Part shown: piece after piece, positions 1-64,000 of the stretch
Numbering within the stretch: the stretch's first letter is position 1
Layout: every line of letters begins with the position of its first letter
Source of the DNA: Octopus vulgaris
Taxonomy: Eukaryota
NCBI GenBank assembly: GCA_951406725.2
Contig: OX597817.1
Location: forward strand, 29,760,001-29,824,000
Direction: 5' to 3'
Length of the DNA stretch: 64,000 bases
Position numbers and translations under genes: made by a program
Notes under the pieces: model-generated
What the model was told of the DNA's origin: nothing
The model's database searches: none
Seen by the model: only the letters and a program-made list of their open reading frames with translations

Positions 1-504
1 ATCATAAACAAACTTATTGTTACACAGACAAAGTAAAATTTTGTGTGCGTGTGTAAATGTTTGCATCTATGTATGTGTTTATGTATTCTCCTCTTTTAAT
101 GCTTAACACTGTTGGATACGATGTTTTGTAAAATCTCTGAGATTTCTAGGAGAAAAGGTAAGAATGATCCTCAGATTAAACCATGGTGCAGAACGGAGTG
201 AGCTAAACAGATACTTTAAATTGGATGATGAACAATGCCCTTTACCCACCAGCCGGTCTACACTGACGAACTTATCACATTATTTTTGTTTACTCAGTTT
301 TTCTCACAAAGTTTAGGTCAGTCAGGTACTGTAGTAAAAACACTCGTTCAAATCCCGAACGATGTTGATCAGATCTAGTTCAAAAAGTTTGCCTTCATAC
401 CTCTTTATACTTTGTTATGTTTGCACCCATTTCCCTGCAAAGTATTGTCTAATTCATGATATCAGGGATGCAGGCAACAATTAGGAAAGCTGATTCCCAA
501 GACC

Positions 505-790
505 CAGGCCCAGATCAAGAGCTATAAAGGCCTTAAGCACTTAAAAGCTTTTGGTATCTCCATATGTACATAATTCAAAATATAAACCTTAAAATAATAT
601 TTTTTATTTTTCAAAATGAAACGAAAGCAGCAGTAAGATGGAAATAAGGTTTATTTTTGTATGCTTCAAATTTATATTTAGTCGAAAAGTTTTTCCTACT
701 AGTTTTAAATGCTAAGTCTTTGATCAGATCCTCAAAATAATCACACGTAACACATCTGTTTCTATACTTAGTAGAGATAAGTTATCCTGA
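505..790 (-). mobile_element. Degenerate 3' end of a hAT-like DNA transposon
   Basis: Minus strand reads DNLSLLSIETDVLR..FEDLIKDLAFKTSRKKL, similar to the hAT C-terminal dimerisation region; CAGGCCCAGATC at ~505 resembles a hAT terminus. Confidence 0.45.
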
Positions 791-2746
791 ATACTATTTT
801 AGCTAGTTTAAAGTGATTTGTTTTGTGCCGTATACCATTTACTATTTCTGCGATGTCTCTCTTCCCTTGATGTCCTAAGTACGTACTTATTTTACTTAAT
901 GGTTAATCTGGCGCGACCCTGGAACCACTAAAAAGCCAGCGCAAGAAGTTTCACTAAACTAGCTTCTAGTAACAGAAACCTGACCACCATTTCTGTACTG
1001 AAGGATGCTAGTAGATTTTAGTATTTTAGCACAAAGTTGTCTCTGCTTGAGCAGACGTATGATTAAAATCATCCCAATGATAATCATCATCTTTTTTGCC
1101 AGGCATCATTTATCTAATGCTATATGATCCGTTGACTGAATAATTTGATAGATCGGGGAATCATACAGAAGCATTTTTTTTTTATTATTTGTGAAATGGA
1201 GGCAATGTACATATATTTAAGATCAGAATATTTTGCAAGACTCGTAACCAAATTCAGTTATCTAAAACAAACACAATATTGCTGATAAATTTAAATCGCC
1301 CCCAACCCACCACTACTAATTTCTCGGCATAAATGCTGTAATGATTTAGGCACGAATTAGAACAATTGGTTGCCTAAATCATTAGCTGTTATCAAGTTCC
1401 ATTTATTCTCACCAATCTACAGAGCAACTATAGATTATAGTTCGTAGAACGGCTGCTTTATTTAAAGCGTAATTTTCGAATTCGTTTCTAGTTGGCAACT
1501 GTTAAATTTTCACTTTTCACAAATCACAGCATGAATATTGAAACATTCAGTATACTAAAGTATATACACGGAAAGTAAGTAATTCAGTATAATGAAGTAT
1601 ATTTGTAGTTGTGCTTGGCCTAGTGATTAGGATGTTGAACTCACTATCATAAGATCGTAGGTTCGATTCTTAGACTGGACAGCACGATATGTACCTCAGA
1701 AATTCATTTTAACTTGCACTGATTCAGGCTACACAACTGAAAATGCGTAGCAACTAAGTGATGATGCCGCCTACTATTTGTTTTCTCTCACTTCAGTAAT
1801 CACATCCATAACGTTCCTTAGAGCCAAGGGTAAGAAGGTTGAGAAGAATATTGTCTATGTTAGTTCGCAACTACACATAAAATATGTAGCAAAAGCATAC
1901 TAAGGTAAAAGAAAAAATTTGTCACAAAAAAAAAATTAGAAAGCCAACAGCAAGAGAAAATTATTCATTTCACCATAAGTTGTTTCTATTTCACTTTAGT
2001 ATCATTGCTTAGGTCGAAACGAAACTGCAGTAAATTAAAACATGTTCACTCGCTTTCTATTGATTCTAACTTAGAATTTCACCTTATTTTCATCATTGAT
2101 TCCAAGCCTTGAATAGACAGAAAGTCACGGCCCAGCATTCTAGTCATGACCAGTTGAAAGTTTTCTATAAGTCTCGTTACCATTATTTTCAAACTTCCAA
2201 GATTAAGTATCCTGATGGCTAATGATTCCGAAATCAATAATTTTGATATTTATGCTATTTCCAAAAGGATTTCCAGGTTGACACTAAGAAATAAGATAAC
2301 AATTAGAGTAAGAGAGCAAATACGTTAATGTTACTATATTTAATGCAAAAAGCATTCAATATGTTTCTCGAAAATAATTATGTGATGAGGAAAAAAGAAT
2401 ATTATTCATTGACTGATTATTTTTATGGGAGACAACGCTGGACATGCTTTGGCATTATACTGATCTCATCAATAGAGTCTAGACGTGCCAAAATAATGGA
2501 GAAAGAATAGTTTGTAAGTAAAAATTATTTAGAGAATGAATACCTCGAGTAATTCAAATTGCGTTAAAAAAGAATAGTCAAGTTACTCGTAAAATATTTA
2601 ATGCAGGCAGCATTACTAGAAATAGCTAGAAATAATTACGCAATGAGGAAATTTTAATGATACCAGCGAATAATGATAACAATTCAGATGTATTTTTGAT
2701 CTTTGCTACAATGTCTGAATGTATATTCTTTTCTGTGCATTTGTAA

Positions 2747-2804
<58 letters not shown>

Positions 2805-2854
2805 ATATAATATAATATAATATAATATAATATAATATAATATAATATAATATA
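2747..2854. repeat. (TA)n followed by (ATATA)n microsatellite
   Basis: Seen directly. Confidence 0.95.
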
Positions 2855-3269
2855 ACAGAATATAATATATATCCCGTCCTGTGTATGTGTGTGTAAAAGA
2901 TTATAACGGCTGAATTTATCATCTTATTTTCTCGAAACTGGGAACATACATTACTTATGTTCCAGGGATGGTTTTAGACACTTAAAAGTTTTCACATAAT
3001 GCTATCAGGCCCCCTGGGGGAAGAAAAACTCCGTCCCTGGGTTACGTGGAAAAGGGAGGTAACTCTGCGAAGTAACTTTCAGAAGTTGATTGTCTCCTAT
3101 TGGTCATAAAAAAGCAAAAATATTCTTTTCATATTAGATTCACGTCATTGAAAGTTTTTTAAATATTTACTTCCAGTTTTCTAGCGTCAGTGATGTCTAT
3201 ATCTCTCTATTCATATCTCACTAACCATTTCTTTCTATCTCTATCACTCTATATCTCTCTATCTATATT

Positions 3270-3425
<156 letters not shown>

Positions 3426-4130
3426 ATATCATATCTAACTATGTCTATCTTATTTTTCTACCTAGCTAGCTCTCTTTCTCTCTCTCTCTTTATATATATA
3501 TCTCACTCACGTTCTAGTGTTTTCATTTTCATTTTTCAGATGCTACTGTTTTCACTTTAAGTTCAATCGCTATTGTTTTCACTGTAAGTTTTCAATCGCT
3601 GTTTACAAACAACAACCACAAACTACTGACAGAAATAAGTTCACAATTACTGATGAAAGTTATTTCATACATAATTTACGGACAGAAATAACTTCAAAAA
3701 TTTCCCTTCATTCTGTACACTTTTGTTGTTAATGGAATTACTACTAAAATTAAGTTCATAATTTACTGATAGAAGTAACTTCATAAATTTTACTTCAATC
3801 CGTAAACTTAGTTAATTTCCCTAAAAATTTCTTATTTACTTTTGCAGCGATTTTGTGTTTTTCTGTTGTTAATGGCTTTTTTCAGATTCCTTCAATACTG
3901 GCTCTTTGGTTTACTAATTGACTAATTTCGCTTCAACCCGTACAATTCTTTATTTTTCGTAAAAATTTCATATTTATATTCTGCCCGTCGTATTAAGAAA
4001 TATAATTTCCGTTACCTGGTTATTTTCATTGTTTACTATCTTCTGCACATGTGTATTTCCGTATATGTATATAACTACACCTAGAAGGAAAATGTCAAAT
4101 TAGTCTACAGTATAAAGGTCAGCCAAAAGA

Positions 4131-4540
4131 ATGTCTCTGTCCAAGGAAAGAGAGACAGCTGCAGAAATGGAAGGATGCCAAGAAACGAACAGACTGTGCA
4201 CTCTAAAAGCTAGAGCATCTCAAAGCGATGAACAGAGGTATGCACTTCTGACAAGGAGTAGGATCTCCACTGCAGAACGAAGAACAGTTGCAACAGCTCA
4301 GAGAAGCAACTTCCATGAAGCAGCTTAAGATTATGATCCAACAGTTCATTATGCAGATGACACTAGAGTTTCCATTAGTGCAATGACAACTGAGTGCATA
4401 CATTGTAAAGCAAGGAAGTAGCCTAGAGAGACATCTGCACTGTGTTGCAGTGGTGGAAAGGTTTAACTCACTGCAATCCCCCAGCCTCCAGAGCCATTGA
4501 AGAAACTGTTGTCATCAGCTGACCAAGATTCCAAGCACTT
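4131..4540 (+). mobile_element. Helitron Rep/Helicase N-terminal fragment (pseudogenised)
   Basis: Translates as MTTECIHCKARK*PRETSALCCSGGKV*LTAIPQPPEPLKKLLSSADQDSKHF, the CxxC..CC..GKV.L...PPEPL..LL....SKHF motif typical of Helitron RepHel N-termini; contains in-frame stops. Confidence 0.8.
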
Positions 4541-5296
4541 TGAAGGCTATGCATTTGCAATACAAGGAGAGGAGACTGCTACTAAATACCCGATATACAT
4601 AGTGAAACCCTTGGAGTTGCAAGATGTAACCGAAAATGTAGATTATATCATATTTCTGCGGAAGACATCACACATGTGATTAGCATCTGCCCCAAAATAT
4701 CATTAAGATACGACCTCCCTATGCGACACGACATTGTTGCAAAAACTATATGCAATGCCAATCGAAAAAAAATAATACTGTCCTGGAATGAATATAGAGT
4801 ATCCTTCTGTTATTGACTACGTACACAAACAACTACATAAGGAATGCGCGAGGAACATTCCTATGAAAACATCTGTCAAGGGTAAAAATTACAGACCGGA
4901 TACTGTGAGACAGGAAAAGGTATGTATCGTCATAGAGGTCAGCCTGATGTGATTATCTCTGAAAATCAAAGAGAAAGAGTATAACTATGGACAACTGTTT
5001 CGAAACCTCCAGCTTTTATATCTAGAATACAAATTCACATTTACACCAATAATAATTGGTACACACTTAGTTTTGTGAGTAGATGCCTAAGTGACAGTCT
5101 GGATAAGCTTGGATTTTCAGAAAAAGAAATAAACTAACTTGCGCACTACATATACAATCAGTAAGATGGCAAGAGAAAATATTCAAGTTTTTAGAATGTG
5201 ACGATGTTTTCTAAATTCCGACGATGGAGCTTTGGATCTTATCAGAAACCAGCACTTTCTTCAGAGGAAGAATTTAAATAATTAGAAACTTATTAC
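4536..5296 (+). mobile_element. 3' fragment of an RLE-type non-LTR retrotransposon (R4/Dong-like), degenerate
   Basis: HFEGYAFAIQGEE, then EDITHVISICPKISLRYDLPMRHDIVAKTI (zinc knuckle + RHD) and YRPD (RLE catalytic region); ends against (CA)n at ~5297. Confidence 0.75.
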
Positions 5297-5659
5297 ACAC
5301 ACACACACACACATACACACACTCACAGCGCACGCACGCGCGAACGCACTCATGCATGCATAATTCATCTTTATCATCCTCAGTGACTCAATGTTCACTT
5401 TTCCATGCTTGCATGGGTGAGATATGTTTTATTAGAACAAATTTTCCACAGCCGAATTCCCTTCCTGCCTCCAAACCATGCCTATTTCACTGCAAGGTAA
5501 TATCAACCCATAGTCTGACAAGATTTGGCAGAATATCGAATACGAATGACACTGTTCGTATGTCAGTGACCCTCATTTACCACAATCATGCAATATCACA
5601 GGAGACAAAAATACTCAGTCACACACACACACACCTACAATTACACACACGTATTATAT

Positions 5660-6070
5660 ACTCTCTTTACTCTTTTACTCTTTTACTTGTTTCAGTCATT
5701 TGACAGCGGCCATGCTGGAGCACCGCCTTTAGTCGAACAAATCGACCCCGGGACTTATTCTTTGTAAGCCCAGTACTTATTCTATTGGTCTGTTTTGCCG
5801 AACCGCTAAGTGACGGGAACGTAAACACACCAGCATCAGTTGTCAAGCAATGCTAGGGGGACAAACACGCACACACAAACACACACATACACATATATAT
5901 ACATATATACGACAGGCTTCTTTCAGTTTCCGTCTACCAAATCCACTCACAAGGCTTTGGTCGGCCCGGAGCTATAGCAGAAGACACTTGCCCAAGGTGC
6001 CACGCAGTGGGACTGAACCCGGAACCATGTGGTTGGTTAGCAAGCTACTTACCACACAGCCACTCCTGCG
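5660..6070 (-). mobile_element. tRNA-derived SINE, family A (internal CA/TA tract, (AAAAGAGT)n tail)
   Basis: Minus strand has a tRNA-like head (GGAGTGGCTGTGTGGTAAG..GGTTCAGTCCC) and a CORE-like CCTTGGGCAAGT; about ten copies in this window. Confidence 0.9.
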
Positions 6071-6334
6071 GGCATCTTTCAGCTTTTGTCAGCCTAAGCC
6101 ACTCACAAGCCTCTGATTGGACTGAGGCTATTGTAGAAGACAAGTTTCTTCTATTGTGCAGTGGCACTGAAAGTGAAGCCATGTGCTTGAGAAGCAAATT
6201 CTTAAACATTACAGCAACGTCTGCGTCTACATATACACACATAAACTTACGCCTAGTAATATATGGATACACCCACGCACAAACGCACGCACGCACGCAC
6301 ACACATATATATACATATATGTTTGTGTGTATAA

Positions 6335-6429
6335 AGTATATATATATATATATATATACTATATATACATACATTACACACATACATTCATATGTACATA
6401 TATATAATATATATAATATATATATGTAT

Positions 6430-6524
<95 letters not shown>

Positions 6525-6555
6525 TTACACACATACATTCATATGTACACATATA

Positions 6556-6607
<52 letters not shown>

Positions 6608-7692
6608 TTTGATACTTTGATACTTTGATAGGTTTCGGCCATTATTGGCCCAGGCCATGTCTAACTTAATAGCACCACCTGGTGAAGTCTTTCAAGTCAG
6701 AATTTGGGCACTATGGCCCACTCAAGTAGAGAGTTATTGTTTACAGAGACATATCCGGGTGTAGGGGGTTTATCCGGGATTTCTTGAAGGAATCTGTCCA
6801 AAGACTTCTTGAACCCTATAGGGTCAGTTTCTGTTTTAATGTGTTTTGGTGTAATGTTAAAGAGAGCGGGGCCAATTGAGGTGAAATAATTGTGCCGTAT
6901 TGTTGTTATGAGATGAGAGTGCGATTTTTGTTTTGGGCGGATGGCACGGGGCCCAAGCCTTGGATGTACCTTAAAGGTGATGCCAACATCATTTGGGCAA
7001 TGCTGATGGAATATTTTCCACATCATGCAGATGATGTAGCGCTCACGACGACGTTGGAGAGAATAGAGTTTTAGCTTTTCTAGTCGACCCCAATAGTCGA
7101 GGCCTGTCATGCCATCTATCTTTTTTGTGATTGCCCTTTGAGGTGCTTCGACTTTTATGATACCTTGTATTGTGTGGGGAGACCACAGTGGACAACAGTA
7201 TTCAAGGTGGGGTCGGGCAAAAGTGGAGAAGAGAAGGATAATGGTGTGGATATCTCTCGACTGGAAAGTTCTGAGAATCCAGGAACACATTCTGCGGGCC
7301 ATGTCAACTTTGGTGTTTATATGAGTGGCCCAGCTTACGTTGTTGTCCACAATTACTCCCAAGTCTCTGATGTTGTTGGACGCCGCGAGAGTTTCACCTG
7401 AAGGAAGGGAGTATGGGAGTTTCAGGGCATCCTCTTTTCCAAAGTGGATTAGCTCAAATTTATCCTCGTTCAGCAGCATATTGTTTTTTTCTGCCCATTG
7501 GATAACAGCCAGTAGATCTGACTGAAGGCATGTCCGGTCACTCGCCTCATTTATGACCTTCTGTAGCTTGGAGTCATCTGCAAAGATTTTTATGTTGCTG
7601 TGCTTGATGATGTCATTAATGTCATTAATGTAAATGATGAAAAGAAGTGGGCCCAGCACAGTGCCTTGCGGAACGCCACTAATATATATATG

Positions 7693-7760
<68 letters not shown>

Positions 7761-7806
7761 TTATATATACATACATTACACACATACATTCATATGTACA
7801 TATATA

Positions 7807-7844
<38 letters not shown>

Positions 7845-7945
7845 TGTATATACATACATTACACACATACATTCATATGTACATATATATATATATACAT
7901 ACATTGCACACATACATTACATACATTCATATGTGCATATATATA

Positions 7946-7970
<25 letters not shown>
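6335..7970. repeat. Compound (TA)n minisatellite with unit ~CATACATTACACACATACATTCATATGTACATAT, split by a LINE
   Basis: Unit recurs at ~6365, ~6520, ~7770, ~7855 and ~7900, on both sides of the LINE. Confidence 0.85.
6606..7680 (-). mobile_element. 5'-truncated CR1/L2-group LINE (RT C-terminal half, 3' UTR and 8-bp tandem tail)
   Basis: Open frame 7680->6697: [59 protein letters not shown]; (ATCAAAGT)x3 tail at 6606-6629. The listed ORF's N-terminus is only translated TA repeat. Confidence 0.95.
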
Positions 7971-7978
<8 letters not shown>

Positions 7979-8426
7979 TGAATATAAGCAGTTGTTTGCC
8001 ATTCGTTCTGTTTAATATAAGATCTAATCTACAAAATATATTGCATTATTATGAGTTACTTTCCAACGTCTCATATTGTTTGTTCCTGGCAAGAGTTTGT
8101 TGCTTTTTCTTTCATCAATAAGTACTGTAATAGTATTGACATGGTTGATAATAGTAATAATAACCAAGACCGTGATGAGATTAAGGAGAAGCATCGCGGT
8201 GATGATGATGATGTTGGTGAATATAGGTGGTGAGTAAAAAACAGCAGAGATGAAATAAAGGAAGATGCTCTTATTAGAAACATGATAACTCAAGTAATAC
8301 TAATAGTAACGTTGTAATAAAATTATATATGTGTGTATATATAAATATATATATATATATACATACATCCCCCACCCCCAACACACATATATATCGTGGA
8401 TGTGTATTTATATGTATATATGTCAA

Positions 8427-8462
<36 letters not shown>

Positions 8463-8483
8463 CACTTATCTATCTATCTATCT

Positions 8484-8650
8484 TTTTTTTTGTTCTTTTC
8501 TTCCCTTTTACGATCCCTCTTGATCGAAAACCTACGCCACACCTTTTTTTCTGTTTCTTTTGTTTTTTGTTTTTTTCATCCCCCAAAAGAAAAGCTCTAC
8601 CTTGTAACTTGTCCCATCTGTGTGCAGCCCTGTGTGGCCAATAAAGAAAC

Positions 8651-8652
<2 letters not shown>
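8484..8652 (+). mobile_element. 3' UTR fragment of a Tx1/L1-like LINE inserted in (TATC)n
   Basis: Matches 35100-35252, 45055-45325 (-) and 48994-49077; ends CCCTGTGTGGCCAATAAAGAAAC. Confidence 0.65.
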
Positions 8653-8682
<30 letters not shown>

Positions 8683-8876
8683 ACTCACGCAAATGATGGT
8701 TTTGAGGCGTCCACAGATGGGAAGCGCAATGAACAGGGAGAAACTAATAAATATCAAAAGTGAGTTGCTACTCGGAGTTTCGCGTTTCAGTTCCTCTTGT
8801 GACTGAACATATGTAACGTGAAATAATAGTAACATTGTAATAAAATTATGTATGTGTGTATATATATGAATATATA

Positions 8877-9038
8877 GGAATAGGAGTAGCTGTGTGGTAA
8901 GTAGCTAGCTTACGAACCACATAGTTCCGGGTTCAGTCCCACTGCTTGGCACCTTGGGCAAGTGTCTTCTACTATAGCCTCGGGCCGACCAAAGCTTTGT
9001 GAGTTGATTTGGTAGACGGAAACTGAAAGAAGCCCGTC

Positions 9039-9136
<98 letters not shown>

Positions 9137-9351
9137 CTGTGTTTGTGTGTCTGTGTTTGTCCCCCCAACATCACTTGACAACCGATGCTGGTGTGTTTAC
9201 GACCCCGTAACTTAGCGGTTCGGCAAAAGAGACCGATCGAATAAGTACTAGGCTTACAAAGAATAAGTCTTGGGGTCGATTTGTTCGACTAAAGGCGGCG
9301 CTCCAGCATGGCCACAGTCAAATGAGTGAAAGAAGTAAAAGAGTAAAAGAG
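8877..9351 (+). mobile_element. tRNA-derived SINE, family A
   Basis: Full head-to-tail match to the 5660-6070 copy. Confidence 0.9.
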
Positions 9352-9424
9352 ATACATACATCTCCCACGCCAACACACATATATATTGTGGATGTGTGCT
9401 AACGTGTATATGTCAATATCTATC

Positions 9425-9507
<83 letters not shown>

Positions 9508-9999
9508 ACACACATGATGGTTTTGAGGCATCCCACTGATGGGAAACGCAATGAACCAGGAGAAACTAATGAATGTCAAAACGTGAGTTACTACTCGGAG
9601 TTTCGCGTTGCTGTTCCTCTTGTGACTGAAAATCTGTAACGTGAAATTCTCACAGTATGCGCGTCACAGTATATGTTTGTGTATTTTGTTTGTGCCTTCT
9701 ACATAGCATGACGCAGTGATTAAAAACCGGATACGGTTATGGAGGAGTAGTTATGAAGATTGCTTCACAATTCAATGCCAGTGTGGTAATTTGAGGAAAT
9801 ATATTTTACCATAGCTTTGATTTGACCCAAAACTTGCCACGGAAACTGGGTAGATGAAAACTGTTGAATAAATAATATTGAAATTATATCCTGCATTTTT
9901 ACGCTGTGCAGGCTGATTCTGTCTCAGAATTACATTAAAAGTACGGCTGCCTATGAAATGCTCTGTCACATACATGGTAATTCAATGCGTAGGTAGTTT

Positions 10000-10106
<107 letters not shown>

Positions 10107-10146
10107 ATTTATCGGTCTGTCTGTCTCCCACTCACTCATTCACTCA

Positions 10147-10189
<43 letters not shown>

Positions 10190-11078
10190 AACATGTATAT
10201 ATGTATGTATGCAAGTATACATACATACATACACACACCACACACACCACACACACACACACATGTATATGTATGTGGGTGTATGTGTGTGAGGGAAAAT
10301 ATAAAAGTACAAATTACTTTTATGCTTTTGATTTGTGGAAAAGAGGAGGAAGGAAATCAGGCATATTAACTGGGAGGAGCAGCAACCAACGCCCTAAAAC
10401 AATCCGTTAAAAGTGCTTCTCATCTTTTTCCTGCATACCAACTCTATTGAAATAACATATTTACATTATTATTTTACCCAATGAAGATTTGTAATGTATA
10501 AATATTTATATGTTCTTCAAAATCATATTGGTGTTGTACATAAAATATATAGAGCTTCATAAACTATGAGCTATCAAAAACACCCAAAAGTTCCTTTTCT
10601 TACCCTTATTTCTATCCAGACTTTGCTTTTTCCGACAAAGACCTATGCTCGAAACTTTAACAACTCTCTTCTTTCACCGAGCGTCAAATTAATAAATTTC
10701 TTGTGTACAACCTCACATTCTTTTTCTTTTCTTGTTTTTTTTTCTGTTTTTTTTTTTAATTGTCTATATTATGTTAGCTGTTCTACTGCAAGACTAATTT
10801 ATAACTGGCATGTATATACTAGCTAAATCTTCTATGAAATTGGTCGAGGAAGGTAAACCTAGCACATATTTTCTGTGGGAACTAGTCAACAAGCGATGAA
10901 AAGATTGGCCAAAAATCTACTCTCTTATTTTTTCACACATCAAAAGCACGAAAGAATGTGTTTATATTGTTATTTCACGTACAATAAGATCTATATAACA
11001 TTCATATTTTTAGTTTAGCTTTACATTTATTCATGCTGTGATATGCGTTATATACATACATCCAAATTTACAAACATC

Positions 11079-11127
<49 letters not shown>

Positions 11128-11967
11128 ATCTATCTACCTACCTACCTACCTACCTTTCATTCTTTCTCTCTACACACACTCACATAGAGAGAGAGAGAAA
11201 GAGAGAAATAGATAGATAGATAAATAGACAAATATACATAAATCTGTATATCTATAAAAGGCAGGATGTGTGTGTGTGTGTGTATGTGTGTGTGTACGTG
11301 AATGTCCACAAATTAGCAAGCATGTCGCTCCAATTTTAGGAGGACATTCATCATGATCCTAGATGGGTTTTGTCAACTTATTTTCCCCGAGCCCCCCGCG
11401 GATAGCGGTAAAAATCGATTTTCAACCATAACGTTTATCAATTGTGAAGTTTACCAACATAAGTTAAGACCCGTTTTTGCCATACCGAAGTGAATGTGTG
11501 TGTGTGTGTGTGTGAGAGGGGGAGAACGAGTTTGACAGCGTCTAACAAAAAATGTAAAGAGAAAGTGTGTGTGAGGTAAAGAGAATAAATGACAGCGCTC
11601 ATCAAAAATAAAAATGTAAAATGTTATTTTTTCTTAAACACGGGATAGAGTCTTCAAATATAGGATTTTTTAAAAGACGCTATATTTTATAATCAGATTA
11701 CATATATTTTCTCACACAACAATTAAAATACATTTATTCTAAATCACTTAATTATTTATTTTACATTATTCATCTTTCTCCACCCCATCTCACACACATT
11801 ACTTTGGGCTCGAAATAGTTTTGTTTTTATTTTACGTCGAGGAAAAAAGTGTTTTCTGGAGAATCCATTTATTTAACAACAAAGAAACAAGCAGGTAGGT
11901 AACAATTTGTTAGTGAATTACACAATATAAATGTCACATCTTCTACTATATCTACATCTATAAAAGG

Positions 11968-12015
<48 letters not shown>

Positions 12016-12557
12016 TGTGTACATGAATGTAATTTATGCACGTCCACAAATTTGCATGCATGTCGCTCCAATTTTAGGAGGATGTTGGTCACGACCATAG
12101 CTGTGTTTTTGTCAACTTATCTTCCCGAAGGATAGCGGTAAAAATCGATTTTCAACCATAACTTTTACCAATTTCCACGTCAGTGAAATCCTTAACTTTG
12201 CTAACATGAATTAAGTCCCCCGTCTATCAATGGCGAATAAGAAAAACAGGGTAAATTTTAGATAAACAAAACAAAAATCAGATTTTTTTTGCGTGGAATA
12301 AAATACCCTGACCTAATATGCTGCAAATCCCTTTTTTCGTTCGGAAAAAAGGGGGTGGGGCAAGGGGGAAATCCTCCCGGAATCATCTGGAAATTTATTT
12401 TTCGTTGAATGAATTTCTGTGACCTCCTAATATACTACAAAACCCTTTTGGGGGTCAAAAATCAGGATGGGGTGAGGTGGAAGCCTCAGAAATTTTACCC
12501 ACTCCCAAAATGTTACAGAAAAAAATTTTCCAGAGCGTGAATTATATGGTTCGTTAT

Positions 12558-12604
<47 letters not shown>

Positions 12605-12610
12605 ATATAT

Positions 12611-12731
12611 ATCACGTGATCACGTGACTGACCAGTCCATCAGATGTGGTTACACATCGCTGGTCACAATGCGCTTCGCATTGTTTTAGCCTTCAAATGA
12701 CGCCACCCCGCTGGCTAAGCGAGCAGGCCAA
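12611..12731 (-). repeat. 3' end of a short interspersed repeat with a palindromic (TCACGTGA)x2 tail
   Basis: Embedded in (TA)n; a CpG-decayed relative lies at ~52140-52185. Confidence 0.5.
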
Positions 12732-12740
12732 TATATATAT

Positions 12741-12899
12741 GTCTTCCCTTCTCTGGATCTTTCCTTCACCTATGTTTCCGACGAAGAGCTCCGCTCGAAA
12801 CGTTAAACCCTCCTTCTTTCCTGAGCGTCCAATAATACTATATTTGTTCCACGTCCTCGCGTTGTTGTGTTTATTTGTGTTTTCTTGTTTGGATTAACT
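12741..12899 (+). mobile_element. Orphan Penelope-like 3' terminus in (TA)n
   Basis: Shares GAAGAGC..GCTCGAAACGTTAAA...TTTCCTGAGCG with the pseudo-LTR of the 38569-43915 element; flanked by TA tracts. Confidence 0.7.
12774..12808 (+). ncRNA. Minimal type I hammerhead-like motif (CCGACGA core variant)
   Basis: GTTT-CCGACGA-A-GAGC TCC GCTC-GAAA-CG-TT-AAAC: stem I GTTT/AAAC, stem II GAGC/GCTC, palindromic ACGT stem III. Confidence 0.7.
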
Positions 12900-12906
12900 A
12901 TATATA

Positions 12907-12996
<90 letters not shown>

Positions 12997-13943
12997 GTGT
13001 GTGTATAATAGCGTGCAAACCTGCGATGCAACCTTCTCCAAAGCAGATCTTCGCTGCAGATCTCTGAGGCAACCTTGTCCTATGCATATCTTCGATGCAG
13101 CCTTGACCGATAGTATCCCTAGGAGGGGTTAGGACTAGATTGGTATTAGTTGTTGTCTTCTAGAGGCTCCCGAGCCCCCTTTCGCTAGGTTAGCTTAGTC
13201 TTAGGCTAAGGCTTAGTTGTGATCCGAACATAACCTCTTCTGACACAGAGGATCGGGAGCCCTTTTGGGCGTTTTTATTTATTTGCCGGAAGGGCTCCAA
13301 ACCCATGGGCTAAGGAGGGTTAGATGATGGGGTGGTGGTTTCGAAAGGGCTGGCATGTGCCACCTGATCATCTCTGCCGGTCAAACTCCCACCCCATGCG
13401 TTCCTGTTGTGACACTGATTCTGAAGAACTGGGTTGAGTGTGAAAACCAACTGTAATGTATAAATATAAGTTTTTTTGAATCAACTATAAACTGATTCTT
13501 TATGAGGTTTTCCATTCAATCAAGCTGAAAATCGATAAACCGATTCCTTATAGAATTTCCCACTATAATTGGCTACACCCCATTTCCAACCATAACTTTT
13601 ACCAATTTTGACGTATTTTGTTCAAACTTGATGCTGGCGTTACTTTAGGACTCGTGGAAACTTTGAATGCTTTAGGTTCTCCAAAAAAAAAAAACAAAAA
13701 AAAAAACAAACGGTGAGTGGAAAAATCGATAAACAGATACCTTATTGGATTTCCCAATCAAATTGTCTGGAAGCCATTTTCAGCCAAACGTTTACCAATT
13801 TCAACGGATTTCACTCAAATTAGACGTAGGCGTTACTTAGTTTGGTTTGAAACAAAGCACTTGATTAGCTTAATAATCCTAACTTAATCGCGGGCAACGC
13901 CGGGATATACTGCTGGTTTATACATATATAATATATATGCACA

Positions 13944-13982
<39 letters not shown>

Positions 13983-15200
13983 GATGAGTTGGGGTATATA
14001 ATATGGTGTTGACCACATGATAGCTGTCAGAAAATTAAAAAGACAGGAACTTTTCTATTTTACCACACGAATTATCCGAGGATCCACAAATATCCGTAGA
14101 GTAATTATAACACATTCGAAAGAATGGGGTTAGCAAATAGTTTTAATTCTTCATTTACAATCGTTTCATCATATTACGATGTAACTAATCTAGCGTAATG
14201 CCGTGATCAGTCCTGCGACTATTGATAAATGTTCATGTGTTATGCACGACATCTCCTTTAGCACGTTGCACATACTTCTTCAGAATTTTGTAAAAATATT
14301 ATACCGAATAATTCTGAAATCAAAATATATATATAAAAGTTGGAGTTGTCCACATGAATACATTTATGTTATAGAAACAAATGAATGCAAACGATCAAGC
14401 GGATTAAGGAGGGGTGATTATATTTTGACGAAATAATTATCTGCCCTGTTCATATTTTTGCGCGTCTAGCTGTGCCCATGAATTTACCATGCATTCATTC
14501 TATTTTATACACCTTTTCAGAGAAAAATGACTATCACAAGTGCACACGCACGTAGACATACACACACACTCCCTTCCCCATCTCTCTCCCTCCATCTCTA
14601 CCGCCTCTCTCTCTCTCTCAGACTAATAATTTTAAATGTTCATTCATGCACACATTTAAAAAATTTATCTGTCGACACACATATTCATGAATACCTCCAC
14701 CTAAATATATTCTTCTCTTCTCTTACATTTCCACACGCAAAATTAAATACGTGCGTTGCATAAGCATTTATGATTAATACATATACATGTTCTACACGCT
14801 TGGAGTAAAATATCCATGGGTTTACATATTCCCCCTCATACATATATAAGCAGGCTAAACACTACTGCTTGACGAACATATCTACCTTTAATTCCAGCAT
14901 ATCACACATGATAACATTGTCAACCCTGCAACAGTATTTGTGCATAAATGCCCTTATTACATAGTTTCACACAGACAGGAGAAAATTGATAATGTTATGC
15001 AACAGAAGTTCATTGTCCCCCTTTGATCGATTTATTGAGGAAAATCCAAATTTCATAGTCGAATGCAACCGAAAGCAAGGTTCAGGATGTATTGATTATG
15101 CAAATATGACCAAATATAGAAAGTTGAATCCATGAACTACAGAAGCCACTGTATTAATATTTTCCAGGATATTTAATAGATGTAGTTCATTCAAGTCTGA

Positions 15201-15495
15201 GTGGAGGCGAGTGGTTAGAGCAGCGGAGTCGCGGTCGAGGGATCGCGGGTTCGAATCTCAGACCGGGCGATGTGTGTGTTTATGAGCAAAACACCTAAAC
15301 TCCATGCGGCTCCGGCAGAAGGTAATGGCGAACTGACTTTTTCACCACAACTTTCTCTCACTCTTTCGTCCTGCATCTTGCAGCTCGCCTGCGACGGACC
15401 GGCGTCTTATCTAGGTGGAGAACCTACACGCCAAGGAAACCGGGAAACCGGCCCTTATGAGCCAGGGGTGGCTCGAGAAGGAACAAACAAACAAC
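15201..15495 (+). mobile_element. tRNA-derived SINE, family B
   Basis: A/B-box head (AGTGGTTAGAG..GGTTCGAATC), CCTGCGACGGACCGGCGTC motif, (AAAC)n tail; copy at 26786-27090. Confidence 0.85.
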
Positions 15496-15705
15496 TCCGA
15501 GTGTATCGCTCAGGAGAACTTGTTGCGTATAAATTTTAGATGGTAAATTCCATAGATCATAAAAATATTTCCGCAGACATACAGAACCTTGAATCAAGAT
15601 AGCTACCAGACCATTAAGAAAGAATATCATTTGTTAAAATATCATTGGTTAAAATACTGAAAACCGGCTGGAGATGATACCTTTTGCAGATTTTTCAAAA
15701 TAAAA

Positions 15706-16592
15706 TGGATCTTTTCTTTTTGAAAGCCAGATTTTTCAGATTTTTCTAGTTAACTAAATAATTTGAATCTTCATATACTGGTAGAATGTGTCAAAAGAAA
15801 ACAATAATTTCAACTAGTTTTTTTGACAAAAATGTATTTCATAAGTTTAAACGTAGTTTAAATCTGCGAAATTTAACCAATCGTATTGTCTGTTTTCATT
15901 TGAAATTATTAGCTGCATAGTGTTAATGTGACGTAGATAGCTATTTTGTGAGTGGGTAAGCAGTAAGCAAACAGCTGTGGTAGATGTGGTTATCATGGCA
16001 GTGGTGGTAGTGGTGACAGTGGATGTGTATGATGGCAGCAATTATAGTGTTGGTGTTTTTGTAGAGGTGGTGGTGGTGGCGGCAGTGGATGATGATGATA
16101 GTAGTAGTAGCATTGATTATGTTAGGATGTCTCATGGATGGTAGTGTTGGTGTGTGTGTGTGTGTATGTAATCAATGCTACTACTACTATCATCATCATT
16201 ATCATCATCATCCACTGCCACCACCACCACCTCTACAAAAACACCAACACTATAATTGCTGCCATCATACACATCCACTGTCACCACTACCACCACTGCC
16301 ATGATAACCACATCTACCACAGCTGTTTGCTTACTGCTTATCCACTCACAAAATAGCTATCTACGTCACATTAACACTATGCAGCTAATAATTTCAAATG
16401 AAAACAGACAATACGATTGGTTAAAATTCGCAGATTTAAACTACGTTTAAACTTATAAAATACATTTTTGTCAAAAAAACTAGTTGAAATTATTGTTTTT
16501 CTTTTGACACATTCTACCAGTATACGAAGTTTCAAATTATTTAGTTAACTAGAAAAATCTGAAAAATCTGGCTTTCAAAAAAAAAAGATCCA
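15706..16592. repeat. Long inverted repeat: arms 15706-16119 and 16169-16592, 49-bp spacer
   Basis: Arms are reverse complements apart from a few substitutions and microsatellite length; reciprocal near-identical ORFs appear in the six-frame track. Confidence 0.95.
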
Positions 16593-16649
16593 ATAGCTGT
16601 TTACGTCACAGTAACAGTATTTTGAGAAGCAGTAAATAATATGAGGCCG

Positions 16650-16830
16650 AAAGAAAGAATATCATTGGTTAAAATTCGAATTTTTAAACAACGTTAAACT
16701 TAGAAATTACAATTCCGTTTTCATTTTGGTTTATAATTATGTTTTCTTTTGACACATTCTACCAGTATACGAAGTTTCAAATTGTTTAGTTAACTTGGAA
16801 AATCTGGCTTTCAAAGAGAAAAGATCCAAT
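16650..16830 (+). mobile_element. MITE-like terminal sequence, third copy of the outer part of the palindrome arm
   Basis: TTTTGACACATTCTACCAGTATACGAAGTTTCAAATT...GGCTTTCAAAG..AAGATCCAATA repeats 16500-16595. Confidence 0.6.
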
Positions 16831-17785
16831 AAATGTTAGCATCTTTTGATAAGTTCCGAATGCTTGTTAATTAGCTTCTCTTTTGATAATATATCCAGAA
16901 TTTTTCCTCGATACACAAATCGCAACTTTTATCCCCACCGTCATATGGAAACACGGTGTGTAGTACAAATGAGGAAATACTATTTTATTTTATTTTCAGT
17001 TTGTTACTAAATTAGTTTTCCCAGGGAGGTATTACGCACCTTGTTTTCGTTTTTAAATGAGGCGGTATGGTGCCTTCATCTATGTTTTATGCAATCGGCG
17101 GTTACTGCCGTATAATCTGTATACATTATCTTCATTTGGTCTGAGCATTTATATATATTTCTGTGAAGTAGATATTGCCTAAAGGACACGCATTCCTATT
17201 TCTTTGAAGTGCACATTTTATTATTACTGCGAGTATTATTGTTAAAACTCAAATTATTATTGTCACTAGTTTTACACTTGGGAGAATACCAGCATACACC
17301 TGTACCATTATGAACATTCTTCAACTGATCTTTTATCGACTCCCTGTGATGTAAACTTCTATAACATTTAATTCTGCCCTCAAGTTGTGTCAATATTTAA
17401 ATATGTAAGTATCATAATCTGACCCGAAACCAATTGTTTACCTGCTTATACTTTAAAGCTGTTCATTACGTTGCGGCCATACAGGTGCCCCGCCTTGAAG
17501 AATTTTAGCCAAAGGAACCGACTCCAGTTCTTTATATACGTGTGTGTGAGTGTGTGTGCATGTGTGTATGTATGGGAATACACACACGCACACACACACA
17601 CATATATATTCATTATTACGAATTGGACAGCCATGAAACGATCGTAGTGTTTTACACATTATCTTTTATTAAACTTTTAATAATTTTGATATATATTTAA
17701 AATAATATAAATTAATTAATTTTATGCATTGGCTTAAGTTTTTCATTGTTTGATTTGCCTAATAGTGGTTTTATCTCTAAATTTG

Positions 17786-17822
<37 letters not shown>

Positions 17823-18317
17823 GAAGAAAAAAAATGGCGATAAGGAAGTTAAGAATAAACAATTATTAACTTCCTTAACTCTATTTTCTTCTTTTAAATG
17901 GATATAAAATGTATGCTTTATATATACCTATTGTTGTAAAGGAATTTCATTACCCCAAAATGCTAGGTATTGAACCAATATTTCCTTGGATGCAACCATC
18001 CCTTCACGAAGTTAACATATCTTCTATTTAAATTATATATATGTATATATATTTCGTTTTAGGATTTGGTTTGCAAGATTCTTTATATGAGTTCGTGTGT
18101 TAAAGCATATTCTGTTGTGTCTGGGGAGAGTCATTTTCTTTTTGTGCCTTATAATTTAACACACTCACCGGTAAAATTTCCACTTATTTCTCATTTTTAT
18201 TTTCATAAAATTTTCGTTGCGTCTCGCAACCTTTTCAATAGTCTTGACTCTGTCCGTCATTTACAGTATGTTATTTTTTGCTTGTTTGTGCGCATGTGTG
18301 TGGGTCTGTGTGTGCCT

Positions 18318-18440
18318 ATGTATGTATGTATGTATGTATGTATGTATGTATGTATGTATGTATGTATGAATGTATGTATGTATGTATGTATGTATGTATG
18401 TATGTATGTATGTATGTATGTATGTATGTATGCATGTATG
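18318..18440. repeat. (TATG)n microsatellite grading into degenerate GT/AT low complexity to ~18900
   Basis: Seen directly. Confidence 0.95.
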
Positions 18441-19016
18441 TAAGTATGCATGCATGTGTGAGTATGTATATATGTGTTTGTATGCATATGTATATATGTA
18501 TGTATGTGTGTGCATCTGTATGTATGTATTCTGCATATTCATGTGCTTGTATGTCTGTGTTTGCGTATTTTTCATGTATGTGTGTGTGCGTGTGTTTGTA
18601 TATGTATGCACCTCTGTCTCCCTGCGTGTGTGTGTGTGTTTTGCAACTATGTACTGTGTTTGTATGGATGTGCATCTCCATATATGTGGACATGTGTCTC
18701 CATATGTGTCCTTGTGTGAAGTAAAGTGTGTGTGTATAAGGTCATGTGTTTCAGTCTCCATTTGCCTATGTGTGCATGTCTGTTCATGTAACCTATGTAC
18801 CTACCCATCTTTATGTTCTGTTTATTTTCATATCCATATGCTTACATACATGTGCATATACACATATACACATACACCCACCCGCCCACACACACATACA
18901 TATATCTATCTACATAATAGCTCACTAACTATTGTACTCTACCTGTGTAAACTGTGGGTTTGTGGGGTATGATATCTACTATGTAAATTTCCTATTTAGT
19001 ATTGGGAAAGTTTCGT

Positions 19017-19355
19017 TTATAAGGACGTACTCCCGTATTTGTCTGAGTGTTGTATCTTTTGGGTTCTTGGATAAGATGCGGATGTCAAGTTAACCCAAGC
19101 TTCCTCCATGTTGGTCTTTGGCATGTTGGTAGAGTATGGAGAACTTTTTTTGTTGTCATGCTGTCTCAGATGTTCATTTAGTCGTTCCGCAATGCTCCTA
19201 GATGTCTCCCCTATGTATGTCATGTTCATGTCTTTAGAAGCACCTTCTATGCATCTTTCTGGAAGGGGATTTAACATATCTAAGTCATCTGTAATATGAC
19301 TCTTGATATGTTTTAGAAATGGTTTCAGGAGAATGTCCATGAAGCAACTTAATCA
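19017..19355 (-). mobile_element. Internally deleted Penelope-like fragment (RT piece fused to GIY-YIG piece)
   Basis: MDILLKPFLKHIKSHITDDLDMLNPLPE (PLE RT fingers) directly followed by TYIGETSRSIAERLNEH (GIY-YIG). Confidence 0.75.
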
Positions 19356-20338
19356 ACGTGTTTCACAGGAAGGTCCAGCTACAATGGGCCATAATTTTAG
19401 TTCTCCTGGTGCTGTTGTATGTATGCCTTTGGAGATTTTTTTCCCTTAGCAATTTCTTTCTTTCAGCTCTCAGTTTGACGAGCAATGCGAAACCGATTCT
19501 AACTTCAATTATGTTGAAAGAACAAAACGTTATTTTGTACAAAACTATATAATATATTTATTATCATTACGAAATCCATTCACAAGCTTTTGGTTGTGCT
19601 AAATGAAAGCCATTGGCCAAAGTGCCTCGAAGCGGGACTAAGTCGTGAATAGAAAGCAAACTATTGAACAACACAGTCACAAGGTCGAATATACTGGTGG
19701 GAAAAACTTTAAAAAATTAGATTAGAATATAATAATGCTTTTAACAGATAATTCTTTTCTACCTGTGCAAGTATTTATACATTATTTGCATAAGACTTGT
19801 ACACATTTATCAGTTGTTCTTTAATAAATATATAAATATATATGATATTTATGTATTTGTTTTGCAAAATTCCTAATGAAGATGGGCTAAACAGAATAGG
19901 AAGAGACATGTGGTATGAAGAGTCACGGAAGAGGTCACAGGAGGTGTGACGAAAGATTTCAGATAACGGACACTAAAATAAGAACAATGGAAAAACTCAA
20001 GTGAAGAACGAATATATAGTGCGTGTGTTTATGTGACAAAAAAAATGACTACCACGAAATATTACAATATATAATATATTTATATATTTGTATATATGCA
20101 TATGAATGTATGAAGGTATACGTACATACTCACACAAAAACACATACAAATGCACACACACACACACACACATATAAGTAATTTTTTTCTTTTCGTGGTG
20201 GGAGTTGGATTTTTGAGGCAGATATTTACAAGCAATTATTTGTAAGTTACCTACGCCAGCATCCAGCATTCCAGAAAATAATTATTTCATGTTCTGTTGA
20301 AATTTATCAATTACTATGACGTAAACAACAACAACAAC

Positions 20339-20372
<34 letters not shown>

Positions 20373-20879
20373 TACGCACACACACACACACATATATATA
20401 AAGTCAGGTCGCTCTTGAATGCTACTGGTAACATGTCACCCAATGCAACCTATTGCATGGTCGGGTCATCGGTGACTAAACTGGCAGTCCTACCAGGCTG
20501 CTTGGTGATGAGGGTGTTTTGGGGACACTCTGCGGGATGAAAAATAAGACTTGTCAAAGGGTGGAGGAACTCGTGAGCACTCGACGACCATCCAACAAAA
20601 TATCTATAAATATGTATATATCTTTTCTTTTCTTTTTTTTTTATTCTTATACGTCTACAAGAAAATATACAAGAAAGAATCGCCCATGTCAAATTTATAT
20701 GTATAGATATATGTATATTTTTATTTTTATATATACATTATTTATATTTAAATCTTTATTTATATTTTTAAATTGCATATCTTTTACTTTTATATTTATA
20801 TATATTATTTATATTTTATTCTTATTTATATTTGCAAATCACATGCCGTTCTTCTGGGGTTTTTTATGAATGAGCTACT

Positions 20880-21985
20880 CCGCGTCGGACACCGGAATGA
20901 TATTTGATCACTTTATAGAGTGCTTAAGTGTCGGTTTGGTGTCTGGAACAGGCAGGTATAAGCTCTTTAAGCTTGGCTGGTAACCTACCTAGGAGAATGA
21001 AATCTCCGAAATAAAACCTGAGGCCTTGGAAGTTCCTGGTTTTGTCAATGGCACACCGGTGAAAGACTTCTTGCGCAAATAGGTGGGGGTAGTGCAGTGC
21101 AAGCTACACCCACTGAAAATTATTCATCTGCGGAGGTACTTCCTGTACAACAAATCTTAGTAAAGTCATTGAATTAATTCATTGGCAGAAACCTAAAAGT
21201 GCTCTTGTAACTTACTCTAAAATGTCTCAGATTCAGTAAATGGCAAAAAATGCTTGGGAAGGTCAGAGTAACAGGTCTGGCTCGGCAAGTGTCCCAGTGT
21301 ATCACAGGCTGGGTCCGGTAGCCATCCTTCCACTGTGGTCAAGCAATCTTCAAGAAAAAGTAAAATAAACATCCTTTGAATTTTGGCTATTGGAATGTGT
21401 GCACGCTTCTTGATGATAATTTCAACAAGAGACCAGAAGGGCAAACTGCACTTATTGCATGTGAGCTTAAGAAATATTCCCTTGATATAGTTGTGCTCTC
21501 TGAAACTAGTCTCCCTGGTGAGGGTCAAATAAATGAACTTACTTACGAATACATTATCTTTTGGAGAGGCCTACCTGAGGGTCAGCGTAGAGAATCTGGT
21601 GTTGTATTTGCTCCCAAAAATTCATTCTTGAGAGAATGAATTCTTTAATATCCTCCATTGCAGAGCTCCCAAGTAGTACAACTGAACGAACCATGTCATG
21701 CCGTATAAAACTGACAAAAGGTAGGTTTCGTATTCAATATTTATGCACCATCAATGTCTCATTCTTATGAAAATATAGGACAGTTTTATGGTGATCTAGC
21801 ACAATTATTGAGGAAAGTACCAATTTCTGACAAGCTGGTTATATTGGGAGATTTCAACGCAGGAGTCAGAAATGACTACGTTTTATGGCCTGTTTTAGGC
21901 CGACATGGGATTGGAAAAATGCAATTAAAATGGAGTAGTTCTTTTGACGTTTTGTACAAAGAAAAGTACCATGTGTAAGCAGAAA
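20880..21985 (+). mobile_element. RTE-clade LINE 5' part: UTR and degenerate AP-endonuclease
   Basis: NFGYWNVCTLLD..RPEGQTALIACELKKYSLDIVVLSETSLPGEGQ..ESGV; IYAPS..FYGDL..DKLVILGDFNAGV..GRHGIGK, with stops and frameshifts; RTE-like GGTAACC..CTAGGAGAATGAAATCTC at ~20980. The 5' boundary is uncertain. Confidence 0.85.
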
Positions 21986-22049
21986 TAGATGCAGTATGAA
22001 ATTTTTCACATGCATGTGATATGTATGGAGTTTCAAAGTAAGGTAAACA

Positions 22050-22497
22050 TGTTCGAAGGTTGTAATGGACACAGGTTTGTGTGCCACATAGCTAGCTAGA
22101 GGCGATGGCCTCTTGGAGTTAATCAAAGGCAGCATACGTCCTATTTTCCTGGGTTGCCACGTTAGCATGGCGATAACTATTAATACCCAATACTGCTGCC
22201 ATAGTCTCCTCTAGAGAGATTTAGAAATATTAATATTTCTATTTTTGAAAACTAGTGGGTGTGTTCCACTGCTGGGTTCATCTACTCCACATTGAGAAGG
22301 GGCAATCACCCTGAAACTAGTCAGTGGATGTTGAACCTGCAAGGGGAAGCTGCTGACCTCCTCTGTTCGAGGGTTGTAATGGACACAGGTTTGTGTGTCA
22401 CATAGCTAGCTAGAAGCAATAGCCTCTTTGAGCTAATCAATGGCAGCATTCATCCTATTTTTCTGGACTGCTATGTTAGCTTGGCAATAACTATTAA
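22050..22497 (+). mobile_element. Retrozyme-like partial tandem (314-bp period) with a decayed hammerhead
   Basis: 22050-22183 is repeated at 22364-22497; hammerhead-like motif between the repeats. Confidence 0.6.
22275..22337 (+). ncRNA. Degenerate type I hammerhead motif
   Basis: GGTTCA..TCCACA-TTGAGAA-GGGG CAATCA CCCT-GAAA-CTAG-TC-AGTGGA..TGAACC; palindromic CTAG, GUC site, core mutated. Confidence 0.55.
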
Positions 22498-23299
22498 ATT
22501 ATTACAATCACACACGCCCACACAAACATATACATATATAAACTCATTAGAGAAAATTATCATTGCCTGAGTGTATCAAGAATATAAAACGACTTCAGTT
22601 GAAAGATATATTATAAATTTGGTAATAAAAAAATTATTAAACTAAAACGTTGCTTTTGAACCTTATTTATATATAAAATAGTATAAAACTCATCATTTTT
22701 GACAGCACAGGCCCAGCTAGTATTATATATTATATTACATAGAATGCTTTACTCAGCTGTAAGACGGAAATAAAATAAGACATGTATGAAAATAATGCAT
22801 GTGGAAAGCGTGTGGTCCTTTAGGAGTTGAGAAGAGAAGTAAAAGACAAACCAGGGGCTGAAGTAAATGCAGTAGTGAGGAGCTGGAAAAGTCAAACTGA
22901 CCAGGTCAGTGGCCAGGCAGAGAATTAAAGAAACAAGGTGGTCACCTGATACCAAAAAAGGAAATGAAACAAGAGAAGGTTGGAGAGGAACAAATATGAA
23001 GAAAAAGGGAGTGTGGAGTGGGAAAGGAAAAAGAATGGATTGTGAATAGTTGACAAAAATAGCCAGCAGAAGAAATGAAAGGTAAGTAAAGTGAAATAAG
23101 AGGCAGATGGAAAGATAGAAAGAAATGCTGATGGAGAAGGGAATAAAGGAGTGAAAGGGGATAGAGGAGTATTGTGCAAAACAATGAAGGAGAATGATGG
23201 AGGAACAATAAAGTGAGAAGGGTAGATAGAAAAAGCAGATGAGAAGTAAAATGAGTGGAGAAGACAGACAGATAGATAGATAGATAGATAGGTGTATAT

Positions 23300-23535
23300 A
23301 TGTATATGCATGTGTGTGTATGTGTTTGTGTGTTTGTGTTTGTCTCCCTAGCATTGCTTGACAACCGATGCTGGTGTGTTTACGTCCCCGTCACTTAGCG
23401 GTTCGGCAAAAGAGACCGATGGAATAAGTACTGGGCTTACAAAGAATAAGTCCCGGGGTCGAGTTGCTCGACTAAAGGCGGTGCTCCAGCATGGCCGCAG
23501 TCAAATGACTGAAACAAGTAAAAGAGTAAAAGAGA
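23300..23535 (+). mobile_element. SINE family A, 3' half
   Basis: Matches the 3' half of the other copies. Confidence 0.85.
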
Positions 23536-23539
23536 AAAA

Positions 23540-23572
<33 letters not shown>

Positions 23573-23589
23573 GGATGTTGTATCAAATA

Positions 23590-23803
23590 TTGATTTCAAA
23601 TTTTGGCACAAGGCCAGCAGTTTTAGGAGAGTTAATTAGATCAGTTCCTTCCCCCTGTGCTCAATTGGTGCTTCTTTTATCAACCCTGAAAGGATGAAAG
23701 GCAAAGTCAACCTTAGCAGAATTTGAACTCAGAACATGAAGGCAGATGAAATGTCACTAAGCATTTTTTCCTCGCATGCTAACGATTCTGCCAGCCCACC
23801 ACC
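23590..23803 (-). mobile_element. tRNA-derived SINE, family C (old)
   Basis: Minus strand GAGTTCAAATTC..GTTGACTTTGCCTTTCATCCTTTCAGGGTTGATAAAA, a central motif shared by many metazoan SINEs. Confidence 0.7.
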
Positions 23804-24238
23804 AGATATTCCTTGATATCTAAAGGTGTCACTGAGAGTAGGAAACAAAAAGAGGGTGTGTAAACAATAGGAAAATTTTGCACAGAAAGATGATGAAGGA
23901 ACATATGGAAAACATTAAAAAAAAAACATGCAAAGGATGCGGACACATACACATTCCACCAGCAGAAGAGACCATAACAATAAAATTGTAATTGATTATG
24001 GAAGCGATGGGGATAAAAAAATCTAACATTCTTTGAGTGTATGCATGATTTCCAAATAAAATAAACTAAGTATAAAAACAAAATCTAATTGAAACAATGT
24101 AACTGTTGTCTAAACATATCATCATCATCATCATCATCATCATTATCATTATTATGTTTATTGTTATTGTAGTAGTTATTATTATTCTTTTTATTGTTGT
24201 TGTTGTTGTTGTTATTGGTGTTATTATTATTGCTATTA

Positions 24239-24269
<31 letters not shown>

Positions 24270-24786
24270 TGGAATTTACATAAACATAGTATTTTTTTTT
24301 CTGTTGGTTTTATTTCATTTACATTAATATGATATCCATTTGATATTCAATACATTTTAGAAAATATTTCCCAGAACAGAAGTAGAATTAAAGATTACTT
24401 CTCAAATTATTTCATTTTACATCTTTCTTTCTATATGAAAGTAAATCTTGAAAGTATAATGAAGAATCTACAACACAGGTGCATTAATAAGGAAACACTA
24501 ATATCACAAGAAATTGCATTATTTTTCATTCTTATGAATATGTGTCAGCATATATATATGTATTTATATAAATGTTAAAAATATACACATAGACACACAC
24601 ACATATGTTTGTATTCAAATGCATACATAAGCATATATAGTGTATATATACGCACATACACACTCATTTATATACAGATGGATAGACAGACAGATAGATA
24701 GATAGACATATATATATATATACACACACACACACACTCATTTATATACAGATAGATAGACAGACAGATAGATAGATAGACAGATA

Positions 24787-25508
<722 letters not shown>

Positions 25509-25719
25509 GATAGATAGATAGACAGACATATCCTTAATGTTTTAATAATGTAATTACTGTCTTTGCCAGCTTCTATTGTTGTCAATATCAGTACAAATAC
25601 TGGCATTGCTTCCCTCACTATCCTCCAGGGCAACACCTTTTCCATTTTGCCTGCTGGTGCCATGAGAAATGCACTATTACCAATGCTACATCTACTGCCA
25701 ACTCGCCTTAGCAATTACT

Positions 25720-25828
25720 TTTACTACCACTCCTGCCACTACCACAACTACAACAACTGCCACCATCTCCACTATTATTACAACAATAACTACTACTACT
25801 ACTACTATTACTACTACTACTACTACTG

Positions 25829-25860
<32 letters not shown>

Positions 25861-25885
25861 ACTATTACTACTACTACTACTACTC
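25720..25885. repeat. Compound (ACT)n/(GCT)n trinucleotide microsatellite
   Basis: Seen directly. Confidence 0.9.
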
Positions 25886-26214
25886 AAACTTGCTCAGTCC
25901 ATTGGGTCACCCCTTGAAACCTTCAGTCCTCCAACACATTTTGTATTCTTTGAAAAATGGGGCCCCGAAGGAAGAGATAATAAAGAGACGAGGAATAAGG
26001 GAATACATGAAAGACAGCTGATATCACAAATCAGTAATTATTGACCAGCTATGGGCACCCAACCAGGACAATTTACCTATATCAACAAAAACAAAAACAA
26101 CAACAAAAGAAACATCCCAAGCAATATATACATCACAATAGTTTCGAGAATTTTCAGATTCAGCAGAAATTTTTTGTCAGTGAACCGGTAGCAGTTTTGC
26201 ACTTCAAAAATGTT

Positions 26215-26655
26215 GACAACAAATTCAAAAGACAACACAGCACCCTTGATTTTTGGAAATATCTTTTCATGTTCAGAATTCCTGAAGCATGGAATAAACT
26301 ACCTGCATCAGTTGTTAGCTGTCAAGACACTACATCCTTCAAAATTTCCATGCTTCCTGAAATTCACCAACAGTACACCTTATGCCTTTTTGAATTTCGT
26401 ATGTCAAACACTCGTGGACATGTTTACAAAATCAAAAAACAACACAGAACCCATGACTTTCGTAAATATTTTTTCATACTCAGAATTGTTGAAGCACAGA
26501 ATAAACATCCTGCATCAGGTGTTAGCTGTCAAGACACTATATATCCTTCAAAACTTACATGCTTCCTGAAATTCACTAACAGTACACCTGGTGCCCCTGC
26601 ACCCTGCTTTTTTTTTAGTTGTAGTGCACCTGAGCACTATAAACAAGTTTATTGT
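26215..26655 (+). mobile_element. Two tandem CR1-like LINE 3' fragments
   Basis: KRQHSTLDFWKYLF..RIPEAWNKLPASVVSC, then TRGHVYKIKKQH..DFRKYFF.LRIVEA.NK.P (CR1 ORF2 C-terminus). Confidence 0.75.
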
Positions 26656-26785
26656 TATATATATCTCATATCACAAATAAATGGTTTAGTGAAGCTGACA
26701 ATCTTTAGGTGTTTCTGGATGGTTAACTTAAGTCTTCCATAAGGCAATTGCTAGATGGATATAGATATAAGCAAATCACTGTGCA

Positions 26786-27090
26786 GTGGAAGCACATGGC
26801 CTAGTGGTTAAAGCAGCAGACTCATGGTCAAGGGATCACGGGTTTGAATCTTAAACCGGGCAATGTGTGTGTTTATGAGCGAAACACCTAAGCTCCACGC
26901 GGCTCTGGCAGAAGGTAATGGCGAACTTCTGCTGACTCTTTCGTCACAACTTTCACTCTTTCCTCCTCCTGCATCTTGCAGCTCACCTGTGATGGACTGG
27001 CGTCCCGTGCAGGTGGGGAACCTATACATCCAAGGAAACTGGGAAACCGGCTCTATGAGCCAAGCGAGGCTCAAGAAGGAACAAACAACA
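26786..27090 (+). mobile_element. tRNA-derived SINE, family B
   Basis: Homologous to 15201-15495; flanked by a CAAATCACTGTGCA direct repeat (probable TSD). Confidence 0.85.
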
Positions 27091-27679
27091 AATCACTGTG
27101 CATGATTTTCTGGGACATGGAAGTCAAGAAAGGATAATGAGCAGTTATTTGCTACCACTGCTGATGACTGACCAACAAGAGAGTAGTGTTAATGGTTCTG
27201 GGATTCATGTATGAAACACCCATGTAACTGGGTCATCAGACACTGGCTGATGACATCAATTTTTCTAGATGAATGTGACATTCACAAAATGTGAATAAGA
27301 AAGATCTCTTTTTAGATGTAATGAAAGTCATCTGATAAATAATGTATGTGTATACACACACACACACACACACACACACATGACTCATACTCCACAGCAG
27401 AAGTGATGAGGCCACTCACCCTAGCGAAGACCACTGGCCTACAAGAGTCCAGTGCCAGTGCCAGCCTGGAGTCTGGTGCAGCTGCCTGACTAGCCAGCTC
27501 TGGTGTCAAACTGTCCATCTCATGCCTGCATGGACAAAAGATGTCAAATGACGATGATGATGATAATTATGTGTTTGTGTGTGTGTAAAATATTAAAAGA
27601 AAAACTGCAACCCTTAAGACTTGTGGATTTTATTATGACATTATCTCTTTACTTTCTTAGGCAATTGAGTGGTATTCTA

Positions 27680-27735
<56 letters not shown>

Positions 27736-27738
27736 GTA

Positions 27739-27903
27739 GGTGTAGTAGTGGCTGTGTGGTAAGTAGCTTGCTTCCCAATGACATAGTTCCGGGTTCAGTC
27801 CCATTGTGTGGCACCTTGGCCAAGCGTCTTCTACTATAGCCTCGGGCTGACCAAAGCCTTGTGAGTGGATTTGGTAGAGAGAAACTGAAAGAAGCCCGTC
27901 GTA

Positions 27904-27944
<41 letters not shown>

Positions 27945-28138
27945 GTGTGTGTATATGTTTGTGCGTCTATGTTGGTCCCCCCCCCCCCAACATCACTTGA
28001 CAACCGATGCTGGTGTGTTTATGTCTCGGCAAAGAGACCACTAGAATAAGTACTAGGCTTACAAAGAATAAGTCCTGCTCGACAAAAGGCAGTGCTCTAG
28101 CATGGCCACAGTCCAATGACTGAAACAAGTAAAAGAAT
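27739..28138 (+). mobile_element. SINE family A
   Basis: Match to other copies, with small deletions. Confidence 0.9.
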
Positions 28139-28626
28139 ATATATATATATATGTATATATATATACATATATATGAGAAATGAGAGGATACATGTTTATT
28201 CCATTTGTTGATATCTATTTCATAATCTGTGTTAGTTACATAAGCAACACTATATCAGCTACCACACATATTAATCATTATATATGTATAAATATACATG
28301 TTCTGATATGTTAATTACATGTGTGTGTCTGTGTGTGTGTGTGCTTGTTGTGTGTGTGGTGGATGATGTAGTGTCACTAATGTAAGTAACGTAAATTATG
28401 AAATAGCTTTCAATAAATAGAATGAACAACTATACTCTCACTTCTCTTATCTGGTAAGGTTTTTATACAGTCTTTCCACCATTGTGATTCCTGGATTGTC
28501 AAAATAATGGTGAGGTTCTATCCTAGCTGTAACTGCTGTTTTCCTCAATAGCTGCATGCCAAGAGTGGAGCTTACTGGAGCTCTGTTTGCTTAAGTGTGT
28601 GCATATGTACAGCCATATTATATACA

Positions 28627-28953
28627 CTACAAAGTCAGAAAACAGCACAGCTTCCATGACTTTCGGAAACATTTTTTCAAGCTAAGAGTTGCTGAAGCAT
28701 GGAACAAACTGCCGGCATCAGTTGTTAGTTGTTGGAGCACTGCATCCTTCAAAACTTCCATGCTTCCTGAGATTTGCCAACACTACACCTGATTTTCTCC
28801 CTTCCATACACACGCAAGCATGTATCTGACTCATACACTGTTCACTTTCCAGACATTTGTACATTACTGCATATGCTTTATATGCACTTTTGACAAGTTG
28901 TGGTGCACCTGAGCACTGTATACAATAATTTCATTATTATTATTATTATTATT
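28627..28953 (+). mobile_element. CR1-like LINE 3' end with (ATT)n tail
   Basis: YKVRKQHSFHDFRKHFFKLRVAEAWNKLPASVVSC..SFK; UTR shared with 26600-26655; ATT repeats at 28933-28953. Confidence 0.8.
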
Positions 28954-29588
28954 CTATGTTTGACTTTTGTTTTATATTTGTACAAGTTGGCTCCAAGTCT
29001 CACCCAGAGACCTCAAGAGACAACAGGTTGGAAGTTCACGTTGTTGTTATGCCTAGTGTGCCATATATTTGGTTCTTTTTTTTTTGTTGTACTAGTAGAT
29101 GTCTAAAAAAAAAATGTTTGTTTTATGTTTCTTTTATTATTATTGTTGTTGTTGTTGTTGTTGTTATTATTATGCACAATAACACATTTACATACATATA
29201 TATATTTCCCTAACACTATTTTGTATTACATACATACAAATATATTCTATTATCCTTATTTTGTGACTACATTCCTTTACTGACAGAGGTTGGACATGTC
29301 TTCCTTAGTTCTCACCATTTGTCTCAATTGTTCAGATTTTCATTCTCTCACCTTTCCCTTGTTTCTCTTGTCACTTCCATATGATTTTTCTCCTCAGTTG
29401 TTTGGCACATATTTCTCTTACTTTGAAATTCCATACATATAACATTCGTGTGAAAGATTGCATACTGCATCTATTTCTGCTTACACATAGTACTTTTCTT
29501 AGTTCATTTGTGCTATATCATACTGTACAAAGACATTATATATCCAACAAAGCATGATTACTTCCTTTCTTCCAAGCTTTTTCACATC

Positions 29589-30036
29589 CACATCATGGTA
29601 TATATACAGAAATAGTCAAAAGTATAAATACTCATGAAATGATACTTTTAAAGGCTTAGAATGCACCCCAGAAATAGTATGCATGTAACACAAAATAGTG
29701 TTAAGGAAATATATATGTATGTAAATATGTTCTCGTGCATGAGTGTATGCATGGTGCACCTACTATGCATTGGTGCACCTAATTTGCAAGAACCCAACTT
29801 TTCAATCAGAAATAAAACCCCTATTTGGCCAACAGAATTAATTGCTCCCTGAAGTTTTTCCTGCACCTCATTTTATTCTAGCTGTTGTTGTTCGGGAAGA
29901 ACACCTTCATTGCTAATTAAGTCACTTAGATGACAGAATCTTACCCACTATTTCTGGGGTGCATTCTAAGCCTTTAAAAGTATTATTTCATGGATATTTA
30001 TACTTTTGACTATTTCTGTGCATATACCATGAAGTG
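29589..30036. mobile_element. MITE with ~90-bp terminal inverted repeats
   Basis: 29589-29678 is the reverse complement of 29947-30036 with few mismatches; CAC...GTG ends; no clear TSD. Confidence 0.8.
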
Positions 30037-30850
30037 AAGTCTCTCTTTTCTCCTTTTTTAGCTGTTCTGTGATCACTCTGTATCATTGTGCACTCATATT
30101 ACACTTTACAATTAACACACTTTACAAATACCTATCACCTCCCTTACTGTGTACTGAGCCAGACCACTTTTCTCATAAAAGTAGATCCTAGTTTGTCGCT
30201 AAAATTTTTGTCTTTACTAGGTTTAATTTGTTTTTTACTAGTTTTGCTGCCAAGTCTGGAATTTCTTTCCTATGTCTTCAGCTTTTCCTCGGAAATGGAA
30301 CAGATGAGTTACTATAAAAAAAAAGCTAGTTTTAAATTCCTTTGTTGAGATCTGAAAACCTATAATAAGATGGAAATGACTGAAAATTGAACTGCCCATA
30401 ACTGGATGAGTTTTTACAAACCATTCACCTACACATGGATTTCTTTGTAGCTGTTAGACTTTTAAGTCTGGTATTCTGTTGAAGGCCTTTCGGTTGATGA
30501 ATTCCTGATATAGTGGCTCACTATCAGAACCTCTATAGTTTCCCACAGTATATCAGTAGTACCCCATTGAAGCACAAATTTACTTCATCACATTTACACA
30601 AATTACATTCCTAATCAGTTGTGCTATAACTCTTCGTACACTAAACCATCAATTTTAGGCCTCTGCAGCATCTTTCTTGAAAATTTATTACTCTATTAGC
30701 AATTAATGGTGATCATATTCCTATGCTGGTCATTTGGTATAAATACTCCTCGTATTACCTGACTGAGTGTCCAGTGCATGTCCTACATCACCTGGTATCT
30801 TTTACAGCCCTGTAAGCTATTCCTAAATGTTCAGCTACTTTTCCTACCTT

Positions 30851-31145
30851 CATATCATCATCATCATCATCATCGTTTAACGTCCGTTCTCCATGCTAGC
30901 ATGGGTTGGACGGTTCGACCGGGGATCTGGGAAGCTAGAAGGCTGCACCAGGCTCCAGTCTTATCTGGCAATGTTTCTACAGCTGGATGCCCTTCCTAAC
31001 GCCAACCACTCCGTGAGTGTAGTGGGTGCTTTTTACGTGCCACCTGCACAGGTGCCAGGCGAGGCTGGCATCGGCCACGGTCGGATTGGTGCATTTTACG
31101 TGCCACCGGCATGGAAGCCAGTCGAGGCGGCACTGGCTTCGGCGT
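30851..31145 (-). mobile_element. SINE family D ((GAT)n tail, internal ~50-bp tandem units)
   Basis: Minus strand GTTGGCGTTAGGAAGGGCATCCAGCTGTAGAAAC; copies at 35981, 36420, 46721 and 51880. Confidence 0.8.
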
Positions 31146-32892
31146 CAACATAAATAGTTGGTTCCTCTGCTTTCAATTATGTAGAGGATCTGTCTGGTTT
31201 AACAATAACCGTTTTATCAGCAGGAATCCAAAGACGCAGTTTTCAATCAACGGATAATATTGTTAATAGTAATATTGAATAAAATCTCCAGGCATTCACA
31301 ACTATTTTATGCTGTTTGCAAAGATACATTTATAAACAAAAGCACTCATATTCACACATGCTAATGCACACATACACATGCATACACAGGCATGCATAAA
31401 TATGTGTACTCATGCAAAAACACACACAAACATATGCACACACTCTCACACACATTCACACACACTAACACAAACATACACGTTCATATATATTTTATCA
31501 TATCAGATTTATGAATAACAATAAATAGATGAAATTATTCATTGAGATTAACAACTTTTAATTATTTTTCACTTAATTAGAGGAGAAATGCACTGAGTAT
31601 TGCATATATAAGCAATAATATTTGTAACAGCATTGCAATGTGTCACTGTTCTAATTTGCAGAGCATCAAAGAATTCTTGATTTTGCCCCAAAGTTCTCTC
31701 CAATAAGAGCAAAAGTAACATAAATATATAATGTTCGAACTGTTAATATTCACAAATTCTAGACTTTTCTGACAGGCTGCTGACTAAATTGAATAACTTG
31801 ATTACTGTTAGAGTGAATTAGTGATCAGCCATGAAAATTGTTAGAATTTTAGCAGCTTAGCAGAATAGGGAGTTATGTATTAATAAATATTCAGATAACT
31901 ATTTCTGTCAATAATTACTTCATTTACAGCTTTACTGAAGACAATTAGACACAATTGAATCTATGATATTATGCCTCCAATTTTTGTTCTTTCATTATTT
32001 TTGTTTTGTTTTAGTTTGATTTATTGTTTGTTTGCTCTACTTATAAATAAATATTAATAAAAATGAATAACATTGGAAATCATACAGAATATTCAGCAGT
32101 GAAATGTACTCTTTGTTTCTCTGAGAAAAGCCAAAAAGATTTAGTAGTTGTATATGAACGTACCAAAATAAGCTAAAATCTAATTGTGGTATACATATAT
32201 ATATATATATATCTAAATATGTCAGTTATTTAAACTTTATTGTTTTTGCTTCAAACTAAAAGATTGTGGAAGATAAAGATAAATTGGTCGAAAGAAATAT
32301 AATGACATAAAAATTGTAGTCTTGGATAGTCTATAACTGTCTTATAGTGTTATGTTAATTACTAACAGCAAGAATTATTATGTGAGCTTACAAGATCCGT
32401 GTTCATGCGTACTTGCTTATTGTGACGTTTTCCATTTATATGAAAAAGATGGATAAACTACTCCATTAGCGAACAACTTCTGAAGTGTGATATATGCCTA
32501 TGGGTAGATATCGACTCCTTAAAATTACAAATTACAACACTTTCCATACTTTAGAAACAACTATAATCAAATATATCATTATTAAGAATCAAACCTCTTG
32601 TGTTAAAGCATAATTCTGCAAAGGCCTTTGGTAAATCTATTATTTAGTTTCAAAGATATGTTAGATTGATGAAGCCAAATGATAAATTGGATTTGTTTGT
32701 ATTAAAGCTGGGAGATACAGCAGCATTCCAATTTAAAAGTATGGGTTGAAATTACATGAGCAGATAACCGAAAACAGCATTACTATTCAAGAGAAAATAT
32801 TGTTCTATCTCATCAGAAGTTATTGGGAACAAAAACATATTCAGTGAATGAATACGACAATATACATTGAAACAATTGTTTACACGACCTAT

Positions 32893-33289
32893 TACTCTTT
32901 TACTTGTTTCAGTCATTTGACTGTGGCCATGCTGGAGCACCGCCTTTAGTCGAGCAAATCGACCCCAGGATTTATTTTTTGTAAGCCTAATACTTATTTT
33001 ATATATCCCGTTTGCCGAACTGCTAAGTTACGGGGGCGTAAACACACCAGCATCGGTTGTCAAGCGATGTTGGGAGGGGGGACAAACACACATATATATA
33101 CATATATACACATATACATATATACGATGGGATTCTTTCAGTTTCCATCTACCAAATTCACTCACAAGACTTTGGTCGGCCCGAGGCTATAGTAGAAGAC
33201 ACTTGCCCAAAGTGCCACGCAGTGGGACTGAACCCGGAACCATGTGGTTGGTAAGCAAGCTACTTACCACACAGCCACTCCTACACCTG
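32893..33289 (-). mobile_element. SINE family A
   Basis: Full-length match. Confidence 0.9.
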
Positions 33290-33593
33290 TGAAAACTTAA
33301 TCAGTTGCCTCTGATGAATATCAAAATATTGTAAGTTTCTGATATCATTTTTGAAAGAGGCTGTTAAAGCTCCTTTCTGTCAATAACCAAACAAGAAAAC
33401 TGATAAAAATTCAGTTTGCTGTAGCATTGTTTTGTTTGATAAAGTTGAGTAAACCTTTACTTTGCAGGATGGTATTTCACCAGTTCTTGTGGAAGGATCC
33501 ACTATTAGCGTCATGGAAGACACAACTATAAATACCCTCAGCCCTATGTTCTATATCAGGGACTTGTTTTTTGGTAGCCCTTACATTTTGTGT

Positions 33594-33895
33594 GAAGGTA
33601 CATGACTCAGTGGTTAGAGTGTTGAGCTCAGAATCATGGGGTAGTGATTCCCTGACCAGACTGTGTGTTGTGTTCTTGAGCAAGACACTTTAGCTCACAT
33701 TACTCCAGTTCTCTCAGCTGTAGAAATGAGTTGCAATGTCACTGGTGTCAAGCTGTATAAGCCTTTGCCTTTTCTTTGGATAATATCTGCTGGCCTTCCA
33801 CAAAAACAACCTTGCTTGGACTTGTGCCTTGGAGGAGGAACTTTGTAGGTGCAATCCTATGGTCATTCATGACTGAAGGGGGACTTTACCCTTTT
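33594..33895 (+). mobile_element. Old tRNA/CORE-like SINE
   Basis: TGACTCAGTGGTTAGAG head; TTCTTGAGCAAGACACTTT CORE-like motif. Confidence 0.65.
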
Positions 33896-33964
33896 TTACA
33901 TGGTTGTAGGAAATGCTCTGTTTTTGATATAAACAATGTCTTAAATGTAAAATAACTGATATTT

Positions 33965-34495
33965 TGCATCGGTATGTTAGAAAGAGAGGCAATGGTCAGC
34001 ATGAGTAAGGTCTGAAAGAGTAGAGACATCAGACTTGCTACCAAATGCAGATTGGTGAATGCAATCTTCTTCCCAATAGCAACATATGGATGTGAGACCT
34101 GGACACTAAAGTAAGTTGACCAGAAGAGAATTAATGCATTCGAGCTTTGGTGTTGGAGAAGACTTTTACGGATTCCATGGACAGCGAGGCTCACCAATGG
34201 TGAAGTTCTTAACCAGATCAAGCCGAAACTGTCACTAGAAGCTAGGATCACCAAGCATAGATTGACATATTTTGGTCATATTATGTGGCGAAAATCCCTG
34301 GAGAAGGACATCATGCTTGGAATGGTCAGTGGCAAGAGAGGAAGAGGCTGACCAAGAACCTGCTGGCTTGACACCATCAAGAGTGACACGGGAATGGACA
34401 GCAAATCTGAAAGAAGTGACACAGGATAGAACTGGCTGGAGGACATTGATCCATCGAGTAACCGAGAGTTGACTTCGACTGAGCAGATAGATAGT
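33965..34495 (+). mobile_element. RTE (BovB-like) LINE 3' fragment, pseudogenised
   Basis: TKCRLVNAIFFPIATYGCETWTLK*VDQKRINAFELWCWRRLLRIPWTARLTNGEVL..LTYFGHIM..SLEKDIMLG..GKRGRG..WLD. Confidence 0.9.
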
Positions 34496-34724
34496 AGGTG
34501 TTAGAAGCTATTTGCTAAGGTGTATCAAAGACCAACAGTACCTGCTAAAACCCTAAGTGAGCATTCCTTTTTGCCACAGTAAATGGACACAGTCAATTGT
34601 AGTTTATTGATAGTATCTTGAACTGAACTGTCTTTGTTTCATGAAGATATAAAGAGCTTGATATTAAACCATACTTCAAATTATCTCATAAAGCACAATC
34701 TATTCATGGAATCAAACTTCAGAT

Positions 34725-35252
34725 AACTGGCGTCTGAAAGGATTGGAGACAAACACTTTCCTCTCTGGTCAATCTCTCATCAACTTCTTCAAGTATCACT
34801 TGAAAAGGAAAGTGAGAGTAGAGAGGCAAGTTTTGTCTAGCGAATGTTTCAAAAAATGATGGGTGAATGTAGCAAGGATGGCACATATGAATGACGAAGC
34901 CACCTTGAGCATAATCCTATGAACCTGGAAAAATTTAAAACAGAGGGTTCCTTACTTGCAAACAAATGTGTTAGCATGTGACATTATTGACCGAGGTTAC
35001 TGTGGTCTTTTCTGTAGGCTTTTTTTTCCATGGATAAGCCTTATCTGCTTCCCCCTTTACACTTTACATCATGACATTTCTGTGATACACGATCCCTATT
35101 GATCGGTTTTTTTCTTCTTTTCCCTTTTACAATCCCTTTTGATCGAAAACCTACACCACTTTTTTCTTTTTTTTTTCTCCCCAAAAAGAAAAGCTCTACT
35201 TTGTAATCTGTCCCATCTGTGTGCAGCCCTGTGTGGCTAATAAAGAAACATA
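34725..35252 (+). mobile_element. Tx1/L1-like LINE 3' end (ORF2 C-terminus + 3' UTR)
   Basis: LINFFKYHLKRKVRVERQVLSSECFKK*WVNVARMA, then a UTR ending AATAAAGAAACATA; UTR repeated four times in the window. Confidence 0.6.
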
Positions 35253-35980
35253 TAACTGGAAAGATGATTTGTATGATTTGTAATACTAAAAAAGAAAATG
35301 GCAACCAGAAATTTTGTTGTCTTGAATATGTGATGCTAAATATGTGATTCTGCCACCTTAGGAATACTTCCATTTGTTGTTCACACTGTAGGGCTTATTC
35401 TCTTAGTTTGTCACTGTATGAAATACTGCTTTATCACAATGCAATAAAATTCATATTTGAATTTAAAGGTAAACTCTTTCCTTTAACTGCATCCATTACA
35501 TGTGTTAATCTAAAAGATAATAACATGTTTAGAAAATCTTCAAAACTTAGAATATGCTCAGGAATTTTTGTGGAAGTAATGCCGTTATATTGCTCCAAAT
35601 GGGATTTTTCTTTAGGCAATGTAAATTTATTAAATTTGAAATTAAGGATCTTCAGTTTTAGGAAATAATTATATCCTCAAACTGTAGTCAGCAAAAGTGA
35701 TGGACTCTGCAGATACACATAGCTAAATGCATTTCTCACCCACTCATTAGTGACTCATGAAGCTGAATTCATAGAAATTCTCAATACCCCTCAGTTGAAC
35801 TTGTTTTACATTCTGTCTATTTCTTTAGTCATCCCAGAGTAACATTTAATAGCCTTTGATGCAAATAAGGAATCGTGACATTTTACGTGAATGTCTCTTA
35901 GATAGGCAATGTTTATCAGGAGCAATGAGAGAAATTATCAAAGACTTAAATGGAGGAGTTCATTATTCTGATGCTCTGTG

Positions 35981-36500
35981 ATCATCATCATCATCATCAT
36001 CATCATCATCGTTTAACATCCGTTTTCCATGCTAGCATGGGTTGGATAGTTCGGCCAGGATCTGGGAAGCCAGGAGGCTGCACCAGGCTCCAGTCTGATC
36101 TGGCAGTGTTTCTACAGCTGGATGCCCTTCCTAACGCCAACCACTCTGTGAGTGTAGTGGGTGCTTTTTACATGCCACCAGCACAGGTACCAGGCAAGGC
36201 TGGGACCAGCCGCAATCGGTTGGTGCTTTTTATGTGCCACCGGCATGGAAGCCAGTCAAGGCAGTGCTGGCATCAGCCACATTTGGATGGTGCTTCTTAC
36301 GTGCCACCGACACAGGTTTCACAACTACAATTCCCATTTGATTTTCTGATGTTGATGTACTCGATAGGTCTCCTCAAGCACAGGGTCTCCTCAAGCACAG
36401 TGTGTGTATATATATATAATCATCATCATCCTCATCATCATCATTTAATGTCCGCTTTCCATGCTAGCTTGGGTTGGACGATTTGACTGAGGACTGCAAA
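35981..36500 (-). mobile_element. SINE family D copy plus a second tail fragment (36420-36500)
   Basis: Homology to 30851-31145. Confidence 0.8.
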
Positions 36501-36701
36501 AATAGAATCATCCAAGTTGAAGATTTGCATACCTTCTTGTACATGGCTAAGACATTGATCTCTCACTGAAATGTAAAAAAAAAATATGAAGTCACTGTAA
36601 CTGATTTGTTGTTTCTAGGCTATATTTTTAGAGAAAGCAAGATAAAGTCAGACTGTGACAATAGTGCAGCCCCTATATGTGTTTCTTCTTGAAAATTTGA
36701 G

Positions 36702-37133
36702 TACTTACTCTTTTACCCTTACTCTTTTACTTGTTTCAGTCATTTGACTGCGGCCATGCTAGAGCACCATCTTTTTTTCGTCGAGCAAATCGACCCCAAG
36801 ACTTATTCTTTGTAAGCCTAGTACTTAGTCAATCAGTCTCTTTTGCTAAACCGCTAAGTTACGGGGACGTAAACATACCAGTATCAGTTGTCAAACGATG
36901 TTGGGGGGGGGGGGGACAAACACAGGCATACAAATACACACACACATATATATACACATGTACATATATACGACGGGCTTCTTTCAGTTTCCATCTACCA
37001 AATCCACTCACAAGGCTCTGGTCGGCCCGAGACTATAGTAGAAGACACTTGCCCAAGGTGCCACGCAACGGGACTGAACCTGGAACCATGTGGTTGGTAA
37101 GCAAGCTACTTACCACACAGCCACTCCTACGCC
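36702..37133 (-). mobile_element. SINE family A
   Basis: Full-length match. Confidence 0.9.
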
Positions 37134-37755
37134 TATATAGGATTAATTGTATATTAATAAGATTAATTGTATATTATATAAAATGAAGAAAAATTTGCTA
37201 AAACTGCAACACTTTTGTTTGAAGTTAAACAATATCAATGTTTTCTATTATTCGTCAAATACTTAATGCAATTACAAAAATGACTGAGATTGTTCCAGCA
37301 GCTTCATTATCAGTTCAGACACCAGGTTCATTACCTGAACATAAAACAGATGTGACTATATCATCAATTGGTCAGTCTTAATATGCAAAGTAGCCAACCA
37401 ATTTGTTCTGTTCACATAGATCATATAAAGTGAATAATAATACCCTTGCAATAGTAAATAAAGTTGTAAAAAATCTGATGTTACCTATCAGCACAAAAAT
37501 TCTAAGTAGCTACAGACCAAGATACATTGGCTTTCAAATTTGAAAACTGATCTAAGTCTACAATTAAAAATGCTAAACTGTACCATTAGAAATATCATAT
37601 GAAATATAATACTATCCAAAAAGAGGGAATCTAGTTGTAGATGCTTTAAAGGAGAATCTCTGCATTTGCTAAAAATAATTAATATTGAACTACATATATA
37701 TATATGTATGGTATGCTCCTGCTTTCAGTGTTTTCAAATCCAAACCAGGGAGTTC

Positions 37756-37808
37756 TGAGCTGATGATAGAAGTGTCGAGTTTGACTAATCTTGAAACGTA
37801 CGTTCTCA
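37756..37808 (+). ncRNA. Type I hammerhead ribozyme motif, copy 1
   Basis: TGAG-CTGATGA-[TAGA..GTC GAGTTT GAC..TCTT]-GAAA-CGTACG-TT-CTCA: canonical core, palindromic ACGTACGT stem III, predicted cleavage after 37804. Confidence 0.8.
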
Positions 37809-38314
37809 AATAACCTTTGCATTTGATTTTTTAATGTTTCTACCCTCATACTTTCGTGAGTTGAATTGAACAAGCACTATTTGAGAGAGATTTTCTTTAA
37901 GTATTGGAAATAGTTTTTAAAAAGTTTTTTTGGCTGCTATTTCTAATGAGTTCAGTATGCGACAAAGTAATTTATTTTACTAAGCCCTTTTATATAATGT
38001 AATAATTTGAATTCGCCTTAAATGGTCCCTTTGCATACTGAACACTTGGTGAAATTGATTAATTAATTAATTTTACCCTCAATTGTTGAAATTATAATTC
38101 ATCTTTCTCTATTTAATGCCTCGGATTTTACCGAAAAAAAAGCATGTTCTTTGTTGATTTTAACCCACGCTGGTGGAAGGGGAGAGCAGAAATCCTTCGC
38201 TTGCATATTTGAATTCGTTGGCACTGTTAGTTGCGAGTAGATCTTCGGAGACGATGGGAAACCGAATAGGTATGCTCCTGCTTTCAGTGTTTTCAAATCC
38301 AAACCAGGGAGTTC

Positions 38315-38367
38315 TGAGCTGATGATAGAAGTGTCGAGTTTGACTAATCTTGAAACGTACGTTCTCA
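38315..38367 (+). ncRNA. Type I hammerhead ribozyme motif, copy 2
   Basis: Identical to copy 1; predicted cleavage after 38363. Confidence 0.8.
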
Positions 38368-38568
38368 AATAACCTTTGCATTTGATTTTTTAATGTTTCT
38401 ACCCTCATACTTTCGTGAGTTGAATTGAACAAGCACTATTTGAGAGAGATTTTCTTTAAGTATTGGAAATAGTTTTTAAAAAAGATTTTTTTGGCTGCTA
38501 TTTCTAATGAGTTCAGTATGCGGCAAAGTAATTTATTTTACTAAGCCCTTTTATATAATATATATATA

Positions 38569-38930
38569 TATATAACGGGAAGCTTTATGAAAATAAACAA
38601 AAGACGAAGGCAGGTGGAAAACAAACGAACAATTGTATTAGTATGGCGCTCAGGAAATATAAATAAAACAAGTCTTTAACGTTTCGAGCCTACACTCTTC
38701 AACAGAAAGATACACAGAGAGAAAAAAAACACAGAAAGAAGGAAGAAAAAAATGCGTGCTGTAGCTAACGAATCAACATGGCGATCTGATTTCGGCCAGA
38801 GGTCAAAGATCAAACATGAGACGCGAGAGCGAAATAAGGGGAGATAATAGGGTTGAGGGACCAGCTAATAGTGCGTAGGAGGGGTCTGGATGTGTGTATG
38901 TATAGGGTTGGTGTATGTATTAGTATGTAT

Positions 38931-38969
<39 letters not shown>

Positions 38970-39450
38970 TATTAGTGCGTAGGATTGGTCTGGACGTGCG
39001 TATGTATGGGGTTGGTGTATGTATTAGTATGTATTAGTATGTATTAGTACGTATTAATATGTATAAGTGTGTGTGTGTGTGTATGAGAGAGTATAAGTGC
39101 GTATGCGGGGTCTGGACGTGTGTATGTATAGGGTTGGTGTATGTATTAGTATGTACTAGTATGTATTAGTACGTATTAGTATGTATTAGTTGGTGTATGT
39201 ATTAGTATGGCACATCATATGTGATGTGATGTGTAAAGTCATGTGGTGTAGTGAGGAGAAGAGGGGGAGGAGAGAAGGGGAGGGGAAGAAGAGGGGGGAG
39301 AGGATGGGGGAGAAGGAGGGGGAGGAGGGGGGATGAAGGAGGAGAGGGGGAGAGAGAAGGGGAGAGAGGGAGTGAGGGAGCAGAAGGAAGGGGAAGAGGG
39401 AGGGAGAAAGAGGGAAGAAGGGGAGTAGGGGTGAAAGGATGAAGGACTGA
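38569..39450 (-). repeat. 3' pseudo-LTR of the PLE
   Basis: Near-identical to 43021-43915; contains (GTATGTATTA)n and a purine-rich tract. Confidence 0.9.
38673..38710 (-). ncRNA. Minimal hammerhead-like motif in the 3' pseudo-LTR (CTGTTGA core variant)
   Basis: TCTTT-CTGTTGA-A-GAGT GTAG GCTC-GAAA-CG-TT-AAAGA. Confidence 0.6.
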
Positions 39451-42402
39451 AGAAGTAGGGGTCGGGGGAAAGGATAGGTGAGGAGGGGGGAGAGGGGGTT
39501 AGATGAGGAGGGGGGAAGTTGAGACCAAATGGCGTATAAGAGCGAAGAGAGAAGATTAATTCCTGTTCACGGCGCAAACGGGAATCCGGATGGCCTCTGT
39601 GTAAGGACAAACCGAACACAGATAGGTGTTGCAAGGAGTGACCGGTGGAGCGGAAATGGCGTGAGACCGGTGTGTCGTTCGCAAGGTGGATGTCACGAAG
39701 GTGTTCCGCGAACCGGTCAGCCAAGCGGCGTCCCGTTTGTCCGATGTACAAGGAATTGCAGAGAGAGCAAGAGATGCAATAGATAATATTGCTGGAGGTG
39801 CAGGTGAAGGAGTGGATGATGGGATAGGGTCGATGGTGGGTGCTAGTGAGGCGGGTGGTGTTGGAGAGGTAAGGGCAAGTGCGGCAACGTGGGCGGGAGC
39901 AGGGGAACGAGCCGGGTTGGGAGGTAGGGTCAGGGAAGGAGCTATGGACCAAAAGGTCTCGAAGGTTGTGGGCTCGTTTGAAAGAGGGGAGGGGTCGGTT
40001 AGGGAAGAGGTGTGAAGTGGACGGGTCGGACTGGAGATGACGGAAAGCTCGAAGAATGGTGCGTTGGAGACGTAGGGTCGTGGGGTGGTAAGTGAGGGGA
40101 AAAGGGAGGCGGGAGACTACAGGGCGGGTTCGGGGAGAGAGAGCAGATACACGTTCCACGGACCGTGCTCTGGCAAGGGCGGTGTGGATAGTGGTGAGGG
40201 GGTATCCACGTAGGGTGAAGTGGTGAGCCATACGTTGAGACTGAGTCTCAAAGTCATGGTCGTCACTACAGAGCCTACGTAGACGGAGGAATTGGAAATA
40301 GGGGATGGAAAGCTTGGTGTGTTCTGGGTGGGAGGAAGAGAAGTTGAGGTATGAGTGTGAGTCTGTGTGTTTGTAGTGAATGGAGGTGGTAAGAGTGGAG
40401 TGAAGAATGCTAACCGAAATGTCGAGGAAGGAGACAGAGGTGTTGGAGATAGTGGAAGTGAAGTGGAGGGCTGGATGGAAAGATTGGACGAAAGAGAGGA
40501 AGGAATCTAGATGTTCGCGGGAGAGTGAGGTGGCACCGATAATGTCGTCAATGTAACGACCATATAGTTCAGGAGTGGGACCAGTGAAATTAGAGAATAT
40601 TTGGGCCTCAACATAGCCAACGAACAGGTTCGCGTAGTTGGGGCCCATTCGCGTTCCCATGGCCACTCCCGAGACCTGATGGTAGAACTCGCCCGCGAAC
40701 GAGAAGCAGTTCAGAGTAAGGACAAGTTCGGCCAGACGAATGAGTGTGGAGGTGTCAGGTACAGGGCTAGAGCGGAGGTCAAGAAAGTGTCGAAGGGCCT
40801 GCAGTCCTTCGTGGTGAGGGATTACAGTATAGAGGCTTTGGATGTCCATAGTAAAAAGGATTTTGGAGGAGCCGGGAGGAAAGGAGAAAGAGTTGAAAAG
40901 CCGGAGAGCATGGTTGGTATCGTGGATGTGGGAGGGAAGAGATGCCACTAGGGGGGCAAGGACACGGTCGAGGTATTTAGAGATGAGCTCCGTGGGGCAG
41001 TTACAGGCGGAGACGATGGGGCGGCCAGGGTTGTTGGGTTTGTGGATTTTGGGGAGGAAGTAAATGGTGGGGGTACGTGGGGTTCGCACAATTAGAATGG
41101 ATGCGGTGCGGGGGAGACGGGAGGACGAGATGAGGTCTTGGACAGTAGAGGATACCGTCTGTTGGTAGCTACGTGTGGGGTTAGAGGGCAGAGGGGAATA
41201 GAAGGAGGTGTCATTGAGTTGGCGGAAAGCCTCGGCCCTATAGAGGTCCGCGCGCCACACCACTACAGCTCCACCCTTGTCAGCCGGTTTGATGATAATG
41301 TCAGCGCGTCGTTGGAGGGAACGAAGAGCCAAGAGCTCAGCCGGGGAGATGTTGAGGCGGCGTTGGCGCCTGGAGAAGTTGAACCGCTCCAATGCACGCT
41401 GACAAGCGCCCGCGAAAAGATCCACTGCTAGGATCTGGCCAGGGGCAGGCGTCCACAGGGATGGTCGGCGGCCCAGGCCAGTGAAGCAGTCCCTCTTCGT
41501 TGGGTGTGGGTGGCGAGTCGTGGTAATGCGCACCCAACCGGACACGGCGCACAAAGCTGTGGACATCAACTCGCGTCTGGAATTCCTTACAGGATGGAGT
41601 GAGGGGGATGAAACGCAGACCCCTACCAAGGACGGAGCGTTCAGCCGCAGAGAGGGGACGATCGGGGGGAATGATAACAACAGACGGAAGTGGAGAAGGG
41701 GTGGGTGGAATAGAAGTAGGAGGGGTGGTAGGTCTCGTGGAGGTCTGAGGGGGAGGGATTGGGGAGGTGTGTAGGGGTGGTTGGGCGGGGCAGTAGGGTT
41801 AGGTGTAGGTGGATGGAGCCTAACGGGAGGGGAGAAGGGGTTGTAGGGAGGGGCAGTGGGGTTAGGTGTGGGTGGATGGAGCCTATCGGGAGGGGAGAAG
41901 GGTGGTGGAGGAGTTGGGGTAGTGGCGTCGGGTAGGGTGGAATGGAAGAGTGATTGGAGTTTACGAAGTTTGGTATCAGAAAGAAATTGATGGAAGAGTT
42001 GATTCAAATGGATAATGAAGCGTAGCGTGTTTGGAGCATAGAGAGGCGGCAGAGAGGAGAAGAAGGTGGAGAAAGCAGGAGGAAGAAGGCGGTTGATGGC
42101 ATGTAGTTTGGAGAGATTGGAGCGAATGGTGGCCCGCATAAGGCGGTAAGATGTGGTGCGGAGTATGGGTAAGATGGAAGAATCCGAGTGGAGGGCAGGG
42201 TGGAAGTGGAGGCAGAAACCTTTAGGGATGAGTCGGTGATGTAGGCAGCGGCTTAGGAAAGAGACATGGCTAGAGAAGCGGGTTTTTTAAAAAGAAGTAG
42301 AGAGAGATTAACGGACGGCTGAAGGCAATATACAGGAAGCGAACGGAGATGATCCTTCAAACGGTGATGGAGGGTGAGGAGGTAGGACCTAGGATCCGGC
42401 AT
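39239..42402 (-). pseudogene. PLE polyprotein: reverse transcriptase + Zn-finger linker + GIY-YIG endonuclease, with apparent frameshifts in the N-terminal third
   Basis: KPADKGGAVVVW, FLPKIHKPNNPGRPIVS, TMDIQSLYT, GVAMGTRMGPNYANLFV, RYIDD, FLDI, CSRPRCRTC, NIIYCISCSLCNSLYIGQTGRRLADRFAEH, PFGLN; probable true start MPDPRS at ~42402. Confidence 0.9.
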
Positions 42403-43020
42403 GATGGGATAGCGGAAAAAAAACGTTCGAAAAAACAAAAAAAAAACAAAAAACAAAAATTATCGTATGAAAAAAATAGAAAAAAAGGATAGCGAAAAAA
42501 GGGGAAAAAACAAACGTTCAAAAAAACAAAAAAATAATAATCGTATGAAAAAACAGATAAGTAAGCGATAGGGGCAGAAAAGACGGGGCAAACGGAAAAG
42601 GGAAAGAAAGAAGGGAAGCAGAGAGAGGGGGAGGCAAAAAAAGGGGGGTGCAGGCAGAGGAAACGGAGTATGGACATCCAGAGAGGGAAGAAAGACGGAA
42701 AGGAGAACAAATATGCAGGAAAATGTGGAAAGCATGAAATGAATGTAAAAAAAGTGGTAATATAAGAGAAAATAAAAATACAACAAACGGGACAGCTTAT
42801 GCGAACAAGTTCAAGGTTGAAAGTTCAAGGTGAGAAATGTGTAGACGTCGTGGTATATTTTTTAAGGATTTCACATCAATGCAAAGTCACTTTGATCCGC
42901 GAAAGAGAGGTGCAGCCAATGGTAAGTATCCAAGAGGTAAAGAAAATCCAAGGTAGAGGTAAGTGTTGATAGTGGTATTGGTAGAATATAGGATGAAAGT
43001 GAGACCACGTGAGCGCATAA

Positions 43021-43915
43021 TATATAACGGGAAGCTTTATGAAAATAAACAAAAGACGAAGGCAGGTGGAAAACAAACGAACAATTGTATTAGTATGGCG
43101 CTCAGGAAATATAAATAAAACAAGTCTTTAACGTTTCGAGCCTACGCTCTTCAACAGAAAGATACACAGAGAGAAAAAAAACACAGAAAGAAGGAGAGAA
43201 AAAAATGCGTGCAGTAGCTAACGAATCAACATGGCGATCTGATTTCGGCCAGAGGTCAAAGATCAAACATGAGACGCGAGAGCGAAATAAGGGGAGATAA
43301 TAGGGTTGATAAAGGGTTGAGGGACCAGCTAATAGTGCGTAGGAGGGGTTTGGATGTGTGTATGTATAGGGTTGGTGTATGTATTAGTATGTATAAGGGT
43401 GTGTGTGTGTGTGTGAGAGAGTATTAGTGCGTAGGATTGGTCTGGACGTGCGTATGTATGGGGTTGGTGTATGTATTAGTATGTATTAGTATGTATTAGT
43501 ACGTATTAGTATGTATAAGTGTGTGTGTGTGTGTATGAGAGAGTATAAGTGCGTATGCGGGGTCTGGACGTGTGTATGTATAGGGTTGGTGTATGTATTA
43601 GTATGTACTAGTATGTATTAGTACGTATTAGTATGTATTAGTTGGTGTATGTATTAGTATGGCACATCATATGTGATGTGATGTGTAAAGTCATGTGGTG
43701 TAGTGAGGAGAACAGGGGGAGAGGGAGAACAGGGGAGGGGGAGAAGAGGGGGAGGAGAGGATGGGGGAGAAGGAAGGGGAGGAGGGGGGATGAAGGAGGA
43801 AAGAGGGAGAGGGGGAGAGAGAAGGGGAGAGAGGGAGTGAAGGAGCAGAGGGAAGGGGAAGAGGGACGGAGAAAGAGGGAAGAAGGGGAGTAGGGGTGAA
43901 AGGATGAAGGACTGA
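43021..43915 (-). repeat. 5' pseudo-LTR of the PLE
   Basis: Direct repeat of 38569-39450. Confidence 0.9.
43125..43162 (-). ncRNA. Minimal hammerhead-like motif in the 5' pseudo-LTR
   Basis: TCTTT-CTGTTGA-A-GAGC GTAG GCTC-GAAA-CG-TT-AAAGA. Confidence 0.6.
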
Positions 43916-44029
43916 TATATATATATTGGTAAAAACGGTAAGATAACAGAAGAAAGAAAGAGACCTTAATATTATGTAAATAGAGGAAATTTATCTGTAA
44001 AATAATATGTGACAATTATTCTGTAGCTA

Positions 44030-44092
44030 AGATAAAACTCTGAGTTTCGGATGCCGAGGTGGAAATCCACAACACCATCTCTTCAGTTATCT
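44030..44092 (-). ncRNA. Type I hammerhead motif in a separate TA-embedded fragment (~43927-44142)
   Basis: AGATAA-CTGAAGA-GATG..GTGGA TT TCCAC..CATC-C-GAAA-CTC A GAG-TT-TTATCT: 6-bp stem I and canonical core. Confidence 0.75.
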
Positions 44093-44325
44093 GGCCATCT
44101 GAAAAACGCTATGAAAAAGGACCATTATACAAAGGGAAATATGCATATATATATATAGAGAGAGAGTGCATTACTATACATAAAAGCCACATGCCTGGAG
44201 GGACTCTTAAAGTCAAAACTACCAATATAAATAAACACATCATACCTAATGCAACTCTCGAAGCAAGTCATTTAAAAACAGAATTTAGCTGCAGATCACT
44301 GTGATTTCATAATTATATATATATA

Positions 44326-44360
<35 letters not shown>

Positions 44361-45054
44361 CAAGAGAAATTCATAGAGAGATAGAACACTCAAGCTTAGA
44401 TAGATAAACTGCTTATGTGGAAAGATTCAGTTGCAAGGCTGAAATACCTTTGATTATATCTGCTTGGTCCGAGTTGACTTTGGGTTGAACAGCAACAACT
44501 ACTTATGAGCATACATCAGCTCACTTCATTCCATAAAGTATTGCCAACATCTTTGTAATCTATGATTATACATGAGAATCCTGCTGTTGAGAATTTTCTG
44601 AAGCTTTCTGAAACCACTGTTTATAGATGCACAATATGTAATCCAGAAAGCATAAATTATATTATATTATGTAACTTAGCAATCCAGTCTTAAATTAGAT
44701 GTATTCCAGCTGTTAGCTGATGTTCTGTTTTCAATAATATTTTAGTTATTTATTCAACACCAGTGAAAAAAATTTAGCATTAGCAATATTCAACTCTAAT
44801 AAAGAAATACAGGCAACAAATAGATAAAAGTATGAAAATTATCATTTGTTGTTCACACTGTAGGGCTTACTCTCTTAGTTTGTTACTGAGTGTGTTGGGT
44901 TTGATATTTGAATTCTTGCAAAAGAAATGAAGAATAAGATGGGATGTTGTTTTATGAGAAAAAGAACATGGTCAGAGAATTTCAATTTGTGAGGTAGTTT
45001 AATGTTTATAAATTTAATGTGTATAGATTTAAGCAATAACTCTTATGGTATGAA

Positions 45055-45325
45055 TATGTTTCTTTATTAGCACACAGGGCTGAACACAGATGGGACAAAT
45101 TACAAAGTAGAGAAAAAAAAAGTGGGGTAGGTTTTCGATCAAAAGGGATCGTAAAAAGGAAAGGAAAAAAAAACATCAATAGGGAGTGTGTATCACAGAA
45201 ATGTCATGATGTAAAGTGTAAAGGGGGAAACAGATAAGGTTTATCCATGGAAAGAAAAGCCTACGGAAAAGACCACGGTAACCTCAGTCAATAATGTCAC
45301 ATGTTAACGCATTTATTTGCAAGAT
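45055..45325 (-). mobile_element. Tx1/L1-like LINE 3' UTR fragment
   Basis: Reverse complement of 34955-35252. Confidence 0.65.
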
Positions 45326-45403
45326 GAATATGTATTTTGTATAGAAATAGATGAGTTAACATGCATAGAAAAAGCCAGACAGACAGACAGGCAGATAGAT
45401 AGG

Positions 45404-45477
<74 letters not shown>

Positions 45478-45887
45478 ATAAATAGGTAGGTGGGTAGATA
45501 AATAGAGAGAGAGAGATTGAGGCTGTGATAATTACATTCAATGTATATTTGAATAGTATTCTGAAAAAAAAAAGCATGTAAGGCTATTTGGGGGGGTTAA
45601 ATCATTGCAATAATCATTTCAAATCTTAATAGAGATATGCACAATATATAGAGGGCAAATTCAAAATTGAAAGAGAAAATTCTCAAAAATTAATGTAATT
45701 CTAAAACTTTTTTTCAAAATTATATGTGAATGTTTATAAATGTAACTTCCAGAGAGCTTTTGTTTTCCAGTAATTTATCTACTAAAGCTAGTGATACGAA
45801 AGGCCACTGAATACCAGAAGCTTCTGTGCATATGTTTTAAAACAAGATCTTTATTTTGATCTTCATTGCAATTGCTCATCTATTTTA

Positions 45888-46454
45888 TTCGGTTGTCCAG
45901 AAAGCTTGTGCCAATTTTTAAAGGAAAGAAAAAGACCAATAAATACTTACCATTACATTTTTAATCAACCAAATATGAACCATTTTGTTGCACAATGCAT
46001 CTCCATCTTTCCTTTAACTTGAAAATACCCTCTTCCCAGAATTCAGGTGGTTTCATGGCAAAGAATTCATCAAGGTATCTTTATATGTCAGCCAAGGAAT
46101 TGAAATGTTTACCATTAAGACTATTCTGCAAAGACCTGAATAAGTGGAAATCCGTAGGAGCAATATCTGGTGAATATGGAGTGTGGGGTAACACATCCCA
46201 GCCGAGCTGCAGCAATTTTTGTCTGTTTCCCAAAGCATCAAGTGCCGAAAATGAACTTTATTATCTTCCACTTTAAAGGATTACAGAATTAACACAGGTT
46301 ATAGGAACATAAACCTTCTTCCATCGAAAAGATAGCTTAAACTGTGCTCTAAATGGAGGTGTGGTCAAATCCTATTTTATGGACTCAACCATGTTCTGAA
46401 ATAAGTCGAAATGTAAGCTGCTATAAATTGGCACGAACTTTCTGGACAACCCAA
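45888..46454 (-). mobile_element. Internally deleted mariner element with ~30-bp TIRs
   Basis: TA|TTCGGTTGTCCAGAAAG... and ...CTTTCTGGACAACCCAA; internal minus-strand GWDVLPHTPYSPDIAPTDFHLFRSLQNSL. Confidence 0.9.
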
Positions 46455-46499
46455 CATAAAGATCTGTTTTCATTAAAATATTACTCCATAAGCTAATTG

Positions 46500-47130
46500 G
46501 TGGAGGTTCATGGCTTAGTTTTTAGGGTGCTGGATTCATAATCATAAAATCATGGTTTCGATTCCTGAACTGAGTGATGTGTTGTGCTCTTGAACAAAAA
46601 CTCTTCTTTTCATGTTGCTCCAGTCCTCTCAGCTGATAAAAATTCGTAATCCTGTGATGGACTGCCATCGCATCAAGGGAGAAATGTATACACCAGGCCA
46701 ACTGAGAAACCAGCCCTATGCTCATTCATCATCATCGTTTAACGTCTGCTTTCCATTCTAGCATGGGTTGGACGATTTAACTGAGGTCTGGTGAACCAGA
46801 TAGCTGCACCAGGCTTCAATCAGATCTGGCAGAGTTTCTACAGCTGGATGCCCTTCCTAACGCCAACCACTCCAAGAGTGTAGTGAGTGCTTTTACGTGC
46901 CACCGGCATGAGGGCCAGTCAGGTGGTGCTGGCAATGGCCACGCTCAAATGCTCCTTTTTATGTGCCACCTGCACAGGAGCCACTCCAATGGCACTGGCA
47001 ACAACCTTGCTCGAATGTTTTTTCACGTGCCACCAGCACAAGTGCCAGTAAGGTAACGATCATGCTCGAATGGTGTTTTTTACGTGCCACCGGCACGGAG
47101 GCCAGCTTGTTGCTCTGGCAACGATCATGT
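46500..47130. mobile_element. Old family-B-like SINE (+, 46500-46720) tail-to-tail with a family D SINE (-, 46721-47130)
   Basis: CCTGTGATGGACTG motif, then a (CAT)n tail and GGATGCCCTTCCTAACGCCAACC. Confidence 0.75.
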
Positions 47131-47602
47131 TCATGGAGTAATATAGACTAATCATAAACTAATTGACAATTTAAAAGGAAGAGGTTCTCTTTGCATCGTC
47201 TTTCAAGCAACTGATTTACTTATATATGAAAGTGTCTATATGCAATGAGATAAAGTGCGTTGTTAAATAATTGATACAATATCATAATCCGAATGTTTAT
47301 GGCATATTATTTTGTCATATTATTAAACATTTTGTCTCTTTGCCACCCTATAATAATCTTCTCAGCTGTTGCCATACAACTTTTACATTGTCATCCTCCT
47401 CTTCCATCATCATATTCACGATGATGATGATCATCATCATCATCATTATCATTATCATTTTCTTTAATACTTTCATCTTCGTTCACATATTTTCACCATC
47501 AATATTATCAGTTTAATCTACACCATCACTAATGCCGTTACCACCAACAACACTACCACCAATAACACCATCATCATCATCATCTTTGTCGTGATCACTG
47601 TC

Positions 47603-47657
<55 letters not shown>

Positions 47658-47869
47658 ATGTCATTGACATCTGTTAGAGAAGGAAAAAAAATTAAACATT
47701 CTTTGATTTGATTGATATTATATTTGTTGTTGTTTGCTTTATCTTTTACAATATTTTCCAATAGAAATTTTATTCAAGCCAATATAATTACATTTGAATT
47801 AATCGCCTTCCATTTTTGTCACTATACTTCCGTTTCCTTTTATTTCATTTTCTAGTTTTGTTTCTGTGC

Positions 47870-47900
<31 letters not shown>

Positions 47901-48852
47901 TTTTTGCTTTTAGATACTAATTTCATAGTAGATACATTTTGAAAACAGACTTCAAGTTAATACACTTGTAGACGACAAGTGGATTATGCAGATGACAAAT
48001 TATCACCAATATGATATTTATTGTATAAAGATAAGAACAATAAAGGGAAAGATTATAGTAAAAAGAAAAAAAAAGACAAGATGAAAGAAAGAAAAAAGAA
48101 AGAAAGAGAATAAATAATTGACAAAAAGAAGTCTCAACAGAAAAAAGAAATAAAATATAAACAAAAATAAATGTAAGAAACAAAATTTATGAAAGATTTA
48201 AGAAGGAAAGAATAACGTAAAAGAAGAAAATAGTCCTTGTAATTGAAGTTTTATTGTTAAAATAGTTATTCTGCAAGCATTATGATTTGGTTGTTGGCAT
48301 GATAAGATATCCTTAGCAAGAATTTGATTAAATGTTTTTAAATTTAATTTAGAAACTCGTAGCTGGTTCTTCACGAATGTTGTTGTTTTTTAGCCCCAGG
48401 TTAACCCAGCCGAGCTTTGACTAAATATGATTTATGATCTAAGTTGGGACTACTTCAATTTGCTGTTAATCTTTCTGTAAGTTTTCCTGTTTACTTTGTT
48501 CTTTTATTCAACCATTCCTTTCTCTCTTTCTTCTTACAACCATTCCTTCCTGCTTTAACCTCCACCACCACCACCACCTCATTACAACAAGAATTTTCTG
48601 TTCAGTCTCCCTACTTCACCCAAACAAATATTCTTACTTTCTCTGACATCTCTTATCTCTTTTTCTCTTATTACGTCCTCCTCAATAACCCCACAACCCT
48701 CTGAAACGTCCTGCTACCATTTCTTTTCTATTTAATCTATCCTGTACCCCAAAGGGATTCTTTCTCTTTAATGAAGGACTTATGACTAAAATGTTGGAAT
48801 TTTCCACTCCAAATTACATATCTAATACATACAAATTTTGATGATGTAGACC

Positions 48853-49232
<380 letters not shown>

Positions 49233-49923
49233 TACATAGCTGTCTGTCTCTATAGCTCTGTCTCTGTTTCCCTCTCACTCTCGCTTTTATATTTATGCAT
49301 GTATATATGTATATATATATATGATAAAGCAGTGAAATAAAAATGTTAATGATAAAAACAGTTTCTTAACCTCTAGCATAGACAAGGCTTGTACAGATAA
49401 TATAAGAGGAGATGATAATCGATCATTAGAATTTTATTAATCATTGTATCCAATACATGTGGGCCCATATCAAAATAAGGGAGAAATTCTGATAAGATGA
49501 CTACTACAACTCCAGTATATTGCAATAATTATGTCCGTGAATGAGAGGAATGGAATAAACAGCACCAAAAGCATATTATGAAACTTTTAAGATACTTCAT
49601 AACTCTGCAGTCTTCTTTCTCATCAGCTATTTTTCCCCTACTGGAAATCCCACGCTGTAATGAATTCACCAAGTAGATTCAGGAAAAATATTTCTACATT
49701 TCAAAAGTTAAAAGTGAATGCCAATAGGAATTCATGAAGTAGCCACTCGTGGGCCTCTTTTGCAAATAACTTCGGTGAAGCAGAATGGAGAGTGGTTGTA
49801 AGAAAGTCAACTCCTTTTCTCTGGAAATGGATTTATGTAGTTCTTTGGTGATTACTATTTACCTTATGTGGATTATAAAGCTGATAAAAGGTGCCTAGTG
49901 ACAAAGTCAGAGTACAAGATGCA

Positions 49924-50085
49924 ACTCTCTTTTACTCTTTTACTCTTTTACTTGTTTCAGTCATTTGACGGCGGCCATGCTGGAGCACCGCCTTTAGTCG
50001 AGCAAATCAACCCCGGGACTTATTCTTAGTAAGCCCAGTACTTATTCTATCGGTCTTTTTTGCCGAACCGCTAAGTGACGGGGGT
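49924..50085 (-). mobile_element. SINE family A 3' fragment
   Basis: Match to the tail region. Confidence 0.85.
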
Positions 50086-50176
50086 AATCAAGTTTATAAA
50101 TTACTATTATCATTATTTACAAAATTGTAAAAATCGACACTGCTTATCTAAAAACCATCTCACATTAGTGATATGA

Positions 50177-50207
<31 letters not shown>

Positions 50208-50889
50208 TACATATATTTATATATATATAATAAAATATTAGGGAATAAATCCAAACTTACAGGGAAAAATCAGATTTAGGATTAAATCCAATTTTATAGT
50301 ATAAATATATTATATTATATTATATTATATTAAATTAGAGATAAAACCACTATTAGGCAAATCAAACAATGAAAAACATAAGCCAATACATAAAATTAAT
50401 TTAATTTATATTATTTTAAATATATATCAAAAATATTAAAAGTTTAATAAAAGATAAAGAGTATATATATATATATACACACATAGATAGATACATAGAT
50501 AGGTAGATATTCATATAAACATGCACACAGAGAGACAGACACACACACACACTTACATAGATACACTTGACCGGTTTTCACAATTGTTGATTTTCAAAAG
50601 TCTACATTATGTGGAGCTGTCAGACAGTTATCAGTCAACTGACAGCAATCTGAGCCACATTCCTTCTATTGAAACAAACGACTTTTAGAACAAAAACCAG
50701 AAAAGTTACAATTTTTGTATGCTCCACATATCATACACTTTTGAAATCAGAAAATGTGGAGCTGTTAAGTGTGTGCATCTATGTATGTATATCTATTATC
50801 TGCATTTTCAACTTAATTTATTTCTTGTATACAACTGCTTGTTCAAATTAGCATACAAACATAAATACATGCATTCACACATTGATATA

Positions 50890-51107
50890 CTCTCTTTCTT
50901 TCTCTTTTACTCTTTTAGTTGTTTCAGTCATTTGACTGTGACCATGCTGGAGCACTGCCTTTAGTCGAGCAAATCGACCCCAGGACTTATTCTTTGTAAG
51001 CCTAGTACTTATTCTATCAGTCTCTTTTGTCAAACCGCTAAGTTACGGGGATGTAGAAACACCAGGATCGGTTGTCAAGTGATGTTGGGTGGACAAACAC
51101 AGACACA

Positions 51108-51151
<44 letters not shown>

Positions 51152-51445
51152 TATATATGATGGGTTTCTTTCAGTTTCCATCTACCAAATCCATTCACAA
51201 GGCTTTGGTCAGCCCAAGGCTATAGTAGAAGACACTTGCCCAAGGGGCCACGCAGTGGGAGTGAACCCGGAACTATGTGGTTGGTAAGCAAGCTACTTAC
51301 CACACAGCCACTCCTACACCTATAGCCACTCCTAGAGACCGATAGAATAAGTACTAGGCTTACAAATAGTAAGTCCTCGGGTTGATTTGCTCGACTAAGC
51401 CACAGTCAAATGACTGAAACAAGTAAAAGAGTAAAAGAGTAAAGG
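50890..51445 (-). mobile_element. SINE family A (-, 50890-51322) plus an inverted 3' fragment (+, 51335-51445)
   Basis: Homology to the other copies in both orientations. Confidence 0.85.
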
Positions 51446-51805
51446 GTATGTATCAATGTATGTATGTATGTATGTATGTATGTATGTATGTATGTATGTA
51501 TGTATGTATGTATGTATGTGTGTGTTTATATATGTATATATGCACACACACACACACACATATATATATATAAACATATGCAAAATGAAAGGATGAGAAG
51601 ACGAACATTAAAATGGCTAAAACAGAAAGAACTATGATTAGTCTAGAGTTAGTTTAACACTTTAATGGAGAGAAAAACATCAGCAACATTGGATCAAAGC
51701 CCTTCGCGGTAAAAGCACACAAAAGTTTGTTTGCAGAGACAAACTAATTAGAGCACTCACTCAGTAGACCTATTCATTTAGACCACCAGTGAACTAAAAC
51801 CCTCA

Positions 51806-52137
51806 TGCCACCGGCACAGGTGCCAGACGAGGCTGGCAAATGGCCACGATCGAATGGTACTTTTTATGTGCCACTGGTCCCCGTGCCGGTGGCACATAAA
51901 AAGCACCATCCGATCGTGGCCGTTTTCCAGCCTCGTCTGGCACCTGTGCCGGTGGCACGTAAAAGCACCCACTACACTCACAGAGTGGTTGGCATTAGGA
52001 AGGGCATCCAGCTGTAGAAACACTGCCAGATCAGACTGGGCCCAGTGCAGCCTTCTGGCTTCCCAGACCCCAGTTGAACCGTCCAACCCATGCCAGCATG
52101 GAAAGCGGACGTTAAATGATGATGATTATGATGATGA
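51806..52137 (+). mobile_element. SINE family D with a fold-back 5' end
   Basis: (GAT)n tail at 52118-52137; 51806-51957 is a hairpin. Confidence 0.85.
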
Positions 52138-53005
52138 TATATCACATGGTCATGTGATCACATGATTGACCAAACTATCAGGCATTATACATATATATAT
52201 GTATCAGTGGATGATGCAAATATTATGAGGAAATCGGATACTTTCAAAAAATATTCATGACATTTGTGATATTTGTTCTGCTAAGGTTACATCAACAATT
52301 CCATAACATTTTCACTATCATAAATGCAACCTGTTGTCAATTATATCATTGATTATGAAATGCTCTGTATAAGAGATATATGAATATAAAAGAGGGCTTA
52401 GTAAAATTGATATGAATGCTATTCAGTCTATTGAATTGACAACAGTTTTAGAATTAAGAGGTTAAAAAGTATAAGGAACCACTTCACCAAATCATTATCC
52501 TTTTGTTTCTGGGTATTTATGCATTATAAAGTGTTAACATGTGTACAGTGTTGTAGAATGTGTCTTACTGATTGCATGGCTCTTAGAAGACATATAAGTT
52601 TTGAAAAAAATTTGCTCTTCATTTCACTTTCTCCCTTTCTCTCTCTTTCTCTTTTTTTTTTTATATAAGATCTGAAATAAGATTTGTAAATTTGTTTTTT
52701 GGGAAGCATTAAAGGAATTTTAAGAATAGGTTAATCAGGTTGTACTTATTGTCAAAGCTTACTTGAGTAAGATTTCAAAGCTGACAATGTATCCAATTGA
52801 ATGAAAGTTCATTGAAAGAGATAAACCAATATTAGAAATTTGTAGAACAACCAGGAACACTGGAGCCTAATGTTTCATTATATTAGGCAAAGTATCAGCT
52901 CACAATGAGATTATTCTGGCACATTCCTTCAAAATGGCAAGCTTAAATCTGAAACAAAGTTATCAGATAAGTTGAAAACTTAATAAAGCTATGTACATTT
53001 TATGT

Positions 53006-53075
<70 letters not shown>

Positions 53076-53264
53076 TTTATGCGGATATATATATATATAT
53101 ATGATTTCTAGTATTATGTGATTGTGTATTTGTGTATATGAATATAAATGACGGTGTATGTTTGTATGTGTGAAAATGTGTGTGACTGTAAAACATTGTG
53201 TAAATGCTTTACATATGTATCTGAGAGGAACGGATATTGTATGTGATTAAGAATACATTGATAA

Positions 53265-53512
<248 letters not shown>

Positions 53513-54898
53513 GAGAGAGAACAAAAGAAAAAGAGACTGAGAGATTCTAATTGTGTGTGCATGTATGTGTCACGTATGTGTGTGCTATGACTGTTGAAAT
53601 ATTTTGAAGAAACCTCAAATACCCCAGAAAACGTTGAATACATTTTCACAGTAAGCCATCACCCATATTTGAAGAAATTTTCTTTTGATGATCAATTTCT
53701 TTAGATCTTTTGTAGTCAAGAGCTATGTAATGAGACAAGCAAATGGCCATTTTGTCCTGGAGAAACGGTACCAATCTAGTTAAGTATGTCTGGAATCTGG
53801 AATCCTGGATTATATTATACAGCTTCAAATTTTACAACATAATATTATCCCCATTAACCGGACATCATAGTTTACAATCCATAGCCTATCTTACTGAGAA
53901 TTAGAAAGAGAAGCTCTCAGAAGTACAAACTAGGTTAAGTAATTAATGAATGTAAAATTGACTTGTAATGTACTACATTGAAACCTTTCCTTTGATAACT
54001 TAATATTTCAGTATTCCAGTGTACAACTCCATAGAGTATATGTAAATATATTCTTGTAATGTGTCATGTTTAAATTTGTTATGCTTCTGTAATTATTTTA
54101 TCTAGCAGTTTCTTATTACAGTAACCTTCATCATTTCTGTGTAACCAGGCCTGATGAAGGTTAATCCACCAAGCAAAGGAGGCAATAACAATGGGACAAT
54201 AATAGCATAGGAAAGTTTACCAAGAATACCTTCTCCATGAAAAGCATAGACTTAGAAGTCGGAGAGGGGAATAGACTTAAAGTTGTTAGCAAAAGTATTA
54301 TCAGCTAAAATCATACCTATATCAATAAAAAATCCTAAGCATTAATTTTTGCTGAAACAAAGGAGGGTGCTCTGAATTAATAGAAATAATTAAAAATTGA
54401 ATGATGGCATGCAGTGAGAAATGATACTATCTAAACTATTCAATCAGCTTATGAATAATTATGAAATTTGTTTCCTATTTGAATGATTAATAGTAAGAAG
54501 AATGTTTTGCACCAGTATTGTATTACATAACAATGTGTTCAAGTGTTGGAACAGAAGTTAAAGTGCAAAGCAAAGGTAGTATTATATTGTACTGAAACCT
54601 AATTTTGGAACACAGGAAGGTAATTACACTACTAAATGATAACAAAGAAGAAATATAAAAGATTGTTTTAAAATTTCAGTGCTTATAAGAGAATCAAGCT
54701 TAAAGTTATGCCATATTAAATAAAACCATTTTGTTGTCAATGAGTTAAACTACAGGGAGATCATATAAAAGAAAACATAAATAAAATTTACTCTCTTCCC
54801 CTCTACCCCCATCTCTCTCTCATTCATACATACATACATACATACATACATACATACATACATACATACATACATACATACACACATACATACATACA

Positions 54899-54931
<33 letters not shown>

Positions 54932-57350
54932 GTTTGTATAGATACATAGATAGGTGAATGGATGGATGGATGGGTAATATATATATATATATATATATAT
55001 AGCTGTTCTGTAGATGAATGCTTGAGTACTACTAGTTGGTGCAAGCTGAGGGAGTTACCTATAATATGCCACCTCTTTCAATGACAAGTTTAACAGACAC
55101 GCAGTTAATTGGGCTGGGTTTTAAATAAACGTATGCAGTTTCTAGTCCATGTTCTTCTTAAATGCTAAATGCTAAGTAATGTAGTAACGGTTGCTGCGTC
55201 GACAAGATTTGTACCCTGCTGTTCATTTTGATGCATATTTACAATTCCAAAAGAATATACGCCAACACAGAACAATGGATTGAATAACAATGAATAAAGA
55301 GAAAAAAAATAATAGACTTTAATTTAAATTCTCAGTGGTAATATGATAACTTCAAATATTCTAAGTCTATGTGATACAACAACAACACTTACTGTTTTAT
55401 AATTAGGAAGATATTTCATGATAGACTTCAAATCAAAATACACAGGTAGCTCATGAACTGCGAATATGTTGAGAATGGATAGAATTTAGAAAGACATTTA
55501 CGTGCTATTTTTTTTTATTGGTCTATCTATTTATATGTTTATGCAACTCTTATATTCTTTTACTGGTTGCAATCACAGGATTAAAGGAACACCTACAAGG
55601 CGCTTTAGTCTGTCATATTGCTCTCAGTACGTATCTTACTTTGGTTCTTGTTCTATTAAATTCTGTTTATTGATTCAGTGACTTAAAGATACGTAACTCA
55701 ACACCCAGACAAACAGAAAAACAGACATATATATATATATAAACAAACACACACATAATCATACGCAGTCACATGCATAAAGTAGAAATTGCATGCAGTA
55801 ATCATTTAGGGATGATGCTTTTTTAATATCAGTAAACATTTAATAACCTTATATGGGGTAATAATAAGCAATTTTCCCTACAGACACATATATGCATACA
55901 AACACACACATGTGCACAAGCACGCACACATATACAGCTATAAAAAAGAATGATAGCACAAAAAATGTACAGGGAAACGTAAAAATGAAATAAGGAAAAA
56001 TAAACGAACACAAACAAAGCACACCCTTCGTCAGCCATCAACTGGATGTCAGTACAGTCTTAACACTATCTAACAGACCTACTTGATCAGGTGGTGCCAG
56101 AAGCTTCTTTAAAAGTTGCTAAAGATACAATGGAAAGAAGCAAAAATGGAATAAATGACACCAAAAAACAACTGCAAAAGGTTAACAGGAAAAATCCTCC
56201 CAAAATAGCAGAGATATATGGAACCTTTAGGTGTATAAGGAAAACGATTGTACGTGGTGTGTTGTAAATCCGAGGAAAATAAATTTGAGTCATTTGACGA
56301 TTATCAAAAACTAGAGGACGTAAGATAAGACAACATAATTGTGAAAAGACATCTGACTGGTGGTGCAGTATTAGCATCTGGGTAGGGAGTGGTTACAGAA
56401 AACTGAGAAAGGCACAAGAAACAAAAAAGATGAAAATAATGACGTAGTAGCCACAGTAGAGACAGTAACCAAAGAGCCAACATCTAAAAATAACTGAACA
56501 GAGTGCAGGAGAGACAGAAAGACAGAGCGGAGTATATATGTCTGTGTGTGTACATAAGGACTTCTGTAAATTCCTTGCTTTCAGAAATTGATCAACTGTA
56601 TTCTATAGTAGAAGACACTCACGCAAGATGCTGCACAGAGGGATAGAAACAAGAATGACATGGCTGTAAGGCAAACTTGTCAAATAGACTGCTATACGTG
56701 CAGCTATTTGTTTATATGTTATAATGGGATATAATTATAGGCATTGCATCTAGTCTTTAGCTCTGTAAGCATAATTTGTATTTTATATTAGCGATAGCGT
56801 GTTATTTTTTAAATATTTAACCTCTACAATTAGATATTTAGGTAAGCAGAATAATCTATTGTTCTCAGAAAATTGTTGCTTTAAAACTGATGAATTTTGA
56901 TTTATAGGCAGGACGTATGTCATTTATGAATTTTTATAAGGTTTTTGAAAATTTAGCTTCTGTCTTATATTAGATGATTAGTCTGATTATCTTATCGGTA
57001 GTTATGAGAATTTGAGGTGTGTATAATGAGGACATTATTCTGGCTATTATATTTGGAATGGTTATATGGACAGCACTTGAAAATTACATTATAATCATTT
57101 TAGCTATGCTTAGTTGTTAATGATAGAGTCATGACAAAAATATATGTTTGGAAGTTTTATTGTCATAGTTACTGAATATTAAAGTTTAGGTCAAATGAAA
57201 CGATAAACTATATACATATAATCAAGTATTAGAGATTATGTCTGGGTGTCATACACACACACACACACATAGATATGCAGACACTCTCACATGTGCAAAT
57301 ATATATATACAACTCTTTTAATAGTTTCAGCTTGAAAGCTGCGGTCATGC

Positions 57351-58290
57351 TGGGGTCATCCCATAAATAATGCATTTTTTTTATACTTCTTTTATTTTTC
57401 AAAATTAAGATAAACAAAGATCTTCTTTAATCAAAAATATACTCTCCTTCATTTTCTACAATGCTCGTCCATCTATCTGGTAGACTTTCAAGGCTTCTCT
57501 TCAAAAATTCACTTCTCTGTGACGAAAAATACTTCTCCAGTACTGTTCTGACCTCGTCTACAGAATTCATATGTTTTCCGTCCAAATGATTTTGAAGACT
57601 GCGGAATAAATGATAATTAGATAGGACAATGTCCAGCGAATATGGTGGATGGGATATTGTTTTCCATTCCAACTGCTCCAGCCTTTGGAATGTTATCCTA
57701 GCTGTATGTGGCCGAGCATTATCCTGATGGAAGAACACCATTCCTTTTGAAACCAAAGATAGTCGTTTTTCTTCTAGCACTGACTTAAGCCACTCAAGCT
57801 GCTTGCAGTAGATTTCCTTTGCTATCGTTTGGTTTGGGTTTAAAAGTTTAAAGTGGACTAAACCTTTCATATCCCAGCAAAGAGATAACAACACCTTACG
57901 TGGGTGAAGACCATCTTTAGCCTGAGTAACTAGTGTTTCACCCTTCCCTACCCACTGTCTTCAGCGGCTGACATTTTTATACGGAACCCATTTCTTGTTA
58001 CCAGTCACCATTCGGTCCAAAAAAGGTTCATTCTTGAGACGTGACAGCAAAAGAAGAGCACACATTCACTTCCTGTGGGCAATTAGCTGCGAAAATTTGT
58101 GTGGAACCCTTTGACCCAGTTTTCTGACTTTTCCGATGGCACACAGGGGTTGATGAATGATTGAATGATCAAATCCAAGCTTCTCTGCTTGTTCCTCAAA
58201 AGTCCAGATGATATATTGTTCCACCAGAGTTTGCAGGACGTCTTCGTGGAGCTCTACAGATCTTCCAGGATGAGACTCGTCTTCAGAAGA
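57351..58290 (-). mobile_element. Degenerate mariner (DD34D-type) transposase with 3' TIR
   Basis: RVPHKF (WVPHEL-like), VTGNKKWV, FHQDNARPHTA, HPPYSLDIVLSNYHLFRSLQNHL; stops and frameshifts; 5' end missing. Confidence 0.9.
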
Positions 58291-60800
58291 ACAAGGAGAA
58301 ATGGAGGAGAAATTTGGTGCAGTCCAGTCCCATTCATGTACCTGTAGAAAAAAACAGAAGCCGAATGCCACTCAAGGAGCAGATTGTTGGTTGGTACCAG
58401 TTTCTTGGGAAATCAATTCAAGGAAGAAAGGAGAGAGCGGTGGCATTATCAAGAGAAGTGACTCTTCAGTGGAGAGAAAAGCTGAATTTTTCCAATCATT
58501 TCTGAGCAAACAATATGGTCCAAGCCCAAAATCAGCTTTATTTGTATGACAAAGTGCCAAGAAAGGAAAATTTGTGCCATTAGAAGAATTGTTCGATATC
58601 ACCAATGTCCATGATGAATGACTCAATGCTGATGACAAAAAGCTGTACTCCATCCAATTTCAAAGTAAGGGCAAAGGGGACTATTCGAGGGGAAAAGCTG
58701 CAAGCAAGCAGACTATCCATCCTTCTGATGCTAAAGCCTTTATCAGACCCAACAGCCCTGGATACTGACAGTGACTAAGAAGAAGAAGAAGAAGAAGAGG
58801 AGGAGGAGGAGGAGTACAATTATGGTGAAGATGATAGAGTTGATCAAAATGATAGTAATAGTGATGGCACTTATTCTTCCACAAGAAGACACAAAAAAAT
58901 AAAATCTGCAATTGGTACGAGACTTGTAACTGGAACAAACGTCTCTACCAACTAAGTTGCGAAAATCTGCTAGCAGTTGTCAGAGGAGGGCATTGATATC
59001 CCAGCTCCTAGTCAGCGAGGCATTTACAAAGCGCTCTTCAAAAAAGCTGGTGGAATGAAAAAACATTTGATTGATACGCTACGCAATCAGAAACACAGCC
59101 TACATTTCGATGGTTAACATATTGACGGAAATGAATATCAAGAAGTGGTTGTCATCAAGAATGAAACAAGTGAAATCAAGCTGGCTGCTCTGAAGGTGTG
59201 TGATGGCAAGGCTGAGACTATTGCAGAAGAGACCATTACTGAAAAACATCTCCTTTGCTATCGTTTGGTTTGGGTTTAAAAGTTTAAAGTGGACTAAACC
59301 TTTCATATCCCAGCAAAGAGATAACAACACCTTACGCGGGTGAAGACCATCTTTAGCCTGAGTAACCAGTGTTTCACCCTTCCCTACCCACTGTCTTCAG
59401 CGGTTGACATTTTTATACGGAACCCATTTCTTGTTACCAGTCACTAATCGGTCCAAGAAGGGTTCATTCGTGAGACGTGACAGCAAAAGAAGAGCACACA
59501 TTCACTTCCTGTGTGCAATTAGCTGCGAAAGTTTGTGTGGAACCCATTGACCCAATTTTCTGACTTTTCCGATGGCACACAGGGGTTGATGAATGATTGA
59601 ATGACCAAATCAGAAACACAGCCTACATTTCGATGGTTAACATATTGACGGAAATGAATATCAAGAAGTGTTTGTCATCAAGAATGAAAGAAGTGAAATC
59701 AAGCTGGCTGCTCTGAAGGTGTGTGATGGCAAGGCTGAGACCATTGCAGATGATACCGTTGCTGAAAAACATCTTGGACGAATTTCACTTGTTGGGCGCA
59801 ATTTCAATGATTATTGCTGATACGACGAGTGTGAATACGGGACGAAAGTGTGGTGGTAGTGGTTAGACTTCAGGGAATGCTTTTGAGCAAAGGCTATGAC
59901 AAGCCGCAAATTGTGAGCTGCTAAGACCATGCCACAGACAGAATCCTGCACGTCATTATGGATTAGGAGCTGGCAGGCGCAAGCAATTCCTCAAACATCG
60001 AATATTTTTTGTCAAAGAACTCATGTCAAGTTATAAAGAACTCTAATACTCCTTCCAGAATGGAACTCATGTCTTTGAAGATCAAGCTGGCTGGAGTGAT
60101 GATATGAAGTTTCTGTTCCACTTAACTCGTACCTTCAGGTTATTCCATGAAGACGGAGACCTACCTTTCATCAAGTTTCAGAAAATTCCGAACATTATTA
60201 ATGCCAGATGAATTTCATGAAAAATCTTAACCTTTCTTGCATTTTTGCTCACGCCACATGTGAGAGAAAGACTGTAGATGGTCTGCCAGTAAAACTCATA
60301 TGACTGGGCGGACCACTGGTTCCGTAACCAAATGTATAGAGCTGAAGATATCGTAGAGCAAAGCTATCGTAAACCTTACTACTCTACAAGACTGGTTCGA
60401 AATGCTTGACAAATCACTGGAAACAGGTGTCATCAAAAATAAACATCAGAAGGAGCAATCAATGCTGCGAATGAGCAATTAGGATCAAGCAAGAACTACA
60501 CGCCATATGCAAGAACAAAGCCAACCTGCCATTGCGTTTCATTCTCTCTAATGACCTGCCGCAACTTGACTAATTTGACTTTATATGACTTGCCTTCTTT
60601 TTACTGTTTGAATTAAACATTTTGGATCTTTTCCCCCATTTTTTGTTTATTATTCAACCAGAGTTTTTAGAAATCCGCCCAAATGCAACCGAGTATAAAA
60701 ATTTAAAAGTTAGTCACGGGTGAGCTTTTTGATCAAATACAAAAAAAAACATTGATTTTCATTGTTTTCAATCAAAAGCTCATCAGAATATGATACAGGA
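58290..60800 (+). mobile_element. Degenerate DDE transposase, hAT-like (possibly hATm-type), interrupted
   Basis: SLHFDG, IIADTTSVNTGRK, SC*DH..DRIL, GWSDDMKFL, NAR*, RSNQCCE*AIR in collinear order; boundaries approximate and family assignment tentative. Confidence 0.6.
59248..59611 (-). repeat. 364-bp copy of mariner segment 57812-58175
   Basis: Direct repeat with a few substitutions. Confidence 0.9.
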
Positions 60801-61419
60801 CTATGGAGTTGCAAAAACGTTGTATCCCTAATGTACATATATTTATACGCACACACAAATGTATGTCTGTATCTATATATATATATATATACGCATTTAA
60901 TATGGAACTCCATCGTTCGTTGATGAGAATTTGAGAATTCAGTCTTTCTATCAACTCAATAATCTCTTCCTGAAATAATGTTAATGAAACTGGATGCAGT
61001 TACAAGTAGAGAAACATGTACCTTTAACGTAATTTTCAAGCAGAATCAGTACAACACAGTTTATGATAAAGCTTTACCTTTCGAATTACATGTACATGCC
61101 ACTCGACAGGCTTTTGCCTATTTTCACTCAGAAGTTGTGGGTCGACCCGAGGCTATACAAAATTACATTTGCCCAAGATGCCACACTGTATGATCGAACA
61201 AAAGACTTCGTTGTTGTGAGGTTAATGTCTTAGCTAGTTTGTACTGTTGCGCGTACGCACACACATATATACATACATACACATATACATAATTATATAT
61301 ATAAGTGTGTGTGTGTACACATATCCACAGAGAGAGAGAGAGAGAGAGAGAGAGGTAGAGAGGGATACATACATATATATATATATATGTATGTATGTAT
61401 ATGTATGTATGTATGTATG

Positions 61420-61453
<34 letters not shown>

Positions 61454-63036
61454 TGTATGTATGTATGTATGTATGTATATATACATATACACATAGGTAT
61501 AATCGTATATGTACGTAGAGAAACATGTGAAATAAGGACCAGTGTTTCGAGAGACTTTTTCTCAGTTCTCTGAGGAGGTCCCTACACAAACGTTTTATAG
61601 CTTTTTATTAGATTTCTGTTTTCCTAATGAATAATCTTTGTGTCTACGTTCGCAATAATCTTTTGATCTTGAATTTGCTCATGAATCTAGATTTGAGTAT
61701 TTTGACTATTTCTTCTTGTGTTTCAATTTGGCCCTACTATATTCTATCATTGATCTTTTCTTCCTTTATTACGCTCAATTCCCTCAGGGCTGCATTTTTG
61801 GTAATGTTGTTTCCTACAAAATTGATGCTGCTTGCTTTTGTCTTTCAACAAACTTTACTGATTTTTGTGATGTTAACTACCTCATTTTTATAATCATTGA
61901 TTCTGCTGGTATCCATCTCTCTCTCTCTCTCTTTCTTTCGATCAACATCCCTACTCGTTATCCAGATCATAACAACCATATTCCTTACCTCCCTGATTAT
62001 TTCTGCCAGTTTGATCCTAGCATTTGCTCTGTCTCTTCGCGTGTTTCACCTCTCAACTATAACCTCATTTCATTTTATCTGGCTATATCTTGCAACTTTT
62101 CCCTAAGCAGTGACCTTCTATCTCATCGTAACTCATTACTTTCAACAAGGAGATTGGGACTTCTTTTGTAATGTTCTGTGGGATAATATCTCTCTTTCTG
62201 CTCATTCCTGTACATACAACTGGGGTAGTATCATGTATTCATGCTACGTTTTGAACTTTCATTCTTTATTTCAGATATTTAGTTAAGTAATATACCTTTC
62301 CCTATTTTTCTCTTACGTCGCCTCTGCGAGTGTTTAAAGAAGCCATTTTTCTAACGTTATCGTCAACACTTCTTTAGAAAATAAACGCCTTGTTCTCATT
62401 GGCTAGGAAAAGTAGAATGGAATTTCTTACAAATGTTATATCTCAATATACAGAATAGATATAATCTTATATTACTTCTCAGAATTCAGGCTCACAGGAC
62501 TTTTGGAAATTTTCTATTTGTGCATTTGAATAACACTAAATCTACCATTCCTTCGATCTTCAGCCATTATGACGTACTATCTTATAAATCGGAATAGACT
62601 GCTCAGACATTCTAGTCTCGATTCATTTGATGTTTTTCCATACTTTCCTTCTTGCTATGACTAGCAGTTATGACATAATTATTTGACTAGTATATAATTT
62701 CTAAATCTGCTTAAATTAATAGTGAGTTCTGATACTGATACGTCTTGTAGTCCTCATAAAATCACTGCCACTGCTTTGCAACAATGCTCTTCTGAACCGT
62801 TTTCTAATTTGTCTAACCACTTCAACGGATACTTAGCAGTGACATACTTCTAACCAGCTAATAATTGTTCTCTGTAATCCATATTTTCCAAAGTTCTAGC
62901 GAACGTTCTCATCCACTTAACTACTGCCCGATCTACCTTCTTATAGTTAGCAATATTTTTGAGCCATTGGTCAACCAATTTTTCATCTTGCACCTTGAAT
63001 TGCTTGGTCTGTTTTCTGACAAACAGCAGTCCGTTA

Positions 63037-63383
63037 CACTTTTTCGAAATCAGTGACTTTTTGTCACTGGAAAAAGGATATATATATTTGCATTGGGACC
63101 CCTTCGCATTGAAGACCGGTGATTGTCGTGCGCTGACGACGGGTAAATACTCAGAAACCCGGGTCCGTGTGTATCACGTCAGGTCGACGGTGGGAAGGAT
63201 GGCTTTCCTTTGCAAATATTGACAGGGCACAGAAAGTGTGTCAATAGCCAGCTGGAGAAGATATTCTCCTGGGGCTACAAGCTACAGTAGCATCCACCCT
63301 TAATGGTTAGTCACATTTAAATGCCAAATATACTTCACATTTTCGTGCAGCTACTGTTTATACCTCGTTCAGAGATTTATTAT
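63037..63383 (+). mobile_element. 347-bp hammerhead-bearing insertion with a 12-bp TSD
   Basis: AGCAGTCCGTTA at 63025-63036 and 63384-63395; removing the insert rejoins the LINE (SDKQ..STA). Confidence 0.75.
63119..63177 (+). ncRNA. Type I hammerhead ribozyme motif
   Basis: GTGAT..GTGCG-CTGACGA-C GGGTA AA TACTC A-GAAA-CCCGGG-TC-CGTGT..ATCAC; canonical core, palindromic stem III, GUC site after 63165. Confidence 0.8.
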
Positions 63384-64000
63384 AGCAGTCCGTTAGCTTC
63401 TCACTCTACTGCTTATTTTCTGTGAACGATAAATGTGGTTCTACCGGGCTGTGGGTAATTTCGATGAAACAAGTATTGTAACCCATGTCATATCGAAATC
63501 ATTTGACAAAGTTTGATATTCTGGCCTCTCCACAAACTCACAAGCTTGAGATTTATAATAATTTCCGGCAGGATCTATAGGATTCAAGATTCTTTTCTGG
63601 GCGAACGTTGTATAAAAACTGTTTTAAGTGGTCTTCATTATTCTACTTATTCTACTTATTCTACTTCATCTGCTGTTCCTCGAGGTCCTGTTCATCGTCC
63701 AACTTGTTTTTAGTTTTTATTTATAATCTTCTGAATGATATAATTTCTACACTCTCTATTTTTGCTGATGATATTTCTTTGTGTTCTTGCTTGAATGAAA
63801 AATCTAAGTTTTTGATTGGATAGGAATGGCCAGACCTTATGAACCTAATCGGCGTTCGGTGACCGAATGGGTGTTTTGTGTCTGGTTTGCAAAAATCGAA
63901 CTTCTTTCCATCATTCGTTACAGGAACTCTAATGATATTTCTGTTTCTATGCCTTTCTAGCCTTCATCTTTGAGGTGTAACTTTTTCTATATGTCTTACA

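What the first reader, a model, noticed from the sequence alone, without database searches (positions are those of the whole stretch)
37710..38559. Candidate new retrozyme: 559-nt non-coding unit bounded by two identical canonical hammerheads
Seen: two CTGATGA...GAAACGTACGTT motifs exactly 559 nt apart, near-identical repeats, no ORF on the ribozyme strand, TA tracts at both ends, directly abutting an autonomous-type PLE. Established: tandem hammerheads with palindromic stem III can fold as a double hammerhead and release a monomer that circularises. Inference: transcription would give a 559-nt RNA (37805-38363), larger than the metazoan retrozymes I know, mobilised in trans by PLE RT. Caveat: the base of stem II is a T-T mismatch.
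Basis: partly seen in the sequence, partly recalled or inferred. Interest (0 to 1): 0.82.

Follow-up and report, generated by a model that had tools for sequence, protein, structure and literature searches.

The report
Ribozyme retroelement with Penelope integration signature
This is one copy of an abundant non-coding 559-base repeat with a hammerhead-ribozyme motif, whose copies end at two fixed sites inside TA microsatellites exactly as Penelope-type retrotransposons do, so it is likely a retrozyme copied by a Penelope enzyme, and it points to the RNA element that would recruit that enzyme.

Summary
Confirmed. The two hammerhead motifs lie 559 nt apart. The locus is 1.5 head-to-tail copies of a non-coding unit with 1,424 exact ribozyme-pattern matches genome-wide (controls 0). 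It files as a non-LTR retrozyme, a known kind. The U·U stem II base is family-wide and also occurs in a cleaving axolotl retrozyme, and 559 nt lies within a published 51-972 bp range.

The integration footprint is what is new. Arms end at two fixed sites, A and B, about 95 nt apart, in (TA)n. Of 60 inverted two-armed insertions, 56 have one A end and one B end, none AA or BB. The two arms nearly always share one haplotype, and 87 of 102 arms run through the cleavage site. The A-B module is 96% identical in a sister family otherwise 68-85% alike, with compensatory base changes in older relatives. This is the Penelope 'tail' signature.

Two other coding PLE families show the same rule; the neighbouring PLE does not (1 of 39 inverted). 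No parent PLE was found. Cleavage, expression and circle versus uncleaved multimer remain untested.

The parts
37694..37709 (.). left (TA)n target tract; 5' truncation point of the insertion
   Evidence: 5' ends vary among copies
37710..38268 (+). first complete 559-nt repeat unit (permuted relative to the predicted monomer)
38269..38562 (+). second, partial unit (unit positions 1-292) ending at priming site A
37735..37826 (+). type I hammerhead 1: core 37760-37766 and 37793-37796, U·U at 10.1/11.1, palindromic stem III, predicted cut after 37804, extended stem I
38294..38385 (+). type I hammerhead 2, identical to the first; predicted cut after 38363
37805..38363 (+). predicted self-cleaved monomer or circle (559 nt, 34% GC, fold z about -3.5)
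   Evidence: cleavage and circularisation not tested
37950..38077 (+). conserved structured priming module: long stem 37950-37960 with 38033-38043, hairpins 37966-37981, 38015-38026 and 38048-38077
   Evidence: conservation; fold; compensatory changes
37982..38001 (+). end site A (internal copy; AAGCCCTTTTATATAATGTA)
   Evidence: arm ends
38077..38096 (+). end site B (internal copy; CCTCAATTGTTGAAATTATA); A to B is the ~95-nt 'tail'
   Evidence: arm ends
38559..38574 (.). right (TA)n tract shared with the 3' end of the neighbouring PLE
38575..43915 (-). neighbouring autonomous-type PLE (Neptune-like), pLTR-ORF-pLTR, period 4452; likely an independent insertion
39239..42286 (-). 1015-aa open frame of that PLE: RT (PF00078, E 1.4e-7), CxxC linker, C-terminal GIY-YIG-type motif
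   Evidence: Pfam did not call the GIY-YIG domain, the motif was read by eye

Best explanation
It is a non-coding, hammerhead-bearing tandem repeat family whose copies sit in (TA)n tracts and end at two fixed sites, and it likely spreads as a non-autonomous Penelope-type retroelement (non-LTR retrozyme): tandem transcripts would be cut by paired hammerheads and likely ligated to 559-nt circles, and a PLE RT-endonuclease dimer would bind the conserved A-B module, cut a TA tract and prime one DNA end at site A and the other at site B of the same RNA, copying round it past the ribozyme. Shown: copy number, tandem and inverted structure, fixed ends, A+B pairing, one haplotype per insertion, conservation and covariation of ribozyme and module. 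From the literature: dual internal initiation by a PLE protein produces the tail; hammerheads of this anatomy cleave better as dimers; retrozyme RNAs circularise. Inferred and untested here: cleavage, expression, circular rather than linear-multimer template, dimer geometry, and which PLE supplies the enzyme.
For: 1,424 pattern matches versus 0 controls. Arrays reach about 14 units. Of 83 loci, 60 are two-armed inverted: 56 A+B, 0 AA, 0 BB, 4 other; in the position-ordered sample 35 of 37. Units differ by 0.39% within an arm, 0.65% across arms and 4.6% between loci; the nearest unit is in the own locus in 71 of 72; the partner arm is nearest or tied in 33 of 35. 87 of 102 arms cross the cleavage site, 39 at least twice, and only 5 of 102 5' ends fall in the 50-nt bin holding it. 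Over 54 loci, ribozyme core and stems vary 0.3-0.5%, loop II 12%, the A region 0.4%, the tail 0.9%, the rest 3-6%. A region and tail are 96.8% and 95.8% identical in a sister family that is 68-85% identical in the other regions. Module pairs covary: A-U 78, G-C 15, G-U 2 of 95; C-G 51, U-A 29, unpaired 15 of 95; hairpin U-A 98, C-G 25 of 128. Two coding PLE families of this genome follow the same rule: 16 of 17 and 12 of 13 selected inverted loci. PMC11167929: a PLE protein cleaves and extends both strands and initiates at two internal sites that bound the tail.
Against: No coding PLE with sequence similarity to the unit was found; three families were tested. Their tails are 38-40 nt, not 95. 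The single-hammerhead fold is not the predicted ground state, the site is GUU, and Rfam does not recognise the motif. Eight of 9 Xenopus retrozymes tested did not cleave in vitro (bioRxiv 10.64898/2026.07.22.740005). PMC11167929 found unprocessed RNA to be the dominant insertion substrate for its PLE. The A+B rule is not absolute in older relatives: B+B in L295, apparently in L355 and L363 (regex call), and in 1 of 17 PLE-B loci. Adjacent units sometimes share variants (L031), which a single unchanging circle does not predict. Covariation counts are copies, not independent events.
Confidence: 0.62

Rival explanations
1. Same PLE-driven dual priming, but the template is an uncleaved linear multimeric transcript of a tandem locus; the hammerhead is conserved for another step and no circle is needed.
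For: PMC11167929: ribozyme mutants did not affect insertion in vitro and no RNA-seq reads ended at the cut site. Donor arrays are homogeneous (0.39%), so a multimer also gives one haplotype per insertion. Shared variants in adjacent units of L031.
Against: Mirror-position units of the two arms are not closer than non-mirror ones (0.36% versus 0.30%; 7 closer, 4 farther, 9 equal in 20 loci), though power is low. Arms of up to 11 complete units exist while most loci hold under 3 units, and 5' truncation would shorten arrays each generation. The ribozyme core is under purifying selection.
Confidence: 0.22
2. The unit is the amplified terminus (pLTR plus 5' region) of a coding PLE family that still exists in this genome but was not sampled.
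For: The neighbouring PLE has itself spawned 460-540-nt non-coding tandem derivatives that include its ribozyme-like motif (L136, L142, L150-153). The 2026 preprint finds 24 of 57 Xenopus retrozyme families homologous to TEs, nearly all PLEs. Searches score only the best 40-150 candidates.
Against: tblastn of PLE RT-EN over 139 loci gave only separate neighbouring insertions; likewise for 20 sister-family loci and 30+17 loci of the oldest relatives. Relatives down to about 55-65% identity are themselves non-coding 529-558-nt tandem repeats, so the lineage has long been independent.
Confidence: 0.12
3. A satellite amplified by local DNA recombination, with a vestigial ribozyme; the dispersed copies are not retrotransposed.
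For: Arrays are locally homogeneous.
Against: Fixed 3' ends in TA tracts, variable 5' ends, 5' inversions and the A+B rule are not produced by unequal crossing-over; selection acts on RNA structure.
Confidence: 0.03

Closest known systems
Metazoan non-LTR retrozymes (Cervera & de la Pena 2020, PMC7229834), especially axolotl Rtz_353 / HHR_Amex2
   Same: Non-coding low-GC tandem repeats from dimers to multimers, one type I hammerhead per unit; HHR_Amex2 has a 2-bp stem III with tetraloop and a U·U at the base of stem II, as here.
   Different: 559 nt versus 170-400 nt; (TA)n targeting, so no readable TSD; inverted two-armed insertions with fixed A and B ends, not found in the passages searched; circles shown there, untested here.
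Vertebrate non-LTR retrozymes as PLE derivatives (Li, Clavereau, Pollet 2026, bioRxiv 10.64898/2026.07.22.740005)
   Same: Size within their 51-972 bp; co-occurrence with PLEs; PLE dependence proposed.
   Different: Their link is homology and phylogeny with pLTRs; here no homologous pLTR was found and the link is the integration footprint. The main text has no occurrence of 'tail'. Supplements not seen.
EN+ Penelope-like elements (Neptune type; Poseidon_Ac of PMC11167929; PMC8557442; PMC3846280)
   Same: Partial tandems, inverted 5'-truncated arm, tail at one end only, two internal RT start sites, AT-rich or (TA)n targets, hammerhead upstream of the ends.
   Different: No ORF; tail about 95 nt versus 30-40 nt; full-size hammerhead with extended stems rather than a minimal one; no sequence similarity to the three PLE families tested.

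Membership tests
Non-LTR retrozyme | [quoted passage not shown] | tested here: met
   108 complete monomers of 545-564 nt in 54 loci; arrays to about 14 units
Non-LTR retrozyme | One type I hammerhead motif per unit | tested here: met
   Core invariant; N7, H17 (U/A/C, never G in the listed variants), 10.1/11.1 and loop II vary; 92% of cells paired, 3 of 25 pairs with double changes; no Rfam match
Non-LTR retrozyme | No protein-coding capacity, no LTR/PBS/PPT organisation, GC below 50% | tested here: met
   Longest frames 57 and 96 aa; 34% GC; head-to-tail organisation. PBS and PPT were not searched separately.
Non-LTR retrozyme | Self-cleavage as monomer or dimer | not testable with these tools
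   Only energies and the axolotl precedent
Non-LTR retrozyme | Expressed as linear and circular monomer RNA | tested here: inconclusive
   Contigs cannot tell a circle from a tandem or from DNA
Non-LTR retrozyme | Target-site duplication longer than 4 bp when present | tested here: inconclusive
   Ends merge into (TA)n, so a TSD cannot be read
Non-autonomous PLE | PLE-type integration: partial tandem, inverted truncated arm, tail at one end only | tested here: met
   56 of 60 two-armed loci A+B; same rule in two coding PLE families
Non-autonomous PLE | Sequence homology to the pLTR of an autonomous partner | tested here: inconclusive
   None with three families or in 185 PLE-derived loci, 740 kb; at least two more families were seen only as fragments
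Autonomous PLE | RT plus GIY-YIG ORF within the element | tested here: not met
Plant LTR retrozyme | Type III hammerhead in two LTRs flanking a unique internal region | tested here: not met
   Type I topology; head-to-tail arrays

The most novel reading that the evidence does not exclude
These insertions are the genomic footprint of asymmetric twin priming on one circular RNA: a PLE RT-endonuclease dimer docks on a portable ~150-nt structured module, starts one DNA end at A and the other at B, and both subunits copy the circle by rolling-circle reverse transcription. The module alone suffices to retro-home unrelated RNA into (TA)n, as suggested by a (GGT)n-rich passenger family capped by it. 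This would supply the cis-element that a 2020 review said metazoan retrozymes lack.
Probability: 0.35. Interest if true: 0.8.

Novelty: new variant of a known kind. Interest (0 to 1): 0.55.

Why it matters
The element class is known. How animal retrozymes are integrated is still open: PMC7761336 (passage) states that metazoan retrozyme repeats show no conserved motif that identifies the autonomous partner, and the 2026 preprint says the mobilisation mechanism remains to be elucidated. This family gives a countable signature (fixed A and B ends, one of each per inverted insertion, one haplotype per insertion, read-through of the ribozyme site) and a structurally conserved module. Those make PLE-dependent, possibly rolling-circle, mobilisation directly testable with an existing in vitro assay (PMC11167929). 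The strict A+B pairing also constrains how PLE dimers use their two start sites. If the module is portable, it would be a tag for RNA-templated insertion into TA microsatellites.

Tried and rejected
Rfam: no match at gathering score over the window; two irrelevant bacterial hits at E 8-10.

Expression: no RNA holder listed; 20 of 24 runs hold part of the unit, none on record as RNA. Contigs of 4 runs guessed to be RNA, from 4 studies, cover 30, 24, 28 and 30 of 30 bins and bridge 38363 to 37805 in 3 of 4. This cannot separate circle, tandem transcript or DNA and was not used as evidence. Metagenome scan with the ribozyme pattern: 0 loci.

Neighbouring PLE as partner: no nucleotide similarity and 1 of 39 loci inverted (my count). 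An apparent second end 89 nt upstream had only 6 pattern matches at 4 loci, so that lead was dropped. Its adjacency was found at 1 of 129 unit ends by regex (the window itself) plus L121 by eye, compatible with shared use of TA tracts.

PLE-B and PLE-C as parents: best unit matches E 0.09 and 0.03, AT-rich. The search with L208 retrieved another short repeat and was uninformative.

A model in which the A and B flanks pair with each other (z -2.05) was rejected: 0 of 34 pairs compensatory, whereas the full-monomer fold has motif-level covariation. The alignment fold missed the long stem because the alignment was shifted there; its consensus shows only 1 of 20 pairs with a double change.

Mirror-unit test for a multimer template: no signal, low power. 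The apparent fixed 5' end at unit position 1 is partly a BLAST query-edge artefact. B-end and A-end pattern counts are inflated on the reverse strand by overlapping matches and were used only as leads.

Literature searches for a prior description of the footprint: plus word look-ups; none found in this library, which lacks most subscription papers. Supplements were not read for any paper.

Full report
OBSERVATION. The motifs, spacing, predicted cut sites, lack of ORF and TA flanks are as stated. The window is G000:C4:29760001-29824000 of a 2.8-Gb genome; no call names the organism. The locus is 1.52 head-to-tail units: a full unit 37710-38268 and a partial unit to about 38562. Rfam has no match. 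The ribozyme pattern has 1,424 exact matches against 0 controls; a DNA search gave 1,486 candidates, of which 40 were scored.

THE RIBOZYME. Topology is type I. Of 150 ribozyme-region hits in 40 loci, 144 have an intact core (6 are cut by inversion junctions or deletions), and 143 of these have U·U at 10.1/11.1. Sister subfamilies have G·U, A-U or A·A there, N7 as U, A or C, and H17 as U, A or C. PMC3088659 (passages) reports natural U10.1-U11.1 hammerheads. PMC7229834 (abstract, sections 12 part 1, 15 and 17) describes axolotl HHR_Amex2 with the same U·U and 2-bp stem III, cleaving 22% as monomer and much more as dimer. On 14 variants the named structure is 92% paired with 3 of 25 pairs doubly changed (covariation 0.104 versus 0.080, 0 of 500 shuffles; relatedness not controlled). 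The oldest relatives change AGA/TCT to GGA/TCC and GTC/GAC to GAA/TTC in stem II (2 loci). The single fold costs about 10 kcal/mol against the MFE, while the stem III palindrome forms a 10-bp duplex at -11.6 kcal/mol. Inference: cleavage needs two copies, which would also leave a monomeric circle uncleaved. Against: 8 of 9 Xenopus retrozymes did not cleave in the 2026 preprint (parts 1-3 of 5 read).

THE INTEGRATION FOOTPRINT. I examined 83 non-redundant loci: 40 best hits and 43 further ones. With 6 of the former, the latter are all 49 loci among the first 100 listed pattern matches on contig C1. Arms end at unit position about 287-292 (A) or 378-387 (B), followed by (TA)n; 5' ends vary. Sixty loci are two-armed and head-to-head: 56 A+B, 0 AA, 0 BB, 4 other (one cut by N gaps, two ending 20-25 nt short of A opposite a B, one A opposite position 145). 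In the position-ordered sample 35 of 37 are A+B. The 23 one-armed loci end at B 13 times, at A 9 times (the window among them) and elsewhere once. Units within an insertion are nearly identical, across arms too (0.39% and 0.65% versus 4.6% between loci), so both arms come from one template haplotype. In 51 two-armed loci, 87 of 102 arms cross the cleavage site, 39 at least twice, and 5' ends do not pile up there. A cleaved linear monomer is therefore not the usual template; a circle or an uncleaved multimer is. The mirror-unit test did not favour the multimer but has low power; shared variants in adjacent units of L031 fit neither model cleanly.

THE MODULE. Besides the ribozyme, the conserved block spans A to B: 0.4-0.9% variation versus 3-6% elsewhere over 54 loci, and 96-97% identity versus 68-85% in a 568-nt sister family. 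More distant relatives surfaced in PLE flanks; a pattern for them has 299+288 matches, controls 0. They too are non-coding 529-558-nt tandem repeats with a homologous, often decayed hammerhead. Motif-level counts over 95 of 138 loci with a full module support the fold: a long stem enclosing two hairpins and a single-stranded A site, then a hairpin just before B (copies, not independent events; one pair is broken in 15 of 95). B+B insertions occur among these older relatives (L295; apparently L355 and L363). In L372, L373, L375 and several of L380-L392 the module caps a long (GGT)n-rich sequence shared between loci (the output was cut), suggesting passenger mobilisation; not followed further.

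THE PARTNER. The neighbouring PLE has an intact 1015-aa frame with RT, CxxC linker and GIY-YIG-type motif (Neptune-like by PMC8557442, passages). It is young and TA-targeting, but has a single end site and was inverted in 1 of 39 loci with a visible 5' junction, so it fits poorly. Two other young coding families, PLE-B (811-aa frames) and PLE-C (784-aa frames), target (TA)n and follow the same rule in loci that I picked for being inverted or long: 16 of 17 and 12 of 13 A+B, with tails of 40 and 38 nt. Neither resembles the unit in sequence. PMC8557442 and PMC3846280 (passages) describe the 30-40-bp tail at one end of inverted PLE insertions. PMC11167929 (parts 1-2 of 4) shows that it equals the distance between two internal RT start sites of a protein that cleaves and extends both strands and is predicted to be a dimer, and that uncleaved RNA was the dominant substrate. 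The unit therefore works like a PLE in integration; its enzyme donor is unidentified.

CLASSIFICATION AND NOVELTY. It meets every non-LTR retrozyme feature that could be tested from sequence; cleavage and circles are untested. The size is not exceptional (51-972 bp in the 2026 preprint). PLE dependence has been proposed before. What I did not find in print, in the searches named under Tried and rejected, is the tail signature, the A+B pairing or a conserved priming module in a retrozyme; PMC7761336 (passages) says no such motif is known. Unseen supplements of these papers may bear on this. The scan's own notes held nothing for this genome and one unrelated rotifer case.

VERDICT. Real, correctly spotted, a new variant of a known kind; interest 0.55, mainly because it makes retrozyme mobilisation testable.

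Noticed in passing
L150-L153 (G000:C8:18600550-18602540), L136, L142, L143: The neighbouring PLE family has spawned non-coding tandem derivatives of 460-540 nt made of its pLTR and 5' region, including its ribozyme-like motif; one is an array of at least 4 units of 492-493 nt. Possibly retrozymes at birth.
   Followed up: partly
L372, L373, L375, L380-L392 (ends at about 1580 in L372): The priming module, apparently without the ribozyme, caps a multi-kb (GGT)n-rich sequence shared by many loci and ends at site B in (TA)n: a possible passenger family mobilised by the module.
   Followed up: partly
L293-L308: Sister family of about 563-568 nt, 68-85% identical outside the module, whose hammerhead has A-U at 10.1/11.1, a 3-bp stem III with UUGA loop and a GUA site; it may cleave as a monomer.
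   Followed up: partly
window 38676-38716, minus strand: Ribozyme-like motif of the neighbouring PLE with an unusual core (UUGAAGA preceded by CUG) and a loopless palindromic stem III; PLE-B and PLE-C carry UUGAAAA cores, possibly the U3-A8 variant (recalled, not tested).
   Followed up: no
L261 (minus strand 3689-5176 and 1428-3863): PLE-B has two frames (about 450 aa, then 811 aa RT-EN), with many copies 97-98% identical: a very young family; PLE-C likewise at 99%.
   Followed up: partly
genome-wide: Several other hammerhead-like motif families with palindromic stem III (GAAACATATGT type), some with a mismatch at the base of stem II; 598 matches versus 53 controls, many of them sister subfamilies of this unit.
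   Followed up: partly
unit positions 1-50 (window 37710-37760): 24 of 102 arm 5' ends fall here, just upstream of the ribozyme; partly a query-edge artefact, partly perhaps RT stalling at stem I.
   Followed up: no
window 43010-43000 (minus), PLE-B junction, sister family L293: A CACGTG motif recurs near the pLTR junction of the neighbouring PLE, twice in PLE-B and in the sister retrozyme family; possibly a promoter element, untested.
   Followed up: no
window 6697-7872 (-) and 57427-57960 (-): A LINE-type RT fragment (PF00078) and a mariner-type transposase fragment (PF01359).
   Followed up: no

What the first reader, a model, noticed from the sequence alone, without database searches (positions are those of the whole stretch)
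63025..63395. Precisely delimited 347-bp hammerhead element with a perfect 12-bp TSD
Seen: the insert splits an old LINE RT, is flanked by AGCAGTCCGTTA, holds a canonical GUC hammerhead and a CAGTGAC/GTCACTG hairpin, ends in TTTATTAT, and has no tRNA head or credible ORF. Inference: a ribozyme-containing SINE-like monomer inserted by target-primed reverse transcription. Unlike the other units it is not tandem and has a clean TSD, so it may use a different helper. An internal TA tract (63078-63087) means it could be composite.
Basis: partly seen in the sequence, partly recalled or inferred. Interest (0 to 1): 0.7.

Follow-up and report, generated by a model that had tools for sequence, protein, structure and literature searches.

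The report
Lone copy of a hammerhead retrozyme
This is one almost unit-length copy of a very abundant non-coding repeat that carries a hammerhead RNA motif predicted to cut itself; a related organism lacks the copy and has the flanking 12 bases only once, and the repeat was likely pasted in by a Penelope-type enzyme, which makes it an ordinary new member of a known class, the animal retrozymes.

Summary
Observation confirmed. The 12-bp repeat is a true target-site duplication: organism E has the empty site, with one copy of it. The 347-bp insert holds a complete type I hammerhead, with the predicted cut after 63165.

The SINE-like, fixed-ends, other-helper reading mostly fails. The insert is about one unit of a high-copy ~357-nt repeat whose tail joins its own head in 7 of 7 contig runs. 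TTTATTAT lies inside the unit and is not a LINE tail. The TA tract is not a composite joint.

Family copies share a clustered 3' end, run into AT-rich DNA, thin out toward the 5' end and form inverted joints: a Penelope-type footprint. The copy reads through the ribozyme cut site, so its template was a circle or an uncut tandem RNA. Cleavage, circles and the helper element are not shown.

Verdict: a new family of animal non-LTR retrozymes, seen here as a solitary, probably dead-end copy. This scan has noted the same kind many times on other DNA of this genome.

The parts
63025..63036 (+). Left copy of the 12-bp target-site duplication; its last 3 bases also match the head of the repeat unit (microhomology)
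   Evidence: empty site in X10 record 9 and joints 63383->63034
63384..63395 (+). Right copy of the 12-bp target-site duplication
63037..63383 (+). Solitary copy of a ~357-nt non-coding repeat unit, lacking only the ~7-nt linker (and perhaps 3 head bases); 43.8% GC; fold z -4.7; 19-22 majority differences from the family in three contig runs
63051..63069 (+). 7-bp hairpin CAGTGAC/GTCACTG; the loop differs among copies
   Evidence: loose-end consensus
63078..63087 (+). TA tract; the family mostly has G at 63084; bridged by other copies, so not a composite joint
   Evidence: tables 3 and 8; tables 3 and 8
63119..63177 (+). Type I hammerhead: stem I 63119-22/63174-77 and 63127-32/63166-71 around an internal loop; core 63133-39; stem II 63141-44/63149-52 on a C.A base; GAAA 63154-57; stem III of 2 bp plus tetraloop within the palindrome 63157-64; predicted cut after 63165
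   Evidence: no majority change at core positions in 4 runs (table 3)
63376..63383 (+). 3' end TTTATTAT: internal to the unit; coincides with the family's clustered 3' end, the inferred start of reverse transcription
   Evidence: loose ends behind 63383/63384 and tail-to-head joints
62698..63024 (+). Left flank: decayed LINE-type RT remnant (weak tool support; motif reading recalled)
   Evidence: negative
63396..63820 (+). Right flank: continuation of the decayed RT remnant, with an IFADD motif
   Evidence: RVT_1 E=0.12; tblastn E=2.7e-4

Best explanation
The insert is one nearly complete unit of a high-copy ~357-nt tandem repeat family with a type I hammerhead motif, inserted here with a true target-site duplication, likely by the reverse transcriptase and endonuclease of a Penelope-like element (PLE) acting in trans; it fits the animal non-LTR retrozymes. 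Shown: the unit joins tail to head in other copies; the empty site exists in organism E; family 3' ends cluster at 63383 plus about 5 bases and run into AT-rich DNA. Inferred: tandem copies are transcribed; the helper nicks both target strands 9-12 bp apart and starts reverse transcription at the fixed site near 63383, about 220 nt past the ribozyme cut; it then copies toward the 5' end. Deduced from this copy: synthesis passed the cut site at 63165, so the template was continuous there. I favour a ribozyme-cut, re-ligated RNA circle (about 55 to 45 over an uncut tandem transcript). Synthesis ended about 7-10 nt short of one full unit and joined the target through 3 matching bases. With a single hammerhead this copy could not release a unit-length RNA, so it is probably a dead end. 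It dates from after the split from organism E (flanks 5.1% apart) and before the split from A and C (1.8-2.0%).
For: Tail-to-head joints 63383->63033-63041 with a ~7-nt linker in 7 of 7 contig runs (tables 5 and 5c). X16 record 9 (360 nt) is a whole permuted unit, and 30 RNA reads of X24 run from the tail into the head. Loose letters before 63039 in X10 (21 contigs, agreement 0.69) are the unit's own tail, not an ORF. Summed depth 9,900-1,440,000 inside against 34-59 on the flanks in X4 and X10 (not a copy number). Behind 63383, 60-100 contigs per run in 5 runs agree for about 5 letters and then scatter into AT-rich sequence (agreement 0.50-0.54); 40 and 28 contigs behind 63384 give (TA)n-like consensus. 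Opposite-strand joints are 7 of 15 and 9 of 15 rows shown (57 and 20 rows in all); in 3 of these 16 rows place plus side length lands at 63377-63384, as an inverted arm from the same 3' end would (my arithmetic). Core positions unchanged in the majority of 4 runs, and the majority letter at 63151 makes stem II fully Watson-Crick. GC 43.8%, no ORF, fold z -4.7. Literature: retrozymes are 150-450-bp tandem units with type I HHR, GC <50% and TSD >4 bp (PMC7229834); dispersed monomers are common and PLE-related (bioRxiv 10.64898/2026.07.22.740005); PLE RT starts at fixed internal sites and cuts AT-rich DNA (PMC11167929); inverted truncated arms are typical of PLEs (PMC8557442).
Against: No helper identified: the unit shows no similarity to the PLE in this window (scores within shuffle range), and no genome was available to look for another. 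This copy has no inverted arm and sits in a non-microsatellite target. No sign of cleavage in RNA: 472 of 12.9 million reads in X24, both orientations, 86% running on into unlike sequence, and no pile-up of ends (table 6), although an ordinary RNA-seq library would be a poor test. An alternative pairing (63140-44 with 63157-61) dominates predicted folding and blocks the hammerhead: P 0.89-1.00, falling to 0.08-0.25 only with a common variant at 63159. The two-copy hammerhead fold (-27.9 to -33.9 kcal/mol) is also above the cofold minimum (-41.3 to -47.3). Inversions also arise in LINE twin priming (recalled). All family evidence comes from capped tables of short contigs, not whole copies with both flanks.
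Confidence: 0.75

Rival explanations
1. Same family and same PLE helper, but the template is an uncut linear tandem transcript and the ribozyme is a passenger: a non-autonomous, internally deleted PLE derivative with no circle stage. This differs from the best explanation only in the template step.
For: In vitro a Poseidon PLE uses unprocessed RNA, hammerhead mutants do not affect insertion, and no RNA-seq reads end at the cut (PMC11167929). Predicted folding blocks the hammerhead. No read pile-up at 63165. Non-autonomous PLEs with head-to-tail insertions are described (PMC8557442). Some copies carry other sequence 5' of 63120/63131, which could be a longer parent.
Against: The hammerhead has the canonical type I build (6-bp stem I with loop, 4-bp stem II, short palindromic stem III; PMC4209133 part 1), and its core is kept in the majority of 4 runs. 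Comparable 350-390-nt units in mussel accumulate as circles (PMC7229834 section 14).
Confidence: 0.35
2. A SINE-like element with fixed ends, mobilised by a LINE (RTE or CR1 type) that recognises a TTTATTAT tail.
For: Clean 12-bp duplication, single orientation, clustered 3' end; 5' truncation and microhomology also fit LINE-type priming. Hammerhead-bearing SINE-like SMalpha elements exist (PMC8490949 passages).
Against: TTTATTAT continues into the linker and the unit's head. No tRNA head or pol III boxes. Tandem units and frequent inverted joints. PLEs also make 8-10-bp duplications.
Confidence: 0.1
3. A plain 5'-truncated end (solo pseudo-LTR) of an autonomous PLE.
For: PLE terminal repeats carry hammerheads, and most insertions are 5'-truncated. 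The 3' half is deeper than the 5' half in the contig runs.
Against: The sequence upstream of the head is the unit's own tail (X10 loose ends, X16 record 9). No ORF in the unit. The hammerhead is of the canonical type, not the minimal PLE type.
Confidence: 0.05
4. Chance repeat or DNA-level artefact (no real insertion, or an assembly chimera).
For: Some 12-mer repeat at this spacing occurs in 34 of 2000 shuffles.
Against: Empty site in organism E; contigs cross both junctions in organisms A, B and C (records 1/8, 16/23, 24/31).
Confidence: 0.01

Closest known systems
Animal non-LTR retrozymes (Cervera & de la Pena 2020, PMC7229834: passages and sections 14, 17 read; review PMC7761336: passages)
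   Same: ~350-nt non-coding tandem unit (mussel 350-390, axolotl 330/350), type I hammerhead with 2-bp stem III and tetraloop, a mismatch at the base of stem II (as in HHR_Amex2), GC <50%, self-paired fold, TSD longer than 4 bp, PLEs in the same genome
   Different: A new sequence family; this locus is a solo unit; cleavage and circles not shown here; 'octopus' and 'cephalopod' do not occur in that paper's main text
Retrozyme monomers as PLE derivatives (Li, Clavereau & Pollet 2026, bioRxiv 10.64898/2026.07.22.740005: parts 1-3 of 5 read; supplements not seen)
   Same: Dispersed solo monomers of tandem hammerhead families, regarded as non-transposing offspring; PLE machinery proposed
   Different: That study is mostly vertebrates and shows pLTR homology in Xenopus; here no homologous pLTR was found (only the local PLE could be tested), but an empty site and 3'-end clustering are shown
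Penelope-like elements and their non-autonomous derivatives (PMC11167929 parts 1-2 of 4; PMC8557442, PMC3846280, PMC9977147 passages)
   Same: Fixed internal start of reverse transcription away from the ribozyme cut, AT-rich targets, 5' truncation, inverted arms, head-to-tail copies, 8-10-bp TSDs, microhomology at 5' junctions
   Different: No ORF; canonical rather than minimal hammerhead; this copy has no inverted arm
Schistosoma SMalpha / W36.2 hammerhead SINE-like repeats (PMC8490949 passages)
   Same: ~335-bp repeat with a hammerhead, both tandem and dispersed
   Different: Called SINE-like there; no tRNA gene or pol III box detected here; no sequence comparison made

Membership tests
Animal non-LTR retrozyme | Type I hammerhead with intact core | tested here: met
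   Core and three stems (1 of 20000 shuffles); core unchanged in the majority of 4 runs. Rfam models did not detect it.
Animal non-LTR retrozyme | Tandem unit of 150-450 bp, one ribozyme per unit | tested here: met
   Tail-to-head joints in 7 of 7 contig runs; whole permuted unit in X16 record 9. Met by the family, not by this copy.
Animal non-LTR retrozyme | Non-coding, GC <50%, highly self-paired | tested here: met
   Longest ATG frame 21 aa, GC 43.8%; fold z -4.73, 0 of 100 shuffles as stable
Animal non-LTR retrozyme | TSD longer than 4 bp when present | tested here: met
   12 bp (or 9 bp plus 3 matching bases); empty site in organism E
Animal non-LTR retrozyme | No LTR, primer-binding site or polypurine tract | tested here: inconclusive
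   No terminal repeat beyond the TSD (self-comparison); PBS and PPT were not searched for as such
Animal non-LTR retrozyme | Self-cleavage of the RNA | not testable with these tools
   Needs an assay; RNA-seq shows no pile-up at 63165; predicted folding disfavours the active fold in a monomer
Animal non-LTR retrozyme | Accumulation as unit-length circular RNA | not testable with these tools
   30 RNA reads cross tail to head, which fits circles and tandem transcripts alike
Animal non-LTR retrozyme | Co-occurring PLE, often with a homologous pLTR | tested here: inconclusive
   A 1015-aa RT ORF with ~900-bp terminal repeats lies in the window (PLE call from recalled motifs), but it shares no sequence with the unit; other PLEs could not be searched
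Autonomous PLE or its truncated end | RT-GIY-YIG ORF in or directly upstream of the repeat | tested here: not met
   No ORF; upstream sequence in other copies is the unit's own tail
Autonomous PLE or its truncated end | Insertion footprint: fixed 3' start, AT-rich targets, inverted truncated arms | tested here: met
   Family-level loose ends and opposite-strand joints; from capped tables only
Autonomous PLE or its truncated end | Optional 30-40-bp tail between two start sites | tested here: inconclusive
   A few ends at 63337-38 run into AT-rich repeats (X13 4 contigs, X16 1 contig, X24 32 reads), but an alignment break at 63339-46 confounds this
tRNA/5S/7SL-headed SINE | Pol III RNA-derived head with A and B boxes | tested here: not met
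   ARAGORN none, regex none, Rfam none
tRNA/5S/7SL-headed SINE | 3' end shared with a partner LINE, plus simple-repeat tail | tested here: inconclusive
   The terminal TTTATTAT is internal to the unit; no LINE library was available to compare the last 100 nt

The most novel reading that the evidence does not exclude
The near-exact unit length is mechanistic: a Penelope-type reverse transcriptase primed on a ~357-nt RNA circle runs round once and stalls on meeting its own starting duplex. This would yield a class of SINE-like, unit-minus-7-to-10-nt monomers with clean duplications: a genomic fingerprint of circular templates that could be counted in any assembly and would test the rolling-circle model of animal retrozymes directly.
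Probability: 0.15. Interest if true: 0.6.

Novelty: new member of a known kind. Interest (0 to 1): 0.3.

Why it matters
Modest. It adds a retrozyme family from an octopus-like genome. The taxon is my recall from the repeat content and the scan's notes, and was not tested. My searches (titles and listings) found no paper on cephalopod retrozymes, and an octopus repeat annotation does not mention ribozymes. The locus is useful as a clean case: a verified empty site, a datable presence/absence marker, and a copy that must have come from a template continuous across the ribozyme cut. If unit-length monomers proved over-represented, the open question of whether animal retrozymes are copied from circles would become countable from genomes alone.

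Tried and rejected
Searches that found nothing:
- No whole genome is held for this window, so whole copies with both flanks could not be collected.
- No second copy in the window.
- Rfam: no hammerhead hit.
- Exact motif scans: 0 hits in metagenome, genome and viral contigs for the ribozyme motif; 0 in metagenomes and 1 in genomes for a 3' motif. That hit is a 21-base match in a Nostoc contig, taken as chance and not examined.
- The scan's own sequence look-up found no look-alikes, and nothing near this place.
- No RNA holder on record; X13 and X16 are only guessed to be RNA.
- tblastx of the flanks against the rest of the window gave one hit at E=0.44; PDB search of the left fragment gave none.

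Readings rejected or left open:
- The local PLE and the 559-bp hammerhead element were rejected as helper or relative by local alignment against shuffles.
- Composite origin at the TA tract: rejected.
- An excess of 5' ends at the unit head: 4 of 16 opposite-strand rows have one side at 63034-39. Not accepted as evidence, because arms ending in the linker or the last ~20 nt of the previous unit would be booked there too (about 2-3 expected by my estimate).
- A second 3' end near 63338: left open because of an alignment break nearby.
- A step in depth at the cut site 63166, expected from linear cut monomers: not visible.
- Protein homology searches for a helper were not run, because they return no DNA context.

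Full report
1. Observation. The 12-mer AGCAGTCCGTTA stands at 63025-63036 and 63384-63395, cannot be extended on either side, and encloses 347 bp. On its own such a repeat is modest evidence: some 12-mer repeat at this spacing arose in 34 of 2000 shuffles. Public contigs settle the matter. In run X10 (organism E) one 1900-nt contig covers 62760-63024 and 63384-63565 as directly adjacent record positions, with the same depth of 33.8 on both sides. This is the empty site with one copy of the 12-mer. Runs X1, X2 and X4 (organisms A, B, C) have contigs across both filled junctions. X9 (organism D) has different depths left and right, which suggests the filled state. Flank divergence from the window is 5.1% for E and 1.8-2.0% for A and C, which brackets the insertion in time.

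The flank reads as a decayed LINE-type RT on the + strand, but tool support is weak. RVT_1 scored E=0.12 in 1 of 6 fragments. tblastn to the window's own RT gave E=2.7e-4. The nearest named Atlas cluster for the left fragment was RVT_1, at 0.91 and on 18% of members. PDB gave nothing. My reading of collinear RT motifs across the junction is recalled.

2. The ribozyme. The insert holds CTGACGA (63133-39), GAAA (63154-57) and GTC (63163-65). Stem I has 6 plus 4 pairs around an internal loop, stem II has 4 pairs on a C.A base, and stem III has 2 pairs and a tetraloop inside the palindrome ACCCGGGT. One of 20000 shuffles of the insert passed my descriptor. In the whole window the descriptor hit 3 places: this one and the two cores of an unrelated element at 37760 and 38319. 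The build matches the 'canonical' metazoan type I hammerhead that works best as a dimer (PMC4209133 part 1 of 4). Rfam did not detect it. In four laid runs the majority letters differ from the window near the ribozyme only at the variable core position 63137, at 63151 (making stem II fully Watson-Crick), at 63159 (loop of stem III) and at 63130 in stem I; the catalytic positions and the C.A base are kept (table 3, complete). Against activity: an alternative pairing that blocks the hammerhead has predicted probability 0.89-1.00, and 0.08-0.25 only with the 63159 variant. The two-copy hammerhead fold also lies above the cofold minimum. Cleavage is not shown.

3. The family. Summed contig depth inside the insert is 9,900-1,440,000 against 34-59 on the flanks in X4 and X10. 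The tool warns this is no copy number, but a family on the scale of thousands is a fair inference. The tail (63383) joins the head (63033-63041) through a ~7-nt linker in 7 of 7 contig runs (tables 5 and 5c). X16 record 9 is a 360-nt contig that covers 63229-63383, the linker and 63034-63234, that is, one whole permuted unit. In X10 the loose letters before 63039 (21 contigs, agreement 0.69) are the unit's own tail. So the element is a closed ~357-nt unit and not the end of a longer coding element, and the window's copy is one unit short of about 7-10 nt. TTTATTAT continues into the linker and is not a tail. Bases 63034-36 fit both the duplication and the unit head. The TA tract is bridged in X4, X10, X16 and X9, and most depth has G at 63084, so it is not a composite joint. 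The copy differs from the majority at 19-22 places in X13, X9 and X16 (31 in X24).

4. Insertion footprint. Behind 63383, 79, 96, 100, 60 and 91 contigs (X1, X2, X4, X10, X9) agree for about five letters (TGCTT) and then scatter into AT-rich sequence (agreement 0.50-0.54). A further 40 and 28 contigs behind 63384 give a (TA)n-like consensus. The 3' end is thus clustered, about 220 nt past the ribozyme cut. Depth falls toward the 5' end, about tenfold in contigs and less in raw reads, as with 5' truncation; local divergence also affects this. Opposite-strand joints at scattered places make up 7 of 15 and 9 of 15 rows shown (57 and 20 rows in all). For 3 of these 16 rows, place plus side length reaches 63377-63384, as expected of an inverted arm that starts at the same 3' end. 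Fixed internal starts, AT-rich targets, inverted truncated arms, 8-10-bp duplications and microhomology joins are all described for PLEs (PMC11167929 parts 1-2 of 4; PMC8557442 passages; PMC3846280 passages; PMC9977147 passages). A PLE-like element lies in the window (39239-42286, RVT_1 E=1.4e-7, ~900-bp terminal repeats), but it shares no sequence with the unit, so the helper is unidentified.

5. RNA. In the one raw RNA run (X24, organism E, 6% of the run read), 472 of 12.9 million reads lay on the stretch, in both orientations. Of these, 86% ran on into unlike sequence, 30 ran from tail into head, and there was no pile-up of ends anywhere, including 63165. This fits passenger transcription of many copies. 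It neither shows nor excludes cleavage or circles.

6. Mechanism. Shown: tandem unit, clustered 3' end, true duplication. Deduced: a linear monomer cut by the ribozyme would run from 63166 round to 63165, and reverse transcription starting at 63383 would run off at 63166. This copy continues to 63037, so its template was continuous across the cut: a re-ligated circle or an uncut tandem RNA. No step in depth is visible at 63166. Inferred: PLE protein in trans, nicks 9-12 bp apart, 5' joining by 3-base microhomology. I put the circle at about 55% (canonical ribozyme, self-paired unit, mussel precedent in PMC7229834 section 14) and the uncut transcript at about 45% (PLE biochemistry; folding). 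A solo unit has one ribozyme and could not release a unit-length RNA, so this copy is probably a dead end.

7. Comparison and novelty. It works like, and by every sequence-level feature that gave a clear result belongs to, the animal non-LTR retrozymes (PMC7229834 passages and sections 14, 17; PMC7761336 passages). Cleavage and circular RNA, two defining features, are untested. Solo monomers and PLE dependence are already reported (bioRxiv 10.64898/2026.07.22.740005 parts 1-3 of 5). I found no paper on cephalopod retrozymes in searches (listings only). PMC13282606 has no 'ribozyme' in its text or its one held supplement; its repeat library was not seen. The scan's earlier notes describe several 360-590-nt hammerhead families with Penelope-type footprints in this genome. 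These are unchecked AI notes; whether any is this family I cannot tell, since the sequence look-up was blank. Verdict: new member of a known kind, interest 0.3. The boldest reading left open, that unit-length monomers mark one pass round an RNA circle, rests on this one copy (probability 0.15).

Noticed in passing
window 37710-38562 (+): A second, unrelated hammerhead-like element with 559-bp period (about 1.5 units; cores at 37760 and 38319; palindromic stem III), abutting the PLE terminal repeat through (TA)n. No similarity to the 347-bp unit.
   Followed up: partly
window 38568-43915 (-): Apparently intact PLE-like element: 1015-aa stop-free RT frame 39239-42286, terminal repeats 38568-39450 and 43020-43915 (94.6% identical), a Cys-rich linker and GIY-YIG-like end (recalled motifs), and a minimal hammerhead-like motif with UUGAAGA near 38700.
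   Followed up: partly
window 44040-44086 (-): Isolated CTGAAGA...CGAAAC motif resembling a minimal PLE hammerhead, just outside the PLE.
   Followed up: no
window 63058-63062: The hairpin loop is TTTTT here but reads GAAAA in other copies (loose ends before 63066): a possible micro-inversion of the hairpin.
   Followed up: no
family copies aligned at 63120 and 63131 (table 7): Some copies carry different, mutually related sequence 5' of the hammerhead (X13 and X16 before 63120; X9 and X24 before 63131): sister subfamilies or a longer parent element, a lead to the helper.
   Followed up: no
family copies ending at 63337-63338 (table 7): A few ends about 45 nt short of the main 3' end run into AT-rich simple repeats: a possible second start site (PLE-type tail), confounded by an alignment break.
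   Followed up: partly
window 15793-16099 and 16198-16504: 307-nt, 96% complementary inverted repeat with a 98-nt spacer.
   Followed up: no
window 57427-57960 (-); 57812-58175 and 59248-59611: Mariner-type transposase fragment (PF01359, E=8.3e-18) with a local 364-bp duplication; its CTGAAGA...GAAAC matches failed my hammerhead descriptor.
   Followed up: partly
window 6697-7872 (-): LINE RT fragment (RVT_1, E=1.8e-9) interrupted by an (AT)n tract.
   Followed up: no
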